In this document: positions 1 through 64,000 of the stretch, piece after piece
Position numbering within the stretch: position 1 is the first letter of the stretch
Layout of the letters: each line of letters starts with the position of its first letter
NCBI GenBank assembly: GCA_963764455.1
Contig: CAVXSN010000019.1
Location: forward strand, 3,369-67,368
Length of the DNA stretch: 64,000 bases
Reading direction: 5' to 3'
From: Ilumatobacteraceae bacterium
Lineage (GTDB): Bacteria > Actinomycetota > Acidimicrobiia > Acidimicrobiales > Ilumatobacteraceae
Notes under the pieces: generated by a model
Databases searched by the model: none
Told to the model about the DNA's origin: nothing
What the model saw: only the letters and a program-made list of their open reading frames with translations
Made by a program: the position numbers and the translations under genes

Positions 1-340
1 GACCGTGGAGATCGACGAGATCGGTCGCCGCGGCGGCGAGCGCGGCGACGGTGACCGGCCGCCCGTCGATGTACGCGCGGGAACGGCCGGCAGCGGGAAT
101 GACCCTGGTCAGCACGACTTCGGCCTCGCCGGTGACGAAACGTGCATCGATGCGCGCCTCGTCTGCGCCGGCTCGCACGATCGACGGTTCGGCCCGCCCG
201 CCCACGACGAGCTCGAGCGCCTCGACGAGCATCGTCTTGCCGGCACCCGTCTCGCCCGTGATCGCCGTGAGACCGTCGCCGAGCACGAGCTCGACGCGCC
301 GAATCACGCCGAGAGCCTCAATGTGCAGCTCAGACAGCAT
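1..340 (-). CDS. recN: DNA repair protein RecN, N-terminal part (runs off window)
   Basis: Manual translation from ATG at 340: MLSELHIEALGVIRRVELVLGDGLTAITGETGAGKTMLVEALELVVGGRA...DLVDLHG. Walker A GETGAGKT; canonical position after nadK. Confidence 0.95.
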   Translation of the reverse strand, partial: MLSELHIEALGVIRRVELVLGDGLTAITGETGAGKTMLVEALELVVGGRAEPSIVRAGADEARIDARFVTGEAEVVLTRVIPAAGRSRAYIDGRPVTVAALAAAATDLVDLHG

Positions 341-347
341 CAGGGAG

Positions 348-389
348 CAGCACTAGCGATCCATGAGCCCGAACTTCGACTTCAAGATC
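348..389. repeat. att site, recN-side copy
   Basis: CAGCACTAGCGATCCATGAGCCCGAACTTCGACTTCA (37 bp) identical to 5693-5729, then one mismatch and GATC. Confidence 0.92.
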
Positions 390-412
390 GGAAGGGTGTA
401 CATAGTGCCTGG

Positions 413-1497
413 TCAGAGCGCTTTCAGCGTAGTCGGAGTCCTCAATCCGTCCTCAGCATTCCACGCGATGTCGATCGCGCCGCGGATTCGGTCCTCGTCG
501 GATGGCATGAGGTGACCGTACATGTCGAGCGTGACCGATGCCTTGGCGTGCCCGAGGGCGCGCTGCACGGCGACGATCGAGCAACCGGCGGAGATCAGCG
601 AACTGGCGTAGTGATGACGGAGGTCGTGAAGCCGGCTGTCGAGCCCGGCTTGACGGGTCGTGATCTCCCACCGCCAGTCGGTGCGGTTCGAGTTGAGTGG
701 TCGGCCCTCGGCGTGCACCAGCACGCCGTGTTCGCCGGTGCCGTGTTCGCGGACGTGCTCGGCGAGCGCTTCTAGCACTCGGTCGCTGGCCGGCACCATT
801 CGGTTCGACGCCCTCGACTTGAGCGGTTCGAAGCGGTCGAGCTTGCCGTGCCACTGGCGATCGACCTTGACCTCGCGCCGCAACCAGTCGATCCGGTCCT
901 CGCTGAGCCCGGCGATCTCACCGGCCCGAAGGCCAAGACCGGCGCCGATCACGACCGCCACGGCGAAGTCGTCGGGAGCCGATGCTCGCAGACGTTGCAC
1001 GTCGTCGACGGTCGGCACGACGGTCTCCGTGCCGTCATGCTGCGGCAGCTTCACTCGTGGTGTCGGATCGCGGCCGATCACACCGTCGAGGTGCGCCGCC
1101 CTGATCGCGCTGCGCACGTACTGCCAGATCGATTGCACGGTGCGAGGTTCGAGCTGCAGTGCCGTCACAAACGCCTGTCAGGTCGCTCGTGCGCACCCGG
1201 CCGATCGGCTGGTCACCGAAAGTGCCGGCGGACGTGTTCGAGGGCGTAGCGGGCGTTCACAACCGTGTTGTGACGGTATGGCTGCTGGGCGATGTGGTCC
1301 GCCATCGCCTCGGCGAGTGAGACGTCGCCGAGCGTCGGGTCAACGTACACGCCACGCTGTAGGTCGGCCCCGACATTGGTCATGAACGGCACGCCGTCAC
1401 GCTTCATCTTAAAGTTCTTCGCTGTCTGCGGCCCGCCCGGGCGTTCCCGCCAGCGGACCTGCCAGTTCCCGTTCGGCAGCTTGCGAATCGATGCCAT
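413..1497 (-). CDS. Tyrosine recombinase/integrase (split by indels near 1170-1215)
   Basis: N-term MASIRKLPNGNWQVRWRE (arm-binding-like); catalytic motifs GLRAGE, LHDLRHHYAS, LGHA...TLDMYGHL; ORFs 1213-1710 and 413-1168 join. Confidence 0.93.
433..456. repeat. Putative integrase arm-type site (tandem GTCCTCA)
   Basis: TCGGAGTCCTCAATCCGTCCTCAG, 22/24 identical to 5568-5591. Confidence 0.7.
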
Positions 1498-1730
1498 CAG
1501 CGACTCCCTGCCTCGATGAGTCCCGCCTCGCGAGCGAGCCTGATGAGTCGGTACGCCTGGCTGCGGCTGACGTACAGAGCGGCCCTCGACGGTGTACACG
1601 CCGCCGGCCGCGAAGTGATTGTTGCGCACGACGCGTGTCAAGCGCCCGCCTCGGCCGCCGCTGAGACGGGCGCTGACGGGTACGCGTGATCTCCGTGTCC
1701 CGGAGGCCACCGCACCTCCCTGTCACGGCA
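1496..1730 (-). CDS. Small HTH-like protein coupled to integrase (frameshifted; start uncertain)
   Basis: After one indel reads ...VEAALYVSRSQAYRLIRLAREAGLIEAGSR*; stop overlaps the int ATG (TGATG). Confidence 0.45.
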
Positions 1731-2586
1731 GCCTAATCACGCTGGTTGACTGGGTGGCGGGTCGAACCGGTGCCGCCGCGTGGGGGTCCGCCGCCCCATT
1801 GCACGACGGCACCGGTTCCCCACTCCTTACGTTCGGGATGTGCTCCACGACGAGCGGGGGTCATCGCTACTGCTGGTCGCCGCCCACAACCGCCGCGGAA
1901 GGGGCAGCGACCGATGGCGATGTTACGCCTGTCGCCGCCGCCGCTGGGATCGCTCCGAGTATTAAACTCGCCCCGAAACTCGGGTTGCCGTTCCCGATGG
2001 AGCCTCGCCCATTCCGTGAGTGCGTAGTGGCGTGTGTACCAGGCGGCGCCGCCTCGATCATTCGATTGACGTAACGGCGACCCCCACCGTTCCTGGCAAT
2101 AGACCTCGAATGTGTCGTAGTCGGTGTGCCAGCGGTGTTTGAAGTGAGCCACAGACCGACCCGTTCAACGGGTCGGGCGGACCCGGAGCAGCCTGCGGTT
2201 CCGCCGCACACAGACCGCCGTTAGGGTCCGCCGACCCTGATGTCATCTAAGCACATCCCGGAAGAGCGTGCGCCGATTTCGCGGCCTACAAGCGGGCAGC
2301 CCCGCCGGACTCATCGAGAGAGGCAGGGCTGCCCGCTCTGGACGCCCGGCGGAATAGGCGGTTCCGATCTCCATTGTGCCCGATGGCGGCAGTGAGCGCA
2401 CCATCCGTTCGGCTGATTGGGACGAGAGCCGCCCGGGTACCGATTCGCAGCGGTGGGCCGGGGCAGGGATATCGGAACCGTTCCCGGCCCACCGCCCCAG
2501 GCGGAGCCGTGTCACGCCATCCCCAGCCGACCTCGCCGCGAGCTCGTCGTCGACGATGCCACCGGACAAATTAGGGTGCGAGGGCG

Positions 2587-2981
2587 ATGAGCACCGGACG
2601 TCGTCGCCTCGTCGCGGTCGACGACGAAGCGGTGATCGCCGACTACGAAGTCGGTGTGACAATCGCGGCGATCTGCGAGAGGTATCAGATTCCGGTGCTT
2701 CGGCTGTACCGAGTCCTCAACGAGCACCAGATCGCTCGCCGCCGACCGCAGGCTCCGCGGCTCGCGCCGTCGAGGGAGCGACAGATTCTCGCCGACTATG
2801 CGGCCGGCGTCACGGTGAGGACGATCTACCGGACGCATCAAATCTCGTCGGCCGCGATGTACCAGATCCTCAGACCGGTACCGCGTCTTCCGAAGCGTCG
2901 GCTGCAGTGCGCCGACGGCTGCCCGCCCCGACCACGCGACTGGTTCTCGCTGACTATGCCGCCGGGGTGGCTAGTCCCTGA
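2587..2981 (+). CDS. Protein with tandem HTH-like repeats (ADYxxGV...Y.IL)
   Basis: ADYEVGVTIAAICERYQI..LYRVL; ADYAAGVTVRTIYRTHQISSAAMYQIL; third VLADYAAGV in a shifted frame. Confidence 0.6.
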
Positions 2982-3019
2982 GTTGCGAACGGCTGTTCGA
3001 CTCTGCAACGATCAGTCCT

Positions 3020-3226
3020 GTGGTGCTGTCGGCGGCCGACCTCGAGTCGATGCGCCGCTCCGCGGCGATGGCACCGCTGTCGACGAACGCCGTGCTCGAG
3101 CTGCTCGCGACGTGTCAGCAGCTCACCAGGGAACGCCAGGAAATCGCCTCCGTGCTCGCCGATCTGCCCGACTCGGTCGCGGCGCTACGTGAGGCGCTGA
3201 ATCGACTCCACCGGATCGTTCGGTAG
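3020..3226 (+). CDS. Hypothetical small helical/coiled-coil protein
   Basis: 68-aa ORF with amphipathic heptad pattern. Confidence 0.5.
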   Translation: MVLSAADLESMRRSAAMAPLSTNAVLELLATCQQLTRERQEIASVLADLPDSVAALREALNRLHRIVR

Positions 3227-3311
3227 GACACCGATCGGCAGTTATGGCGCTGATCTCGAATCGCCGCGAGGACTTTGGAACCTTTGGCGGTGTTGGTGGG
3301 TCGATAATGAT

Positions 3312-3890
3312 GTGGGGATCAGCACCGAGGCTGCGGCTGCTCAGCGACCGTCGATCACGTTCGACGACTTCTACTCCGATGTGTGGCCGCGGGCGTTCCG
3401 TCTGGGGTCGTTTCTGACCCACGACACGCAAGCGGGAGAGGACATCGCCCAGGAGGTCCTGGCTGCGTATGTCTCGCGAAGCGCTGGGCCGTAGGTTGAC
3501 GGCCGGAGGAGCGACTATCCGGCCGATCTCGCGGTGTGGCTCGTAAGAGGAACGGCATAGGCACCTATCGTGCAGCGTGCGATTACCAACGCCAGTATGG
3601 AAGTGGATCCGTCAAGCTCGCACCGCCACGCTCAAGGCTCCCGCTGCGCGGTCGCCGCGCCCAGCGGTGACGACTTCCGGGTCGAGTGCCGACGGCATCA
3701 ACGCGCCCGGTTGTTGGCGCGGGCGTCAGGTTCGTGCTGCGCTACTGGGCCGATCACGGAGAACCGACATGGGTGCGCTGCTCGCTCAGCAGCTCGTCGC
3801 CGCCCCGAGCACGTGGTTGAAGTGCCACCGAAGTTGGCGTCTCGGGTGCGGCTGCGCGAGCGCTGCGGATCGACAAGACGACTCAAACGA
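3312..3890 (+). pseudogene. ECF (SigE-family) sigma factor, heavily disrupted
   Basis: Fragments FDDFYSDVWPRAFRLGSFLTHDTQAGEDIAQEVL (region 2), QRAITNA and VLRYWAD (region 4) in different frames with stops. Confidence 0.6.
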
Positions 3891-4781
3891 TGCGCTCCGC
3901 GGCGATCGAAGCTGGCAACCAGCTTGAAGGACGACGTGATGAACACCGGGCCGTGCTCCGCAGCCAGGCGAACGCGATAGCAGGTCCCGGAACCGCACCG
4001 CAGGCGCGAGTCCAGACCGTGAGACTGCATCGAGGTCTGCAACGCAGCCCCACGCAACCCAAGGGCCGCAACCTCTGGCCAATCGACGGCCGTCGCCGCG
4101 GCGGGTCGTGCCGGTACGTCAGCTCGTCGACGTGATCCTCGTGCTCGACGCGGCGCGGACCGAACCCGCGAGGCATCGCCACGGCCGATCAACCCGCCGC
4201 TCAACCCGCCACCGTGGCCGAGCCACCTGATCGGCAGTTCACCGCGGCGATCATCACTTTCGAGGGCGGGGACACTCCGACCAGACCGAGGAGCAGGTTG
4301 ACCTGCCCGACGGCGAGACGACCATCGAAGCGGCATAACCGAAAACGGCAGGTTGATGGTGACAGACGTTGAACCACGCGATCCACATGCCCGACGGCAC
4401 CGGTCGGCCACGCACACCGGGCGAGTCAACGACGTCGATACAGCGAGGGAAGATCCGAGGGAGCGATGCGCGCCTCAAGCGACTCATCGGCGACGCCGTG
4501 GACCCCGCGCATCGACGAACGCCGACGGCGCCTGGCAGGGATCGCACCAATCGATCGACTTTCCGGACGGCCAGGTGAGTGGGGGGTCCGCAGGGCTGTA
4601 CGTGAATCGGGGAGGGCGCCAACGAGGGACTCAGGCATTCACGGCTCCTCGGAAGAGTCCACTCCCGGTCGTGATGACACTGCGAACTGCCCGAACATCA
4701 GGGGCTACATCACCCCGAGCGCGGTAATGCCCGATCAGGAGCGCCAAGATGCCCTCCGATCGGCACGTATCGCGTTGAATT

Positions 4782-5501
4782 TCATGGGGTGGTTCGGTCG
4801 CCGCGGACGAGCCACTCTGCGACCTTGGCGGTGACGACCGCGAACGTTGATATTCCGACGACCATGGTGACGCCGCCGACGACCCGCCCCGCCGTGGTTA
4901 TCGGAAACACGTCGCCATAACCAACGGTCGTTATCGTCGCTGTCGACCACCAGAGCGCATCGAAGAACGAACCGTGTCGGCCACCGACGCCGACGTCTTC
5001 GGCCAGCGTGAACGCGGCTGCCGCGGTGAGCCACGTCATCCCCGCCGCTCCAAGCGCGATACGCCCGGCGTTGCGCCGAAGGTAGGTGCGGCTCTCGGCT
5101 GCGGCCGCGCCGCCGATTGCCGCGAGACGGGCGAGCGCGGCGGCGGCGCGGAGCCCGCGCACACCTCGCAGCGCCCGCAGCAAGCCGAACGGTCCCAAGT
5201 ACGGGAGGATGGCGATTGCCTGAGTGACGACGATGACGAGCGAAGTCCATTCGTGGCGTGCGTAGGCACGTCGATTCGAGGCGAGAGCCAGCTCGACGAA
5301 GTAGTCCACGGCAAAGGCGATCAGCACGATGACATTCACGGTGTCGATCAGCCGCCGGTCGACCGTGGGCAACTCCTCGCGCTTGATCTCCACCAACAAG
5401 AACGGCAAGGTGCGGATTGCCAACACGAGCAGCACACCGTCCGTTCGTGCTCGCCAGCGTGTTAGGCGCGGGGTCAAGTACTCGGGCTCTTGCTCCACCA
5501 C
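4782..5501 (-). CDS. Potassium channel, voltage-gated-like (Kv) family
   Basis: Selectivity filter WWSTATITTVGYGD; S4-like LLRALRGVRGLR; several TM helices; intact ORF. Confidence 0.93.
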   Translation of the reverse strand: MVEQEPEYLTPRLTRWRARTDGVLLVLAIRTLPFLLVEIKREELPTVDRRLIDTVNVIVLIAFAVDYFVELALASNRRAYARHEWTSLVIVVTQAIAILPYLGPFGLLRALRGVRGLRAAAALARLAAIGGAAAAESRTYLRRNAGRIALGAAGMTWLTAAAAFTLAEDVGVGGRHGSFFDALWWSTATITTVGYGDVFPITTAGRVVGGVTMVVGISTFAVVTAKVAEWLVRGDRTTP

Positions 5502-5567
5502 GGAACGGACGCTATGTCCAGGCCCACGATCGACGAGGGATGGTCCGCCGGCCGATGGCGGTCGTCA

Positions 5568-5591
5568 TCGGAGTCCTCAGTCAGTCCTCAG
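5568..5591. repeat. Putative integrase arm-type site (tandem GTCCTCA)
   Basis: TCGGAGTCCTCAGTCAGTCCTCAG, about 100 bp inside the nadK-side att repeat. Confidence 0.7.
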
Positions 5592-5692
5592 TAGCGGTTG
5601 TCACGCCTTGCGACGGTTGGCGACGGTTGGTGACGAAATCGGTGCATCGCGCCTGCTCAGCTTGGACATCCACCCTCGCGCCGCAGGTCAGC

Positions 5693-5734
5693 CAGCACTA
5701 GCGATCCATGAGCCCGAACTTCGACTTCAGGATC
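5693..5734. repeat. att site, nadK-side copy (restores nadK C-terminus and stop)
   Basis: Encodes ILKSKFGLMDR* on the minus strand; matches 348-389. Confidence 0.92.
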
Positions 5735-6558
5735 TGGTGGTAGCGGTACGGCCCGAAGCGAACGAAGCGGGCCGTCTCCTCGGCCGGTCGGCAGCGCACG
5801 GTGTCGCCGGGATCGATCGTCATCACGAGTTGACCGTCGACGGCAACCTCCGCCCGCCGGTGCCCGGCGACCTCGATCTCGACCGTCTCGGTTGGGTCGA
5901 GCACGAGGGTGCGGTCGAACAGCATGTGTGGCGACACGGGTGTCAGCAGCAACGCGCGGTGCCGAGGCGACACCACAGGGCCACGGGCTGACAGTGAGTA
6001 CGCGGTCGACCCGGTCGGCGTCGAAACGATCAGACCATCGGCGAGATAGCTCGTGAACGGCTCGCCGTCGATCCGAGCGAGCAGGCGTACCGTGTGCCCG
6101 GACTCGTGCTTCTCGACGACCACTTCGTTGAGGGCGCGCCACCGCCCGAGCGCCTCGCTGCCGCGGTGGGCCTCGATGTGCAGCATCAGCCGTACATCGA
6201 GGTGCCACTCCCCGACGCGCTCACCGAGGGTGAAGCGTTCGAGCGCATCGGTGACGTCGGCCGGTTCGATCTCGGTGAGGTAGCCGAGTTGGCCGAGGTT
6301 CACGCCGAGCAGCGGCACCGCGGCTCCCTCGAGCGCACCGACGGCTCGCAGCATCGTGCCGTCGCCGCCGAGGCAGAGCACGACATCGGCGTCGCTGAGC
6401 GGCCGCTCGCCGACATGGTGATGGAGCCCCAGCTCGGCGCCGTCGTCGGGGAGCAGCCATCCCTCGTGGTCGTGCTTGACGATCCACGTCATCGTCTCCT
6501 CGATGATGTCGACGACGTCTGGGCGCTCGTAGTGAGCGCAGATGGCGATCCTCGTCAC
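5698..6558 (-). CDS. nadK: NAD(+)/NADH kinase
   Basis: LGGDGTML, GVNLGQLGYL, ALNE, DGLIVSTPTGSTAYSLSA motifs; GTG start overlaps tlyA stop. Confidence 0.96.
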   Translation of the reverse strand: MTRIAICAHYERPDVVDIIEETMTWIVKHDHEGWLLPDDGAELGLHHHVGERPLSDADVVLCLGGDGTMLRAVGALEGAAVPLLGVNLGQLGYLTEIEPADVTDALERFTLGERVGEWHLDVRLMLHIEAHRGSEALGRWRALNEVVVEKHESGHTVRLLARIDGEPFTSYLADGLIVSTPTGSTAYSLSARGPVVSPRHRALLLTPVSPHMLFDRTLVLDPTETVEIEVAGHRRAEVAVDGQLVMTIDPGDTVRCRPAEETARFVRFGPYRYHQILKSKFGLMDR

Positions 6559-7310
6559 GGCGTCCGCGCCTCGCTCGTGCGTGCGTACACCAGGAGCTCC
6601 TTGTTGCCCTCGCCTCCGAGGATCGGGGAGTCCGTCCATCCCCGAACGTCGCATCCCGCGTGTCGGAGCGCCGCGTCGATCTCGCTCCTGACCCGGTCGT
6701 GAATGGCCGGATCGGTGACGATGCCGCGGCCGCGGCCGACCTCCGCCTTGCCCGCTTCGAACTGTGGCTTCACCAGCAGGACCATCGCACCCCCAGGCTT
6801 GCACAACGCGGTGAGCGGCGGGATGACCGTTCTGAGCGAGATGAACGAAACGTCGGCGACTGCCGCATCGACCGGACCACCGATCGTCTCGACGGTCGTG
6901 TGGCGGATGTTCGTGCGCTCCAGGACCACGACCCGCGGATCGTCGCGCAACCTCGGGTGCAGTTGGCCGTGACCGACGTCGAGGGCGACGACCTCGGTCG
7001 CATCGCGCGAGAGCAGGCAGTCGGTGAAGCCTCCCGTCGATGCGCCGCAGTCGAGAACGCGCCATCCGGAGACGTCGATGCCGAAATGCTCCAGCGCGCG
7101 GTCGAGCTTCTCGCCGCCGCGACCGACGAAGCGGGCGGGCGGACCGATGACGACGATGTTGTCGCCGGGCGCCACGAGTCGCCCCGCCTTGTCGGCAACC
7201 GCTCCGTTGACGAGGACGCGCCCGTCAGCGATGAGCGCCTGGGCCTGGCCGCGTGCCGGCGTGAGGCTCCGGCGAACGAGTTCGGCGTCGAGGCGCCTCC
7301 TGGCGGCCAT
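6555..7310 (-). CDS. tlyA: TlyA-family rRNA 2'-O-methyltransferase
   Basis: MAARRRLDAELVRR S4 domain; RGGEKL, LDCGASTGGFTDCLL, DVSFISL, LVKPQFEAG, GNKE. Confidence 0.95.
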   Translation of the reverse strand: MAARRRLDAELVRRSLTPARGQAQALIADGRVLVNGAVADKAGRLVAPGDNIVVIGPPARFVGRGGEKLDRALEHFGIDVSGWRVLDCGASTGGFTDCLLSRDATEVVALDVGHGQLHPRLRDDPRVVVLERTNIRHTTVETIGGPVDAAVADVSFISLRTVIPPLTALCKPGGAMVLLVKPQFEAGKAEVGRGRGIVTDPAIHDRVRSEIDAALRHAGCDVRGWTDSPILGGEGNKELLVYARTSEARTP

Positions 7311-7323
7311 CGACGAGTCGGGG

Positions 7324-7827
7324 TCAGCCGGAGGCGGAAGCCTTGCGGGCCCCGGTCGCCTTCTTGGCGGTCGCCTTCTTGGTCGCCTTCTTGGCGGTCG
7401 CCTTCTTGGCGGTCGCCTTCTTGGCGGTGGCCTTCTTGGCGGTCGCCTTCTTGGCCGGCGCCTTTCGAGCCGCGGCCTTCCGCGCCGCGGGTGCCTTCTT
7501 CGCCGGCGCGGAAGCGGCCGGCTTCGGGGCCCCGCCACCTCCGCCCGAGACCCGGCTCACGAGAGATTCGAGCTGGTCCTCGAGCTCGTCGACGCGATTG
7601 GCCAGCCAGCCGAACTGCTTGGTGACCTCGCTCTTGATCAGCTCGGCAATCTGTGCAGACGTCTCCTTGCCCCGCTCGATGAGGCTCTGGACCGTCTTGT
7701 CGGCCTCGGCGCCGCGGACCTCGCCGGTCTTCACCAGCTTCTTGACCAGCTTCTCGGCCTCCTTGCGCTGCACCTCCGTGAACTGCAGACCGGAGTCGAT
7801 CACGCTCTGAATCGGGTTTGTCGGCAT
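7324..7827 (-). CDS. Phasin/PhaF-like protein with histone H1-like AKKAT tail
   Basis: N-terminal AEKLVKKLVKTGEV...LIERG coiled coil; C-terminal (AKKAT)n. Confidence 0.7.
   Translation of the reverse strand: MPTNPIQSVIDSGLQFTEVQRKEAEKLVKKLVKTGEVRGAEADKTVQSLIERGKETSAQIAELIKSEVTKQFGWLANRVDELEDQLESLVSRVSGGGGGAPKPAASAPAKKAPAARKAAARKAPAKKATAKKATAKKATAKKATAKKATKKATAKKATGARKASASG
7354..7455. repeat. 15-bp coding tandem repeat (GGTCGCCTTCTTGGC)
   Basis: About 7 copies encoding AKKAT on the minus strand. Confidence 0.9.
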
Positions 7828-7879
7828 CCCGAGATGCTAGCGCCGCGCAAGCGCGCGAGCGCCGGGACCGCGACCGATG

Positions 7880-8673
7880 TCACGATTGTCCCGTCACAAT
7901 CGCCTCGGCGACCGCGGCGAGATCGGGCAGGTCGAATGACCGCTCGAACTCGACCGGCTCGCCGGGCGCCGTGTTGCCCGTGCGGACGAGCGCGAAGCGA
8001 CAGCCCAGTTCGGCGGCGAACCGACCGTCGGTGCTGATCATGTCGCCGATCATCAGCAGATCGGCGGTCGTCTCGCCGACAAGCTTGCGCACCGCGGCGG
8101 CCATCGGAGCGAACGGCTTGCCGGCGATGGCCGGAGCGCGGCCGGCGGCCGTCGCAACCGCGGCCACGATCGAGCCGCCGCCCGGCACCGGGCCGCCTGA
8201 CGTTGGGTACAGCGGGTCGTTGTTCGTCGCGATGAATCGGGCCCCGGCGCGAACGGCTGCGGTCGCGAGGGTCAGCCGGTGGTAGTCGAACTCGTGGTGC
8301 AACCCGACGATGACGGCATCGACGCCAGCCGCCACGCCGGCGCCGTCGTCACCGGCGATCGGATCACCGCCCGCGGCCTCCACCGCTTCCACGATCCCCG
8401 GCCCCCCGCACACGAGCACCCGTTCACCGCCGCGCGACGAGCGTCGCCGCCGCCATCGGCGAGGACACGACGTCACCGTCCGCTTCGATCTCGATTCTGG
8501 CCAGTGCGGCGACGTGCTCGGCGAGGCGCGGCCAGGACGAGTTCGTCACGAACACGACGCGGTGGCCGGCGCGGCGCAGACGCGCGACCGCGCTCGACCG
8601 AACCCGGAATCGGCTCGCCACTCAGCCACACCACGCCGTCGAGATCGCACAGCACGGTGGACGGCGGGTTCAC
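7880..8673 (-). CDS. HAD-IIA (NagD-like) hydrolase, frameshifted
   Basis: CDLDGVVW, FVTNSS, IATNNDP, GKP, MIGDMISTDG motifs over three ORFs. Confidence 0.88.
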
Positions 8674-8714
8674 GGCGGTGGACCGTAGTGGCTCGCTATG
8701 CCATCGTGTCGGGC

Positions 8715-9896
8715 GTGCCTCGATTCGAGCCGTTCCGCGCCCTCCGCTACGCCGCAACCGACCTCGGGGATCTCGATCGCACCGCCCTATGACGTGTTGT
8801 CGGCCGACGACGTCGCCACGCTCGCCGCCCGCAGCGACCACAACATCGTGCACGTCGACGTGCCCGCGGGCGGCGACGACCGCTACGAGCGTGCCGCCCG
8901 GATCCTGCACGCCTGGATGGCCGACGGAGTCCTTGTCCTTGACGACGTCGACGTCGTTCACGATCTACCGGATGCGCTTCACCGACGCGGCGGGCTCCGA
9001 TCGTGACCTCGTCGGCGTGCTCGGGGGCCATCGAGGTGGTCGATGACGGCGCAGGCGGCGTGCTCCCCCACGAGCGCACCACGCCGAAGGCATCGACCGA
9101 CCGCCTCGACCTCACGCGGGCGACGAGGGCCAACCTCTCCCCCGTGTGGGGGCTGTCGCTCGCCCGAGGCCTCACCGCGTTGCTGCGCGAGCCGGCCGAG
9201 GCGGTCGGCGCGGTGGCCGTCGACGGGGTCACGCACATCGTCGAGCGAGTGAGCGATCCGGCGCGGGTGGCCACGATCCGCGACCACGTCAGCCCGCACG
9301 ATGTGCTGATCGCCGACGGCCACCATCGGTACGGCATCTCGCGCATCTACCGCGACGAGGTCCGGGCCGCGACCGGACGCACCGACTCCCCCGCCGAGCT
9401 CACGTTGGCGTTCGTCGGCGAGCTGATCGTCGACCAGCTCAGCGTCGAGGCGATCCACCGGCTGTACACGGGCGTCACCGCCGGCGAGTTGCTGGACACG
9501 TTGTCGCACTCCTTCGACATCGATTCGATCGATCCGACCTCCCCTGCGACGCTCGCGGCGATGGAGCACGACGGGTTCCTCGCGTTCGTCGGGCCCGACG
9601 GCGCCCAGCGCCTGACGCCGAGGCCGGACGCGTTCGACGGTGTCCGTGCGCTCGACGGCGCGTACCTCGAGCACGCGCTCGCCGGATGTGGCGTCGAGGT
9701 CACCTACCAGCACGGACTCGACGAGGTCGTCAAGGCGGTCGACGGCGGCGAGGCCGCGGCGGCGGTGCTGATCCGGCCGGTCAGCGTCGCCGAGATCGAG
9801 CGCACCGCCCGCGAAGGCGTCCTGATGCCGCCGAAGAGCACGTTCTTCACCCCGAAACTCCGCACCGGCTTCGTGATCCGCCCGCTGGGAGACTGA
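8715..9896 (+). CDS. DUF1015 family protein, frameshifted
   Basis: PRFEPFRALRY, APPYDV, PHERT, IADGHHRY, MPPKSTFFTPKLRTG. Confidence 0.9.
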
Positions 9897-9923
9897 GGCA
9901 CGGGCCGCCGCGGGCGGAAACGC

Positions 9924-11222
9924 CTATCCCAGTTTGATGACGAAGAACGCCTGGCCCGGCCTGAGGCGCTGGAGGACGTAGATCAGGTTGTCGTTGCTGA
10001 GCGACACACAGCCCGACGTCGCTCTCGCATTCCCGCCGGCGTCGTACGAGTGGCGGTGCAGGAAGATCGCAGCGGCGAGGGGAGGTTCGCCGACCGCGTC
10101 ACCAGAACGATTCGGCCCCAGGTTGGCGCCGATGATCGCGGCTCGCGAGTAGGCCTGCTGGAAGTTGATGAGGTACTCATCGGGGCTGGCACAGTTCGCG
10201 GCCGTGCGGGTGACGAGCGAGTTGTAGACGGCCGATTCGGAGTCGCCGCCCAGCAGTCGCCCGGCTCGACCTGCCGCCACGTTCCCCGGACCCCGGGGTT
10301 GACCCCGTTGCCGAAGAACTGGAAGATCTGGCCATCGGGCGCCGCATCGTTCCGAGCGGGAAGATGCCGGCCGGCGTGGTGCCGTCGCCGGATCGGCGTC
10401 GGGACAGGGCGCGCGTGCCGTTGCGGCCGACCCGCCCGGCCATGTCCATCCGCGAGCACGTCCACTTCGAGCCGTCGTGGACGAGCAGATCGACGTCGGC
10501 ACGGCTCCCACCCGTGGGCGTCACGATGACGACCTGGCGGGCGGTGGCGGGAACGCCCGGCGGGGGGCGAGCAGCCGTTCGGACGGGGCCGGCGTGGTCG
10601 AGCTCCCAAGATGCCGAGCGACGACAAGGTCTGCCGCCCGGCGACGCCGTCCACCACCAAGCCCCTCGCCTGCTGGTAGCTGCGCACCGCGGCGAACGTC
10701 CTGCTGCCGAACCTCCCGTCGGCCGGGCCGGCCGGGTAGCCGGCCGCGTTGAGCGCCCACTGGAGACACCTCACCTGCTCGCCCGTCGACCCGATGCGCA
10801 GCGTCGTGCCCACCTTGCAACCGCTGCCGCTCGCCGGCGGCGCGGTCGACGTGCCCCAGATGCCGAGCGCGGCGCCGGTCTGGCGGCCGACGAGGCCATC
10901 GACCGTCAGCCCCTTGGCCTGCTGGAACGCGCGAACCGCCCGGTACGTCATCGGGCCGAACGCGCCGTCGACCGGGCCGGCGTTGTACCCCAGCGCGTTG
11001 AGCGTCGTCTGGAGGCACTGCACGGCCGTCGCCCCTCGATCCGAGCCCGAGGTTCGTCGAGATCGAGCAGGCGGCGTCGATTCGCGGGGCGTCGTAAGCG
11101 TCTCCGACGAGCACCCCGGCGACGCTCGCGAGCGCGACGCCGAGCATCGCCGCCACCCGCAGCGGCGAGCGCCTTGCGTGCGCGTCGAGCGCGTCGATGG
11201 CCGGTCGGTCACGTGTCGGCAT
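9924..11222 (-). CDS. Secreted peptidoglycan-binding protein with C-terminal L,D-transpeptidase-like domain, frameshifted
   Basis: Two PG_binding_1 repeats (VDGAFGPMTYRAVRAFQQAKGLTVDG); AIFLH...TSGCVSL catalytic motif. Confidence 0.82.
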
Positions 11223-11257
11223 CTGGTCAGTATCGCGGACAGCGGGGCAACGGCAGC

Positions 11258-12340
11258 TCAGGCGAGCGTGCCGACGTTGTTCAGCTCCTCGAAGGCCAGC
11301 GTCAGCCGCTCGACGAACGACTCCTCCGCCGCCCGCAACCAGACCCTCGGGTCGTACAGCTTCTTGTTCGGCCTGTCAGGCCCCTCCGGGTTGCCGATCT
11401 GGCCCTGCAGGTAGTCGTGGTTGCCGGCCTCGAACCGGCGGATGCCGTCCCAGAACGCCCACTGCAGATCGGTGTCGATGTTCATCTTGACGACGCCGTA
11501 CGAGATCGCCTCCTTGATCTCGTCCGGGGTCGAGCCCGATCCGCCGTGGAAGACGAAGTCGACGGGACGATCGGTCGGCGTGCCCAGCTTGCCGGCGATG
11601 TACTCCTGGCTGTCGCGCAGGATCGCTCGGGGTGAGCTTGACGTTGCCCGGCTTGTACACGCCGTGGACGTTGCCGAACGCGGCGGCGATCGTGAACCGG
11701 TCGCTCACCTCCATCAGCTCGCTGTAGGCGTACTCGACCTCCTCGGGCTTCGAGTAGAGATCGGCCTGGTCCTTGCCGGAGTTGTCGACGCCGTCCTCCT
11801 CACCCCCGGTGATGCCGAGCTCGACCTCCAGCGTCATCCCCATCGCCGACATGCGCTCGAGGTACTTCTTGCAGGTCGACACGTTCTCGTCCATCGGCTC
11901 CTCCGAGAGGTCGAGCATGTGCGACGAGAACAGCGGCGCGCCCGGTGGCGGCGAAGTGCGCTTCGCCGGCGTCGAGCAGGCCGTCGACCCAACCGAGCTT
12001 GTCCTTCGCGCAGTGATCGGTGTGCAGGATCACCCTGGCGCCGTACGCCTCGGCCAGCGCGTTCACGTGGGCGGCGCCGGCGAGCGCGCCGAGGATCGAC
12101 GCCCGGTCACCCTTGCCGATGCCCTTGCCGGCGATGAACGCGGCGCCGGAGTACGAGAACTGGATGATCACCGGCGAGTTGAGCTTGGCGGCGGTCTCCA
12201 TCGCTCCGTTCATCGTGTTGGAACCGGTGACAGTTGGCGGCTGGCAGGGCGAACCCGGCGGCCTTGGCGAGCGCAAAGATGTCCTTGACGTCACCACCGG
12301 TGATGACGCCGGGGGCGAAGTCGCGGCGAATGTCATTCAT
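11258..12340 (-). CDS. fbaA: Class II fructose-bisphosphate aldolase, frameshifted
   Basis: ILHTDHC, MLDLSEE, LEVELGITGGEEDGVDN, FGNVHGVYKPGNV, MNIDTDLQWAFW, YDPRVWLR. Confidence 0.95.
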
Positions 12341-12373
12341 GAAGCTCGATGCTATTCGGGCTCGGCCGGAAGG

Positions 12374-14392
12374 TCACCCGATCTCGTTGACGACGACCGG
12401 TTGACCAGGTCCGGCCACGCTCGCTCTGAACGCCCGGCCGCCGGCGCGGATGCCGTCGACCTCGGCCCGCCCGCTGAGCAAGACCGGCGGTAGGGACGCC
12501 ACGCCGTCACGATCGGGCACCACCGGGGCCAGGGCCCACGCCAGGACCCCTGCCGACGCGGCCGCCCACGCCTGCGGCCGGCACGCCGCCGGGTAGGCGA
12601 CGATGCGGCCGTCGCCGAGCACGCCGTACAGCTCGGGCAGGCGCGGGCCGAAGACCTCGGTCGCCTGAACCAGCCCGCCCAGGAGCGTCGATGCCTGGCC
12701 GGTGAGTCCTGCGAGCACCATGCCGCGGGCGCAGATCGCGGTGTCGTGTGGCCATACGGAACCGTTGTGGTAACTGATCGGGTTGTACCGGACGCTGGCC
12801 TCCGACAATGTCCGCAGGCCGCCGGCACAGGCCAGCTCGCCGACCAGCCGATCGGCCACGGTCCGCTCGTCGTCGGCGTCGAGCAGGCCCGTTCCGATGA
12901 CGTGACCGGCGTTCGACGACACCGAGGTGATCGCGCGCTTGTCGCCATCGAGCCCGATCGCGATGAACCGACCGCGATCGTCCTCCAGCCAGAACGATGC
13001 GTGGAACGCCTCGCGCAGGCGTTCCACGAAGACTCGGAGCTCGACCGCGCCCGGCTCTCCGAATTGCTCGAGCAGATCGGCCGCGCCGAGCGCCGCCTCG
13101 TAGGCGTAGCCCTGCACCTCACAGAGCGCGATCGGGGCCGCGGCGAGCCGGCCATCCTGCCAGTTGACGCTGTCGCCGGAGTCCTTCCAGCCCTGATTCG
13201 ACAGACCATGTCCGGGGTCCCCGAGGTACTCACACAGCCCGTCGCCATCGGGGTCGGCGCCGTCGAGCAGCCATCCGGCGGCCGCCCTGAGCGATGGGAG
13301 CAGGGCGACAACTGCGTCGGTCGGCGCGCCCAACGCCACGCGTCGATCAGCGTGCACATCCACAGCGGCGTGGCATCGACACTGCCGTAGTAGCCGGCGG
13401 GCAGGCTGACCTCGGGGGATCGAAGCCGGCGCTTCGCAACTCGTGCAGGATCCGTCCCGGCGCCTCTTCCGCTCGTTGGTCGTGCTTCGTGCCCTGGCGA
13501 CGGGCGAGCACGCGCAGCGTCGACTCGGCGAGTCCGGTGCCGAACGGAATCATGAAGCGCGCGGCCCACAGCGAATCACGTCCGAACAGCGTGAAGAACC
13601 ACGGCGATCCGGCGGCGACGAACACGTCCTCTTGTCGTTGCGGGTCGGCCAGCGCCAAACGCTGGAGCTCGGCGACGCTCCACGACACGAAGCGATCGAC
13701 GCGCGGGTCGTCCGAGGTGACGACGAGCGAGAACGACGGAGAGACGGTGGGGGCGTGTGGCCGAAAACTGCCGTCGTCCGGCTGGCTCGCCACGACGTCG
13801 ACGACCATGCGCTCGATCGCCTCCGGTCTCAGTTCGACCGTCCACGTCAACGCTCCGCCGGACTCGTCCAGGTCCGGTGAGCCGGTGGGCCTGACGTCCA
13901 CCACGTAGCCCTCGCTGGCGAAGCGCAGCCCGCGCTCATGACGGATCGCGTCGACCGGTGCGCCGTCCGGCTGCCCCGCCTTCACCGCCGCCGTCGACGA
14001 CAGGTCACATCCGGCGCTGATGCGAATCGCCACGGTCCGCGCCACGAGATCGAAGCTGTGCACGACGACGGTCTCGCTGAAACCGCTGGCGTGCTGGACC
14101 CGAGTGCGCTCGAGCAGAACACAGGGATCCGGAGTTGTTCGGTGCCGTCGCGAACGATCGCCGTCGTCACCAGCGAGTAAGGGGCCACCAGCTCGCTGGC
14201 GAGGACCTCCGGCGGCAGATCGTTGACGGTGAGCACCCAGCGGTCGAGCAGGCGCCGATCGCCGAGATAGAACCCCGCAGCCGCGCCACGTACCTCGCCG
14301 TCGCCGTCCGCCAAGGTCGCCGACGGGGCCAGGACGCAAGAGGTCAGACGGTGGACGAGAGGTTGTCTCGCGAGCTGCGATCGATCAGCCAT
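12374..14392 (-). CDS. Amylo-alpha-1,6-glucosidase / glycogen-debranching-like enzyme, frameshifted
   Basis: AAGSPWFFTLFGRDSLW, EEAPGRILHELR, YYGSVDATPLW, NQGWKDSGD, EVQGYAY, YHNGSVWPHDT, CRPQAW. Confidence 0.9.
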
Positions 14393-14417
14393 CGGTTGGC
14401 TCCCGTGCGTCGCCTTC

Positions 14418-14447
14418 TTGACTTGAACGATCAAATTACCATACAGT
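14418..14447 (+). promoter_or_regulatory. Sigma70-type promoter TTGACT-N18-TACAGT containing a LacI-type operator TTGAACGATCAA (14423-14434)
   Basis: Near-perfect palindrome with central CG between divergent GDE and lacI-family genes; matches the site at 15523. Confidence 0.65.
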
Positions 14448-14475
14448 TCTGGGCGTCGCGAGGGGGAACAACGGG

Positions 14476-15500
14476 ATGACCACCCGTGGACAGTCGAGCG
14501 CGCACAAGCCGACCGTCGAGACGGTCGCGGACCTCGCCGGCGTGTCACGCCAAACCGTGTCGAACGTCATTCGCAAACCCGAGCGTGTTCGCCCCGAGAA
14601 CGCGTGCGCGGGTCCAGCAGGCCATCGACGAGCTGCTGAGGTACCGCCCCAATCGGACAGCCAGGGCGTTGAAGGTCCGCACGACCAACACGCTGGCGTA
14701 CCGATGCCATCAGGCCGGCGAGATCGAGAACCTGCTCCTCGACCGGTTCCTCCACGACCTCTGCCGGGCCGCCGCCGCCCGCGACTTCCACATCGTGCTC
14801 ATCAGTCCGCTCGACGCCGCCGGCGAGCTGGCCGACTACGACCGGCTGTTTCGCTCCGGCACCGTCGACGGCTTCGTGCTCTCCGGCACGATGCCCGGTG
14901 ACGAACGGCTCCGCCATCTCGGTCAGCGAGCGCATCCCGTTCGTGTCGTTCGGCCGGAACTGGGACGATCCGAAGGCCAGCCTGTGGGTCGACGTCGACG
15001 GCGCGGCCGGGATCAGCGAGGCGGTGTCCTACTTCTGGACGGCGGGCCACCGGCGCATCGCATGGCTCGGAGGCATCGGCGCCACCGGGGCAGGACTCGA
15101 CCGGCAGCTCGGATACCGCGACACGATCGGCCGGCTGGATGGACCGGCGCTCGAGTTCGAGTGTCTCGACAACATCGACAGCGCCAAGGCCACGGCTGCG
15201 CGGGTGCTCGATCTTGCTGACCCGCCGACCGCGATCGTGTGCGCCACCGACGTCCTCGCCGTCGGATGCGCCCTCGCCGCCGACCAGCGGGGATTGAAGC
15301 TCGGGGTGCAGCTCGGTGTGACCGGATTCGACGACAGCCGCTTGGTGACGGCACATTCGCCCCCGCTCTCGTCGATCAGGCAGCCCACCGAGGCGGTGGC
15401 CCAGGCGCTCGTCGACGGCTTCATCGCCGCTCACCTCAACGGTGAGCACGTCGAGCCCGTCGTTCTCCCCCCGACCTTGATCCACCGTGGCTCTTCGTGA
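14476..15500 (+). CDS. LacI-family transcriptional regulator, frameshifted
   Basis: PTVETVADLAGVSRQTVSNV HTH; YRPNRTARAL hinge; PTAIVCATD, VTGFDDS, PLSSIRQP. Confidence 0.93.
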
Positions 15501-15522
15501 TCAGCATCCGATGCCTCATGAT

Positions 15523-15534
15523 TTGAACGTTCAT
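15523..15534. promoter_or_regulatory. Second LacI-type operator TTGAACGTTCAT upstream of the ABC operon
   Basis: Perfect TGAACGTTCA palindrome 15524-15533. Confidence 0.65.
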
Positions 15535-15586
15535 AGCCAGCACCTCGACAGACCGAACCGGAACCCAACACAAGGAGACAGTGCCC

Positions 15587-16826
15587 ATGAAGACACGACG
15601 AAACGTCGTCGCCGGAGCGATCGCCGCGTCGGTGGCGATCGCGACGGCAGCCGCTCAGCCGGTCGGTCGCCGGAGAACCCGCGTCCGGCGGACGGCCAGA
15701 CCTCAACGTGATGATCGCGTCGTCGGGCCCGGCCGAGACCGAGGCCGTCGACGCCGCCGATCGCGGCGTGGGAGGCCGAGTCGGGCAACACGGTCGAGCT
15801 CGTCGCCGCCGACGACATGAACCTCCAGCTCGGACAGGCGCTCGCCGGCGGCGACCCGCCGGACGTCTTCTACGTCAACCTCGACAAGTTCCAGGAGTAC
15901 GCATCGGGTGGCAGCCTCGCCCCGATCGGTGACCAGATCACCGATCCCGACGACTTCTACCCCGCGCTGCACGAGTGCGTTCACGTACGAGGACCAGCTG
16001 TACTGCCCGCCCAAGGACTTCTCGACGCTGGCGTTGGTCATCAACACCGACATGTGGACGGAGGCCGGGCTCACCGACGCCGACTACCCGACCACCTGGG
16101 ACCAGCTGGCCGAGGTCGCCGCGACACTGACCACCGACGATCACGTCGGGCTCGCTTCCGGCGGCAACCCGGGACCGGGTCGGCGCGTTCCTCGTGGCCG
16201 GGGGCGGCTACTTCGTCAGCGAGGACCAGACCGAGGTCACCGCGGACACGCCGGAGAACCTCGCCGCGCTGGAGTTCATCAAGAGCCTGCTCGATTCGGA
16301 CAGCTACGAGTTCACCGAGAACATGGACCTCGGCTGGGGCGGCGAGGCGCTGGGAACCGGCGCCGCGGCGATGACGATCGAGGGCAACTGGATCCGGGGC
16401 GCGATGACGAACGACTATCCGGACGTCAACTACACCGTGCTCGAGCTGCCCGAAGGGCCCGCCGGCCGGGGTTCGATGGCGTTCACCCAGTGCTGGGGCG
16501 TCGCCGCGGCCAGCGACCAGCAGGAAGCCGCTGTCGACTTCGTGAACTTCATGACCGCCGCCGAGCAGCAGGTCGCGCTGGCCAACGCGTTCGGCGTGAT
16601 GCCGTCACGGGCGTCGGCCGCCGACGCGTTCCTCGCCGACAACCCGGACTTCGAGCCGTTCATCTCGGCGGCCGACTACGCCAGGGCGCAGGTGAGCCTG
16701 CCGGCTTTCACCGCCGTGCTGACCGAGTTCGACGCGCAGTTGGTGGCGATGTCGAACGGCGACGCCGAGCCGGCGGACATCCTGGCTGACCTCCAGTCCA
16801 ACGGCGAGGACGCCCTCGAGGGCTGA
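15587..16826 (+). CDS. Carbohydrate ABC transporter substrate-binding protein, frameshifted
   Basis: Signal peptide; [30 protein letters not shown]; RBS AAGGAG. Confidence 0.88.
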
Positions 16827-16845
16827 CCCGTCCGGACTGCGACCC

Positions 16846-16890
16846 CCGCGGTGAGCGCGGGCCTGCCCCTGGGGCTCGCGCTCACCGCGG
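16846..16890 (+). terminator. 18-bp stem-loop after the SBP gene (mRNA stabiliser or attenuator)
   Basis: CCGCGGTGAGCGCGGGCC-N9-GGCTCGCGCTCACCGCGG, one G-U pair. Confidence 0.65.
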
Positions 16891-16948
16891 CCGCTCGCGC
16901 CCGCATCGACGGAAACGAAGCGAGTGACCGATGACGGCAGTGACGAAC

Positions 16949-18043
16949 ATGGCCAGCAACACCGGCGCCGTCGAGGTGCGCTGAGCGCGGCCGCCACGAT
17001 GCGGCCTCGCCGGGCCGGCGGGGCGGGCTCGGCGGACGCTCCCGCCCGGGGGAACGGCTGTGGGGCTGGATCTTCATGAGCCCCGCCGCTGGTCTTTCTC
17101 GTCGTCTTCCTGATCGTGCCGATCCTGCTCGCGCTCTACGTCAGCTTCACGAAGTGGAACGGGCAGGGCGGGCCGTTCTCCGATCAGGCCGAGCGGGTCG
17201 GCCTCGACAACTACTGCGAGCTGCTGCTCGAGGACGGCTTGACCCGCAAGAACTTCGTGTCCTCGGTGCGCAACAACTTCTACTTCGTGCTCTTCGTCGT
17301 TCCGATCCAGACCGCCCTCGCGCTCTTCCTCGCGCTGATCGTCAACCAGAGACGGCTGCGCGGCAAGGGCTTCTTCCGGACCGCGTACTACATGCCGTCG
17401 GTGTCGAGCTCGATCGCCATCGGGTTCATCTTCCTGTTCCTGTTCCAACGGGACGGTGCGATCAACACGATCCTGTCGGCCTTCGGCGGCGGCGATCGGC
17501 AGTGGTTCAACAACGGCGAGGGGACCTTCCACGCGTTCGCCGGGCTCGTCGGGATCGACGAGGCGCCGGCCTTCCTCGCCGACCACGGGTTCATGGGGAT
17601 GGACTGGTGGGATTGGCTGAGCGGCCCGTCGTGGACGATGGTCGTCATCATCGTCCTCGTCATCTGGACCGACGTCAGGGACGTTCATGCTGATGCTCCT
17701 CGCCGGGTTGCAGGCGGTGCCGGAGGACGTCCACGAGGCGGCGGCGATCGACGGCGCCACCCGCTGGCAGACGCTGCGCCACGTCACGCTGCCGCTCCTC
17801 AAGAAGCACGTCATCCTCGTGGTCACGCTCGGCCTGATCGGCACCTGGCAGGTGTTCGACCAGATCTACGTGATGAGCGACGGCGCCGGCGAGACGATGA
17901 CGCCGGCGTACCTGACCTACGTCACCGGTCTCGAGGAGAGCCGTTTCGGACGGGCGTCGGCGCTGGCGTTCATCGTGTTCCTCATCATCCTCGTGTTCAC
18001 CGTGTTCCAGCGGATCGTCACCCGCGACAAGGACTCGTCATGA
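16949..18043 (+). CDS. Sugar ABC permease 1, frameshifted; start approximate
   Basis: FFRTAYYMPSV; EAA motif LQAVPEDVHEAAAIDGATRWQTLRHVTLPLLK. Confidence 0.9.
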
Positions 18044-18925
18044 CCGCCACCCACCAATTGACCCCGTCGGTTCGGCCCAGCCGGGCCCAGCGGGCCAAGC
18101 GGACGACCAGCTACACGATCCTGGCGCTCTTCTCGCTGATCTACATCGGCCCGTTCCTGATCACGATCGCGACCTCGTTCAAGACCGACAGCGAGGCGGT
18201 CGCCGATCCGCTCTCGCTGGTGCCCGACCCGTTCACGCTCGATGCGTGGAAGGAGCTCTTCGGGATCGTCGACTCCCAGGTCGACATCCGGCTCGGGCGC
18301 TGGACGGTCAACTCCGTGTTCATCACGCTGTGCGTGACGGCCGGGCGCGTCGGGCTGGCCGCCATGGCCGGCTACGCCCTCGCCCGGCTCGACTTCCCCG
18401 GGCGGCGCACGATCTTCGCGGTGATCCTCGGGGTGATGATGGTTCCCGGGGTCGTGCTGCTGATCCCGCGGTTCCTCGTGCTCAAGGAGCTCAGCCTGCG
18501 CAACACGTACCCCGGCATGATCCTGCCGCTGGTGATCGACTGCGCGGCGATCTACCTGATGAAGCAGAACTTCGAGCAGATCCCCAAGTCGGTCGAGGAG
18601 GCCGCCGCGATCGACGGCGCCAACATCTTCCGCACCTGGCGCTACGTGGTGTTGCCGATGGCCAAGCCAGGTCTGATCGCGATCACGATCCTCTCGGTGC
18701 AGGGAGCGTGGAACGAGTTCACGATGTTCCTCGTCGCCACGGACGACCCGCAGTACAAGACGCTCGTGCTCGGCCTGGCCCAGTTCCGCGGCGGTCTCGG
18801 ATCGGGCCAGTCGATTCCCGCTGTTCATGGCCATGACGCTCGTCGTGACGATCCCGATCGTCATCGTGTTCTTCACGTTCCAGCGCTACTTCACCGGCGA
18901 CGCCAGCAGGGGCGTGGAGAAGTAG
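18040..18925 (+). CDS. Sugar ABC permease 2
   Basis: AGYALARLDFPGR; IPKSVEEAAAIDGA; WNEF; one indel near the C-terminus. Confidence 0.9.
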
Positions 18926-18933
18926 CGTCGCCG

Positions 18934-20713
18934 TCAGCCCTTGGCGGCTGGCGGCAGCACGCGGACGCCGAGCAGGTCGAGCTGCGCCTGGGCGACCGGC
19001 AAGGGCGAGTTCGTCATCGGGTCGGCGCCGGACTGGGTCTTCGGGAACGCGATCACCTCGCGGATGTTCTCCTCGCCGGCGAGGATCGCGACCAGGCGGT
19101 CGATCCCGACGGCGAATCCGCCGTGCGGCGGCGCGCCGAATTCGAACGGGTTGAGGAAGAAACCGAACTTGCGATTGGCCTGCTCCTCGTCGATGCCGAG
19201 CAGCGCGAAGATGCGCCGCTGCTGGTCGCTCTGGTGGATTCGGATCGAACCGGACCCGAGCTCCCAGCCGTTGAGCACGAGGTCGTAGGCCTGCGAGCGA
19301 ACGCTCATCGGGTCGCTCTCGAGCCGGTCCACGTCGTCCGGATGCGGCTGTGTGAACGGATGGTGGGCTGGCTTCGGGGTGCCCGGTGCCCGGATCGACA
19401 CCGACGAACATCGGGAAGTCGACGACCCACAGATAGCGGTACGGACCCTCCCACACCGGCGGGCGGCCGAGGTCGTTGCGCAGCTGCCCGAGCACCTCGC
19501 ACGCGACGTCCCACTCGTCGGCGACGATGAGCACGAGGTCGCCCGCGCCGACCGCGAGCCGGTCGTTGATCGCTTTCATCTCGGCATCGGAGAGGAACTT
19601 GGCGACCGGTGACTCGAACGTGCCGTCACCGGTTGCCTTCAACCACACGAGGCCCTTCGCACCGAGGCTCTTCGCGTGGTCGGTGAGCTTGTCGAGCTGG
19701 TTGCGGCCGAACTCGCCGGCCTTGCGGGACACGTTGATTCCCTTGATCGTCGCTGCCGAGGCGAACGCCTTGAACTCGGTCCCGGCGAACGCGTCGGTGA
19801 GGTCGATCAGCTCCATGCCGAAGCGCACGTCGGGCTTGTCGACACCGAAGCGGTTCATCGCCTCGTGCCACGTCATCCGTTCGATCGTCGGCCGCTCGCC
19901 CGTGACCGCTTCGTTCGCCGCGAGCACGGCCTCGGAGATCGCCGCCAGCACGTCGTCCTGCGACACGAAGCTCATCTCGACATCGAGCTGCATGAACTCG
20001 TACTGGCGATCGGCGCGCAGGTCCTCGTCACGCAGGCAGCGGGCGATCTGGTAGTAGCGGTCGAATCCCGCCACCATCAGGAGCTGCTTGAACAGCTGCG
20101 GCGATTGGGGCAGCGCGTAGAACGAGCCGGGTTCCTTGCGGGACGGCACGAGGAACTCCCGGGCGCCCTCCGGCGTCGACGGCACCAGCATCGGCGTCTC
20201 GACCTCGACGAAGCCCTGGGCGTCCATCGCCCGGCGGAACGCGCCGTTGACGGCAGCGCGGATGCGGATGTTTCGTTGCATGCGCTCGCGGCGCAGGTCG
20301 AGGTAGCGGTACTGGAGGCGGACGTTCTCGTCGACCTCGTCGGCCCTGGCGTCGATCGGGAACGGCGGCGGGGTCGCCACCCGCAGCACCTCGACCTCGC
20401 ACTCGCCGATCTCGACCTCGCCGGTCGGCAGGTTCGGGTTGACCGTGCCCTCCGGTCGGGCCCGCACGACGCCGGTGATCCGCACGACGTACTCGCTGCG
20501 CACGTCCACGGCGTTGTCGACGACGCACTGGACCACGCCCGAGTAGTCACGGACGTCGATGAACGCCAGGTGCTCGCCGTGCTCCCTGCGCCGGGCGACC
20601 CATCCACACACCGAAACCGTCTCGCCGACGTTGACGTCGCGCAGCTCCCCACACGTGTGCGTGCGCATCGTGGTGGCCCGGGAGATCTCGTCCGTCGTCG
20701 GCTGGTCTGACAC
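18934..20713 (-). CDS. aspS: Aspartate--tRNA ligase, frameshift near 19385
   Basis: [67 protein letters not shown]. Confidence 0.97.
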
Positions 20714-20756
20714 GATCGATCAGGCTACGGGCAGTCGATCGTGTTCTCCTGAGCGT

Positions 20757-22037
20757 TCAGCACCGAGTCGGTGCTCGAGCGCTCAGGAGAACGTCGCGCG
20801 TTCGCTGCATCCTGCTGACGAGCTCGGACCGCGGCACCGCAACCTGCTCGCCACCGGCGCGCAGTGGCCGCACCGTGGCGGTGCCGGCGGCGGTCTCCGA
20901 TTCGCCCACGATGACCGCATATGCGGCGCCGCTGCGGTCCGCCGCCTTCATCTGCGACTTCATGCTCCTGCTGCCGAACGCGCGATCGGCGCGGACGCCG
21001 GCGCGCCGGAGCTCCTCGGTGATCGCGAGCGCCGCCGCGCCCCCGGTCGTGTCGACGACGAACACGTCGACCGTCTGTTCCGGCGCCGCGAACACGCCTT
21101 CGTCGTCACACGCCAGCAGGGTCCGGTCGACGCCCAGCGCGAAACCGATCGCCGGCGTCGGAGGGCCGCCCAGCGCCTCGATCAGCCCGTCGTACCGCCC
21201 GCCGCCGCCGAGCGCGTTCTGCGCGCTGTCGAGCGTGCCCCGGCGAACTCGAACGTCGTCCGCACGTAGTAGTCGAGCCGCGGACGAGTCCGGCGCGATC
21301 GTGTACCGAATCCCGAGTGCGTCGAGTCCATCCTTGACCGCCTCGAAGTGTGCCGCCGTCTCGTCGCCGTAGAACTCGGCGATCGCCGGCGCGGTCGAGA
21401 TCAGAGCGGCGTCCTCGGCGCGCTTCGAGTCGAGGACCCGCAGCGGGTTGCGGGCGAGCGTCTCGCGTCCCTGCTCGGACAGCGCGTCACGATTGGCCTC
21501 GAAGTGCGGCGTAGGGCATCGATGTAGCGGGCCCGCTCGTCAGGGTTGGCGAGCGAGTTCACGAGCAGCGTCACCTGCCGCAAGCCGAGCCGTTCGAGGA
21601 ACCGCCACCCGAGGGCGATCACCTCGACATCCGTACGGGTCGTCGGTCCCGATGACCTCGATGTCGGTCTGGTCGAACTGGCGGTAGCGCCCGCGCTGCG
21701 GGCGCTCGTACCGGAAGTTCGTGCCCGCGGGCCACACCTTCCATGGCGTCACCGGGCGGTGCTCGACAAACGCCCTACCGATCGAGGCCGTGAACTCCGG
21801 ACGCAGCGCGACGTCTCGGCCGCCGTTGTCGGTGAACCGGTACATCTCCTTCTGCACGACGTCGGTCGCCTCGCCGATTCCGGCGAACACACCGGCGTCC
21901 TCCAGGAGCGGGGTGATCAGTTGCCCGTAACCGGCCGCCTCGACCACCTCGGCGAAGACCTCGACGAACCGCCGCCGGCGGGCCGACTCCGGTGGCAGCA
22001 CGTCGAACATTCCCGGACTGGTCTGGAACTGCGGCAC
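20757..22037 (-). CDS. hisS: Histidine--tRNA ligase, several indels
   Basis: TDVVQKEMYRF, LRPEFTAS, FRYERPQRGRYRQF, GLDYY, GGGGRYDGL, anticodon domain KSQMKAAD. Confidence 0.95.
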
Positions 22038-22175
22038 GGCCAGCAGGCTACGAGGCCGAGCAAGAGGTCGGGGCCGCATCGAATGTGCTCGCATCGGCAG
22101 CGAATCGGCCGCGAGCCTGGTGAACCGGCGGGTGCCCAGGTGAGTAGTCGCGGGTAACCAACAAGGGGGTACGAC

Positions 22176-23279
22176 GTGACGGCATTCGAGTCCGATCCGG
22201 TCGAGCGCTGGGACATCCCCAGCCCGATCACGACGACGTTCGACTTCGACTACACCGGCGGGCGCGAGCACTGCTGCGGTTGTACGACAAGGGCACACGC
22301 CGGCAGTGGGTCGGCAGCGACCGCCTCGACTGGAGCCTCGAGATCGACCCGATGAACCCGGTCGGGTTCCCGGACGAGATGCACTCGCTGTTCGGCACGC
22401 CGTGGTGGGAGAAGATGACCCAGAAGGAGAAGGGCGAGGCGAAGCGGCACATGGAGGCCTGGCGCTTCAGCCAGTTCATGCACGGCGAGCAGGGGGCGTT
22501 GGTCTGCACGGCGAAGATCGTCCAGACGGTCCCCGACCTCGACTCCAAGTTCTACGCCGCGACCCAGGTCATCGACGAGGCCGCGCCACGTGGAGGTGTA
22601 CAGCCGGTACCTCCACGAGAAGATCCAGATGACCTACCCGCTGAACCCGAACCTGCAGTCGTTGCTCGACGACGTCGATCAGCGACAGCCGTTGGGACAT
22701 GACGTACCTCGGGATGCAGGTGCTCATCGAGGGGCTCGCCCTCGCCGCCTTCGGGCTGATCCGCAACATGGCCACCGAGCCGCTCGGCAAGGCGATCAAC
22801 GCCTACGTCATGCAGGACGAAGCGCGCCACGTGATGTTCGGGCGGCTGGCGTTGCGCGACTACTACCCGCAGCACACCCGGCCGAGCGCGACGAGCGCGA
22901 GGAGTTCTGCGTCGAGGCTTGCTATCGGATGCGCGACCGCTTCCTCGGCGAGGAGATGTGGCAGCGCCTCGGACTTCCGGCAAGAGGTCACGGACTACGT
23001 CGCCAACAGCGACATCATGAAGGAGTTTCGCGGCTACCTGTTCCTGCGGATCGTGCCGATCCTCAAGGACATCGGCCTGTTCGGGCCGAAGGTCCGCGCC
23101 GGTTCACCGACATGGGCGTGATCCAGTTCGCCGACATGGACATCGACGCCGAGATGGCCAACGACGAGCGGGTCGCCGAGGAGCTCGACGAGCGGATGGC
23201 GCACGTCCAGGCGGTCGCCACCGACGCGAAGACTTCCCAACCAATTGATGCAAAGTGCGACAAATCGGTTGGGACCTGA
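22176..23279 (+). CDS. Ferritin-like diiron protein (AurF-like), frameshifted
   Basis: FSQFMHGEQGAL, DEA.HVE, IEGLALAAF, QDEARHV carboxylate/His motifs. Confidence 0.82.
23235..23274. terminator. Inverted repeat between convergent diiron gene and rel
   Basis: TCCCAACCAATT...AATCGGTTGGGA. Confidence 0.5.
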
Positions 23280-23299
23280 TGCCAGTCGCCGTTCGTCGG

Positions 23300-25515
23300 C
23301 GCCCCTCCGGGACGAGGCGATAGGCGTCGTAGACCGAGTCGATCGCCTTGATCGTGCGGAGCACCGAGGCGAGGTGGCCGGGATCGGCGAGCTCGAACTC
23401 GAATCGCATCTTGGCGACCCGGTCGCTGCCCGTCGTGGTGTCGCAGGCGACGATGTTGACGTGATGGTCGGACAGCGCATTGGCCACGTCGCGGAGCAGA
23501 CGAGATCGGTCGAGGGCGACGACTTCGACCCCGGCCCGGTAGACCGCGGAGTGTCGCTCGCCTTCCCAGTCGACCTCGATCATCCGCATCGAGTGCTCTT
23601 CGCTGAGCGACACGGCGTTGGCGCAGTCGGCGCGATGTACGCTGACACCGCGGCCGCGGGTGATGAACCCGATCACCTCGTCGCCAGGAACCGGCGTGCA
23701 GCAGCGGCGAGGCGCACGAGGACGTCGTCGAGCCCTTCGACGTGGAGTCCGACATTGTCGGAGCGTGAGCGGTGCCGGCGGGGCCGTAGCACGGAGGCGG
23801 GCAGCTGGTCGGTGTCGTCGGTCGAACCATCCCGGAGCAGCCTCGCCACCCGCTGAGCCACGCTTCGGCCCGAGACGTGGTGCTCGCCGATCGCCGCCAG
23901 CAGCGAATCGAGGTCGAGGTAGGTCAGGTCGCTGATGACGGCCTTGAGCTGCTCTGACGACCACATCCGCTGGATCGGGAGGCCCTCACGGCGGAACGCA
24001 TCGGTGAGCTCCTCGCGGCCGTTCTCGATCATGTCGGTACGCCGCTCACGGCTGAACCACTGCCGGATCTTGTTCGGGCGCGCGGCGACTTGACGAACGC
24101 CAGCCAGTCCTGCGACGGCCCGGCCGTCTCGACCTTCGACGTGAAGATCTCGCACGTGTCGCCACTGGTGAGCTGATGGTCGAGCGACACCAGACGTCCG
24201 TTGACCTTGGCCCCGACGCACGCGTGGCCGACCTCGGTGTGCACCGCGTACGCGAAGTCGACCGTGGTGGAGCCGAGCGGCAGCGTGACCACACGGCCCT
24301 TCGGCGTGAACACGAAGACCTCCTCCTGCTCGAGGTCGGTCTTCAGGCTCTGCATGAACTGGGCCGGGTCGGTGACGTCGGCCTGCCAGTCGATGATCCG
24401 GTTGAGCCAGTCGATGTCGGTGCTCTGCGACGCCGTCCTTGTACGCCCAGTGGGCGGCGATCCCCCACTCGGCCCGCTGGTGCATCTCGCGGGTGCGGAT
24501 CTGCACCTCGATCGGCTTGCCGGACGGGCCGATGACGGTGGTGTGCAGGCTCTGGTAGAGGTTGAACTTGGGCATCGCGATGTAGTCCTTGAACCGGCCC
24601 ACCACCGGACGCCAGCGACCGTGGATGCACCCGAGCGCCGCGTAGCAGTCCTTGGTCGAGTCGACGATGATCCGCATCGCGACGAGGTCGAAGATGTCGT
24701 CGAACTCGCGTCCCTTCACGACCATCTTCTCGTAGAGGCTCCAGAGGTGCTTGCCGCGGCCGGTCACCTCCGCCGTGATGCCGACCTCGGCGAGTCGGGC
24801 GCGAACCTCGACACGGCAGCGGCGAGGTACACCTCGCGCTCGGGCGACCGCGAGCTGACGAGGTAGTCGAGCTCGGCGTAGCGCTTCGGGTGCAGCGCGG
24901 CGAACGAGAGGTCCTCGAGGTGCTGCTTGATCTCCTGCATGCCGAGTCGGTGGGCCAGCGGGGCGTAGATGTCGATCGTCTCGTTGGCGATGCGCTGCTG
25001 CTTCTCGTGCGGCATCGCCGCGATCGTGCGCATGTTGTGCAGCCGGTCGGCCAGCTTGATGACGAGCACCCGCAGGTCGGCCGCCATCGCGACGAGCATC
25101 TTGCGCATCGTGGCGGCCTGCTGCGCCTCGCGGGAGTCGAACTGGATGCGATCGAGCTTGGTGACCCCGTCGACGATCGCGGCGATCTCGCTGCCGAAGT
25201 TGCTCTCGACATCCTGCAGCGTGATCTCGGTGTCCTCGACGGCGTCGTGCAGCAACGCGGCCGCGACGGACGTCTCGTCGAGGCCGATCTCGGCGACGAT
25301 CCTGGCGACGGCGAGCGGATGGTTGATGTAGCTCTCGCCGCTCGAGCGCAGCTGGGTCCGGTGCGCCTCCGCCGCGACCTGGTAGGCGTCGTGATCGTGG
25401 CGATGCGCGCCTTGGGGTGGCGCGAGCGGTAGGACGCCAGCAGCGGTGCCAGCTCGGCAGGCGTGGCCGACTCGTGGTGTCGCCGCCAGGGCAGGACGCG
25501 GTCGACGGTCCCCAT
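23300..25515 (-). CDS. rel: Bifunctional (p)ppGpp synthetase/hydrolase, frameshifted; end approximate
   Basis: HD domain LLHDAVED, KLADRLHNMRT, FKDYIAMPK, EVQIRT, TGS VFVFTPKG, ACT DRSRLLRDV. Confidence 0.95.
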
Positions 25516-25517
25516 CG

Positions 25518-26063
25518 CTAGTACCTGGCCAGCGACTCGACCCGGTAGTCGGCCAGCCGCCCGCGGCCACCCATGGCGGCGATCTCGATGAGGAAGCAGA
25601 GGCCGACGATCTTGCCGCCCAGCGTCTCGATCAGGCGCGCCGTGGCCGCGGCGGTGCCGCCGGTGGCCAGCACGTCATCGATGACCAGGATCCGCTCGTC
25701 GGGATGGATCGCGTCGCGGTGGATCTCGAGCTTGTCGGTGCCGTACTCGAGCTCGTACTCCTCGCGAGCAACAGCCCACGGCAGCTTGCCGGCCTTGCGG
25801 ACCGGGACGAATCCGGCGCCGAGCCGGTAAGCGACCGCCGCCGCGGGGATGAACCCGCGGGCCTCGACCCCGACGACGCGGTCGACGGCCGCGTCGAGAA
25901 ACGGGTCGCGCAGCTCGTCGACCGCCCTGGCGAACCCGTCGGCGTTGCCGAGCAGCGGCGTGATGTCGCGGAACGTCACCCCGGCGTTCGGGTAGTCGGC
26001 GATGTCCCGGACCAGGGATGTCAACCAGGCTGAGTCGTGGGTGGCATCCGAAGTGACAGTCAC
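25518..26063 (-). CDS. apt: Adenine phosphoribosyltransferase
   Basis: FRDITPLL, GVEARGF, VRKAGKLP, YELEYG, VIDDVLATGGT. Confidence 0.97.
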   Translation of the reverse strand: MTVTSDATHDSAWLTSLVRDIADYPNAGVTFRDITPLLGNADGFARAVDELRDPFLDAAVDRVVGVEARGFIPAAAVAYRLGAGFVPVRKAGKLPWAVAREEYELEYGTDKLEIHRDAIHPDERILVIDDVLATGGTAAATARLIETLGGKIVGLCFLIEIAAMGGRGRLADYRVESLARY

Positions 26064-26161
26064 GTATTCACGTTACAGGGACCCAGGCGATCGACCGCTC
26101 GCCCCAGGCAGTGCTGCTCCGCCCGGCTGGTCCGGCGGGCTCGGTCGCCACGGTCCGGCGC

Positions 26162-27503
26162 TCAGTGACGCTTCTTCTTGCGCGGGCGGGCCGCCCTTCC
26201 GAGCAACTGTTCGGTGGTGGCGTCCGGCGGCAGGAGTGACGACTGGGGGCGCTCGGCGACAAGCGTGTCACCGGACTCGCTACTCGCCGGCGAACTGGTC
26301 GACTCGAGCGGACGACGTTCGGCTCGACCGGCGGCGGCTCGTCCGCGGTGCGAGCACGCCGACGCCCCGAACCACGACCGTGCGGAGCTCCTCGCCCGTG
26401 AGGTGGTCGACCTCGCCGGCGCCGACCGCGGCCCCGCGCATCGAGCGCTTCAGCATCCCGAGGATCGGCGTCGCGATGAAGATGGACGAGTACGCGCCGG
26501 TCAGCATGCCGATCAGCAGGGCGATGGCGAACTCCCGCAGCGTGATCTGGCCGAGCAGGCCCGCGCCGATGATCAGGAGCGCGAGACCGGCAGGATCGCC
26601 GCGATCGACGTGTTCAGCGAGCGCATCAGCACCTGATTCGCCGAGACGTTCACGAGATCGGCGGCCGAGAGTCCGGCGGCGGCGACCCGGCGCTCGTTCT
26701 CACGCACCCGGTCGAACACGACGATCGTGTCGTACAGCGAGTAGCCGAGGATCGTCGAGGAACGCGATGACGGTCGGCGGCGTGACCTCGAACCCGAAGA
26801 GCGAGTAGATGCCGGCGCGAGACGACAACGTCGTGGAGCATCGCGAGGATCGCCGCGACGGCCATCCGCCACTCGAACCGGATCGCGATGACCACGGCGA
26901 TGAGCGCGAGGAAGACGATCAGCGCCGTGACCGCCTTGCGGGTGATCTGCTCGCCCCAGCTCGACGACACCGACGCCACGCTGATCTCGGACGGGTCGAC
27001 GCCGGCGGCCTCGGCGAGCGCCTCTTGCACGGCGATCCTGACTTCCTCTGGCTCGTCCTCGATCTGCACCTTGACGATGTCGCCGCTGCTCGATCGGCGC
27101 TCCTCGACCTTGGCGTGGGTGCCGTCGACACCGTTGTCGTCGAGCACGGCCCGGATGTCGTCGGTCGAGAGGTCGCTCGCCGGCACGTCGTACGCCACGC
27201 CACCCTCGAAGTCGATGCCGAGGTTGAGCTCGCGCGTGGACAGCGAGATCACGCTCACGACGACGAGCAGCGATCGACACTCCGAGCCCCCACCAACGGC
27301 GACCCCAGAAGTCGACAGCAGTCTGGCCGAGGAACAGCCGCTTCAGCGGCTTCCGGCGATGCGCTGCCCGTACGCCACCGGCTCATCGGCGTCGGCGCGC
27401 GTCGCTGCGGCGTTGGTGTATCGGCTCCGGGGTCTCGGGAGCTCGAGCCCGGGCAGTTCGCCAGGCCGACTTCCTCGTCGCCCTGATCGTTCACGAAGCT
27501 CAT
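26162..27503 (-). CDS. secF: Protein translocase subunit SecF, frameshifted
   Basis: LNLGIDFEGG, IRFEWRM, LHDV, ILGYSLYDTIVVFDRVREN, RSLNTS, GAYSSIFIATP; basic tail RPRKKKRH*. Confidence 0.92.
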
Positions 27504-29270
27504 CGGTAGCTCCTTCAGCCCGAACGTGTCGCCACGGTCGAGCCATCCCGACTCGGCGAGCAGCCCAACGGCCGGCCGGGTGAAGAAGAAGCAGACGATC
27601 AGGTCACACACCGTGGTGACCCCGAGGTACAAGGCGAAGCCTCGCACCGAGCCGACGCTGAGGAGGAACAGGACCACGGCCGCGATGAGCGCGACGAGGT
27701 CGGCGGCGACGATCGTGCGCCACGTGGCCTTGAAGCTCCGCAGCGCAGAGTTGCGAATCGTGCGCCCGTGGCGCACCTCCTCCTTCATCCGCTCGAAGTA
27801 CACGACGTAGGTGTCCACGGTGACCCCGATGGCGACGATGATGCCGGTGACGCCAGCCAGCGTGAGGGCGTAGTTCGTCGGTCTCCGAGATGATCGTCGA
27901 AGCCGAGTAGATCAACATGCCCCAGACGGCGATGCCGGCGACGACGACGAGGATCAGCCGCCGGTAGAAGTAGGCGAGCAACGACAGCACGAGGACGACG
28001 CCGGCGAGTCCGGCGAGGATCGCCGCCGTCATCGAGTCCTAGCCGAGGGTGGCTGACACGGTCTGCACCGTCTCGGCATGCACCTGGACCGGGAAGGCGC
28101 CACGGTCGAGCACGCGAGCCAGCGACCTCGCCTCGGACTCGCCGAAGCTGCCCGTGATCGACACCCTGCCGTCGGAGAAGTTCGGGTCGTTGACCCGCGG
28201 GTACGTGACGATCTCGTCGTCCATCACGATCGCGAGTTGGCCGGTCGGGCAGGTCTGCCCGCCCTGCAGCGGATCGTTGAAGCACTGGCCGGCGATCGAT
28301 CTGAACGTGCCGGCGCCTTCGTCCGAGAGCGTGACGGTGACCATCCAGCCGCCGGTGTTGTCGAGGACGGCCTGAGCGGAGTCCTTGGCGAACACGAAAC
28401 CGCCCGCCTCGCCGTTGGGTCCGCGCTGGACCGGACCCACCATGCACACGAGCCCGTCGCGCGTCGGGAGCTCGACGAACGTGTCGTCGGACGACGGCGG
28501 CGGCGGCGCGTACGGCGAATCGGGAATCGTGTCCATCGGGTTGTCACCGAGCGGACCGAGCGGGACGGTCGTCGTGGTGGTCGTCTCCGCGACCGTCGAC
28601 TCGGTGGGCTCGGAGCTCGTGGGCTCGGTCGACTCGGTCGGCTCCGTGGACCCGTTCGGTTCGGTCGACTCGGCGATCGAGCTGTCCGGTGCCGAGTCGT
28701 CGACCCCTGATGGTCGGCGGAATCCCGCCGGCTCGGTGGCGTCACCGGCTGACGTCGGCGGAGCTTCGCTCGTCGCCGGCGCGTCGGTCAGCTCGCTCGC
28801 CGACGCCGCTGCTCGCCTCGGACGACGGCACCGCGGTGGTCTCGGACACCGAGGACGACGCCAGGTCGGTGGTCTCAGGGACCGAGGACGACGCCACCGC
28901 ATCCGGGTCGACCGGCGGCTGGCACGGCGACATGACCGGCCGCAGCGACACGATGCCAGCCACGTCAACGGCATCGAGCGCCTGACGCTGATCCTTCACC
29001 CCCGGAAGGTCGACGACGATGTTCTCGCCTTCGACCCGCACGTCCGGTTCGGCGATGCCGCGGCTCTCGAGCTCGTCGCGGATCAGGTCGCGGATGAACG
29101 TCAGGTCGTCCGCCGACGCGTCCTCGTCCGGAGCGAGGACGACCGAGACCCCGCCCTGGAGGTCGAGGCCGAGCACCGGCTCGTTGCGCGCGGAGCAGGT
29201 TGATTCCGAGGAACAGTGCGGCGACGGTGACGATCCCGATCAGCGAGATCCAGAGGCGGCGGCGAATCAT
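27500..29270 (-). CDS. secD: Protein translocase subunit SecD, frameshifted
   Basis: LGLDLQGG, IVVDLPG, LAIVMD, VSATLG, VVYFERMKEE, GSVRGFA. Confidence 0.92.
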
Positions 29271-29803
29271 TCGTCGACGGGTTCTGCGGTCTCGGCGTTG
29301 TCCGTCGTGGTTGCCTTCGATCCACCCTTGAGCGTCGGCCGGCTGCTCCCCTCCGATCGGCTGCTCCCCTCGGATGCGGACGCCGGCGCATCGGCCGCGC
29401 CTGACGTGGGAACCTTGCCGGAGATGCCGGCGCGGGTGACCCGGATCTGGACGTCGTCATCGACCTCGACCCAGACGACGTCGCTGCCCTCCTCGAACCC
29501 GGTGATGAACCCGTACATGCCGGACGTGAGGAGCACCTCGTCGCCGACCTCGACCGAGCGCTGGACGGACTGCTGCTGCTTCATCATCCGGCGGCGGGGC
29601 CGGATGAGCAGGAAGTACATGGCAACGGGGATGAGGATGAAGATTCCCAGCTGCAGGATCACTCCTGTCGCGCTGACGTCGTCCTCGTCCGACTCGGACG
29701 GTTCGGACGTCTCGGTCGCCGCTCCCTCCGTGTCGACGGGCGTGGAAGCGATGAACTCGGCCTCGGCGGCGAGGTGGTCCGGAAAGGAAAGGAGTAGGTG
29801 CAT
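29267..29803 (-). CDS. yajC: Preprotein translocase subunit YajC
   Basis: MYFLLIRP..., GDEVLLTSGMYG; directly upstream of secD. Confidence 0.92.
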   Translation of the reverse strand: MHLLLSFPDHLAAEAEFIASTPVDTEGAATETSEPSESDEDDVSATGVILQLGIFILIPVAMYFLLIRPRRRMMKQQQSVQRSVEVGDEVLLTSGMYGFITGFEEGSDVVWVEVDDDVQIRVTRAGISGKVPTSGAADAPASASEGSSRSEGSSRPTLKGGSKATTTDNAETAEPVDE

Positions 29804-29874
29804 GTCAGTGTGAGATCCCAATCAGTCCGGCCAGGTCCTCGGTCCGGAGCGTCGGAGAGCCTAGCCAGCGACCT

Positions 29875-30973
29875 CTAGTCCCACACCGACAGGACGTCGC
29901 GCCGGAACCGGTCGTAGCGCAGCTCGACGATCGCCCGCCGCGCCCGTTCCATCAGGGCGAGGGTCCAGGCAACGTTGTGGAGGCTCACGAGCCGGGACGC
30001 CGACGGCTCGGCAACGCTGAAAAGATGGCGGATGTAGCCGCGGCGTGTGGCGCGTGCAGACGTCGCAGGCACACGTCTCGTCGATCGGTGTGTCCTCGTC
30101 GCGATGACGCGCCGCCTTCACATGCAGCTTGCCCGCGTTCGTCAACGCCGTGCCGTGACGGCCGAGCCGGGTCTGCATGACGCAGTCGAATTGGTCGATC
30201 CCGAGCGCGATCGCCTCGACCAGCGACGCCGGATCGCCCACGCCCATCAAGTACCGCGGCCGGTCGGTCGGCAGCTCCCCCGTCGCCGCATCCAGTGCGG
30301 GGAGCATCTCGGCGCGGGTCTCCCCGACCGACAGCCCCCCGATGCCGTAGCCGTCGAAGCCGAGCTCGGCGGTCTCGACCGCGCTCTGACGGCGCAGTCC
30401 CGGATCGGTGCCACCCTGCACGATCCCGAACAGCGCCTGATCGTCGCGGGTGTGGGCGGCGCGGGCCCGGGCAGCCCACAGCGCGGTGCGCTTCACGGCC
30501 AGCTCGATCACGTCGGGCTGGCTCGGCAGCGGCGGGCACACGTCGAGCACCATCTGGATGTCGGCGCCGAGCAGCTGCTGGGTGGCCACCGCGCCTTCTG
30601 GCGTGAAGCGATGGGTCGTGCCGTCGTACGTGCTGCGGAACGTCACGCCGTCGTCGTCGACCTTCGGCTCCAGCGAGAAGACCTGGAAGCCACCGGAGTC
30701 GGTCAGCGTCAGGCCGTTCCAGCCGGCGAACGGTCCGAGCCCGCCGAACCGGGCGACGACGTCGGCGCCTGGCCGCAGCATCAGGTGATAGGTGTTGCCG
30801 AGGACGATCTGGGCGCCGAGACTCTCATAGTCGGCAGCGCTCAGGTACTTGACCGCTCCCCGGGTCCCGACCGGCATGAAGCATGGCGTCGTGTACGTGC
30901 CCCGCGCGGTCGTCGCCACGCCGGCGCGCGCCGCGCCGTCGCGGGCGAGCGTCTCGAACCGGACCGGGTGCAT
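29875..30973 (-). CDS. tgt: tRNA-guanine transglycosylase (indel near C-terminus)
   Basis: TPCFMPVGT, NTYHL, TDSGGFQVFSL, GIVQGG, YLMGVG, FDCV, zinc site CACDVC. Confidence 0.96.
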
Positions 30974-31115
30974 CCCGGTCAACGTACTGGGGTAAGCCAC
31001 CGAGCGAGTCCACGCTCTGCGTCGCGACGGGCTCGCTGGGGTGCGACCACCGGTCGGCCAACCGGCGTGCGGCGCCCTCCGCGACCAACCGTGTCGGTGA
31101 TCCGAGCCGTTCCCA

Positions 31116-31196
31116 ACCCGAGTGCTGAAGCGCACCCGAGTGCGGGCGGTACCGACGGGGGTCCTGCGGCACTCGGGCGCGTTCCGGCACTCGGGT
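31116..31196. repeat. REP-like nested inverted repeat (four CCCGAGTGC units)
   Basis: 28-bp arms 31116-31143 and 31169-31196, 24/28 complementary. Confidence 0.7.
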
Positions 31197-31197
31197 G

Positions 31198-32208
31198 TCA
31201 GGCGTGCCGATCGAGGAGCATGGCGTCGCCGAAGGAGAGGAAGCGATAGCCGTCGGCGGCGGCCTCTGCGTAGAGGCGGCGCCAGCGGGGGCCGACGAAC
31301 GCCTCGATCATCATCAGCAGCGTCGTGCGCGGCATGTGGAAGTTCGTCATCAGCAGGTCGACGACATCGATGTTGCAACCGGCATGGAGGAACAGCTCGG
31401 TTCGACCCTCGAGCATGCCCGTCGCGGCCACGCTCTCCAACGCTCGCACCGATGTCGTGCCGACGGCCACCACTCGTGTTGCGTCCTGCGCCGCATCCCA
31501 AGCCGCCGCCGGGACCCGGTAGCGCTCGCTGTGCATGCGGTGAGTCAGCGGGTCGTCCTCGGTGACCGGCGCGAACGTGTCGAGTCCGACGAAGAGCTCG
31601 ACGGTGGCGGTCTCGATGCCCCGCTCACGGAGCCCGTCGAGGACCCGTTGGGTGAGATGGAGCCCGGCCGTTGGCGCAGCCGCAGACCCGGGCTCGTTGG
31701 CGTAGACGGTCTGGTACCGCTCAGGGCGATTGAGCTTCCTGTGGATGTACGGCGGGAGTGGCATCTCGCCGAAGGCGCCGAGGATGTCGAGCGGATCGCC
31801 TTCCCCGAGCAGCGTCACCTCGAACGTGTCGCCGGCCGCCGTTCGACCCGCGACCTCGATCAACGGCGTGCCGTCGACCGCAGCGAGCTGCTCGCCGGAC
31901 TTCAGCCTCCGCGCCGGCCGGACGAGCGCCTCCCAGACCCGGCGATGCGCATCGCGGGGTTCGAGCAGCAGCACCTCGCTCGCTCCCCCGGTCGACCGGA
32001 GCAAGCGCAGGCGGGCGGGGATGACCCTGGTCTCGTTGACGACCAGCAAGTCGCCGGGTTCGAGGAGCTCGGGAAGATCGGTCACGTGGCGATGTGCCGC
32101 CTCACGGTCCCCCCGATCGACGAGCAGCCTGGCCGCGTCGCGCGGTTCGATCGGCACTTGGGCGATGCGTGCCTGGTCGAGCGGGTAGTCGAGATCCTCC
32201 AGGCGCAC
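31198..32208 (-). CDS. queA: S-adenosylmethionine:tRNA ribosyltransferase-isomerase
   Basis: NETRVIPARL, MPLPPYI, YQTVYA, AAPTAGLH, VGTTSVRALES, TNFHMP, YRFLSFGDAM. Confidence 0.97.
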   Translation of the reverse strand: MRLEDLDYPLDQARIAQVPIEPRDAARLLVDRGDREAAHRHVTDLPELLEPGDLLVVNETRVIPARLRLLRSTGGASEVLLLEPRDAHRRVWEALVRPARRLKSGEQLAAVDGTPLIEVAGRTAAGDTFEVTLLGEGDPLDILGAFGEMPLPPYIHRKLNRPERYQTVYANEPGSAAAPTAGLHLTQRVLDGLRERGIETATVELFVGLDTFAPVTEDDPLTHRMHSERYRVPAAAWDAAQDATRVVAVGTTSVRALESVAATGMLEGRTELFLHAGCNIDVVDLLMTNFHMPRTTLLMMIEAFVGPRWRRLYAEAAADGYRFLSFGDAMLLDRHA

Positions 32209-32247
32209 ATGGAAAGGCTACGGACGTGCCGATCGCGGCGGGCGCGG

Positions 32248-33003
32248 CTATGGAGCAGGGGCCACGCAGCTCAGCTTGACGTCAACCGTGCCGCCGTCGA
32301 GGTTGTTCACCGGGTGCGTGAACTCGATCATGTGGGTGGTCTCCGGTCCCGGCGGGACGGTCTTCAGCCGTTTGATCGTGAGGTCCTTGTCCTCGATCCT
32401 GCGCCTGACTCCTTTGCTGTCGACGACGATGACCTCGACTGTGCAGGTGCGATCCGGCGGCAGGTCGCTGACGGTCAGGATCCACCGATCCCTGCCGTTC
32501 ACCCTCCCGTTGCTCTCCAACTCCCACGAGCTTCCGCACGGGCCCTTGCCCTGGTCCTTGAACGGGGTGAACGGGATGTTGAGCTTGGGGATCGTGAAGC
32601 GGTAGACCTCACGGGGCGGCGGCGCGGGATCGACCGATACCTCCTGCCGGTCGGTGCGCAGCCCGTACCCCGACGCATGCGCCGCCGACGAGTCCGATTC
32701 GACCACGCTGGAGACGACAACCGATTCCGTGGTCGGTGCGGCCTGCGCCGCTTCCGATGTCGACGTGACCACTTCGGTCGTCGGCGCCGGCTCGCTCGCC
32801 GGCGCGGGCTCGCTGGTCGGCGGGGGCTCGGTGGTCGGCGCCTGCTCGGTGGTCGGCGCCGGCTCGTCGACCGGCACGGTTGCCGTTGGACCGTCGCAGA
32901 CCGATGCGGCGGCGCCGCCGGTCGCTGCCGACGTGATGGCCGGGACCAGTGGGAACGCTGCGACCAGCCCGCTCACCATCAACACGCGTCGTTGCCTTCT
33001 CAT
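32248..33003 (-). CDS. Hypothetical secreted protein with EPAPTT repeats and C-terminal beta-rich domain
   Basis: Signal peptide, Pro/Thr linker, Cys-containing C-terminal domain; RBS AAGGAG. Confidence 0.6.
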   Translation of the reverse strand: MRRQRRVLMVSGLVAAFPLVPAITSAATGGAAASVCDGPTATVPVDEPAPTTEQAPTTEPPPTSEPAPASEPAPTTEVVTSTSEAAQAAPTTESVVVSSVVESDSSAAHASGYGLRTDRQEVSVDPAPPPREVYRFTIPKLNIPFTPFKDQGKGPCGSSWELESNGRVNGRDRWILTVSDLPPDRTCTVEVIVVDSKGVRRRIEDKDLTIKRLKTVPPGPETTHMIEFTHPVNNLDGGTVDVKLSCVAPAP

Positions 33004-33141
33004 GGTTGCTCTCCTTGCGTCGCATCGCGGCTCCGGGTGAGCTGCTGATGTCATCGGCTTATGCGCCGAGCCGAGACCGCGTCACGCCGGACTTGTGGCA
33101 ATCGCGTGACACTGCAATGTGACGAGGAGTTCTGCCGCCTG

Positions 33142-33471
33142 TCAGCGTGTTGAGCGGCGCTGCAGCCGAGCGCTACGCAGGTCCCAGGACTCCCCGGCAT
33201 CGAGCAGCCAGCTCACCGCTTCGGCCAGCCGAGCGGTGGTCGCTCGGTACTTCACCTCGCGCCCTGAGCGTTCGGCGGCGACCAGCCCGGCGTCCTCCAG
33301 CGCCTTGAGGTGCTTGACGATCGCTTGGCGTGAGATCGAGGCGTCGGCGGCGAATTGGGTTGCGGTACGCGGTCCGTCGTGGACGAGCGATTGCAGCAGA
33401 TCACGACGGGTCGGGTCGGCGAGAGCGATGAACAGTTCGTCGAGCGGCCGTCGCGAGCCCGCGGCGTTCAC
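33142..33471 (-). CDS. ArsR/SmtB-family transcriptional regulator
   Basis: FIALADPTRRDLL, ISRQAIVKHLKALEDAGLV..ERSGREVKY; GTGA overlap with the SRPBCC stop. Confidence 0.92.
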   Translation of the reverse strand: MNAAGSRRPLDELFIALADPTRRDLLQSLVHDGPRTATQFAADASISRQAIVKHLKALEDAGLVAAERSGREVKYRATTARLAEAVSWLLDAGESWDLRSARLQRRSTR

Positions 33472-33881
33472 GCGGCGACGAGCATCCTGGAGCACGCACG
33501 CAGGCACGACCCGCGAATTGCCCATGTCGTCGCGGCCCGCGTGACCGCGATCTCTCGCGGCGCAGGAAACGTCTCGACGATGCGGAGCGCCGCTCCCCCA
33601 GTCGTCGAACCGACGACCAGCTCGACCGTCGACGTTGCGTCCTCGTCGCCGCTCGGCCACCAGACGAAACACACCCGCTCGCCCTCGACGACTTCCGTGA
33701 CCCTGACACCGCGTTCGATGTCCCCGTCGGTGACCGTCCCCTCGGCGCCGGGCTCGACGACGACGTCAGCTTCGTCGACCATCCACTCGACCCAGCCGTT
33801 GCCGTCGCCGACGAGGTACCAAACGTCCTCCCCGGACAGCTCCAGGTCGACATTGCGGGTCACGACGGTGGTGTCATCCAT
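33468..33881 (-). CDS. SRPBCC (AHSA1/START-like) domain protein
   Basis: VTRNVDLELSGEDVW...W, VTEVVEGERVCFVWW, STVEL, LRIVET pattern. Confidence 0.82.
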   Translation of the reverse strand: MDDTTVVTRNVDLELSGEDVWYLVGDGNGWVEWMVDEADVVVEPGAEGTVTDGDIERGVRVTEVVEGERVCFVWWPSGDEDATSTVELVVGSTTGGAALRIVETFPAPREIAVTRAATTWAIRGSCLRACSRMLVAA

Positions 33882-33897
33882 GGATTCGAATCATAGC

Positions 33898-33913
33898 GCA
33901 ACCCAATGGTTGC
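33898..33913. promoter_or_regulatory. Operator 1: GCAACC-CAAT-GGTTGC
   Basis: Palindrome just upstream of the minus-strand -10 TATGAT (33890-33895) and overlapping the predicted clpP -35 TTGCAC (33910-33915). Confidence 0.72.
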
Positions 33914-33940
33914 ACGTCGCATGCCGGTCGTCTATCGTCA

Positions 33941-33962
33941 TGTGCAACTCATGAGTTGCACA
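33941..33962. promoter_or_regulatory. Operator 2: perfect 22-bp palindrome TGTGCAACTCATGAGTTGCACA
   Basis: Same GCAAC-N6-GTTGC core; immediately downstream of the predicted -10 TATCGT (33933-33938) of clpP. Confidence 0.78.
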
Positions 33963-33989
33963 AACCATGTACTCGACAAGGAGGCATCC

Positions 33990-34598
33990 ATGCTCGTCCC
34001 GACCGTCATCGAATCGAGCCCCCGCGGCGAGCGGGCATACGACATCTACTCCCGCCTGCTCGCCAACCGGATCGTGTTCCTCGGGACCGCGATCGACGAC
34101 AACGTTGCGAACCTCGTCGTCGCGCAGCTGATCCATCTCGAATCCGAGAACCCCGATCAGGACATCTCGCTCTACATCAACTCTCCGGGGGGCGACATGA
34201 CCGGACTGTTCGCGATCCACGACACGATGCAGTACATCGCCCCGGACGTCGCGACCATCTGCGTCGGTCAGGCGTGCTCGGCCGGCGCAGTTCTCCTCGC
34301 GGCCGGCGCCCCCGGAAAACGATCGGCACTCCCGAACGCCAGGGTGCTGATCCACCAGCCGCACGGCGGTGCGCAGGGCCAGACCGTCGACATGGAGTTG
34401 GCGGTCAAGGAGATGGTCGAGATCCGCGAGCGGATGGTCGACATCCTCGTCAAGGCCACCGGCCAGCCGCGCGAGCGGGTCGCCGCCGACATCGACCGCG
34501 ACTACACCGTCCGCGGCGAGGACGCCGTCGCCTACGGCCTCGTCGACCACGTCATCGAACGCCGCCAGCTCGCCCTCCCGTCGGTCGCCGCGGCCTGA
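33990..34598 (+). CDS. clpP: Clp protease proteolytic subunit (stand-alone paralog)
   Basis: [19 protein letters not shown], triad Ser (QACSAG), His (IHQP), Asp (DRD); RBS AAGGAGG. Confidence 0.96.
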
Positions 34599-34642
34599 GC
34601 CGGCAGGTGGTGCCGTCACGGGCTGGCGACCCGGCCCCCATC

Positions 34643-35674
34643 TCAGCCGAACAGACCCGGCTGGTCGCCACGTCGCTTCGGCACCGCGAGGCCGAGGTGC
34701 TCGTAGGCCGCGGGCATGGCCACCCGTCCTCTCGGCGTGCGGGCGATCAGGCCTTGCTGGATGAGGAACGGCTCGTACACGTCCTCCACGGTCTCCTGCT
34801 GCTCGCCGACCGAGATCGCCAGCGTGGACAGACCGACCGGTCCACCGCGGAACTGCTGGCACAGCGCCGACAGCACCGCACGGTCGACCTTGTCGAGCCC
34901 GAGGTGGTCGACGCCGAAGACGGACAAACCCTGCTCGGCCGTGATGGCGTCGATCGTGCCGTCACCGCGCACCTCGGCGAAGTCGCGGACCCTGCGCAGC
35001 AAGCGGTTGGCGATCCGCGGCGTGCCCCGCGACCGCTTGGCGATCTCCCACGCCCCAGGCTGGTCGATCGTGACGCCGAGGATCCCGGCGGCCCGCATCG
35101 CGATCGCCTCGAGCTCGTCGGCGTCGTAGTAGTCGAGCCGGGCGACGAGACCGAACCGGTCGCGTAGCGGCCCGGTGATCATGCCGGTACGGGTCGTCGC
35201 CCCGACGAGTGTGAACGGCGGCAGCGTCAACCGGATGCTCGATGCCGCCGGTCCCTTGCCGACGACGATGTCGAGCTGGAAGTCCTCCATCGCGGGATAC
35301 AGGATCTCCTCGACGGTCCGCGACAGCCGGTGGATCTCGTCGATGAACAACACGTCGCGCTCGCCGAGCTTGGTGAGGATCGCCGCGAGGTCGCCGGCTC
35401 GCTCCAGCGCCGGGCCCGACGTGATGTGCAGCTGGACGTCCATCTCGGCGGCGACGATGCCGGCCAACGTGGTCTTGCCGAGTCCCGGCGGTCCGGCGAA
35501 CAGCAGGTGGTCGACGGCTTGGTCGCGCCGCCGAGCCGCCTCGAGCACGATGCCGAGATGCTCCTTCAGCTCGCGCTGACCGATGAACTCATCGAGGTGC
35601 CTGGGACGAAGCCCGGCCTCGACGACCTCCTCGACGTCGTCGCCGACCCCAGGCTCGAGAAACTCGTCACGCAC
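34643..35674 (-). CDS. ruvB: Holliday junction branch migration helicase RuvB
   Basis: [53 protein letters not shown]. Confidence 0.98.
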
Positions 35675-36266
35675 GCTTGGCCCCGAGCAGCTTCAACGCG
35701 TCGCGGAGCATCGTCGCCGCGTCACCGTCGCTGGGAATCTCCCGGACCGTCTCCCGGATCTCCTCGGGGGCGTAGCCGAGGCCCGCCAGCGCCTCCCGCA
35801 CGGTGCCGATGACCGACGATCCGTTCGCTCCGCCGGTGCCGACGGGATCACCGTCGAGTACGGGGATCGACAGCCTGTTCTTCAACTCGACGAGCAACCG
35901 CTCGGCTGTCTTCGGCCCGACGCCTGGCACCATCGTGAGCGCCGCTTTGTCGCCGTTCGCCACGACGTCGACGAGCGCCGCCGGCGGGTACGTGCTCAGG
36001 ATCGCCATCGCCATCGCCGGGCCGACGCCGTGGGTGGCGATCAGGTCCTTGAACGTGGTCCGTTCGTCGCGGGTGAGAAAGCCGTACAGCGTCTGGTCGT
36101 CCTCGCGAATGTGGTGGTGGATGTACAGGAACGTCCTCGTCGTCGGTTCCAACTCGCCGAGTGCCTTCGCCGACACCGTGACGAGGTACCCGACCCCGCC
36201 GACGTCGACGAGCACCGACCCGTCGACCCCTCGCTCGAGGACCTCGCCGCGCAGCGAGCCGATCAT
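35667..36266 (-). CDS. ruvA: Holliday junction DNA-binding protein RuvA
   Basis: [36 protein letters not shown]. Confidence 0.97.
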
Positions 36267-36793
36267 CGCCGGCCCTCAGCTCGCGCGACCGACTGTCGCA
36301 TCGGGGCGCTCGCCAGGTGGCACAGGGCGAGCGCCGCGGCGTCGGCCGCGTCCGCCGGTTGTGGTGGCCGGTCGAGTCCGAGGCGCAGTTGCACCATCTT
36401 CTGCACTTGCGCCTTGGGCGCGGCACCCCAACCGGCGATCGCGTCCTTCACCTGGTTCGGGGTGTACTGGACGACCTCGCATCCGGCTCGCGCAGCCTCG
36501 GCCAGCGCCAGCCCGCTCGCCTGACCGACGCTCATCGCGGTGCGCACGTTGACCTGGAAGAAGACGTGCTCGACCGCAACCGCGTCCGGCCGGAACTCGT
36601 CGACGAGCGCCGCCAGCTCGCGCTGCAGCGACGCCAACCGTCCCGGCAGCCGGTCCGCCGGCGGGGTCCGGATGACGCCCATCGCCACGGCCACCACCCG
36701 GCCTGGCGCTCCGTCGAGCACCGCGTAGCCGCACCGCGTGAGCCCGGGATCGATGCCGAGCACGCGGACAGGCGAACGGTCACCAGCGAACAC
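36263..36793 (-). CDS. ruvC: Crossover junction endodeoxyribonuclease RuvC
   Basis: VLGIDPGLTRCGY, AVE, YTPNQVK, DAADAAALALCH. Confidence 0.97.
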   Translation of the reverse strand: MFAGDRSPVRVLGIDPGLTRCGYAVLDGAPGRVVAVAMGVIRTPPADRLPGRLASLQRELAALVDEFRPDAVAVEHVFFQVNVRTAMSVGQASGLALAEAARAGCEVVQYTPNQVKDAIAGWGAAPKAQVQKMVQLRLGLDRPPQPADAADAAALALCHLASAPMRQSVARAEGRR

Positions 36794-36800
36794 AGGTTCG
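36787..36800. promoter_or_regulatory. LexA (SOS) box overlapping the ruvC start
   Basis: CGAAC-ACAG-GTTCG matches the actinobacterial/Gram-positive consensus; -10 TACATT just upstream on the minus strand. Confidence 0.85.
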
Positions 36801-36857
36801 TAATGTAGTCGGACGGTCCACGCGCCGCGTGGACCTCTCGCTGAATCAGGCCGATCG

Positions 36858-37325
36858 CTACGTCAGGCCAGCGAGCACGGCGACGAGCTCGCTCGCCGGC
36901 CGGTACGTGAGTCCGGCGATCGCCCGGTGGGCGTAGCGGATGAAACCCCCGCCGTCGACTATGAACACGCTGCGCCGGGGGAAGCCGATCGGACCGAGCG
37001 TGCCGTACTCCCTGGCCACCGCCTTGTCGGTGTCGGCGAGCAGCGGAAACTTGAACCCGTACTTCGACGCGAAGCGCTCGTGGCTGTCGAGATCCTGCGA
37101 CGAGATGCCCAGGATCTGGGCGTCGAGGTCATTGAACGCGTCCATGCCGTCGTTGTAGTCGTTGAGCTGCTTCGTGCACACCGACGTGTCGTCACCGGGA
37201 TAGAACGCGATCACCACCGGCTTGCCGGCGAAGTCGGACAGCGAGTAGTCACGCACCCCTCCGCCTCCGGGAGTAGTGCCAGGCAACCTGAACGGCGGGG
37301 CCTTGTCGCCCACACCAACCGTCAT
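36858..37325 (-). CDS. bcp: Peroxiredoxin (BCP type)
   Basis: FYPGDDTSVCTKQL, GISSQD, FPLLAD, RSVFIVD. Confidence 0.88.
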   Translation of the reverse strand: MTVGVGDKAPPFRLPGTTPGGGGVRDYSLSDFAGKPVVIAFYPGDDTSVCTKQLNDYNDGMDAFNDLDAQILGISSQDLDSHERFASKYGFKFPLLADTDKAVAREYGTLGPIGFPRRSVFIVDGGGFIRYAHRAIAGLTYRPASELVAVLAGLT

Positions 37326-37326
37326 C

Positions 37327-38082
37327 TCAGTTCGCCTCGACCAGTTCGTTCATCACCGATTCGGAGATGTCGAAGTTCGAGTAGACGTCCTGCACGTCGT
37401 CATTGTCCTCGAACGCTTCGACGATCCGCAATACCTTGCGGGCCTCCTCAGGGGACGCGAGCGGCACCAGGTTGTCGGACACGAGGGGCGTGTCAGCGCT
37501 CTCTATCGTGAACCCGGCGTCCTCGAGCGCTTGGCGTACGTCGTACACCGCCGACGGTTCGGTGGTGACGCTCCACGAGTCGCCGTCGCGGGCCACGTCG
37601 TCGGCGCCAGCCTCGATGGCCGCCATCATCAGCTCGTCCTCGTCGGCCGAACCGGCGACCTCGATCACGCCACGACGGGCGAATTGCCAGCTCACCGAGC
37701 CTGGCTCGGCCATCGATCCCCCGAGCTTGGTGAACACGCCACGGACGTCTGCACCGGTGCGGTTGCGGTTGTCCGTGAGCACCTCGATCAGCATCGCCAC
37801 CCCGCCGGGCGCGTAGCCCTCATACGTGATCGCCTCGTAGTTGCTGGCGTCACCCTCGCCCGTGCCGCGCTTGATCGCACGATCGATGGCGTCGTTCGTC
37901 ATCTGCGCACCCTTCGCCTTCTGCACGGCCGTGCGCAACGTCGGATTGGCATCGACATCGCCGCCACCGGCGCGGGCCGACACCTCGATCTGACGGGCGA
38001 GCTTGGCGAAGAGCTTGCCGCGGGCCTTGTCGGCGGCGCCCTTCCGGTGCTTGATCGTCGCCCACTTGGAGTGACCGGACAT
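37327..38082 (-). CDS. yebC: YebC/PmpR family protein
   Basis: MSGHSKWATIKHRKG, YEGY, TDNRNRT, DDVQDVYSN. Confidence 0.96.
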   Translation of the reverse strand: MSGHSKWATIKHRKGAADKARGKLFAKLARQIEVSARAGGGDVDANPTLRTAVQKAKGAQMTNDAIDRAIKRGTGEGDASNYEAITYEGYAPGGVAMLIEVLTDNRNRTGADVRGVFTKLGGSMAEPGSVSWQFARRGVIEVAGSADEDELMMAAIEAGADDVARDGDSWSVTTEPSAVYDVRQALEDAGFTIESADTPLVSDNLVPLASPEEARKVLRIVEAFEDNDDVQDVYSNFDISESVMNELVEAN

Positions 38083-38087
38083 GGCTG

Positions 38088-38669
38088 TCAATTCTCCTTC
38101 AGGTGCTCCACGAACAGCTCGTGGAGTCGCGTGTCGTTGGTGAGCTCGGGATGGAATGCCGCCGCCAGGACGTTGCCGCGACGGACGAGCACCGGGTCCT
38201 CGTCGTGACGGGCGAGGACGTCGACATCGGGGCCAACCGACTCGACGCGCGGAGCCCGGATGAACACGCCGTGGAACGGCATGGCGAACCCCTCGATCGA
38301 CAGGTCGGTCTCGAAGCTGTTGATCTGGCGACCGTAGCCATTTCGGCGCACGGTGATGTCGAGGGCCCGGAACGACTTCTGGTCGGCGCGCCCGTCGAGG
38401 ATCGTGTCGGCGAGCAGGATCATCCCGGCGCAGGTGCCGAACACCGGCATGTGTTCAGCGATGCGCCCGGCAATCGGCGCGTACAGCCTGCTCGTGGCCA
38501 GCAGGTTCGACATCGTCGTCGACTCGCCGCCCGGCATCACCAGGGCGTCGACAGACTCCAGCTGCGTGGGACTGCGGACCTCGGCGACGTGGGCGCCGAT
38601 CGTCAGCAGGCGCTCAGCGTGAGCGCGGAATGCCCCCTGCAGCGCGAGTACCCCGATGGTAGGAGCCAC
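38088..38669 (-). CDS. pdxT: PLP synthase glutaminase subunit
   Basis: GVLALQG, PGGESTT, GTCAGMILL, RNGYGRQ, FIRAP, FHPEL. Confidence 0.97.
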   Translation of the reverse strand: MAPTIGVLALQGAFRAHAERLLTIGAHVAEVRSPTQLESVDALVMPGGESTTMSNLLATSRLYAPIAGRIAEHMPVFGTCAGMILLADTILDGRADQKSFRALDITVRRNGYGRQINSFETDLSIEGFAMPFHGVFIRAPRVESVGPDVDVLARHDEDPVLVRRGNVLAAAFHPELTNDTRLHELFVEHLKEN

Positions 38670-38703
38670 CTGGAGGCTCCGTCACGCAGACCGACATCGC
38701 TGC

Positions 38704-39616
38704 TCACCAGCCCCGCTCGGCGTAGCGCTGGTCGATCTCGTCCATGCCGATTCCGGTCATCGGGGCGCCGAGGCCGCGACTGACCTTGGCGAGGATCGCC
38801 GGGTCGCGGGAGTGGGTGGTCGCCTCGACGATCGCCTTGGCCCGCGGCGAGGGATCATCGCTCTTGAAGATGCCGGAGCCGACGAACACGGCCTGGGCGC
38901 CGAGCTGCATCGCCAGTGCGGCGTCGGCCGGGGTGGCGATGCCGCCGGCGCAGAACAACGGCACCGGCAGCGCACCGGTCTCGGCGATCTCCTGCACGAG
39001 TGGCAGCGGGGCCTGGAGCTGCTTGGCCCAGTCGAACAGCTCGGCCGAGTCGGCCTGGCCGACCTTGCGGATGTCGCCGAGGATCGAGCGCAGGTGGCGG
39101 ACGGCCTCGACGATGTTGCCGGTGCCGGCCTCGCCCTTCGATCGGATCATTGCGGCCCCTTCGGCGATCCGGCGCAACGCCTCGCCGAGGTTCGTGGCGC
39201 CGCAGACGAACGGAACGTCGAACGCCCACTTGTCGATGTGGTGCGCCTCGTCGGCCGGCGTGAGCACTTCGGACTCGTCGACGAAGTCGACGCCGAGGGC
39301 TTCGAGGATCTGGGCCTCGACGAAGTGGCCGATGCGGGCCTTGGCCATCACCGGGATCGACACTGCGGCCTTGATCCCCTCGATCATCTCGGGGTCGCTC
39401 ATGCCGCGCCACGCCACCGTCGCGGCGGATGTCGGCGGGGACCCGCTCGAGCGCCATGACCGCGCACGCCCCGGCGTCCTCGGCCACCTTGGCGTGGTCG
39501 GGCGTGACGACATCCATGATCACGCCGCCCTTGAGCATCTCGGCCAAGCCGCGCTTGACCGGAAAGGAACCGGTTGTCGATCTGCCGGAGCTCGTGGCCC
39601 CTTCATCGGACGTCAC
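38704..39616 (-). CDS. pdxS: PLP synthase lyase subunit (one indel)
   Basis: [56 protein letters not shown]. Confidence 0.97.
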
Positions 39617-39687
39617 GGGAACAAGCGTACCGACGCGCCCCGCCACCCAGGCAGGAGGTATGGCCACCAGCCTGGCGTGGCTTACCG

Positions 39688-39734
39688 TTCATGTCACGAT
39701 TCACGACGCCATACGTCGCGCATCGTGACGTGAA
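39688..39734. terminator. Stem-loop downstream of the DUF3048 gene
   Basis: TTCATGTCACGAT...ATCGTGACGTGAA with inner CGACG/CGTCG. Confidence 0.5.
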
Positions 39735-39741
39735 TCGGGGT

Positions 39742-40714
39742 TCAGGCGTCGGTGAGCTCGTAGGCGGCGCCGTCGACGAGCTCGACGAACGTGCGGCCCG
39801 GCTGCAGCAGAATCGGCTGACCGCCGGTGGTCAGGGTGTACGGGTCGGCCGCCGTCGGTCGACTCCACTGGCCCTCGATCTTGTGCCCGTGCGCGTACAC
39901 GACGACGTCACCCCCGCCTACGGTCACGGCCTCCGGCCCGCCGAACGGACTGGTGCCGTACCCGGTGAGCAGTACCACCACGTTGTTCGTACTGACTTGG
40001 CCGGTTGTGGTCTCGTGGGCATCTCCGAGCTGCGAACGCAGGAACAGGCCCTGCTCGGCGTCGTAGGTCCAGTTGATGGGGTAGGACCCGATCTGCAGGT
40101 CGATGGTCGAGACCGCCGGGCCGGGGAGCTCAGCGCCGATCTCCGTGTACTCGAAGATCGGCACGGCATTGCCGGACTCACCGCCGCTCGCCCAGAGTGT
40201 GCTGGTGTCGGCGAACAGGTTGTGCGGGCTGCCGTGATAGGTGCTGTCTCGGTGCATGCTCGGCGCGCTCTGGTCGAGCAGGGTCATGCCGGTCTGCTGC
40301 AGCGCGGCGGTCACACCGGAGTTGCCGCCGGACCAGACGAAGATCGGATCGTTCAGGTTCGCCGCGATGTCGATGTCCTGGGTACGGCCCGACCGGATCG
40401 GACCGACCGGATCGGAGTCCTGGGAGTTGAAGACCGCGGCGAAGCGGGTCGCCCGGCCTTCGACGATCTCTTCGAACACGATGTCGGCCTCGTTCAGCCC
40501 GGACTGCGGTTCGGCGCTCACGTTGTCGATCTTGACGACCATCGCTGGTCGGGGCGTGAACGTACGCCCCGATCGGCAAGCCGGTGAGCGGGTACCGCTC
40601 GGCTTGGTCGGGTGGCGTCGTGGCCGATACCTGGACGGCACCAGCAGTGGCGGCGATCCCGCAGGCAAGCGCGAGCGCGGCCGCGCGGGTGAGGGGGCGG
40701 AGGGTACTGGTCAT
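39742..40714 (-). CDS. DUF3048 domain secreted protein, frameshifted
   Basis: PLTGLP, VKIDN, PQSGLNEADIVFEEIVEG.ATRF, GPIRSGR, PHNL. Confidence 0.88.
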
Positions 40715-40717
40715 GTT

Positions 40718-41623
40718 CTACAGCTCTTTCAGCAGTGCAATCCGCTCGTCGAGCGGCGGATGCGTGTCAAACAGTCGATGTATCGACCCTAGACGCCCCG
40801 AATCGCCGACGCCCGACATCGGCTGCTCGATCCACAAGTGGGCGGTCGCGGTGCTCGCCGAATGCGTGACCGTGGTGTCGGCCTTCAGCTTCTCCAGCGC
40901 CGAGATCAGCCCCGGCGGGTACCTCGTGAGCTGGCAGGCCGAGATGTCAGCCAGCGTTTCCCGCTTGCGCGAGATCGTCGCCTGCATCCCCTTGGCGATG
41001 ATCGGCGCGAGGATCAGCAGGACGAACCCGAGGATCGCGAGCGGATTGCCGCCCGAATCGTGGTCGCCCTCGCGCCGGTCGCGGCCGCCGTTCCACCAGA
41101 GCATCCGGATCGCGACATCGGTCACGATCGCGACCGCGCCGACCAGCGTCACCGCGAGCGTCGAAACGAGGATGTCGTAGTTCTTGATGTGCGAGAGCTC
41201 GTGGGCGATCACCCCCTCGAGCTCGACCCGGTTGAGCTTCTCGAGCAGGCCGGTGGTCACGGCGATCGCCGCGTGCTGCGGGTTGCGCCCGGTGGCGAAC
41301 GCGTTCGGCGCCGGGTCGTCGACGACGTAGACGCCCGGTTGCGGGAGGCCGCCGGCGATGCACAGGCCTTCGACGAGGTTGTACAAGCGGCGGTACTGCT
41401 CGGGGTCGGCAGGATGGGCCCGCGACACCGCGAGCGCGATCTTGTCGGCCTTCCAGTAGGACAGGAACGCCATCCCGCCCGCGAACACGAGCGCGATCGC
41501 CATGCCCCACGGCCCGAAGCCGGTGACGTAGCCGGCGGCGAGACCGATGAGCACCGCAACGAGCGCAAAGCCGAAGACCAGCCCGACCGACCGCCGCTTG
41601 TTCGATCGAATCAGTTCGAACAT
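40718..41623 (-). CDS. htpX: M48 zinc metalloprotease HtpX
   Basis: PNAFATG, AHELSH, SRKRE..AD, THPP..ERI. Confidence 0.93.
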   Translation of the reverse strand: MFELIRSNKRRSVGLVFGFALVAVLIGLAAGYVTGFGPWGMAIALVFAGGMAFLSYWKADKIALAVSRAHPADPEQYRRLYNLVEGLCIAGGLPQPGVYVVDDPAPNAFATGRNPQHAAIAVTTGLLEKLNRVELEGVIAHELSHIKNYDILVSTLAVTLVGAVAIVTDVAIRMLWWNGGRDRREGDHDSGGNPLAILGFVLLILAPIIAKGMQATISRKRETLADISACQLTRYPPGLISALEKLKADTTVTHSASTATAHLWIEQPMSGVGDSGRLGSIHRLFDTHPPLDERIALLKEL

Positions 41624-41660
41624 GTGTGGTGTTCAGTTTCCGAAGTCGGACGGGCCGACG

Positions 41661-42215
41661 TCAGAAGCTGATTTCGGGCGCGGTGCGAGCGGCCTCGTCG
41701 GCCTCGAAGTACTCGCGGCGCTCGAACTTGAGCGCCCTGGCGTAGTACATCGTGGGGAACTGCTCGAGCTTGTTGTTGTATTCGAGGACGCTGTCGTTGT
41801 AGAACTGCCGGGCGTAGGCAACCCGGCCCTCGGTGGCGGTGAGCTCCTCCTGCAGCTGCAGGAAGTTCTGGTTCGCCTTCAGGTCGGGGTAGGCCTCGCC
41901 GAGGGCGAAGATCGACTTCAGCGCCCCGGTGAGTTGGTTGTCGGCCTCGGCCTGGGCGTGAGGCGTGCTCGGCGCCTGCATCGCGGCGTTGCGGGCCTGG
42001 ATGACCCGCTCGAGGGTTTCCTTCTCGTGGGCGGCGTAGCCCTTGACGGTCTCGACCAGGTTCGGGATGAGATCGAGCCGGCGCTTGAGCTGCACGTCGA
42101 TCTGCGACCATGCGTTTTCGATCTGATTCCGCCGGCGGATCAGGCCGTTGTACGCGGCGATGAGGAAGATGACGATCGCGGCCACCACGGCCAGGATCAC
42201 GATGGGAACGATCAT
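41661..42215 (-). CDS. lemA: LemA family protein
   Basis: YNGL...AWSQIDVQLKRRLDLIPNLVETVKGY; EAYPDLKANQNF; ARQFYN. Confidence 0.96.
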   Translation of the reverse strand: MIVPIVILAVVAAIVIFLIAAYNGLIRRRNQIENAWSQIDVQLKRRLDLIPNLVETVKGYAAHEKETLERVIQARNAAMQAPSTPHAQAEADNQLTGALKSIFALGEAYPDLKANQNFLQLQEELTATEGRVAYARQFYNDSVLEYNNKLEQFPTMYYARALKFERREYFEADEAARTAPEISF

Positions 42216-42270
42216 GGTTGGCGAGTGTATGCCCGGTATCGCGGTCCACCGTGGGCAATGATCTCCGGTC

Positions 42271-43369
42271 GTGAACCTGGTTGCCGCCGCCGCGCTCTCG
42301 TTCACCGCGGCGGCCTCGATCCTCACGCCGACGACAACCGAGCCGTCCGAACCACCCCCACCACCGCCGGCGGCCTGGATCGCGTTCGACGATCTCATCA
42401 GGCGGTCGCTGCTACCTGGCAACCGGGCCGCGTCGGTTGCAGTCTCGATCGACGGCCGACTCGTCTACACCGGCGCGTTCGGCACCCGAACCGGCGATCC
42501 GGCCGATCCGGCAACGCCGACGGACCGGTTCCGAATCGCCAGCATCTCCAAGGTCATCACGGCCACGGTCGTGCTCCAGCTCGTCGACCGCGGCGATCTC
42601 GGCCTCGACGAGCCGGTCGGGCAGCGGCTGGCGGCGATCGCGAGCATCCTGCCGGGCGACGAGCGCGTGCCCATGATCACGGTCCGCCAACTGCTCTCCC
42701 ACACGTCCGGGTTCCCCGACTACCGCGGGCAGTTCTTCGGGGACCGGTTCCACTCATGCGAGGAAGCGGCCGCCTTCGGGCTCGCCCGGCCACTCGCCCA
42801 CCCGCCGGGCACCGAGCACGATTACAGCAACCTCAACTACTGCCTGCTCAGCCTGCTGATCGCCGATGTGACGCTCCAGCCGTACGAAGTCGCGGCGACG
42901 CAGATGCTCCTCGAACCGCTCGGGATCACCGGGATGCGCCTCGTGCGCACGATCGATCCGAACCCCGGCGAAGTCGTCCATCAGTCCGGCGCCGGCCGGA
43001 CGTACATGGAGTCGCTCGCCGGCGCCGGGGCGTGGGTGGCCACGCCCGCCGACATGGTGCAGATCCTCGACTCGCTCGATACGTCTGGGCCGGGGTGGCA
43101 CCCGCTTCCGCCTGAGCTCACGCTCCAGATGGTCGACCCGCCCGACGTCATCTATCCGGAACCCAACGAACGACGCTACGGGCTCGGCATCGTCGTCTGG
43201 CCGGACGGGACGTACGGTCACACCGGCACCGTCGAGAACACGCACACGATGCTCGTCCATCGCGCCGACGGCATCACGTGGTGCATCCTCGTCAGCGGCG
43301 ACCGCCCCGACTCGACCGAGTCACTGAGAGAGACGTTCGACCGCGCCCTCGCCGGCGCCGGCGATCTGA
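42271..43369 (+). CDS. Serine hydrolase (beta-lactamase/PBP class C-like)
   Basis: FRIASISK (SxxK), LLSHTSG, YSNLNY, GHTG; probable stop TGA near 43367 in a shifted frame. Confidence 0.88.
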
Positions 43370-43539
43370 GTCGTTCGAGTCGGCCTCGCCGGCCGACGAG
43401 CCTCCGAGTTTGCTCTGGTCGGACCGGGCCAAGCCGGATCCGACCAGGACCGAGGGGGATCGCGGAGCGCACACTTCGGACTCCCCCGACAGCCTTCGAG
43501 GGCGCCGCTCGGAGGGTGGCCGTCACTATGGTGCGTTGC

Positions 43540-44634
43540 GTGGATCGGGCCCGAACCCTGCGTGTCGGTCTGATCTCCCCGTACAGCCTGAGCGTTCCCG
43601 GCGGCGTCCAGGCGCAGGTCATCGGTCTCGCCCGCGAGTTGCGGCGCCACGGGCACGAGGCTCGCGTGCTCGGACCCTGTGACGGTCCGCCACCGGAGTC
43701 GTTCGTCACGCCGCTCGGCAACAGCCTGCCGACCGCCGCCAACGGATCGATCGCTCCCCTGGCCCCCGACGCGTCTGCCGCCCTGCGTACGATCCGGGCC
43801 CTTCGCGACGAGCAGTTCGACGTCCTGCACATCCACGAGCCGCTGGCCCCAGGGCCGACGATGACGACGCTGCTCTTCCGCGGCGCGCCGCTGGTCGCAA
43901 CGTTCCACGCCGCCGGCGCATCGACGAGCTATCGCGTGTTCAAGCGGTTCCTGACCAGGACGATCCGCAACATCGACGTCAAGGTCGTCGTCTCCAAGGA
44001 CGCCCTGGCTCTCGTGCAATCGCACCTCGGGGGCGACTACCGGGTGCTCTTCAACGGCGTCGACATCGCAACGATCGCCGCCGCGAGACCGGTTCCAGCC
44101 GGCGGTCCAACGATCTTCTTCTGCGGGCGCCACGAGGAACGCAAGGGCCTCGCCGTGCTCATGGAGGCGTTCAGCAGATTGCCGAGCGACGCCCGGCTGT
44201 GGATCGCCAGCGACGGGCCGGACGGACCGGCATTGCGGGCCCGCTACGCCGAGGACCACCGGATCTCGTGGCTCGGCCGCGTCGACGACGCCGAGAAGTT
44301 CGGACGGCTCCGTGGCGCCTCGGTGTTCTGCGCGCCGTCGCTCCACGGCGAGTCCTTCGGCGTGGTGCTGATCGAGGCGATGGCCGCCGGCACCCCGGTC
44401 GTCGCCAGCGGTCTCGACGGCTACCGCAACGTCGCGACCGACGGCGTCGACGCGCTCCTGGTCGAGCCCGGTGATGCGGGTGCCCTCGCCAGCGCCTTGG
44501 CGAGGGTGCTCACCGACAACGCGTTGGCCGACCGCCTGCGCGCCCACGGCCTCTCGCGCGCCGAGGACTTCTCGATGTCCAAGCTCGCCGACGAGTACGT
44601 CGCGATCTACCGCGAACTGCTCGCCCGCCGGTAG
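43540..44634 (+). CDS. GT4 glycosyltransferase, PimA-like
   Basis: RVGLISPYSLSVPGGVQAQV, NGS, HIHEP, VATFH, ERKG, GESFGVVLIEAMAAG. Confidence 0.88.
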   Translation: MDRARTLRVGLISPYSLSVPGGVQAQVIGLARELRRHGHEARVLGPCDGPPPESFVTPLGNSLPTAANGSIAPLAPDASAALRTIRALRDEQFDVLHIHEPLAPGPTMTTLLFRGAPLVATFHAAGASTSYRVFKRFLTRTIRNIDVKVVVSKDALALVQSHLGGDYRVLFNGVDIATIAAARPVPAGGPTIFFCGRHEERKGLAVLMEAFSRLPSDARLWIASDGPDGPALRARYAEDHRISWLGRVDDAEKFGRLRGASVFCAPSLHGESFGVVLIEAMAAGTPVVASGLDGYRNVATDGVDALLVEPGDAGALASALARVLTDNALADRLRAHGLSRAEDFSMSKLADEYVAIYRELLARR

Positions 44635-45916
44635 TCCCCGACCGATGGGTGCTGGCAGGACGATCCGGTCCGGTGCGCACCCATCGGTCGAATGCGCTCA
44701 GCGCGTGCTCGCGAGACTTGATCTCCCGACGCGCGATGGTCATCTTGTGCACCTCGTCTGGGCCGTCGGCGATGCGCAGGGTGCGAACGTGCGCGTACAG
44801 GTACGCAAGCGGCGTGAACTGGGTGACTCCGGCTGCGCCATGTACTTGGATCGCCCGATCGATGACCTTGAGCACGATGTTCGGGACCGCGACCTTGATG
44901 CCCGAGATCTCGATGGCCGCGGCCTTGTTCCCGACCGTGTCCATGAGGTCGGCCGCGTGGTGAACATACTGGCGCGCCATGTCGAGCTCGATGCGAGACT
45001 CGGCGATCCAGTCCTGGATCAGCCCCTTGTCGGCGACCCGCGACCCGAACGTCGTGCGCTCGAGCGCTCGGTCGACCATCAGTCCGAGCGCCCGCTCGCC
45101 GACGCCGATCGTCCGCATGCAGTGATGGATCCGGCCCGGGCCGAGACGAGCTTGGGAGATCGCGAAGCCGCCGCCCTCCTCGCCGAGCAGGTTGTCGAGC
45201 GGGACGGTCACGTTCTCGAACGTGATCTCGGGGTGCCCTCCGTGGGCTCGGTCGTCGTAGCCGAAGACGGACGGCTTCCGGCTGATCGTGACGCCCGGCG
45301 TGTCCTTCGGGACCACGACCATCGACTGCTGGAGGTGCCGCGACGCGTCGGGGTTCGTCTTGCCCATCACAATGAACACCTTGCAGCGGTCGCGGGTGGC
45401 GCCCGAGGAGAACCACTTCGTGCCGTTCAAGACGTAGGAGTCGCCGTCCCGCTCGATGCGGAGCCCGACGTTGGTGGCGTCGGAAGACGCCACGTTCGGC
45501 TCCGTCATGCAGAACGCCGATCGGATCTCGCCCTCGAGCAGCGGCGCCAGCCAGTCACGCTTGATCGCCTCGGAGCCGTACAGGTTGAGGACCTCCATGT
45601 TCCCGGTGTCAGGCGCAGCACAGTTCAGCGCCTCTGACGCGAACGTGACCTTGCCGAGCTCCTCGGAGACCGGCGCGTAATCGAGGTTCGACAACTTCGT
45701 GCCCGGAGAATCGGGGGCGAGATGAGGAAGGAACAGGTTCCACAGGCCGCGCTCGCGCGCCGCGGCCTTGAGCTTCTCGAGAATCGGCGGGTCACCGTCG
45801 CCAGAGTCCTCGACCTGGCGGTGATACTCCTCCTCGTTCGGGTAGACGTGGTCGTCCATGAAGGCGACGACGTCAGCGTGCACCTGCTCAGCCTTCGGCG
45901 AGAATCTGTACGGCAT
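44635..45916 (-). CDS. Acyl-CoA dehydrogenase (end approximate)
   Basis: GLWNLFLP, NCAAPDTGNMEVL, FCMTEP.VASSDATN, RLGPGRIHHCMR, RIADGPDEVH. Confidence 0.94.
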
Positions 45917-45980
45917 GACGTGAGCGTGCCACATCGCCATTGACGACAGCGGAGCGAGCGACACGGGTACCGTCGTACGC

Positions 45981-46757
45981 GTGCCGCTGCGACGCGATCT
46001 CCGATGGCTCGCGCTCCTTCCTGCTGGGCTGCTCGCGCTTGCGTGCTCGGCTTGCTCGGGGCTGACGGCCGACAGCTCGAGCGAGACGCTGCCGCCCCTC
46101 GTACCAGGCAACACCGGCCCGCCTGTGACCCAGCTGCCGGCGGTGGGGCCGGACGGCAACCCGGTCGTGAACACCCAGGGTTCCACCAGCACCGCCCCTG
46201 CCCAGGACCCAGCCGCGTTGGCGGCCGACGATGCCAACCCCACGTCGGTTGCCGCCAGATTCCTCGCCGCAGTCGCATCGGGCGATCCCGGGGCCGCGAC
46301 CGCGCTCGAGATGCCCGACCGGAGGCCGACGGTCGTCGAGTGGGCGCAAGGTGCCTACCAGCAGTACACGGAGCTCGCCGGCGCCGGCTCGTGGGGCGTC
46401 CCGACATGTAGCGACCCTGCCGCCGCCACGGTCCAGTGTTCGTGGTTGCAGACCGATGCTGCACCGACCCTCCAGCTCGTCAACGAGGGCGACACGTGGC
46501 GCGTGTCCCATCCGGTGTTCGCCCGCGCCGGGGAACCGGCGGCGGTCGGCAGCGGATGCGTCGTCGGATCGGACAACGTCAACTTCCGAGGCGGCCCGGG
46601 GACCAGCTGGCCGCGCTTCGCGCAGATCCCCCCAGGCTCGTGCAACGTGACCGTGTTCGACGCTGTCGAAAGCGACCCGATCGAAGGCGATCAGTGGCGC
46701 TATGTCGAGTTCAACGGCCAGCGCGGCTGGATCGTCGATCGCGTCGTCCAGACCTAG
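45981..46757 (+). CDS. Lipoprotein with C-terminal SH3b-like domain
   Basis: Lipobox-like LALACSAC; DNVNFRGGPGTSW...WRYVEFNGQRGWI. Confidence 0.72.
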   Translation: MPLRRDLRWLALLPAGLLALACSACSGLTADSSSETLPPLVPGNTGPPVTQLPAVGPDGNPVVNTQGSTSTAPAQDPAALAADDANPTSVAARFLAAVASGDPGAATALEMPDRRPTVVEWAQGAYQQYTELAGAGSWGVPTCSDPAAATVQCSWLQTDAAPTLQLVNEGDTWRVSHPVFARAGEPAAVGSGCVVGSDNVNFRGGPGTSWPRFAQIPPGSCNVTVFDAVESDPIEGDQWRYVEFNGQRGWIVDRVVQT

Positions 46758-46762
46758 CGGCG

Positions 46763-46956
46763 AAGGGCAGCGACCCCCCGTCGAAGCGCTCCTCCGCAGC
46801 TGCGGATCCGCCCATCCACTCGGAGTTCAGTCCGCTGCGAGGTCAGTCCCGGCTAGCAAGCTCGGGGGCCAAGCCTGCCCGTCCTCCGCACCGAAATCCC
46901 TCACTACGGTCAGTGCGGGTCACGGCATACCGGAGGCTCACGTCGCCACTGCCCTC
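46763..46956 (+). ncRNA. Candidate 6S RNA-like rod-shaped ncRNA
   Basis: Nested pairings GGGCAG/CTGCCC, CGAC/GTCG, CCTCCG/CGGAGG, GATCCGC/GCGGGTC, a central asymmetric bubble and an apical CCCGG..CGGG hairpin; ~195 nt; strand inferred only from G-U pairs. Confidence 0.45.
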
Positions 46957-46980
46957 TGCGAGGTGACACCGCTGCCACAG

Positions 46981-47003
46981 CACTGCCGCAGCCAGCGGCA
47001 GTG
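46981..47003. terminator. 9-bp GC hairpin after the candidate ncRNA
   Basis: CACTGCCGC-AGCCA-GCGGCAGTG. Confidence 0.45.
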
Positions 47004-47023
47004 GGGCCAATAGGCTCGGCGAT

Positions 47024-48250
47024 GTGGATGGAGGTCGGCGCGCCATCGCGGTCACGATTGCCGTCGGCGCGGTGACCGTCGGAGCACAACCGATCGCGGC
47101 GGTCGACGACGACGTGCCGAAGCGGCAGCCGGTCGTGGCGTGGGAGGCACCGGTCGCGTGCGACAGCGCAGCGGCGCTGAGGGCCGCCAGCGGGCAGGGC
47201 CGGCACTGCACGCTGGCCTTCGCTCGGGACCTCGTGTTCGTCCACGAGCACACCGGGACGGTCGGGTCGGGCGGGCGGTTCAGCTTGTCCGCTCACGAGG
47301 TCGCAACGGGTGCCGTCCGCTGGACGCAGGACGTCGGCGAGACCTTCGACCTCCTGGTGACCGACGGAGCGGTGATCCTCAGCGACAAGGCCCACATCGA
47401 GGTGTTCGATGCCGACTCCGGAGACTCGCGTTTCACTCGCCAGGGCAGCCTCGTCGACTACAACATCTACGGAGTGCTCGTGATGACCGCCGGGGCCGAC
47501 GAGATCACCGCCGTCGACGCCGCGGACGGTGAGGACCTGTGGTCGATGCCGGGACAGGTTGGAGCGATGTGTCGTGACTTCGTTGCCGTGGTTCCGGCGC
47601 CGTCGCAGCCGGCGGCGCCGTTCGCGCTCGTCGACCACCGATCCGGCGACGTGCGGTGGAGCAGCGAATCCGAGTTCGACCCTGCGACCGACCACGTCAC
47701 GTGCTCTCGTGCGCCCTGGATCTATGTCAGCGACGGCGAGCGCCTGTACGAACTCGACTCGTTCGACGGCCGGACGACGTGGGAGACCGCGGTCCCTGAT
47801 GCCGGCACGGTCGATCTCTACCGCGAGGTCGCGCTCGTCGCGACCGGGCCCGACGGCGGCACGATCACCGCGGTGCGCCGCGAGGACGGGGTCATGCTGT
47901 GGCAGCTGCCGGCTGTTCAGGTCGGCTCCTCGCTGTCGTGGATCGGCCGGCTGCGCGAGGACGCCACCGGGCTGTTCACGCTGCATCCGCTCACCGGTGA
48001 GACCGTGCAACGGGTCGACCTTGCCGTCTCGGGAGGCGTGCCGTTCGACATCGTCGGGGTCTCCGACACCCGGGTCGTCGTCGCGGTCGGCACGACGATC
48101 ACCGCCTTCGGGATGAACGATCTCGGGATGGCCTGGCAGATCGACGTCGGGACCGTCCCCGATGCCTTCGGCGTGACCAACGGCTATCTGGTCGTGCGAT
48201 CGGGAGACGTGCTCCGCGGCTTCACGGCAGCTCCTGGGGCGTCCGGGTGA
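47024..48250 (+). CDS. Secreted PQQ-like beta-propeller repeat protein
   Basis: Signal peptide; repeated A.D..TG..RW / DG..LW motifs. Confidence 0.85.
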   Translation: MDGGRRAIAVTIAVGAVTVGAQPIAAVDDDVPKRQPVVAWEAPVACDSAAALRAASGQGRHCTLAFARDLVFVHEHTGTVGSGGRFSLSAHEVATGAVRWTQDVGETFDLLVTDGAVILSDKAHIEVFDADSGDSRFTRQGSLVDYNIYGVLVMTAGADEITAVDAADGEDLWSMPGQVGAMCRDFVAVVPAPSQPAAPFALVDHRSGDVRWSSESEFDPATDHVTCSRAPWIYVSDGERLYELDSFDGRTTWETAVPDAGTVDLYREVALVATGPDGGTITAVRREDGVMLWQLPAVQVGSSLSWIGRLREDATGLFTLHPLTGETVQRVDLAVSGGVPFDIVGVSDTRVVVAVGTTITAFGMNDLGMAWQIDVGTVPDAFGVTNGYLVVRSGDVLRGFTAAPGASG

Positions 48251-48260
48251 AGGCGTCGGG

Positions 48261-48906
48261 GTGAGCACGTCGGCGGATCGGGCGCGGCCGGCGGTCCCAG
48301 GCCGAGCGCACGGCGGAGACCGTCGGCCTGATCATCAATGCGACGCTGGACGCGATCGCCTGGGTCGGCCTGCGCAACGCGACGACCGGCGAGATCAGCC
48401 GGCGTGCGGGTGTCTCGATAGGGGCCTTGTTCCATCACTTCGAGACTCGGCTCGACATCATCGTCGCCGCGGTCGAATACAACCTCGACCAACGCTTCAC
48501 GCGGATCTCCGCAGCCGTCGACGCGCTGCGAAGCGATCGATCCGAGCGTGGGGCGCTGCTTCGCACGCTCCGGTCGATCGCCCGCGAGCCACGGTCGATG
48601 GTGTGGCTCGAGGTGTTGATGGAGGCCCGGACGGACCCGGAACTGCGCGCCAGAGTCACCCCCATCCTCGTGCGGCAACGCGATCGGTTCAGGGCCGGCG
48701 CGGCCCTCGAGCCCAGGCTGCAACGTATGTCGCGGCACGATCGGTTGACGTTGATCGAACTGCTCCGCAACGTCCTCAACGGCGAAGCGATCTGGGAGCC
48801 CGTGATCTCACACGAGGATCTGGACGATCCGAAGCTCGACGCCATCCTCGCGCTGGCCGCCGATCTCAGCGCGACCGAGACGCCCTCCCGAGGTTGGCCG
48901 GCCTGA
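48261..48906 (+). CDS. TetR-family regulator 1 (indel near N-terminus)
   Basis: QAERTAET..IINATLDAI..VGLRNATTGEISRRAGVSIGALFHHF; ARTDPELR. Confidence 0.88.
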
Positions 48907-49046
48907 CCGGGCCGGATCGAGGATTCCAAAACCTCGAGCATCCGGAACGCAGCCTTGCTTTTCCGGCTCGCGTCTCTTACAATGCGCTTGCTCGCTTTCT
49001 CGGCGGAGAGGAAGCGGCACGGCGGGAACCCTGTTCACGTCGGTTA

Positions 49047-49102
49047 TCGGCGGCGGGATCACCTTTGGCGCGGCGGAGCGCTCGCGGTGATCCTGCCGCC
49101 GA
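49047..49102. other. 17-bp stem-loop in the leader of TetR 2
   Basis: TCGGCGGCGGGATCACC...GGTGATCCTGCCGCCGA. Confidence 0.55.
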
Positions 49103-49161
49103 CCCGAAAGGTCTTCGTTCGAGCGGCGGGAGCGCTCGAACCTTCTCTGACCGAGCGCTCA

Positions 49162-49803
49162 ATGGCCAAACGTTCCGATGGATCGCGACGCACCCAGGCG
49201 GAACGCACCGCCGCGACCGTCACCAAGCTGCTCGAGGCGACGATCGATTCGATCGTCGAACTCGGATACGCGGGCGCGACAACGAGGGTCATCTGCGAAC
49301 GGGCCGGGGTCTCGCAGGGTGGGCTGTTCCGCCACTTCGCGACTCGCCGCGACCTCATCGTCGCCGCCATCGAGCACCTCCACGAGACGCGGCGAAGCAA
49401 CTTGAACAAGGACTTCGACCCCGACCTCGGCGGCTTCTCGCCGCCGAGGATCATCGCTCAGTTGAGAGCCGTGCGCGACCACATCAGGGAGCCCCGCAAC
49501 ATGGCCTACCTCGAGGTCATGCTCGCCGCCCGCACCGAGCCAGATCTTCGCGCCGGCCTCGGTCCATTGCTCGCCGGCCAGGATCGGGCCGTCAGAGCGA
49601 GCGCGTCGAAGAACCCGCTGTTCGCTGCGCTGTCCGAGGAATCCCAGCGGGTGTGGCTCGATCTCGTCACCCAGACGCTCTGGGTCGAGTCGCTCTGGCG
49701 GACCGCGCTCCCCGAACCCTCGCTCGACGACCGCAAGCTCGAGCTGCTCGTGAGGCTGGCGTTCCTGCTCGCTGAACGGGAAGGCGTCGCCCTGCCCGCA
49801 TGA
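49162..49803 (+). CDS. TetR-family regulator 2
   Basis: RRTQAERTAATVTKLLEATIDSIVELGYAGATTRVICERAGVSQGGLFRHF; ARTEPDLR. Confidence 0.93.
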   Translation: MAKRSDGSRRTQAERTAATVTKLLEATIDSIVELGYAGATTRVICERAGVSQGGLFRHFATRRDLIVAAIEHLHETRRSNLNKDFDPDLGGFSPPRIIAQLRAVRDHIREPRNMAYLEVMLAARTEPDLRAGLGPLLAGQDRAVRASASKNPLFAALSEESQRVWLDLVTQTLWVESLWRTALPEPSLDDRKLELLVRLAFLLAEREGVALPA

Positions 49804-49828
49804 TGGCGCTCGATCGATCAGCGCTTCG

Positions 49829-50260
49829 TCAGGACTGGCGCGGAACGCTCGCTTCGGGTTGCACGACGATGTGGGTCACCGGCACCTGGTGCTTGCGCCC
49901 GAGACGCTCCGGCAGGCTGAGCTTCAGCCACTTGGACAGCCCGACCGGCAGGGTCGTCACGATGATCCCGTCGACCGTCCGGTCGCGCAGCGCGTCGTCC
50001 ACGGCGAGCATCGGACTGGCGTCGCCGACCTCACCGTCGACGTCGGCACCCATCGAGCGCAGGCGGGCGAGACCTTCGTCCAACCGGTGCCCGGCGATCG
50101 TGTGCGCCTCACCCTCGGTCCACGTCAGATGCTCCTTGGGCGGCGTCGCCGGAACGACGAGATGGAACGAGCACGGACCTTCCTGAAGGCGGGCTCGAAC
50201 ATGGTCGATCAGCTCGGCCCCTCCGAGCGTCTGGTTGGCCACGATGAGGTAGGCGGGCAT
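49829..50260 (-). CDS. Universal stress protein-like protein
   Basis: YLIVANQTLGG.EL, HLVVPATP, GEVGDASP, IIVTTLP..SKWL. Confidence 0.75.
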   Translation of the reverse strand: MPAYLIVANQTLGGAELIDHVRARLQEGPCSFHLVVPATPPKEHLTWTEGEAHTIAGHRLDEGLARLRSMGADVDGEVGDASPMLAVDDALRDRTVDGIIVTTLPVGLSKWLKLSLPERLGRKHQVPVTHIVVQPEASVPRQS

Positions 50261-50413
50261 GGCATTCCCCCTTTCCGCGGGTGGGCTTCCGCACCACCAT
50301 CTTGAACCGTCGCGGTGTAGGCGGCAACGGCGGCACCACTGGTCATCGCCAGGTGCGCGACGTGTCAGACTGGCCTCGCCCCGTTGCATGGGTCGAGAGA
50401 AAGGAGCGAACCT

Positions 50414-50587
50414 ATGGGTCTGCTCGACAAGATCAAGGAAATGTTCGGCGGCCACAAGGAAGAGGTGAAGTCCGGCATCGACAAGGCATCTGACACCGTC
50501 GAGCAGAAGGTCGGCGAGGAGCATGCCCCCAAGGTCGAGAATGCCGCCGAGACCGCGAAGGACGCCGTCGACAAGCTCCCCGAGTGA
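50414..50587 (+). CDS. Small Rv0909/MT0933-like protein
   Basis: MGLLDKIKEMFGGHKEEVKSGIDKA...; RBS AAGGAG. Confidence 0.65.
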   Translation: MGLLDKIKEMFGGHKEEVKSGIDKASDTVEQKVGEEHAPKVENAAETAKDAVDKLPE

Positions 50588-51321
50588 GGTCGCTGGGCAC
50601 GTCGTCCGCAGGAGGCACCGGGCGGGCCTGATCGGCGCCGCCCTGCTCCTCGGCCTCGGTCTCCTGCTCCGCGTCGCCTCATCGGATCCCGTCGCGATGT
50701 GGCACGAGCCGACTGCTGACATCGCCGTCCCGCTGAACGACGCGCGCGGCGGACGATCCGCCGACGACGACGCCACCCGAGGAAGAGCAGGAGCGGGCCG
50801 ATGAACGGGTGCCGACCTGGCTCGACCAGGTCCTCCAGGTCACCCTCATGGTCGTCGTCGCCGCGCTCGTCACGGCGGCGGCGTTGTCGATCTGGCGTCG
50901 CGGCGTGCTCCGCCGGCGCCTCGCGCCGCGAGTACCGCCGCCCGTCCCACACGCGCCTCGGGTCCCGACAGAGCTCACCGAGGCCGCCGACCAGATGCTC
51001 GACGCGCTCCGCGACGGGACCCCGCGCAATGCGATCGTCGCTTGCTGGGTCCGCTTGGAGAGTGCCGTGACGGCGACCGGCACGCGTCGCAACCCTGCCG
51101 ACACTCCGACCGAGCTCGTCGAGCGGGTTCTCGCCGAGCTCCTCGTCGATCGCCACGAACTGGAGACGCTGGCCGGTCTCTATCGCGAAGCCAGATTCTC
51201 GACCCACGAGCTCGATGAGTCGCACCGCCTCCGGGCGATCGCCGCGCTGTCGGGGATCCGCGAACAGCTTCGGAGGGCGCGGCCGACCGTCGAGTCCGTT
51301 CCCAGCGTGGGAGGGCCATGA
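50584..51321 (+). CDS. DUF4129 membrane protein, frameshifted; start approximate
   Basis: PRNAIVACWVRLE...R.PADTPTE...LAGLYREARFSTH. Confidence 0.82.
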
Positions 51322-51797
51322 TGCGTGTGTCCGCCCGCCGGCTTGCCGTACCGGTCATCGTCCTCGCCGTGGCCCTGGCGTTCGGCATCGCCGGCGGGAT
51401 GGAACCCAATCCGCTTCTCCTGGCCGTCGCGATCGGGGCGCTCACCGTGCTCTGCTGGTTCGTGAACGACGTCGGTCAGGTGGCGGGTCCCGCGAACTGG
51501 CGGGTCGACGCACCCGGATCGACGTTGTCGCACGGCGAGGACAGCAGGGTGGGCATTCTCCAGCGTCAACTCGACGGGTTGTTCCGACACTCGTCGGATG
51601 CGGTGTCGCCCGTTCTCGTCGGGGTGATCGACGAACGCGTGCGCTCGCGTCACGGGATCGACCGCCAGACCGACCGCGACGCGTTCCGTCGTGTCGTCGG
51701 CGACGAGCTCGACGCGTTCGTCGCCGCGACCGACGCGGGTTCACCGGTTGCGGCGCGATCGCTGTTCGGCATCATCGCGAGGATCGAACAACTGTGA
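51318..51797 (+). CDS. Membrane protein of the MoxR cluster
   Basis: Two TM helices; RHGID...AFRRVVGDEL...IARIEQL; ATGA coupling. Confidence 0.75.
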   Translation: MMRVSARRLAVPVIVLAVALAFGIAGGMEPNPLLLAVAIGALTVLCWFVNDVGQVAGPANWRVDAPGSTLSHGEDSRVGILQRQLDGLFRHSSDAVSPVLVGVIDERVRSRHGIDRQTDRDAFRRVVGDELDAFVAATDAGSPVAARSLFGIIARIEQL

Positions 51798-52796
51798 TCG
51801 ACCATCCGGCACAACCCGGCGCGCCAGCCGATCGACCAGACCCTCGCAGCGGCAGCGCGGCTCGCGGCATCGGTGCTCGACGAGGTGGAGGTGGCCGTCG
51901 TCGGCAAGCGCGAGGCGCTGGGGCTCGTTCTCGGCTGCATCCTCGCCGGCGGTCACGCGCTGCTCGAAGACTACCCCGGCCTCGGCAAGACGCTCGCCGC
52001 CCGATCGTTCGCGCAGACCCTCGGGCTCACGTTCAAACGCGCCCAGTTCACGCCCGATCTGCTCCCGGCCGATCTGACCGGATCGTTCGTCTACGACCAG
52101 CGCGCCGGGGACTTCACGTTTCGCCAGGGTCCGCTGTTCACCGGGCTCCTGCTCGCGGACGAGATCAACCGCACCCCCCCGAAGACGCAGGCCGCGCTGC
52201 TCGAGGCGATGCAGGAGCGACAGATCACGGTCGAAGGTCACTCGTTCGCGCTGGCGGCTCCGTTCCATGTGTTGGCGACGGCCAACCCGGTGGAGTACGA
52301 GGGCACGTATCCGCTGCCGGAGGCGCAACTCGACCGCTTCCTCATGCGGGTCAGCTTCGGCTACCCCTCAGCCGATCAGGAGTGGGACGTGCTGCGGCGG
52401 CGAATGGCGCGCCAGCGAGAGGAGCAGGTGCTACGACCGATCACCGACGCCGCTGGGCTGCTCGCCATGCAGGCCGCCGTCGAGAGCCTCGCCGTTGACG
52501 ACAGCGTCAGCCAGTACTGCGTGGCGTTGGCCGCCGCAACCCGGCGCCACCCGAGTGTCCTCATCGGGGCGTCGCCGCGCGGCTCGCTCGCCCTGCTCCT
52601 CACGGCCAGAGCCGCCGCCCTGATCGCCGGCCGTGACTTCGTCACCCCAGAGGACGTCAAGCGCGTCGCCGATCCAACGCTCGCCCACCGGATCACGATC
52701 AGGCCGGAGCTGTGGTTGAGCCATGCATCCGGCCACACCGTCGTCAGCGACGTCCTGGGTACGGTGCCGGCACCGGCTGCGCTCGAGCCGGCCTGA
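51794..52796 (+). CDS. MoxR-family AAA+ ATPase
   Basis: GHALLEDYPGLGKT, QFTPDLLPADLTG, LLADEINR, ATANPVEYEGTYPLPEAQLDRF, GASPR. Confidence 0.96.
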
Positions 52797-52803
52797 GAGC
52801 GGG

Positions 52804-54119
52804 ATGCCGATCACGCGTTGCTCGCGCTGGACGCCGACCCCGGCGCACGTGCGGGCCGTCGCGGTCGCGGCCAGCGGAGCGCTGGCATCGGTGTTGCTCG
52901 GGAGACCTGACCTGCTCGTGATCGCCTCGCCGTTCGCGGCGATCGTGGTGTGGTCGATCGCGACCCGTCCCAGCGAGTCACCGTCCGCCGACGCGCGACT
53001 CGGCAACGACACGCTCAGAGAAGGCGAGTCGACGACGTGGTCGGTCACGGTGCACGGAGTCCACGGCGCCGACGTCGTGACGTGCGTCCTGTCCCGCAGA
53101 CGCTGGCGCGACGTCGAACCGGCGCTCGGGGATCCGGCTGACCAGCGCACCCAGCGCGGACAGCACGGCAACGCTTGACATGATCGTCCGCTCGACGCAC
53201 TGGGGTCGCGGTCAGATCGGCCCCGGTCTGGTCGCCTTGCACAGCTCGTGGGGCGCATTCCGCAGCGGCCCGGACCCCCTGCCGGCCGCGGACGTCACCA
53301 CCCTCCCGCTACCCGCCGCATTCGACGGGACGGCGCCGGCGCCCGCGCCCCGCGGGCTGGTCGGCCTCAACCGATCGGCGATGCAGGGCGATGGCGCCGA
53401 GTTCGCCTCCGTCCGCCCGTTCCAGCTCGGCGATCGACTGCGCCGGATTCACTGGCCGGTTTCACTGCGAACGGGAGACCTCCATGTCTCGGCGACTCAC
53501 ACCGACCGCGACACCGAGGTGATCATCGTCCTCGACGCCGGCAACGACGTCGGCCGCAGCGGTGGCATCGACGGCTCCGCGAGCAGCCTCGATCTCTCGG
53601 TGCGCGCGGCCGGGGCGATCGCCGAGCACTTCATGCGCCGGGGTGATCGGGTCGGGCTTCGCACGTTTGCCACCGCGATCACAAGCCGGATCCGCGCCGC
53701 GGAACGGAGCGCGACATCTTCGCCGGCTGCTCCACGAGCTGGCCCGGATCCATGTGGGTTCAGCGGGCATTCGGCGTTCTGCCCCGCCACCGCTCGGACT
53801 TCGCGGGGGCGGGCTCGTCGTGATGCTGTCGCCGATGTTGTCGCCGGCCGCGCTCCATCAGGCGGTCGCTCTGGTGCGCCAGCAGCTGACGGTGGTGGTC
53901 ATCGACACGCTGCCGGACGAGCTCTCCCTGGGCACCGACCACGACGACGCCGAGACCGTGCTGGCGTGGAGGATCCGCCTGCTCGAACGCCGCGAGGAGA
54001 TCCGCCGCGTTCAGGAACACGGCGTCCCGGTCGTGGCGTGGCGTGGTCCGGGGAGCCTCGACAACGTGTTGCGCGAGCTCGGCCGCCGTGCCGGCGCACC
54101 CCGATTGGTTCGGCGATGA
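52804..54119 (+). CDS. DUF58 domain protein, frameshifted
   Basis: GDGAEFASVRPFQLGDRLRRIHWPVSLRTG; GDRVGL. Confidence 0.9.
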
Positions 54120-54637
54120 CGCCGCTGCTGTGGCCGGCCGTGCTCCGGTTGGCGATGCTCGTCGCCGCCTACGGTGCGGTGAGCAGCATCAGTGAGGCCG
54201 GCCAGCGACCGTTGACGAACAGCGGCATCGTTCTGTTCATGCTCATCGCGGCGGTGGCCGCGGTGTGGCCGGACTCGTACGCCTCGCTGCCGTTTCTTCT
54301 CGCGTACGGGTGGTACTGGGCGGCTCGCGTCGAGGACCCCGTTTCCGGTTGGTCGCTTCCGGCGGCCATCGCGCTGTCGGCGTACCACACGGCGGCCGCG
54401 ATGGCATCGCTCGCGCCGTGGAACGCGCCTGCCGACCGCGCGGTCGTCATCCGCTGGGCCGTGCGTCTCGCGGCGGTGGTCGGCGTCACCGTGGCCGTGT
54501 GGGGCGCAGCACACGTGCTCGACTCGTCGCGGCGCGACGGCCATGCAGTCCTGTTCGGGATTGCGTTGCTGGTGCTCGCGGTGGCCACGTGGGTCGTCGC
54601 GGCAGCGAGCCGGACCAGCAACGAGCCGGAGGCCTAA
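54116..54637 (+). CDS. Membrane protein of the MoxR cluster
   Basis: Several TM helices; ATGA overlap with the DUF58 gene. Confidence 0.72.
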   Translation: MTPLLWPAVLRLAMLVAAYGAVSSISEAGQRPLTNSGIVLFMLIAAVAAVWPDSYASLPFLLAYGWYWAARVEDPVSGWSLPAAIALSAYHTAAAMASLAPWNAPADRAVVIRWAVRLAAVVGVTVAVWGAAHVLDSSRRDGHAVLFGIALLVLAVATWVVAAASRTSNEPEA

Positions 54638-54651
54638 TCCTGGGCTAACCG

Positions 54652-54982
54652 CAATACCGTTCAGTGACGCGTCGCGACGAGTTTGATCGCGTTCGTTGCG
54701 ACGTTGTTGGCTCTAGAGAGTGGGCGTTGCGATGGATGCGACGACAGGTCCGGCAAACTGGGCGGCCATCGCACCATTGGCGCTTCTGGGCGGCGTGCGA
54801 CCCGGAATCCGGGCCGTGGGCCGCCCAGAATGCTGAATGAGGCGCAGACCGCCCAGAACGCGACGCGCCGATTCAGACACGGCGCGACGCCCGTCCACCG
54901 ACGTCTTCCAGAGCGGGCAACGGTGATCGCGACACGGCCAGACCCGACCAAACTAGCCATGCGCCCAAACTGAACGTCATTG
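54652..54982. mobile_element. Non-autonomous IS4-like MITE (331 bp)
   Basis: Terminal IRs CAATACCGTTCAGT / ACTGAACGTCATTG (12/14); GGCCTAATCC at 54631-54640 and 54983-54992; no transposase ORF. Confidence 0.6.
54756..54858. repeat. REP-like element copy A (two direct and two inverted CTGGGCGG units)
   Basis: First 75 bp align without gaps to 58397-58471. Confidence 0.75.
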
Positions 54983-54992
54983 GGCCTAATCC

Positions 54993-56023
54993 GCACGCGG
55001 CGCGTGTGATTGCGTGTCAACTGCCGGGCGTGCGGGCGGGTGCGCACCGAAGTAGTGCCGTGGGCTCGACCCGGTGCTCGCCATACCCGTGAGGTGCAGG
55101 ACCTGGTGGCGTTCATGGCGCAGCGGATGGACAAGACGACGATCACCCGGCTGTTGCGGGTCAGCTGGGAAGCCGTTGCTCGCATCGTCATCGACGTCGT
55201 CGCCGAACAGCTGGACACCGCCCGCCTCGACGGCCTGTTCCGCATCGGTGTCGACGAGGTCTCCTACCGCAAGGGGCATCGCTACTTGACCGTCGTCGCC
55301 GACCACGACCGCGACGGCGCCGTGGTGTGGGCCGCCGAAGGCAAGTCGGCCAAGACGTTGGAGGCGTTCTACGACGAGCTCGGCGCCGAGCGCTGCGGGT
55401 TGCTGGAGGCGGTGACGTTGGACATGGGCGGCGCCTACAAGAAGGCCACCGACGGCCGCGCCGGCCAGGCCCGCCAATGCGTGGATCCGTTTCACCTCGT
55501 GAAGCTGGCCAACGAAGCCGTCGACAAGACTCGCCGCTGGTCCTGGAACGTGCACCGCGACTTCGGCATCGCCTCGTCGCGATGGGTGAAACGGACCCGC
55601 TGGGCGTTGCTCAAAGAACCCGCCGAGCTGACCGACTCCCAGCTCGACGTGCTCCACGAGCTGCGCCGCAACCGATCGGTGCTCTACCGCTGCTGGCAAC
55701 TGAAAGAGGCAGTGCGCGACCTATATCGCTGGCCCGCCCCGCCGACGCCGCCGAGCACCTCGACTGGTGGCTGGCCTGGGCCTGCCGCAGCCGCATCCCC
55801 GCCTTCGTCACCTTCTCCAAGACGGTCCGGGCCAACCGCGACCGCATCCTCGCCGCCGTCGAGCTCGGCCTGTCGAACTCGAAGCTGGAAGGCCTCAACA
55901 GCAAGATCCGCCTGATCAACCATCGCGGCTACGGCCACCACTCCGCCGCCGCCATCATCGCCATGATCTACCTCTGCTGCGGCGGCATCACCGTCGAACT
56001 TCCCTTCAAATGACCGATTTTCC
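54993..56023 (+). mobile_element. ISL3-family IS, 5'-truncated; transposase ~55010-56013 with one frameshift
   Basis: CRACG..EVVPWA, IGVDEVSYRKGHRYLTVV, DMG, DPFHLVK, LSNSKLEGLNSKIRLI...YG; N-terminal part missing. Confidence 0.92.
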
Positions 56024-56050
56024 GGTTGCGACCAGACGGGCGCGACCCGC

Positions 56051-58278
56051 CTACGGGAGCAACGGCGCGAGGCTCGCCTCGACGAGCGGCCTGAACCAGT
56101 GCGCCGCGACCGTCGTGATGTGGGTGACGTCCCGGTACAGAAGGATGTCGCCGATGATGACCGGGCAGGCCGTGTCGGTGCACAACCAGTCGGTGGTGTC
56201 CACGAACGATGCGCCGAGACCGCTCGCGAGGTCACGTTCGATGGCCAGCCGGCTCGGCCATCACGACGTCTGCGCGCTGGGCCGCGGCAGACGTCGGCGC
56301 GGCGAAGGTTGTCGGAGAGGCACGATGCAGGCTCACGCTGCGCCGGTGGGTTGTCCCCGAGCACCACGACGTGCGGGACGAGGGGCGTGAGCCGGCTCAT
56401 CGTCGCCGAGAACCCGGCGGCCCACTCGTCGTCGCCGTTCGGGTAGTCGGCGAGCTGGCTCACGACGACGACGTCGGGCCGCTCGTCGGCGATGAACGCG
56501 ATCGCCGCGTCGCGCCAGATCGGGCACGTGCGGGCGAGCGTGGCGGTCGGGATCGAGACGGCCGCGACGGGGCAGCCGCCCTTGGCGAGCACGATCAACT
56601 CGTAGCCACGGTCCTCGGCGATGTCGATCAGGGCGGGCGACCACTGGGCGGCGTGCGAGTCGCCGTACAGCACGATCGTGACCGCCGCGCCGTCGGGACC
56701 GTAGCGGCACGGCGTGAGCTCGGTCTCGACTCCGATCGCCACGCATCCGTCGGCGTACACGGGAGCCCGGTCAGCGCCGACGGAGGTCAGCGACGGGCGC
56801 AGGTTCGACGGCACGTCGGTGACCGCGAGACCCTGTTCGAGCACCGTGCGATTTGCTGCCACGACGGCGACGAGGCTGCCGCCGGAGGGCGGCACCAGGC
56901 TCGCGGTTGTCGGTGGGGCCGACGCGGCCGGTGCCGCCGTCGCCGCCGGTGCGACGATCGCCGGAGGCGCGGTCGCTTGCCCCAGTGCGGGCAGCGTCGG
57001 CGCGGCGGCCGCCTGCCCGGAGTGCAGGCGAGGTTCGTTGGCGCTCGACATCCAGCCGATGGTGACCGCCGCCACGACACAGCGCGGCACCGAGGGCGAG
57101 ACCACGACGCGGGTCGAGCGCGAGCCACCTGGAGTGTCTGACCGGAACCTCGACCAGGCGTACCGACACCGCGGCGAGGGCGACCGACAGCACGACCACC
57201 ACGATTCTGGCCGGCAGCGCGAGCGGGCCGAACTTGGCCTCGACAAGCACGAGCGCAGGCCAGTGCCACAGGTAGATCGCGTACGAGTGCTTGCCGACCC
57301 ACTGCGCCCCCGGATGCCGGAGCAGTACCACCGGGCCGTTGGCCGCGCTGCCGGGGCCGGCGGCCGTGATCACCAGGACCGTGCAAAGCACGGGGAGCAT
57401 CGTTGCGTACCCTGGGAACACCGTGCCCGCGTCGTACGTCAGTACCGCGACGGCGATGCCGACCAACCCGAACCAGCCGAGCGCTGCCCGGAACCCAGCG
57501 GGCACGGTCGCGAACGCGGAACCGGCCGCGGCCACGGCGGCTCCGGCCAGCAGTTCAACCATCCGGGCGGGGAGCAAATAGAACGCCCACGTCGGATGGC
57601 CGTTGCTCAGCCAGATCGACGCGACCAATGAGGTCACCGCGACACCGACGATGATCGCGACGAGCAGCCGCCGGTACTGGCGCGGCCGGCGGGCGGCGGC
57701 GACGAGCACGAGCGGCCACAGCAGATAGAACTGCTCCTCGACCGCGAGCGACCAGAAGTGCAGCAGCGGTGACGGCGCGAGCTGGCTGTCGAAGTAGTCG
57801 CTCGAGGCGGTGGGCGAACACGAAGTTCACGACGAACGCCCCGGCCGCGGTGGCGTCGCGTGGCGAGCGCTCGCTGCGAGAGCGGCGGCAGCATCCAGCG
57901 GCCGGCACCACCGTGGCGACGAGCACGAGCACCGCGGCCGGCAGCAGGCGGCGGGCCCGGCGGGCCCAGAAGTTCGGCAGCGACGAGCGTCCCGGTGCCG
58001 GCCAACTCCTTGAGCAGCAGTCGGGTGATCAGGAATCCGGAGAGCACGAAGAACACGTCGACGCCGACGAACCCGCCGCTGAACGCGGTGATGCGCAGGT
58101 GGAACAGCAGCACGGCCACGACGGCGACGGCCCGCATGCCCTCGACGTCGGGCCGGAAGTCGTCGAGCGCGACTCCCCGGAGCTGATGGCGCACGTGGCG
58201 CCGGCGCAGCGCCTCCGGGGTGATCGCCGCCGGATGCCCGCGGGCGCGGCGCCATCGAGGGATGGCGCGCCCTGACAT
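56051..58278 (-). CDS. Acyltransferase_3 + SGNH hydrolase (OatA/OafA-like), frameshifted
   Basis: FRPDVEGMRAVAV, GGFVGVDVFFVLSGFLIT, LLHFWSLAVEEQFY, SYAIYLWHWP, GDSHAAQW, YRDVTH. Confidence 0.93.
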
Positions 58279-58396
58279 CGGGGCGTCGTCGCCGGGTCGG
58301 CGCCCGGAGCACAGAGGATCCGCCGACGGCCGTCGACATCGACCCGACGGTAACGACACCCATGTCATCCGTCGCGGATGGTCAGCCGCGACCGCG

Positions 58397-58471
58397 AACT
58401 GGGCGGCCAACGGCTCATTCGGTGATCTGGGCGGCGAACATGGCGGTTTCCGAGCCTGTGGCCGCCCAGAA
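58397..58471. repeat. REP-like element copy B
   Basis: AACTGGGCGGCCA-N6-CATT-N6-TCTGGGCGGCG-N23-GGCCGCCCAGAA, flanked by GGTCAGC/GCTGACC. Confidence 0.75.
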
Positions 58472-58651
58472 CAGCTGACCGCGATGGATCTACCGGCCGG
58501 GCTCTGCCGACCGTCAGGCGAGACCGCGGATCGCCAGCGGCTCGATCCGTGGCGACGACGCCGATGGCCAGCCGGCCGTAACCGGGAATTCACCGGGTGA
58601 CCAGGACGTCTGGTCGCGCGGTACCGTCGTCTGCATCATGAGGGGACATCC

Positions 58652-61407
58652 GTGACTCGTTTGGGCGTCGATCTCGGTACGACGTGGACCGCGGCCGCGT
58701 TCCTGGACGGCGCGGCGGCCACGCCGGTCAAGCTCGGCTCGTCGGGTGCGGCGATGCCGAGCGTCGTCGCCATCGTCGACGGCAGGCCCATCGCCGGCGA
58801 GGCCGCGGTGCGCGCCGGGCGCGAAGCGCCGACATCGGTGGCGGCGGCGAGTTCAAACGCCGACTCGGCGACGACACCCCGATCGTCCTCGGCGCCACGC
58901 CCTACGCCCCGGAGACGCTCACCGGAGCATCTGCTCGCCCACGTGGTCGCCTCGGCCGGCGGGGCCACATCGGTCGCCCTCACCCACCCGGCGACGTGGG
59001 GTGAGTTCAAGCTGGACCTGCTGCGCGAGGCGGGACGAGTCGCCGGGCTGTCCGACGTCGATCTCGTGCCCGAGCCGATCGCCGCCGCCGGCCACTATGC
59101 CCGGCTCGGCCGGTTGGCCAGCGGCGATGCGGTTGCCGTCTACGACTTCGGCGGCGGCACGTTCGACGTCGCGGTAGTGCGTCTCACACCCGGCGGGCCG
59201 GAGCTGCTCGGCCGCGCCGAAGGACTCGACCGACTCGGCGGTGTCGACCTGGATCAAGCCGTGCTGGCCCATGTCGACGCGACCCTCGACGGTGCGCTGC
59301 GCGGCGATGGTGCGCGATGACCCCGACGTCCGCCGGGCTGCGTTCGAGCTGCGCGCCGAGTGCATCGCCGCCAAGGAGACGTTGTCGGCGGATACCGATG
59401 CGACGATCGCCGTTCGCTTCCCGAGCCTGACGACCGAGGTCCGGATCACGAGGGCCGAGTTCGAGGCGGCGGTTCGGCCCCGCGTGGCGGAGACGCTCAC
59501 CACTCTCGACCGGGCGATCGCCTCGGCGTCGTTGAACGTCGGCGAGCTCGCCGGAGTCGTGCTCATCGGCGGTTCCAGCCGCATCCCTCTCGTGGCCGAG
59601 CAGGTTGCGGCTCATACAGGACGGCCGAACCTGGTCGATGCCGATCCCAAATTCTCGGTCGCTTTCGGGGCGGCCGAACCCCACCTGCGGCCGCAACCCG
59701 GCCGCCCGACGCCACCCGTCCCCGTCGCCGCGACCGTACCAACGGAGGCAGCCATGCCCGATTCCACCCGTTCCACCCCACCGCCCCCACCTGGCGCGAC
59801 CGACGCGGCCGCAAGGACCGAAGGCCACGCCGGCACGGAGTCGGCGGCCGCCAAGGTCTCGGCACCGCCGAAGCCGTCGGAGCGCCGCACGGCGGCCGGC
59901 AACGCGCCGCAGGAGCAGACCGGAATGTCGACGGCGAAGAAGGCCGCCGCCGGTGTTGCCGCCGCTGGTGCAGCGACCGCTGCCGCCGTGCTCTGGGGCG
60001 ACCAGGTCACCAACGCGCTCGGGATAGCACCGACGCCGACACCGACGTCGACGCGTCGACCAGCGAGGAGGCGGTCGCCGAGACGCCGGCAGCGGACGAG
60101 TCGATGGACGCGTTCGATGCCGGCGCCGGTGGTGGTGGCGGCGGCGGTGGTGGGGTGGCGGCGGCGGCGGCGGCGGCGGGTTCGCCCCGCCGCAAGCACG
60201 GCCACGTGTGGACATGCCGCCTCCCGTTCAGCAGTCGCAGCAGCAGTTCGACATCGCCCCCGAGTTCCTGAACGCCCGCGCCGAGCTGCTGCAACAACTG
60301 GAGGCCATGGAGTTCCCCGATGACGTCGACCCCGTGGCTGCCGCCGAGTTGAAGGAGCGGCTGGCAGGCATCGTCGAACGAGCCCGCCCGTTGCCAGGAC
60401 AGAGCACCGAGGACGCCGTGGCCGACCTGCGCGAGGAGTTCCGGGTCAGGATCGACGTCTTCCAGACCGAACAACGGCAGGAACGAGAGTCCGAGGGTGA
60501 ACCGGAGGCAGAGTCCGAGGGTGGAACGACCGGTGACGATTCAGGTGAAGGGAGCGGTGACCAGCCCGGCGACGAACCCGGTGACCAGTCTGGTGACCAG
60601 CCCGGCGAAGGGACCGGTGACCAGTCCGGCGAAGGGACCGCGAGCAGCCCGGCGAAGGGACCGGCGACGAGACCGGTCATGGGGCCGCTGAAGCCGCAGC
60701 GGCCGAGCGGTTCTACGCCGAGAAGGCGGAAACGATCCGAAACATCGAATTCGCGATCGGTGTCGAGGAAGGCAGCTTCAACCCTTCGCCTGAGCGACTG
60801 GCCTCGATGCAGAACCGGCTCATGCAAGTCCGATCGGCCCAGTTCGATCCCACGATTCCCGAAGAAGATTGGTTCGATCCTCAAGTATTGGACGAGACCC
60901 TTGCCGAGAGACTCCGGAACTTGGGTGACGAGTCCGGTGACGAGCCCGGGGACGAGTCGGGTGAAAGGACGGGTGACCAGCCCGGCGACGACGTCGTGAT
61001 CGACGTCTTCGACGAGATCGTCAGCGGATCCGCGGACCAAGCAACCGCGGTTGGCGACGCCACCTTGGTCGACCCTGTGGTCGACATGACGACTGTCGAG
61101 CCACCGGTTCCGGCTGAAGCCGGATCGAGTGACGTCCTCGGCGAGGAGCTGGTATTGGAGGACGTCCTCAGAGCGACCGAGATCCCGGCGCTGGACGGGA
61201 ACAGCCCGAGCCGGCGTACGACCTCGGCCTCGACGTGCCGGTGCTCGTCGACACGACCGTCGACGAACTCTCGGGCCCCGAGGTGACGAGCTGATGTTCG
61301 AGGAACCGACCTTCGAGCCCGAGCCTGCCGACCTCGGGGCGCCGGAGTTCGAGTCCGAGCCGGAGTACGCCGACACCACGCCAGACGACGACCTCGGCCT
61401 CGGCTGA
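58652..61407 (+). CDS. Hsp70-family protein (NBD only) with hydrophobic segment and long acidic repeat tail; several indels
   Basis: GVDLGTT, EFKRRLGD, THPATW, EPIAAA, YDFGGGTFD, LGGVDLD, AKETLS, LIGGSSRIP, VAFGAA; ORFs chain to the stop at 61407. Confidence 0.82.
60531..60680 (+). repeat. 12-bp coding repeats (GDQP/GDEP/GEGT); second block ~60923-60990
   Basis: GGTGACCAGCCC and GGCGAAGGGACC units. Confidence 0.8.
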
Positions 61408-61437
61408 CCTCCTACGAACCGAACGGCGTTGAACGGC

Positions 61438-62191
61438 ATGAACGAGAACGATCCACCGGCCGGCGGGCGCAGCTTGCTGGTTCCCGCGTCCGTTGCGATC
61501 GCCGTGGCGTTTCTGATCGGAGTCGGTCTCTATCTTGCCGCATCGGGCGATGACGATGACGACACGGTCAGCAGCGCTTCGACGTCACTGATCGACTCGA
61601 CCGAACCGACGACGGCGCCACAACAGCCAGGCACGACGAGCCCGCAGTCCGCTACCTCACCAACGACTCCCCCTCCGACGTCGAGCCCACCGTCGAGCTA
61701 GCAGTACGACGGAGCAGCCGTCCGTGACCACCGTTCCGCCACCGCCGGATGGTGATGCCGACGGGGTCCCGGACGACGAGGACGAGTGCCCGACCGAGCC
61801 GGGCACCGCGGACGAGCTCGGATGCCCAGCCCCGATCCCGATGGTCGTGGCCCAGGACGTACGACTTGTCCGCGCGAACGAAGGCGACGCGAAGCTGCAC
61901 CATCGAGGTCACCTGTACAACAACGGCCCGGGGGTCGCGTCGGACGTCGTTGTCGCCGTCTCGGTGGAGAACCAGAGGGGTGCCGGGGCTCCGGATCACG
62001 TGACCGACAGCGCGACGCTCGAGCTCTCCGGGGAGCTCGCGCCGAATGCGGATGCTGCCGTCAGCAAGCTCCTGGGGATCCCCATGGGGGACGGCGACGT
62101 GTGGCTCTTCGAGGGGACGGTGACCGTTCATGACGTGATCACGTACCCCTTCGAAAGCCCTTCGGGCGTGGCCACTCCATGCCAGGAGTGA
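61438..62191 (+). CDS. Membrane-anchored protein with TSP3-like Ca-binding motif and DUF11-like segment, frameshifted
   Basis: N-terminal TM, S/T/P linker, DGDADGVPDDEDECPTEPG..GCP, LYNNGPGVASDVVV. Confidence 0.6.
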
Positions 62192-62341
62192 TTCACTCCC
62201 CGACTCGACGGATGCGTCGCGACCGGAACCCCAAATGCACCCTGCGGTCCCGTGATCGCGGCACCGCGCTTTGCGTGACGTTGGCTCGTGAGGCGGTCTG
62301 CTTACCCGTGCCGGCGTCTCTGGCCGGCACCGCGCCGGCGC

Positions 62342-63532
62342 TCACCAATTCCAACCTTCGGTGGTGCCGTCGGAAGCATCAGCTTGCTCAGCGTCGCCGG
62401 GGAAGCTCATCTGTTCGTCTTCGTAGTCCTGGCCGCCCGACATCGAGGCGACGCCCGCGGCGATGTCCGCGGCCATGTCAAACAGACCGACCTCGGCGTC
62501 TTGCTCGAGGTCGACGCTCGATGCGGCGGCGTCAGCCTCCATGTTGAAAGGCCACCATCGGTCGGGCGTGTCGGACGCTCCGTCACTCGGGGTCTCGGAG
62601 TCGCTCATTTGCCCGTCATCAGCGAAGACCTGGCCGCCGCTGTCGTCGGCAAAGATCATCGGGCCGTCGTCGTATTCGGCGGAGCTCGACTCGTCTTCGA
62701 ACTCTGATTCCACCGTGTCCATGGGGTAGCTCATCTGCGCGTCCCAAGCGGTGTCATCGCTCGACGGTTCCGGGGATGCGATGTTCGACACCGGATTGAT
62801 CCTCGACGATGCTCGTGGGTCTCTCCGGAGCCCCCTCCCTGCCTGCCGCCACGGCAATTCCGCGGATGATTTCCTTGTACTGAAGGTTCGGGTCCTGAAC
62901 GTTCCCGAAGTACACGCGCTCGTCTGCCGCGAAGCGGAGAATCTCCGTCTGGTACTCCTGCTTCACCTCGGGCGGAAGCTGTGACGCAGTGTTGTAGCCG
63001 TCCCACAACGCCTCGTTGAATTTGTCGGCGTGCGCCTGCTTCGCAGTGTCGCCGGTCACCGACGTGAAGACGTCAAGCTCGTTGTTCACCCAATCAGGCT
63101 CCGCTCCCACGACGCCGGCCGCGTATCCGCAGCGCGTACCCGTGTCGTGACCTTCCGCCTCGGCGAGCAGCTTTCCTCGGTATCTGCCCTCTCCCATCAG
63201 CTTGAACTGCAGCAGGACCGAACCCAAGCCCGACAAGGCGCGCCGGCCGTCGCCGCGGCCCCAGCGGCTGCCCCGGCGACGATTTCACCCTCCAGGGCGA
63301 AGGTCGCGACATCAGCCACAACCTCTGCGACGTCTACAGCGGCCGAGAACTTCTCGAAGCCGTCCTTGTCCTCATCAAGGAGGTCCTTCACACCCAAGAC
63401 ACCTTTGACCCCCGAGTTGACAGTCCCTGGCGCGTCGTCCAGATTGGCGTCGAGGTTGAGGCCCGTCGCGCGTCCATAACCGTCGAAGAACTTGTCGAAG
63501 GTCGATTCGTCGTCGAGCTTCTCGTCGCCCAT
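62342..63532 (-). CDS. Hypothetical acidic protein with hydrophobic Ala/Gly segment, frameshifted
   Basis: RBS GAGGAG and MGDEKLDD; ORFs 63197-, 62754- and 62342- chain; D/E-rich C-terminal tail. Confidence 0.6.
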
Positions 63533-63684
63533 CTCGCACTCCTCGCTGACTGAGAGTTCATGACCATGGTGCGACTGACCCGCTGTTGTGGTCACCCGGT
63601 GTTCCCGGTTTTGGCCGTGCTGCCCAATGGGGTCGTCAGGGATCGAGTCGAAACACACCAATCCCGCCCGCCGATCCCGTTCGA

Positions 63685-64000
63685 TCACACGCTCCTCAGC
63701 GCTTCCTCGATCAACTGGAAGCAGTGATGCTCGAGCGGCTCGTAGAGTGCGTGGTCCCTCTGGGCAACCGCCACGCACATCTCTGATGCCCCGCTCGGAA
63801 CGTCGTCGACGAGGAACCAGTACATGGTCCCGAGTCCCTGGGCGTCCTCGACTCCCCATGCCCGTGTAGCCGGTGCGGTCTCCGCCAGCGAGCTCATGAG
63901 CGACGGTGTCGAAGAAGTAGAAGTGGACGTGGAGCTCGCCGTTCTTGTTCGGCTCGAACGTTGCCGAGTAGTCGACCATGATCGTGGAGGAGTCGCCCTC
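63685..64000 (-). CDS. C-terminal part of a hypothetical protein (HVHF.FDTV...MCVAVA..DH domain); runs off window
   Basis: Two ORF pieces join by one indel; Cys pair suggests an extracytoplasmic domain. Confidence 0.55.
   Translation of the reverse strand, partial: RATPPRSWSTTRQRSSRTRTASSTSTSTSSTPSLMSSLAETAPATRAWGVEDAQGLGTMYWFLVDDVPSGASEMCVAVAQRDHALYEPLEHHCFQLIEEALRSV

Follow-up and report, generated by a model that had tools for sequence, protein, structure and literature searches.

A three-gene cassette of Actinomycetota in which an ArsR-type protein probably represses both its own SRPBCC operon and an accessory clpP

Introduction

Few two-gene regulator modules are as common in Actinomycetota as pairs of an ArsR-type regulator and an Aha1-type (COG3832) protein, and we know of no target or signal for them so far. 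Actinobacteria, for their part, cannot do without Clp proteolysis, which in them is also a drug target; the transcriptional control of Clp that has been described (through ClgR and PopR) comes, to our knowledge, from a few model genera.

The ArsR-COG3832 (Aha1-family) modules were described by Makarova, Wolf and Koonin in 2009 as strictly two-gene units, chromosomal and present in several paralogous copies per genome, for which a toxin-antitoxin-like function, resistance or a role as ‘generic regulators’ was considered and no output gene was given (PMC2701414). A similar arrangement is found in M. tuberculosis, where Rv2034-Rv2035(-Rv2036) combines an ArsR-family dimer with an SRPBCC (polyketide_cyc2) protein in one operon with overlapping frames, and where a palindromic operator over the core promoter of Rv2034 (-30 to +3) leads to autorepression (PMC3338718). 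The initial annotation of the locus described below took ArsR-SRPBCC pairs to be established, autoregulated small-molecule response units, which overstates the case: autoregulation has been shown for Rv2034 (PMC3338718), while no ligand has been established and the function of the pair is open (PMC2701414).

Conditional extra ClpP paralogs that stand beside a housekeeping Clp system are known from Streptomyces, in which PopR and ClgR control clpP3clpP4 and clpP1clpP2; these regulators are ClgR-type activators, degraded by ClpP1P2, with sites of the form GTTCGC-N5-GCG and TCTGCC-N3-GGC... (PMC9765437, PMC9775585). ClpP-ADEP, a further ClpP paralog whose role is specialised, is also described for an acyldepsipeptide producer (PMC12607617).

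The locus considered here lies in a stretch of 64,000 nucleotides from a member of the Ilumatobacteraceae (the whole stretch, at its full length, being termed ‘the window’). It contains the same domain pair as the ArsR-COG3832 modules, of which the source genome likewise holds at least two copies, but one subfamily is here tied to a third gene, clpP, through shared predicted operators. Compared with Rv2034-Rv2035, a system alike in arrangement, the gene order is reversed (the SRPBCC gene comes first) and a clpP gene is attached that the M. tuberculosis system does not have. Compared with the Streptomyces systems, the extra ClpP is accompanied by an ArsR-type regulator with predicted sites at repressor positions (-35 and +1), unlike PopR and ClgR. 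Searches of the literature for an ArsR/SRPBCC(AHSA1)/ClpP cassette, for divergent arsR-clpP and for ClpP in Acidimicrobiia found no description.

Gene organization of the locus

The layout proposed by the initial annotation, in which an SRPBCC-arsR operon on the minus strand diverges from a stand-alone clpP, was confirmed, with the following features (window coordinates):

33142-33471, minus strand: arsR-type repressor gene (ArsR/HTH_20), 109 aa, winged helix-turn-helix, PF12840 at 5e-14
33468-33881, minus strand: AHSA1-type SRPBCC gene, 137 aa, first gene of the operon
33882-33989: spacer of 108 bp between the SRPBCC gene and clpP, with divergent genes on either side
33978-33984, plus strand: Shine-Dalgarno sequence of clpP, AAGGAGG, read from the sequence
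33990-34598, plus strand: accessory clpP, 202 aa, PF00574 at 1e-75, C-terminus ...SVAAA

The TGA stop codon of the SRPBCC gene and the GTG start codon of arsR overlap as GTGA (33471-33468, minus strand), an overlap that is kept in at least 16 orthologs, and a GGAGG before the clpP start codon is conserved in orthologous spacers. In the source genome the neighbours of clpP are ruvB, ruvA and ruvC at one end and queA and tgt at the other; neither tig nor clpX adjoins it, as the initial annotation had noted, and no biosynthetic cluster was seen in the neighbourhood of the locus. These surroundings, which vary between genera, differ from those of the ClpP-ADEP gene, which is reported to lie inside the biosynthetic cluster of the antibiotic (PMC12607617).

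The putative repressor and its SRPBCC partner

In addition to PF12840, the regulator matches PF01022 (2e-9) and NF033788 (67.7 bits, against a cut-off of 55), and it possesses the winged helix-turn-helix of the ArsR/SmtB family. The window copy contains no cysteine at all, an alignment of 22 orthologs contains no conserved set of Cys, His or acidic ligands, and neither an alpha3 CxC motif nor alpha5 Asp/His/Glu ligands of a metal or metalloid site are present. By its sequence the protein belongs to the ArsR/SmtB fold family and falls outside the metal-sensor class, as does the Aha1-linked ArsR subfamily as a whole, in which metal-binding motifs are missing (PMC2701414). Rv2034, in contrast to this cysteine-free protein, requires Cys61 to dimerise (PMC3338718). 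A W..WD.R..RL motif is conserved at the C-terminus across the same 22 orthologs.

The SRPBCC protein of the window has no Pfam match at E 0.01, and its assignment comes from its relatives and its fold. The AHSA1 model (PF08327) is matched by 17 of 21 orthologs (best 9.8e-18) and by 9 of 10 distant cassette ORFs, and the Atlas neighbours of the protein are AHSA1 clusters. An AF2 model (pLDDT 92.9) displays the helix-grip fold, in which a long helix at the C-terminus covers the pocket of the beta-sheet, and has the order beta-alpha-alpha-beta6-alpha; a Foldseek search of the PDB with this model returned CV1439, MLL2253, bacterial Aha1 and CalU16 (TM 0.70-0.82, E down to 1e-7), with DynU16 also among the matches. 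When the ArsR dimer and the SRPBCC protein were co-folded, the score was 0.02 and the mark 0.32, values that are uninformative either way on binding.

The accessory ClpP

The clpP product carries the CLP_protease domain (NF001368 at 287 bits, above 249) with an intact catalytic triad, as the initial annotation had claimed: Ser97, His122 and Asp171 are present, and Ser-His-Asp is kept in all 60 of 60 cassette ClpPs. The source genome contains three ClpP loci, namely the cassette, a ClpP1-like copy and the separate tig-clpP-clpX locus that the initial annotation had proposed to look for, which was found on another contig. Because the latter two exist, the cassette clpP is a third, extra paralog beside a housekeeping locus, an arrangement of the PopR/ClpP3P4 kind. 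In the source assembly the tig-linked clpP and clpX are both split over frames; since the assembly is only 55 % complete, the splits are probably sequencing errors, the alternative being real loss. More widely, cassette genomes have three ClpPs and most others two, these falling into identity classes of 71-88, 56-63 and 46-51 %, and a clpP-clpX locus of its own was found in each of five distant genomes examined.

Phylogenies were built as quick searches, with no support measure other than SH-aLRT. In them the window copy falls in a clade of its own (SH-aLRT 96-99) that neighbours the tig-linked ClpP of actinobacteria, and the ClpP partners of the cassette are polyphyletic across carriers. The C24 copy matches M. 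tuberculosis ClpP1. A likeness of the cassette ClpP to mycobacterial ClpP2 was considered and discarded, its best PDB matches being generic single ClpPs, and a search from the ClpP for related loci returned mostly housekeeping ClpPs of other phyla, together with two cassette orthologs. The unusual QACSAG around the nucleophile, to which the initial annotation drew attention, is real in the window (GQACSAG) but is a species-level variant; the consensus of the clade, GQAASAAA, is common to the tig-linked paralog. The docking-pocket residues read S-x-Y...Y for the cassette paralog, N-x-Y...F for the tig-linked one and W-x-Y...F for the ClpP1-like one. A search of the source assembly, which is incomplete, with ARAGORN returned no tmRNA.

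Predicted operators and promoters in the divergent spacer

The 108-bp spacer holds two palindromes with the same core, both at the positions originally reported, together with predicted promoter elements:

33890-33895, minus strand: predicted -10 of SRPBCC-arsR, TATGAT, 8 nt before the ATG
33898-33913, no strand: predicted operator O1, GCAACCCAATGGTTGC, GCAAC-N6-GTTGC; adjoins the SRPBCC -10 and holds the start of the clpP -35
33910-33915, plus strand: predicted clpP -35, TTGCAC, supplied by the O1 right arm
33933-33938, plus strand: predicted clpP -10, TATCGT, 5 nt upstream of the O2 core
33941-33962, no strand: predicted operator O2, TGTGCAACTCATGAGTTGCACA, a perfect 22-bp palindrome with its GCAAC-N6-GTTGC core at 33944-33959; lies over the predicted clpP transcription start

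The two sites are about 46 bp apart. GCAAC-N6-GTTGC occurs exactly twice in the window, against an expectation of 0.05 (two or more being reached in none of 100 shuffles), and six times in the whole 3.6-Mb genome.

The clpP promoter read by the initial annotation as TTGCAC-N17-TATCGT is present to the letter, but it agrees with the consensus at just 7 of 12 positions, and a generic sigma-70 scan of the spacer called no promoter, TTGCAC falling below its threshold. The assignment therefore rests on comparative geometry. Of 37 orthologous spacers, 22 have a TAnnnT at a distance of 2-3 nt from O1, in all 22 with a start codon 6-8 nt downstream, and the SRPBCC-arsR mRNA is thus probably leaderless; in 23 of the 37 a TAnnnT lies 3-6 nt (in one case 8 nt) upstream of O2, and in 23 the distance from the -35 in the O1 arm to the TAnnnT is 17±1 nt. 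This geometry is not universal, since 14 of the 37 loci have no TAnnnT at the expected place and the spacing between sites at distant loci ranges from 27 to 53 bp.

As with Rv2034, overlapping frames in one operon are combined with a palindrome over the operon's own promoter (O1 being 2 nt from the predicted -10), whereas the palindrome itself is a different one, CCGTAAGT-N4-ACTTACGG for Rv2034 (PMC3338718) as opposed to the twin GCAAC-N6-GTTGC of the cassette. The positions of the two sites would fit repression of both promoters.

Conservation and spread

The initial annotation had named two computable outcomes that would count against it, namely that the adjacency is not conserved and that this clpP is the only housekeeping copy; neither came true, and conservation of the trio with both palindromes holds far beyond Acidimicrobiia. 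In a sample of 100 Ilumatobacteraceae genomes the trio occurs in 24 (18 of 61 genera), and it recurs, with both sites, in at least 8 further families of Acidimicrobiia (11 loci from 8 other families) and at least 8 further families of Actinomycetota. With up to one mismatch per site allowed, the proximal site, tGCAAC-N6-GTTGCAC, is found in 37 of 38 loci from Acidimicrobiia and the distal site in 36 of 38, mostly 41-49 bp upstream of the proximal one; the arms are nearly invariant at these loci, and the N6 interior and the flanks vary. A search of 401 Actinomycetota genomes for the twin-site pattern matched 34, against none of 401 for a reversed control, and in that set 24 of 29 loci have ClpP at one flank and, at the other, an AHSA1 ORF with ArsR. 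As the site pattern was the means of finding these phylum-level loci, they give no independent evidence for the sites. In what is probably the Streptomyces family there were no matches to the twin sites.

The flanking genes differ between genera, and the trio is therefore the conserved unit, chromosomal, old and largely vertically inherited, that occurs in many lineages with differing ClpP types. One distant carrier (G629) has a two-gene clpP operon under the cassette. In another genome (G031) an insertion of 782 bp splits the spacer, leaving the SRPBCC gene with an O1-type site and clpP with a twin pair, which may be viewed as a natural experiment.

The probable binding protein and the extent of its regulon

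A paralogous SRPBCC-ArsR operon of the source genome that has no clpP (contig C15) carries these arms with N5 between them, a spacing seen at 10 of 10 orthologous loci, while N6 spacing is found in every cassette locus identified by protein; similar sites also accompany SRPBCC-ArsR genes of a further family (f91), again without clpP. Because the spacing of these conserved inverted repeats co-varies with the ArsR paralog, the cassette ArsR is the likely binder of O1 and O2, binding itself being a prediction. The N5 versus N6 rule would make the two paralogous repressors a clean natural case of cross-talk avoidance.

In five relatives the short GCAAC-N6-GTTGC pattern is not enriched genome-wide (4-10 matches, against 3-30 for controls), and the extended operator occurs once per genome, always at the cassette, so that the regulon appears to be essentially local to the cassette. 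A dozen or so genome matches to GCAACC-N3-GGTTGC were considered as a regulon and rejected as REP-like hairpins (with TCGACCG...CGGTCGA arms) at the 3' ends of genes. One further N6 site of the source genome (C20:109207) precedes a gene of the dienelactone-hydrolase family, and it is not conserved, even within the genus.

A proposed mechanism and its alternatives

Taken together, the cassette is probably one in which an ArsR protein co-represses its own operon and an inducible accessory ClpP. A cysteine-free ArsR-family dimer would bind the two GCAAC-N6-GTTGC operators of the divergent spacer, O1 adjoining the SRPBCC-arsR -10 and supplying the clpP -35, and O2 covering the clpP start site; with operators placed on both promoters, occupancy would silence both the repressor operon and the extra, catalytically competent ClpP subunit. 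A signal would then release ArsR. As the ArsR has no metal site, that signal may be read via the hydrophobic pocket of the translationally coupled AHSA1-type SRPBCC protein (the more likely course) or else by ArsR. Upon release the alternative ClpP would be made, and would presumably join the tig-linked ClpP, the ClpP1-like ClpP, ClpX and ClpC, altering the capacity or the properties of the protease. A more specific form of the proposal, in which the Aha1-type protein is a sensor of proteostasis that detects a hydrophobic ligand, peptide or client arising from protease stress and, through ArsR, turns on the alternative ClpP, is possible but doubtful.

The C-termini of the products bear on another reading, an unlikely one, in which the cassette is a back-up loop for Clp capacity that follows PopR-ClpP3/4 logic: the products would be substrates of the housekeeping ClpXP via Ala-Ala or hydrophobic C-termini, and ClpP would accumulate when the protease is overloaded or inhibited. 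Fifteen of 22 family orthologs of the cassette ClpP end in -AA, the window copy ends in ...SVAAA, and an -AA end is found in only 2.2 % of source-genome ORFs and in neither the tig-linked nor the ClpP1-like paralogs; the ClpP1-like cassette partner of genome G044 ends in -IAA, the SRPBCC tails are hydrophobic (several ending in -AA), and a C-terminal Ala-Ala is the ClpXP degron of ClgR, PopR, Lon and sigma-AntA in Streptomyces (PMC9775585, PMC9765437). However, related genomes are non-independent observations, Ala-rich termini are frequent in high-GC genomes, and as a general feature of the cassette the tail fails outside the family, where only 1 of 13 ClpPs has it. Moreover, the regulator belongs to a different family, that of the ArsR-type repressors, and is no labile ClgR-type activator with an Ala-Ala degron, and its basic tails leave a further suggestion of the initial annotation, that the repressor is itself a Clp substrate, without sequence support.

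It is quite improbable that the cassette confers resistance to natural products that target ClpP (acyldepsipeptides, beta-lactones), an idea of the initial annotation, with the SRPBCC protein binding or sequestering the compound and the extra ClpP being insensitive to it. Accessory ClpP homologs are reported to protect the Streptomyces ADEP producer (PMC12607617); CalC and CalU16, of the AHSA1 fold, serve self-resistance, and CalU16 and DynU16 are among the fold matches above; and resistance to antibiotics was thought by Makarova et al. to be the likeliest role of the ArsR-COG3832 pairs (PMC2701414). Yet the fold match to CalU16 has a sequence identity of only 16-19 %, the docking pocket is undistinctive and widely variable at its first position, and the site before the hydrolase gene, which might otherwise be counted in favour, is the unconserved one. 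An old, largely vertical chromosomal cassette that has no biosynthetic cluster nearby and is combined in many lineages with different ClpP types also fits such a role poorly.

A toxin-antitoxin-like module, with the Aha1-type protein as the toxin-like component and ArsR as a labile antitoxin and repressor degraded by the adjacent ClpP, is very improbable: the pairs did emerge from a screen for such two-gene modules (259-280 cases, with lineage-specific expansions), and SRPBCC and arsR are translationally coupled, but the paper reporting the screen itself doubts their true toxin-antitoxin status (PMC2701414), a toxin-type domain is absent, ArsR (about 60 % identity) is better conserved than SRPBCC (about 40 %), the reverse of the usual pattern, and runaway induction would follow if a protease degraded the repressor of its own gene. 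Finally, although O2 as a perfect 22-mer could fold and a separate REP-like family shares a similar core, it is highly unlikely that the palindromes are another regulator's sites or RNA/DNA hairpins, given arms that are nearly invariant phylum-wide and never show compensatory substitutions around a variable interior, sites that accompany SRPBCC-ArsR even without clpP and whose spacing follows the ArsR paralog, and REP-like copies that have other flanks and other positions.

Implications

Were the sensor reading true, it would provide the first physiological output for the ArsR-COG3832 modules, which have been unexplained since 2009, and would represent a repressor-based, phylum-wide form of Clp regulation that has no relation to ClgR and PopR. 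The cassette itself gives the ArsR-Aha1 module a concrete and testable output, in the form of a first plausible target gene, and points to a second, repressor-based means of tuning Clp composition in mostly uncultured lineages of soil and water.

Organization of the cassette

The SRPBCC and arsR genes form a minus-strand pair that diverges from an accessory clpP gene, with two predicted operators (O1 and O2) in the spacer between them:

33142-33471, minus strand: arsR (ArsR/HTH_20), 109 aa; its GTG start overlaps the TGA stop of the SRPBCC ORF
33468-33881, minus strand: SRPBCC ORF, 137 aa, first gene of the pair
33898-33913: O1, GCAACCCAATGGTTGC, GCAAC-N6-GTTGC match in the spacer
33941-33962: O2, TGTGCAACTCATGAGTTGCACA, perfect 22-mer palindrome in the spacer
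33990-34598, plus strand: clpP, 202 aa, preceded by AAGGAGG and 108 bp from the SRPBCC ORF

The coordinates and sequence statements of the initial annotation for this locus were all correct, including two palindromes in the 108-bp spacer (O2 being the perfect 22-mer) and an intact ClpP triad, formed by Ser97, His122 and Asp171. It had also singled out the 'QACSAG' motif of this ClpP, which is indeed present in the window copy (as GQACSAG), but is a quirk of the species: the clade, like the housekeeping paralog, has the consensus GQAASAAA. The GCAAC-N6-GTTGC pattern has two matches in the window, both in the spacer (versus 0.05 expected), and six in the whole 3.6-Mb genome.

The cassette is flanked on one side by ruvB, ruvA, ruvC, peroxiredoxin and yebC genes, and on the other by a Pfam-less Pro/Thr-rich ORF, queA and tgt. 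A 268-aa ORF (32248-33054, minus strand), with a hydrophobic N-terminus followed by Pro/Thr/Ala-rich sequence and without a Pfam hit, follows arsR on the same strand after 87 bp and does not adjoin the cassette in the other genomes compared.

An additional ClpP

The proposal that this clpP is accessory presupposed a separate tig-clpP-clpX locus, which was found on contig C14 of the source genome (C14:236268-239562; L007:5269-8563); the cassette copy is therefore extra. A third locus, on contig C24, encodes a ClpP1-like protein that matches M. tuberculosis ClpP1 best among PDB entries. The C14 clpP is spread across three reading frames and the C14 clpX across two, whereas the locus is intact in five relatives. 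The assembly, 3.6 Mb in 25 contigs, reaches a marker completeness of only 55 %, so these splits are probably sequencing (indel) errors, although real decay may account for them instead. A search of all 25 contigs with ARAGORN did not detect a tmRNA gene, as would fit an assembly that is incomplete.

In a sample of 100 genomes of the family, proteins matching the window ClpP form three classes by identity: cassette orthologs (71-88 %), tig-linked ClpPs (56-63 %), of which nearly all genomes have one, and ClpP1-like proteins (46-51 %). Cassette carriers have three ClpPs and most non-carriers two. The carriers are the larger genomes (3.9-6.2 Mb, one incomplete MAG excepted). The nearest relatives include an Ilumatobacteraceae MAG. 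Each of five distant carriers checked also has a separate clpP-clpX locus, so that the cassette ClpP is extra there too.

Conservation of the trio and its sites

A search of 100 family genomes (61 genera) with the fast-evolving SRPBCC protein recovered it in 27 genomes and 18 genera, with ArsR and ClpP adjoining it in the same arrangement in 24 of the 27. Identities across these trios are about 80 % for ClpP, 60 % for ArsR and 40 % for SRPBCC. RuvB adjoins the cassette only within the genus, and the conserved unit is therefore the trio rather than its neighbourhood. A class-wide scan of 400 genomes with ClpP added 11 cassette loci from 8 other families. With up to one mismatch allowed per site, the proximal site (consensus atgtGCAAC-N6-GTTGCACa) is present in 37 of 38 Acidimicrobiia loci and the second in 36, mostly 41-49 bp upstream of it; the conservation of trio and palindromes on which the initial annotation depended thus holds across Acidimicrobiia. 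The arms of the sites are nearly invariant; their interior and the remaining spacer drift. In one genome (L022, G031:C1:15334-18696) the spacer is split by a 782-bp insertion carrying a methyltransferase-like ORF, and an O1-type site persists next to SRPBCC, with a complete twin pair before clpP.

Across Actinomycetota, a scan of 400 genomes for the twin-site pattern matched 33 further genomes, versus 0 for a reversed control. At 24 of the 29 twin-site loci listed, the sites lie between a ClpP gene and an ORF-ArsR pair, and nine of ten sampled ORFs beside ArsR are AHSA1 proteins. The class-level counts include two unpublished genomes (G465, G296) and the phylum-level counts four (G588, G837, G614, G553); another (G358) contributes a housekeeping sequence to the ClpP tree, and one more (G089) was included in the ClpP count search and left out of the results. 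Without unpublished genomes only one family (f101) is lost, and the conclusions are the same: the cassette is a real feature, conserved across the phylum.

The sites as probable operators of the ArsR

The source genome has one paralog of the cassette ArsR (44 % identity), encoded on contig C15 in an SRPBCC-ArsR-SRPBCC operon (C15:65824-67239; L156:2825-4240) that is GTGA-coupled like the cassette, lacks clpP and sits downstream of an ECF-sigma-like gene. Its promoter resembles a copy of the clpP promoter (-35 within site 1, TAnnnT before site 2), and its twin sites, 45 bp apart, are both GCAAC-N5-GTTGC. In protein searches, N5 sites were found in 10/10 loci orthologous to this paralog, and N6 sites in all cassette loci. 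In family f91, twin sites precede SRPBCC-ArsR alone (five loci). The N5 paralog and the f91 group form separate, fully supported clades in the ArsR tree, in which cassette ArsRs follow taxonomy, as would be expected of a vertically inherited regulator. Since the sites travel with ArsR whether clpP is present or absent, and their spacing changes with the ArsR paralog, they are best explained as predicted operators of the ArsR. That the arms instead serve as an RNA or DNA hairpin is argued against by their keeping sequence, rather than complementarity alone.

Two other kinds of element were seen in the source genome. A dienelactone-hydrolase-family gene (PF01738, 3e-33; C20:109207-109953, L157:1708-2454) is directly preceded by one GTGCAAC-N6-GTTGCAC site, which has TAGCGT 5 nt upstream. 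The gene may be an additional member of the regulon in this species; the site is absent from two same-genus genomes. A REP-like intergenic hairpin family (TCGACCG-GCAACC-N3-GGTTGC-CGGTCGA, then GTTCTCGCCTCCGCCCC), present in about a dozen copies, mostly located at the 3' ends of genes (for example C18:27156, C20:197461, C20:289357, C4:199718 and C2:36849), was rejected as a set of operators: it shares the GCAACC core, yet is a different element.

Predicted promoter layout

On the clpP side, 23 of 37 loci have a TAnnnT 3-6 nt (in one case 8 nt) upstream of O2; in these same loci it follows the TTGCnn at the end of O1 by 17±1 nt (TTGCAC-N17-TATCGT in the window). On the SRPBCC side, an opposite-strand TAnnnT lies 2-3 nt from O1 in 22/37 loci, all 22 with the SRPBCC start codon 6-8 nt beyond it, the signature of a leaderless mRNA; the predicted window -10 is TATGAT, 8 nt before ATG. 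These promoters are ones that we infer, because a generic sigma-70 scan called none in the spacer. O1 would cover the clpP -35 and abut the SRPBCC -10, and O2 would cover the clpP start, a repressor layout for both promoters.

A constant regulator with changing ClpP partners

In the ClpP tree, the cassette ClpPs of Acidimicrobiia group in a single clade (SH-aLRT 96-99) next to tig-linked actinobacterial ClpP. Those from other families are scattered over at least four further positions; several branch beside a housekeeping ClpP from the same lineage, and some are ClpP1-like. In one genus of the family (L158, G044:C1:295000-306500, 5231-6640), an A-type ArsR and an AHSA1 gene with a single N6 site are partnered by a ClpP1-like accessory ClpP ending -IAA, flanked by genes for a PEP-utilising enzyme and luciferase-like monooxygenases. 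In a distant family (L230/L248, G629:C1:3810554-3814859), twin sites stand before an operon of two clpP genes, a long-branch canonical-type copy and a ClpP1-like one, which recalls Streptomyces clpP3clpP4, but under an ArsR/AHSA1 cassette. The changes of partner reflect either repeated recruitment of clpP duplicates or replacement or conversion of the partner; whichever holds, the link of the regulator to an extra, catalytically intact ClpP is maintained (triad intact in 60/60 cassette ClpPs).

Proposed function and relation to known systems

The ArsR would repress both its own operon and the accessory clpP through the two operators, a wiring well supported by comparison of sequences; it is at this level that we infer the mechanism. 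The ArsR lacks Cys and conserved metal ligands, and a W..WD.R..RL motif is conserved at its C-terminus. With no sensor residues in the ArsR, the obvious candidate for a sensor or co-regulator is the AHSA1 protein translated together with it. The window SRPBCC ORF itself has no Pfam hit, and 17/21 of its orthologs match AHSA1; its predicted structure (pLDDT 92.9) has a helix-grip fold, its closest structures are bacterial AHSA1-like proteins (TM up to 0.82), and in the Atlas it neighbours AHSA1 clusters of Actinomycetota.

The C-termini of the family ClpP orthologs point to a possible PopR-like back-up loop: 15/22 end in -AA (versus 2.2 % of ORFs), and in Streptomyces C-terminal Ala-Ala is known to act as a ClpXP degron (PMC9775585, PMC9765437). 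Outside the family, however, 12/13 cassette ClpPs do not have this tail, which rules it out as the core mechanism.

A 2009 catalogue lists ArsR-COG3832 (Aha1) pairs as strictly two-gene modules that lack metal motifs and have no known function (PMC2701414). One such pair, Rv2034-Rv2035, acts as an autorepressor, with a palindrome that differs from GCAAC-N6-GTTGC (PMC3338718). Conditional accessory ClpPs are known in Streptomyces (PMC9765437, PMC9775585), but their regulators are activators unrelated to the cassette ArsR. A literature search, with subscription journals and about 1.7 million PMC articles outside its scope, returned no paper linking ArsR, SRPBCC/AHSA1 and ClpP. The cassette joins two known kinds of system, an ArsR-SRPBCC autorepressor and a conditional accessory ClpP.
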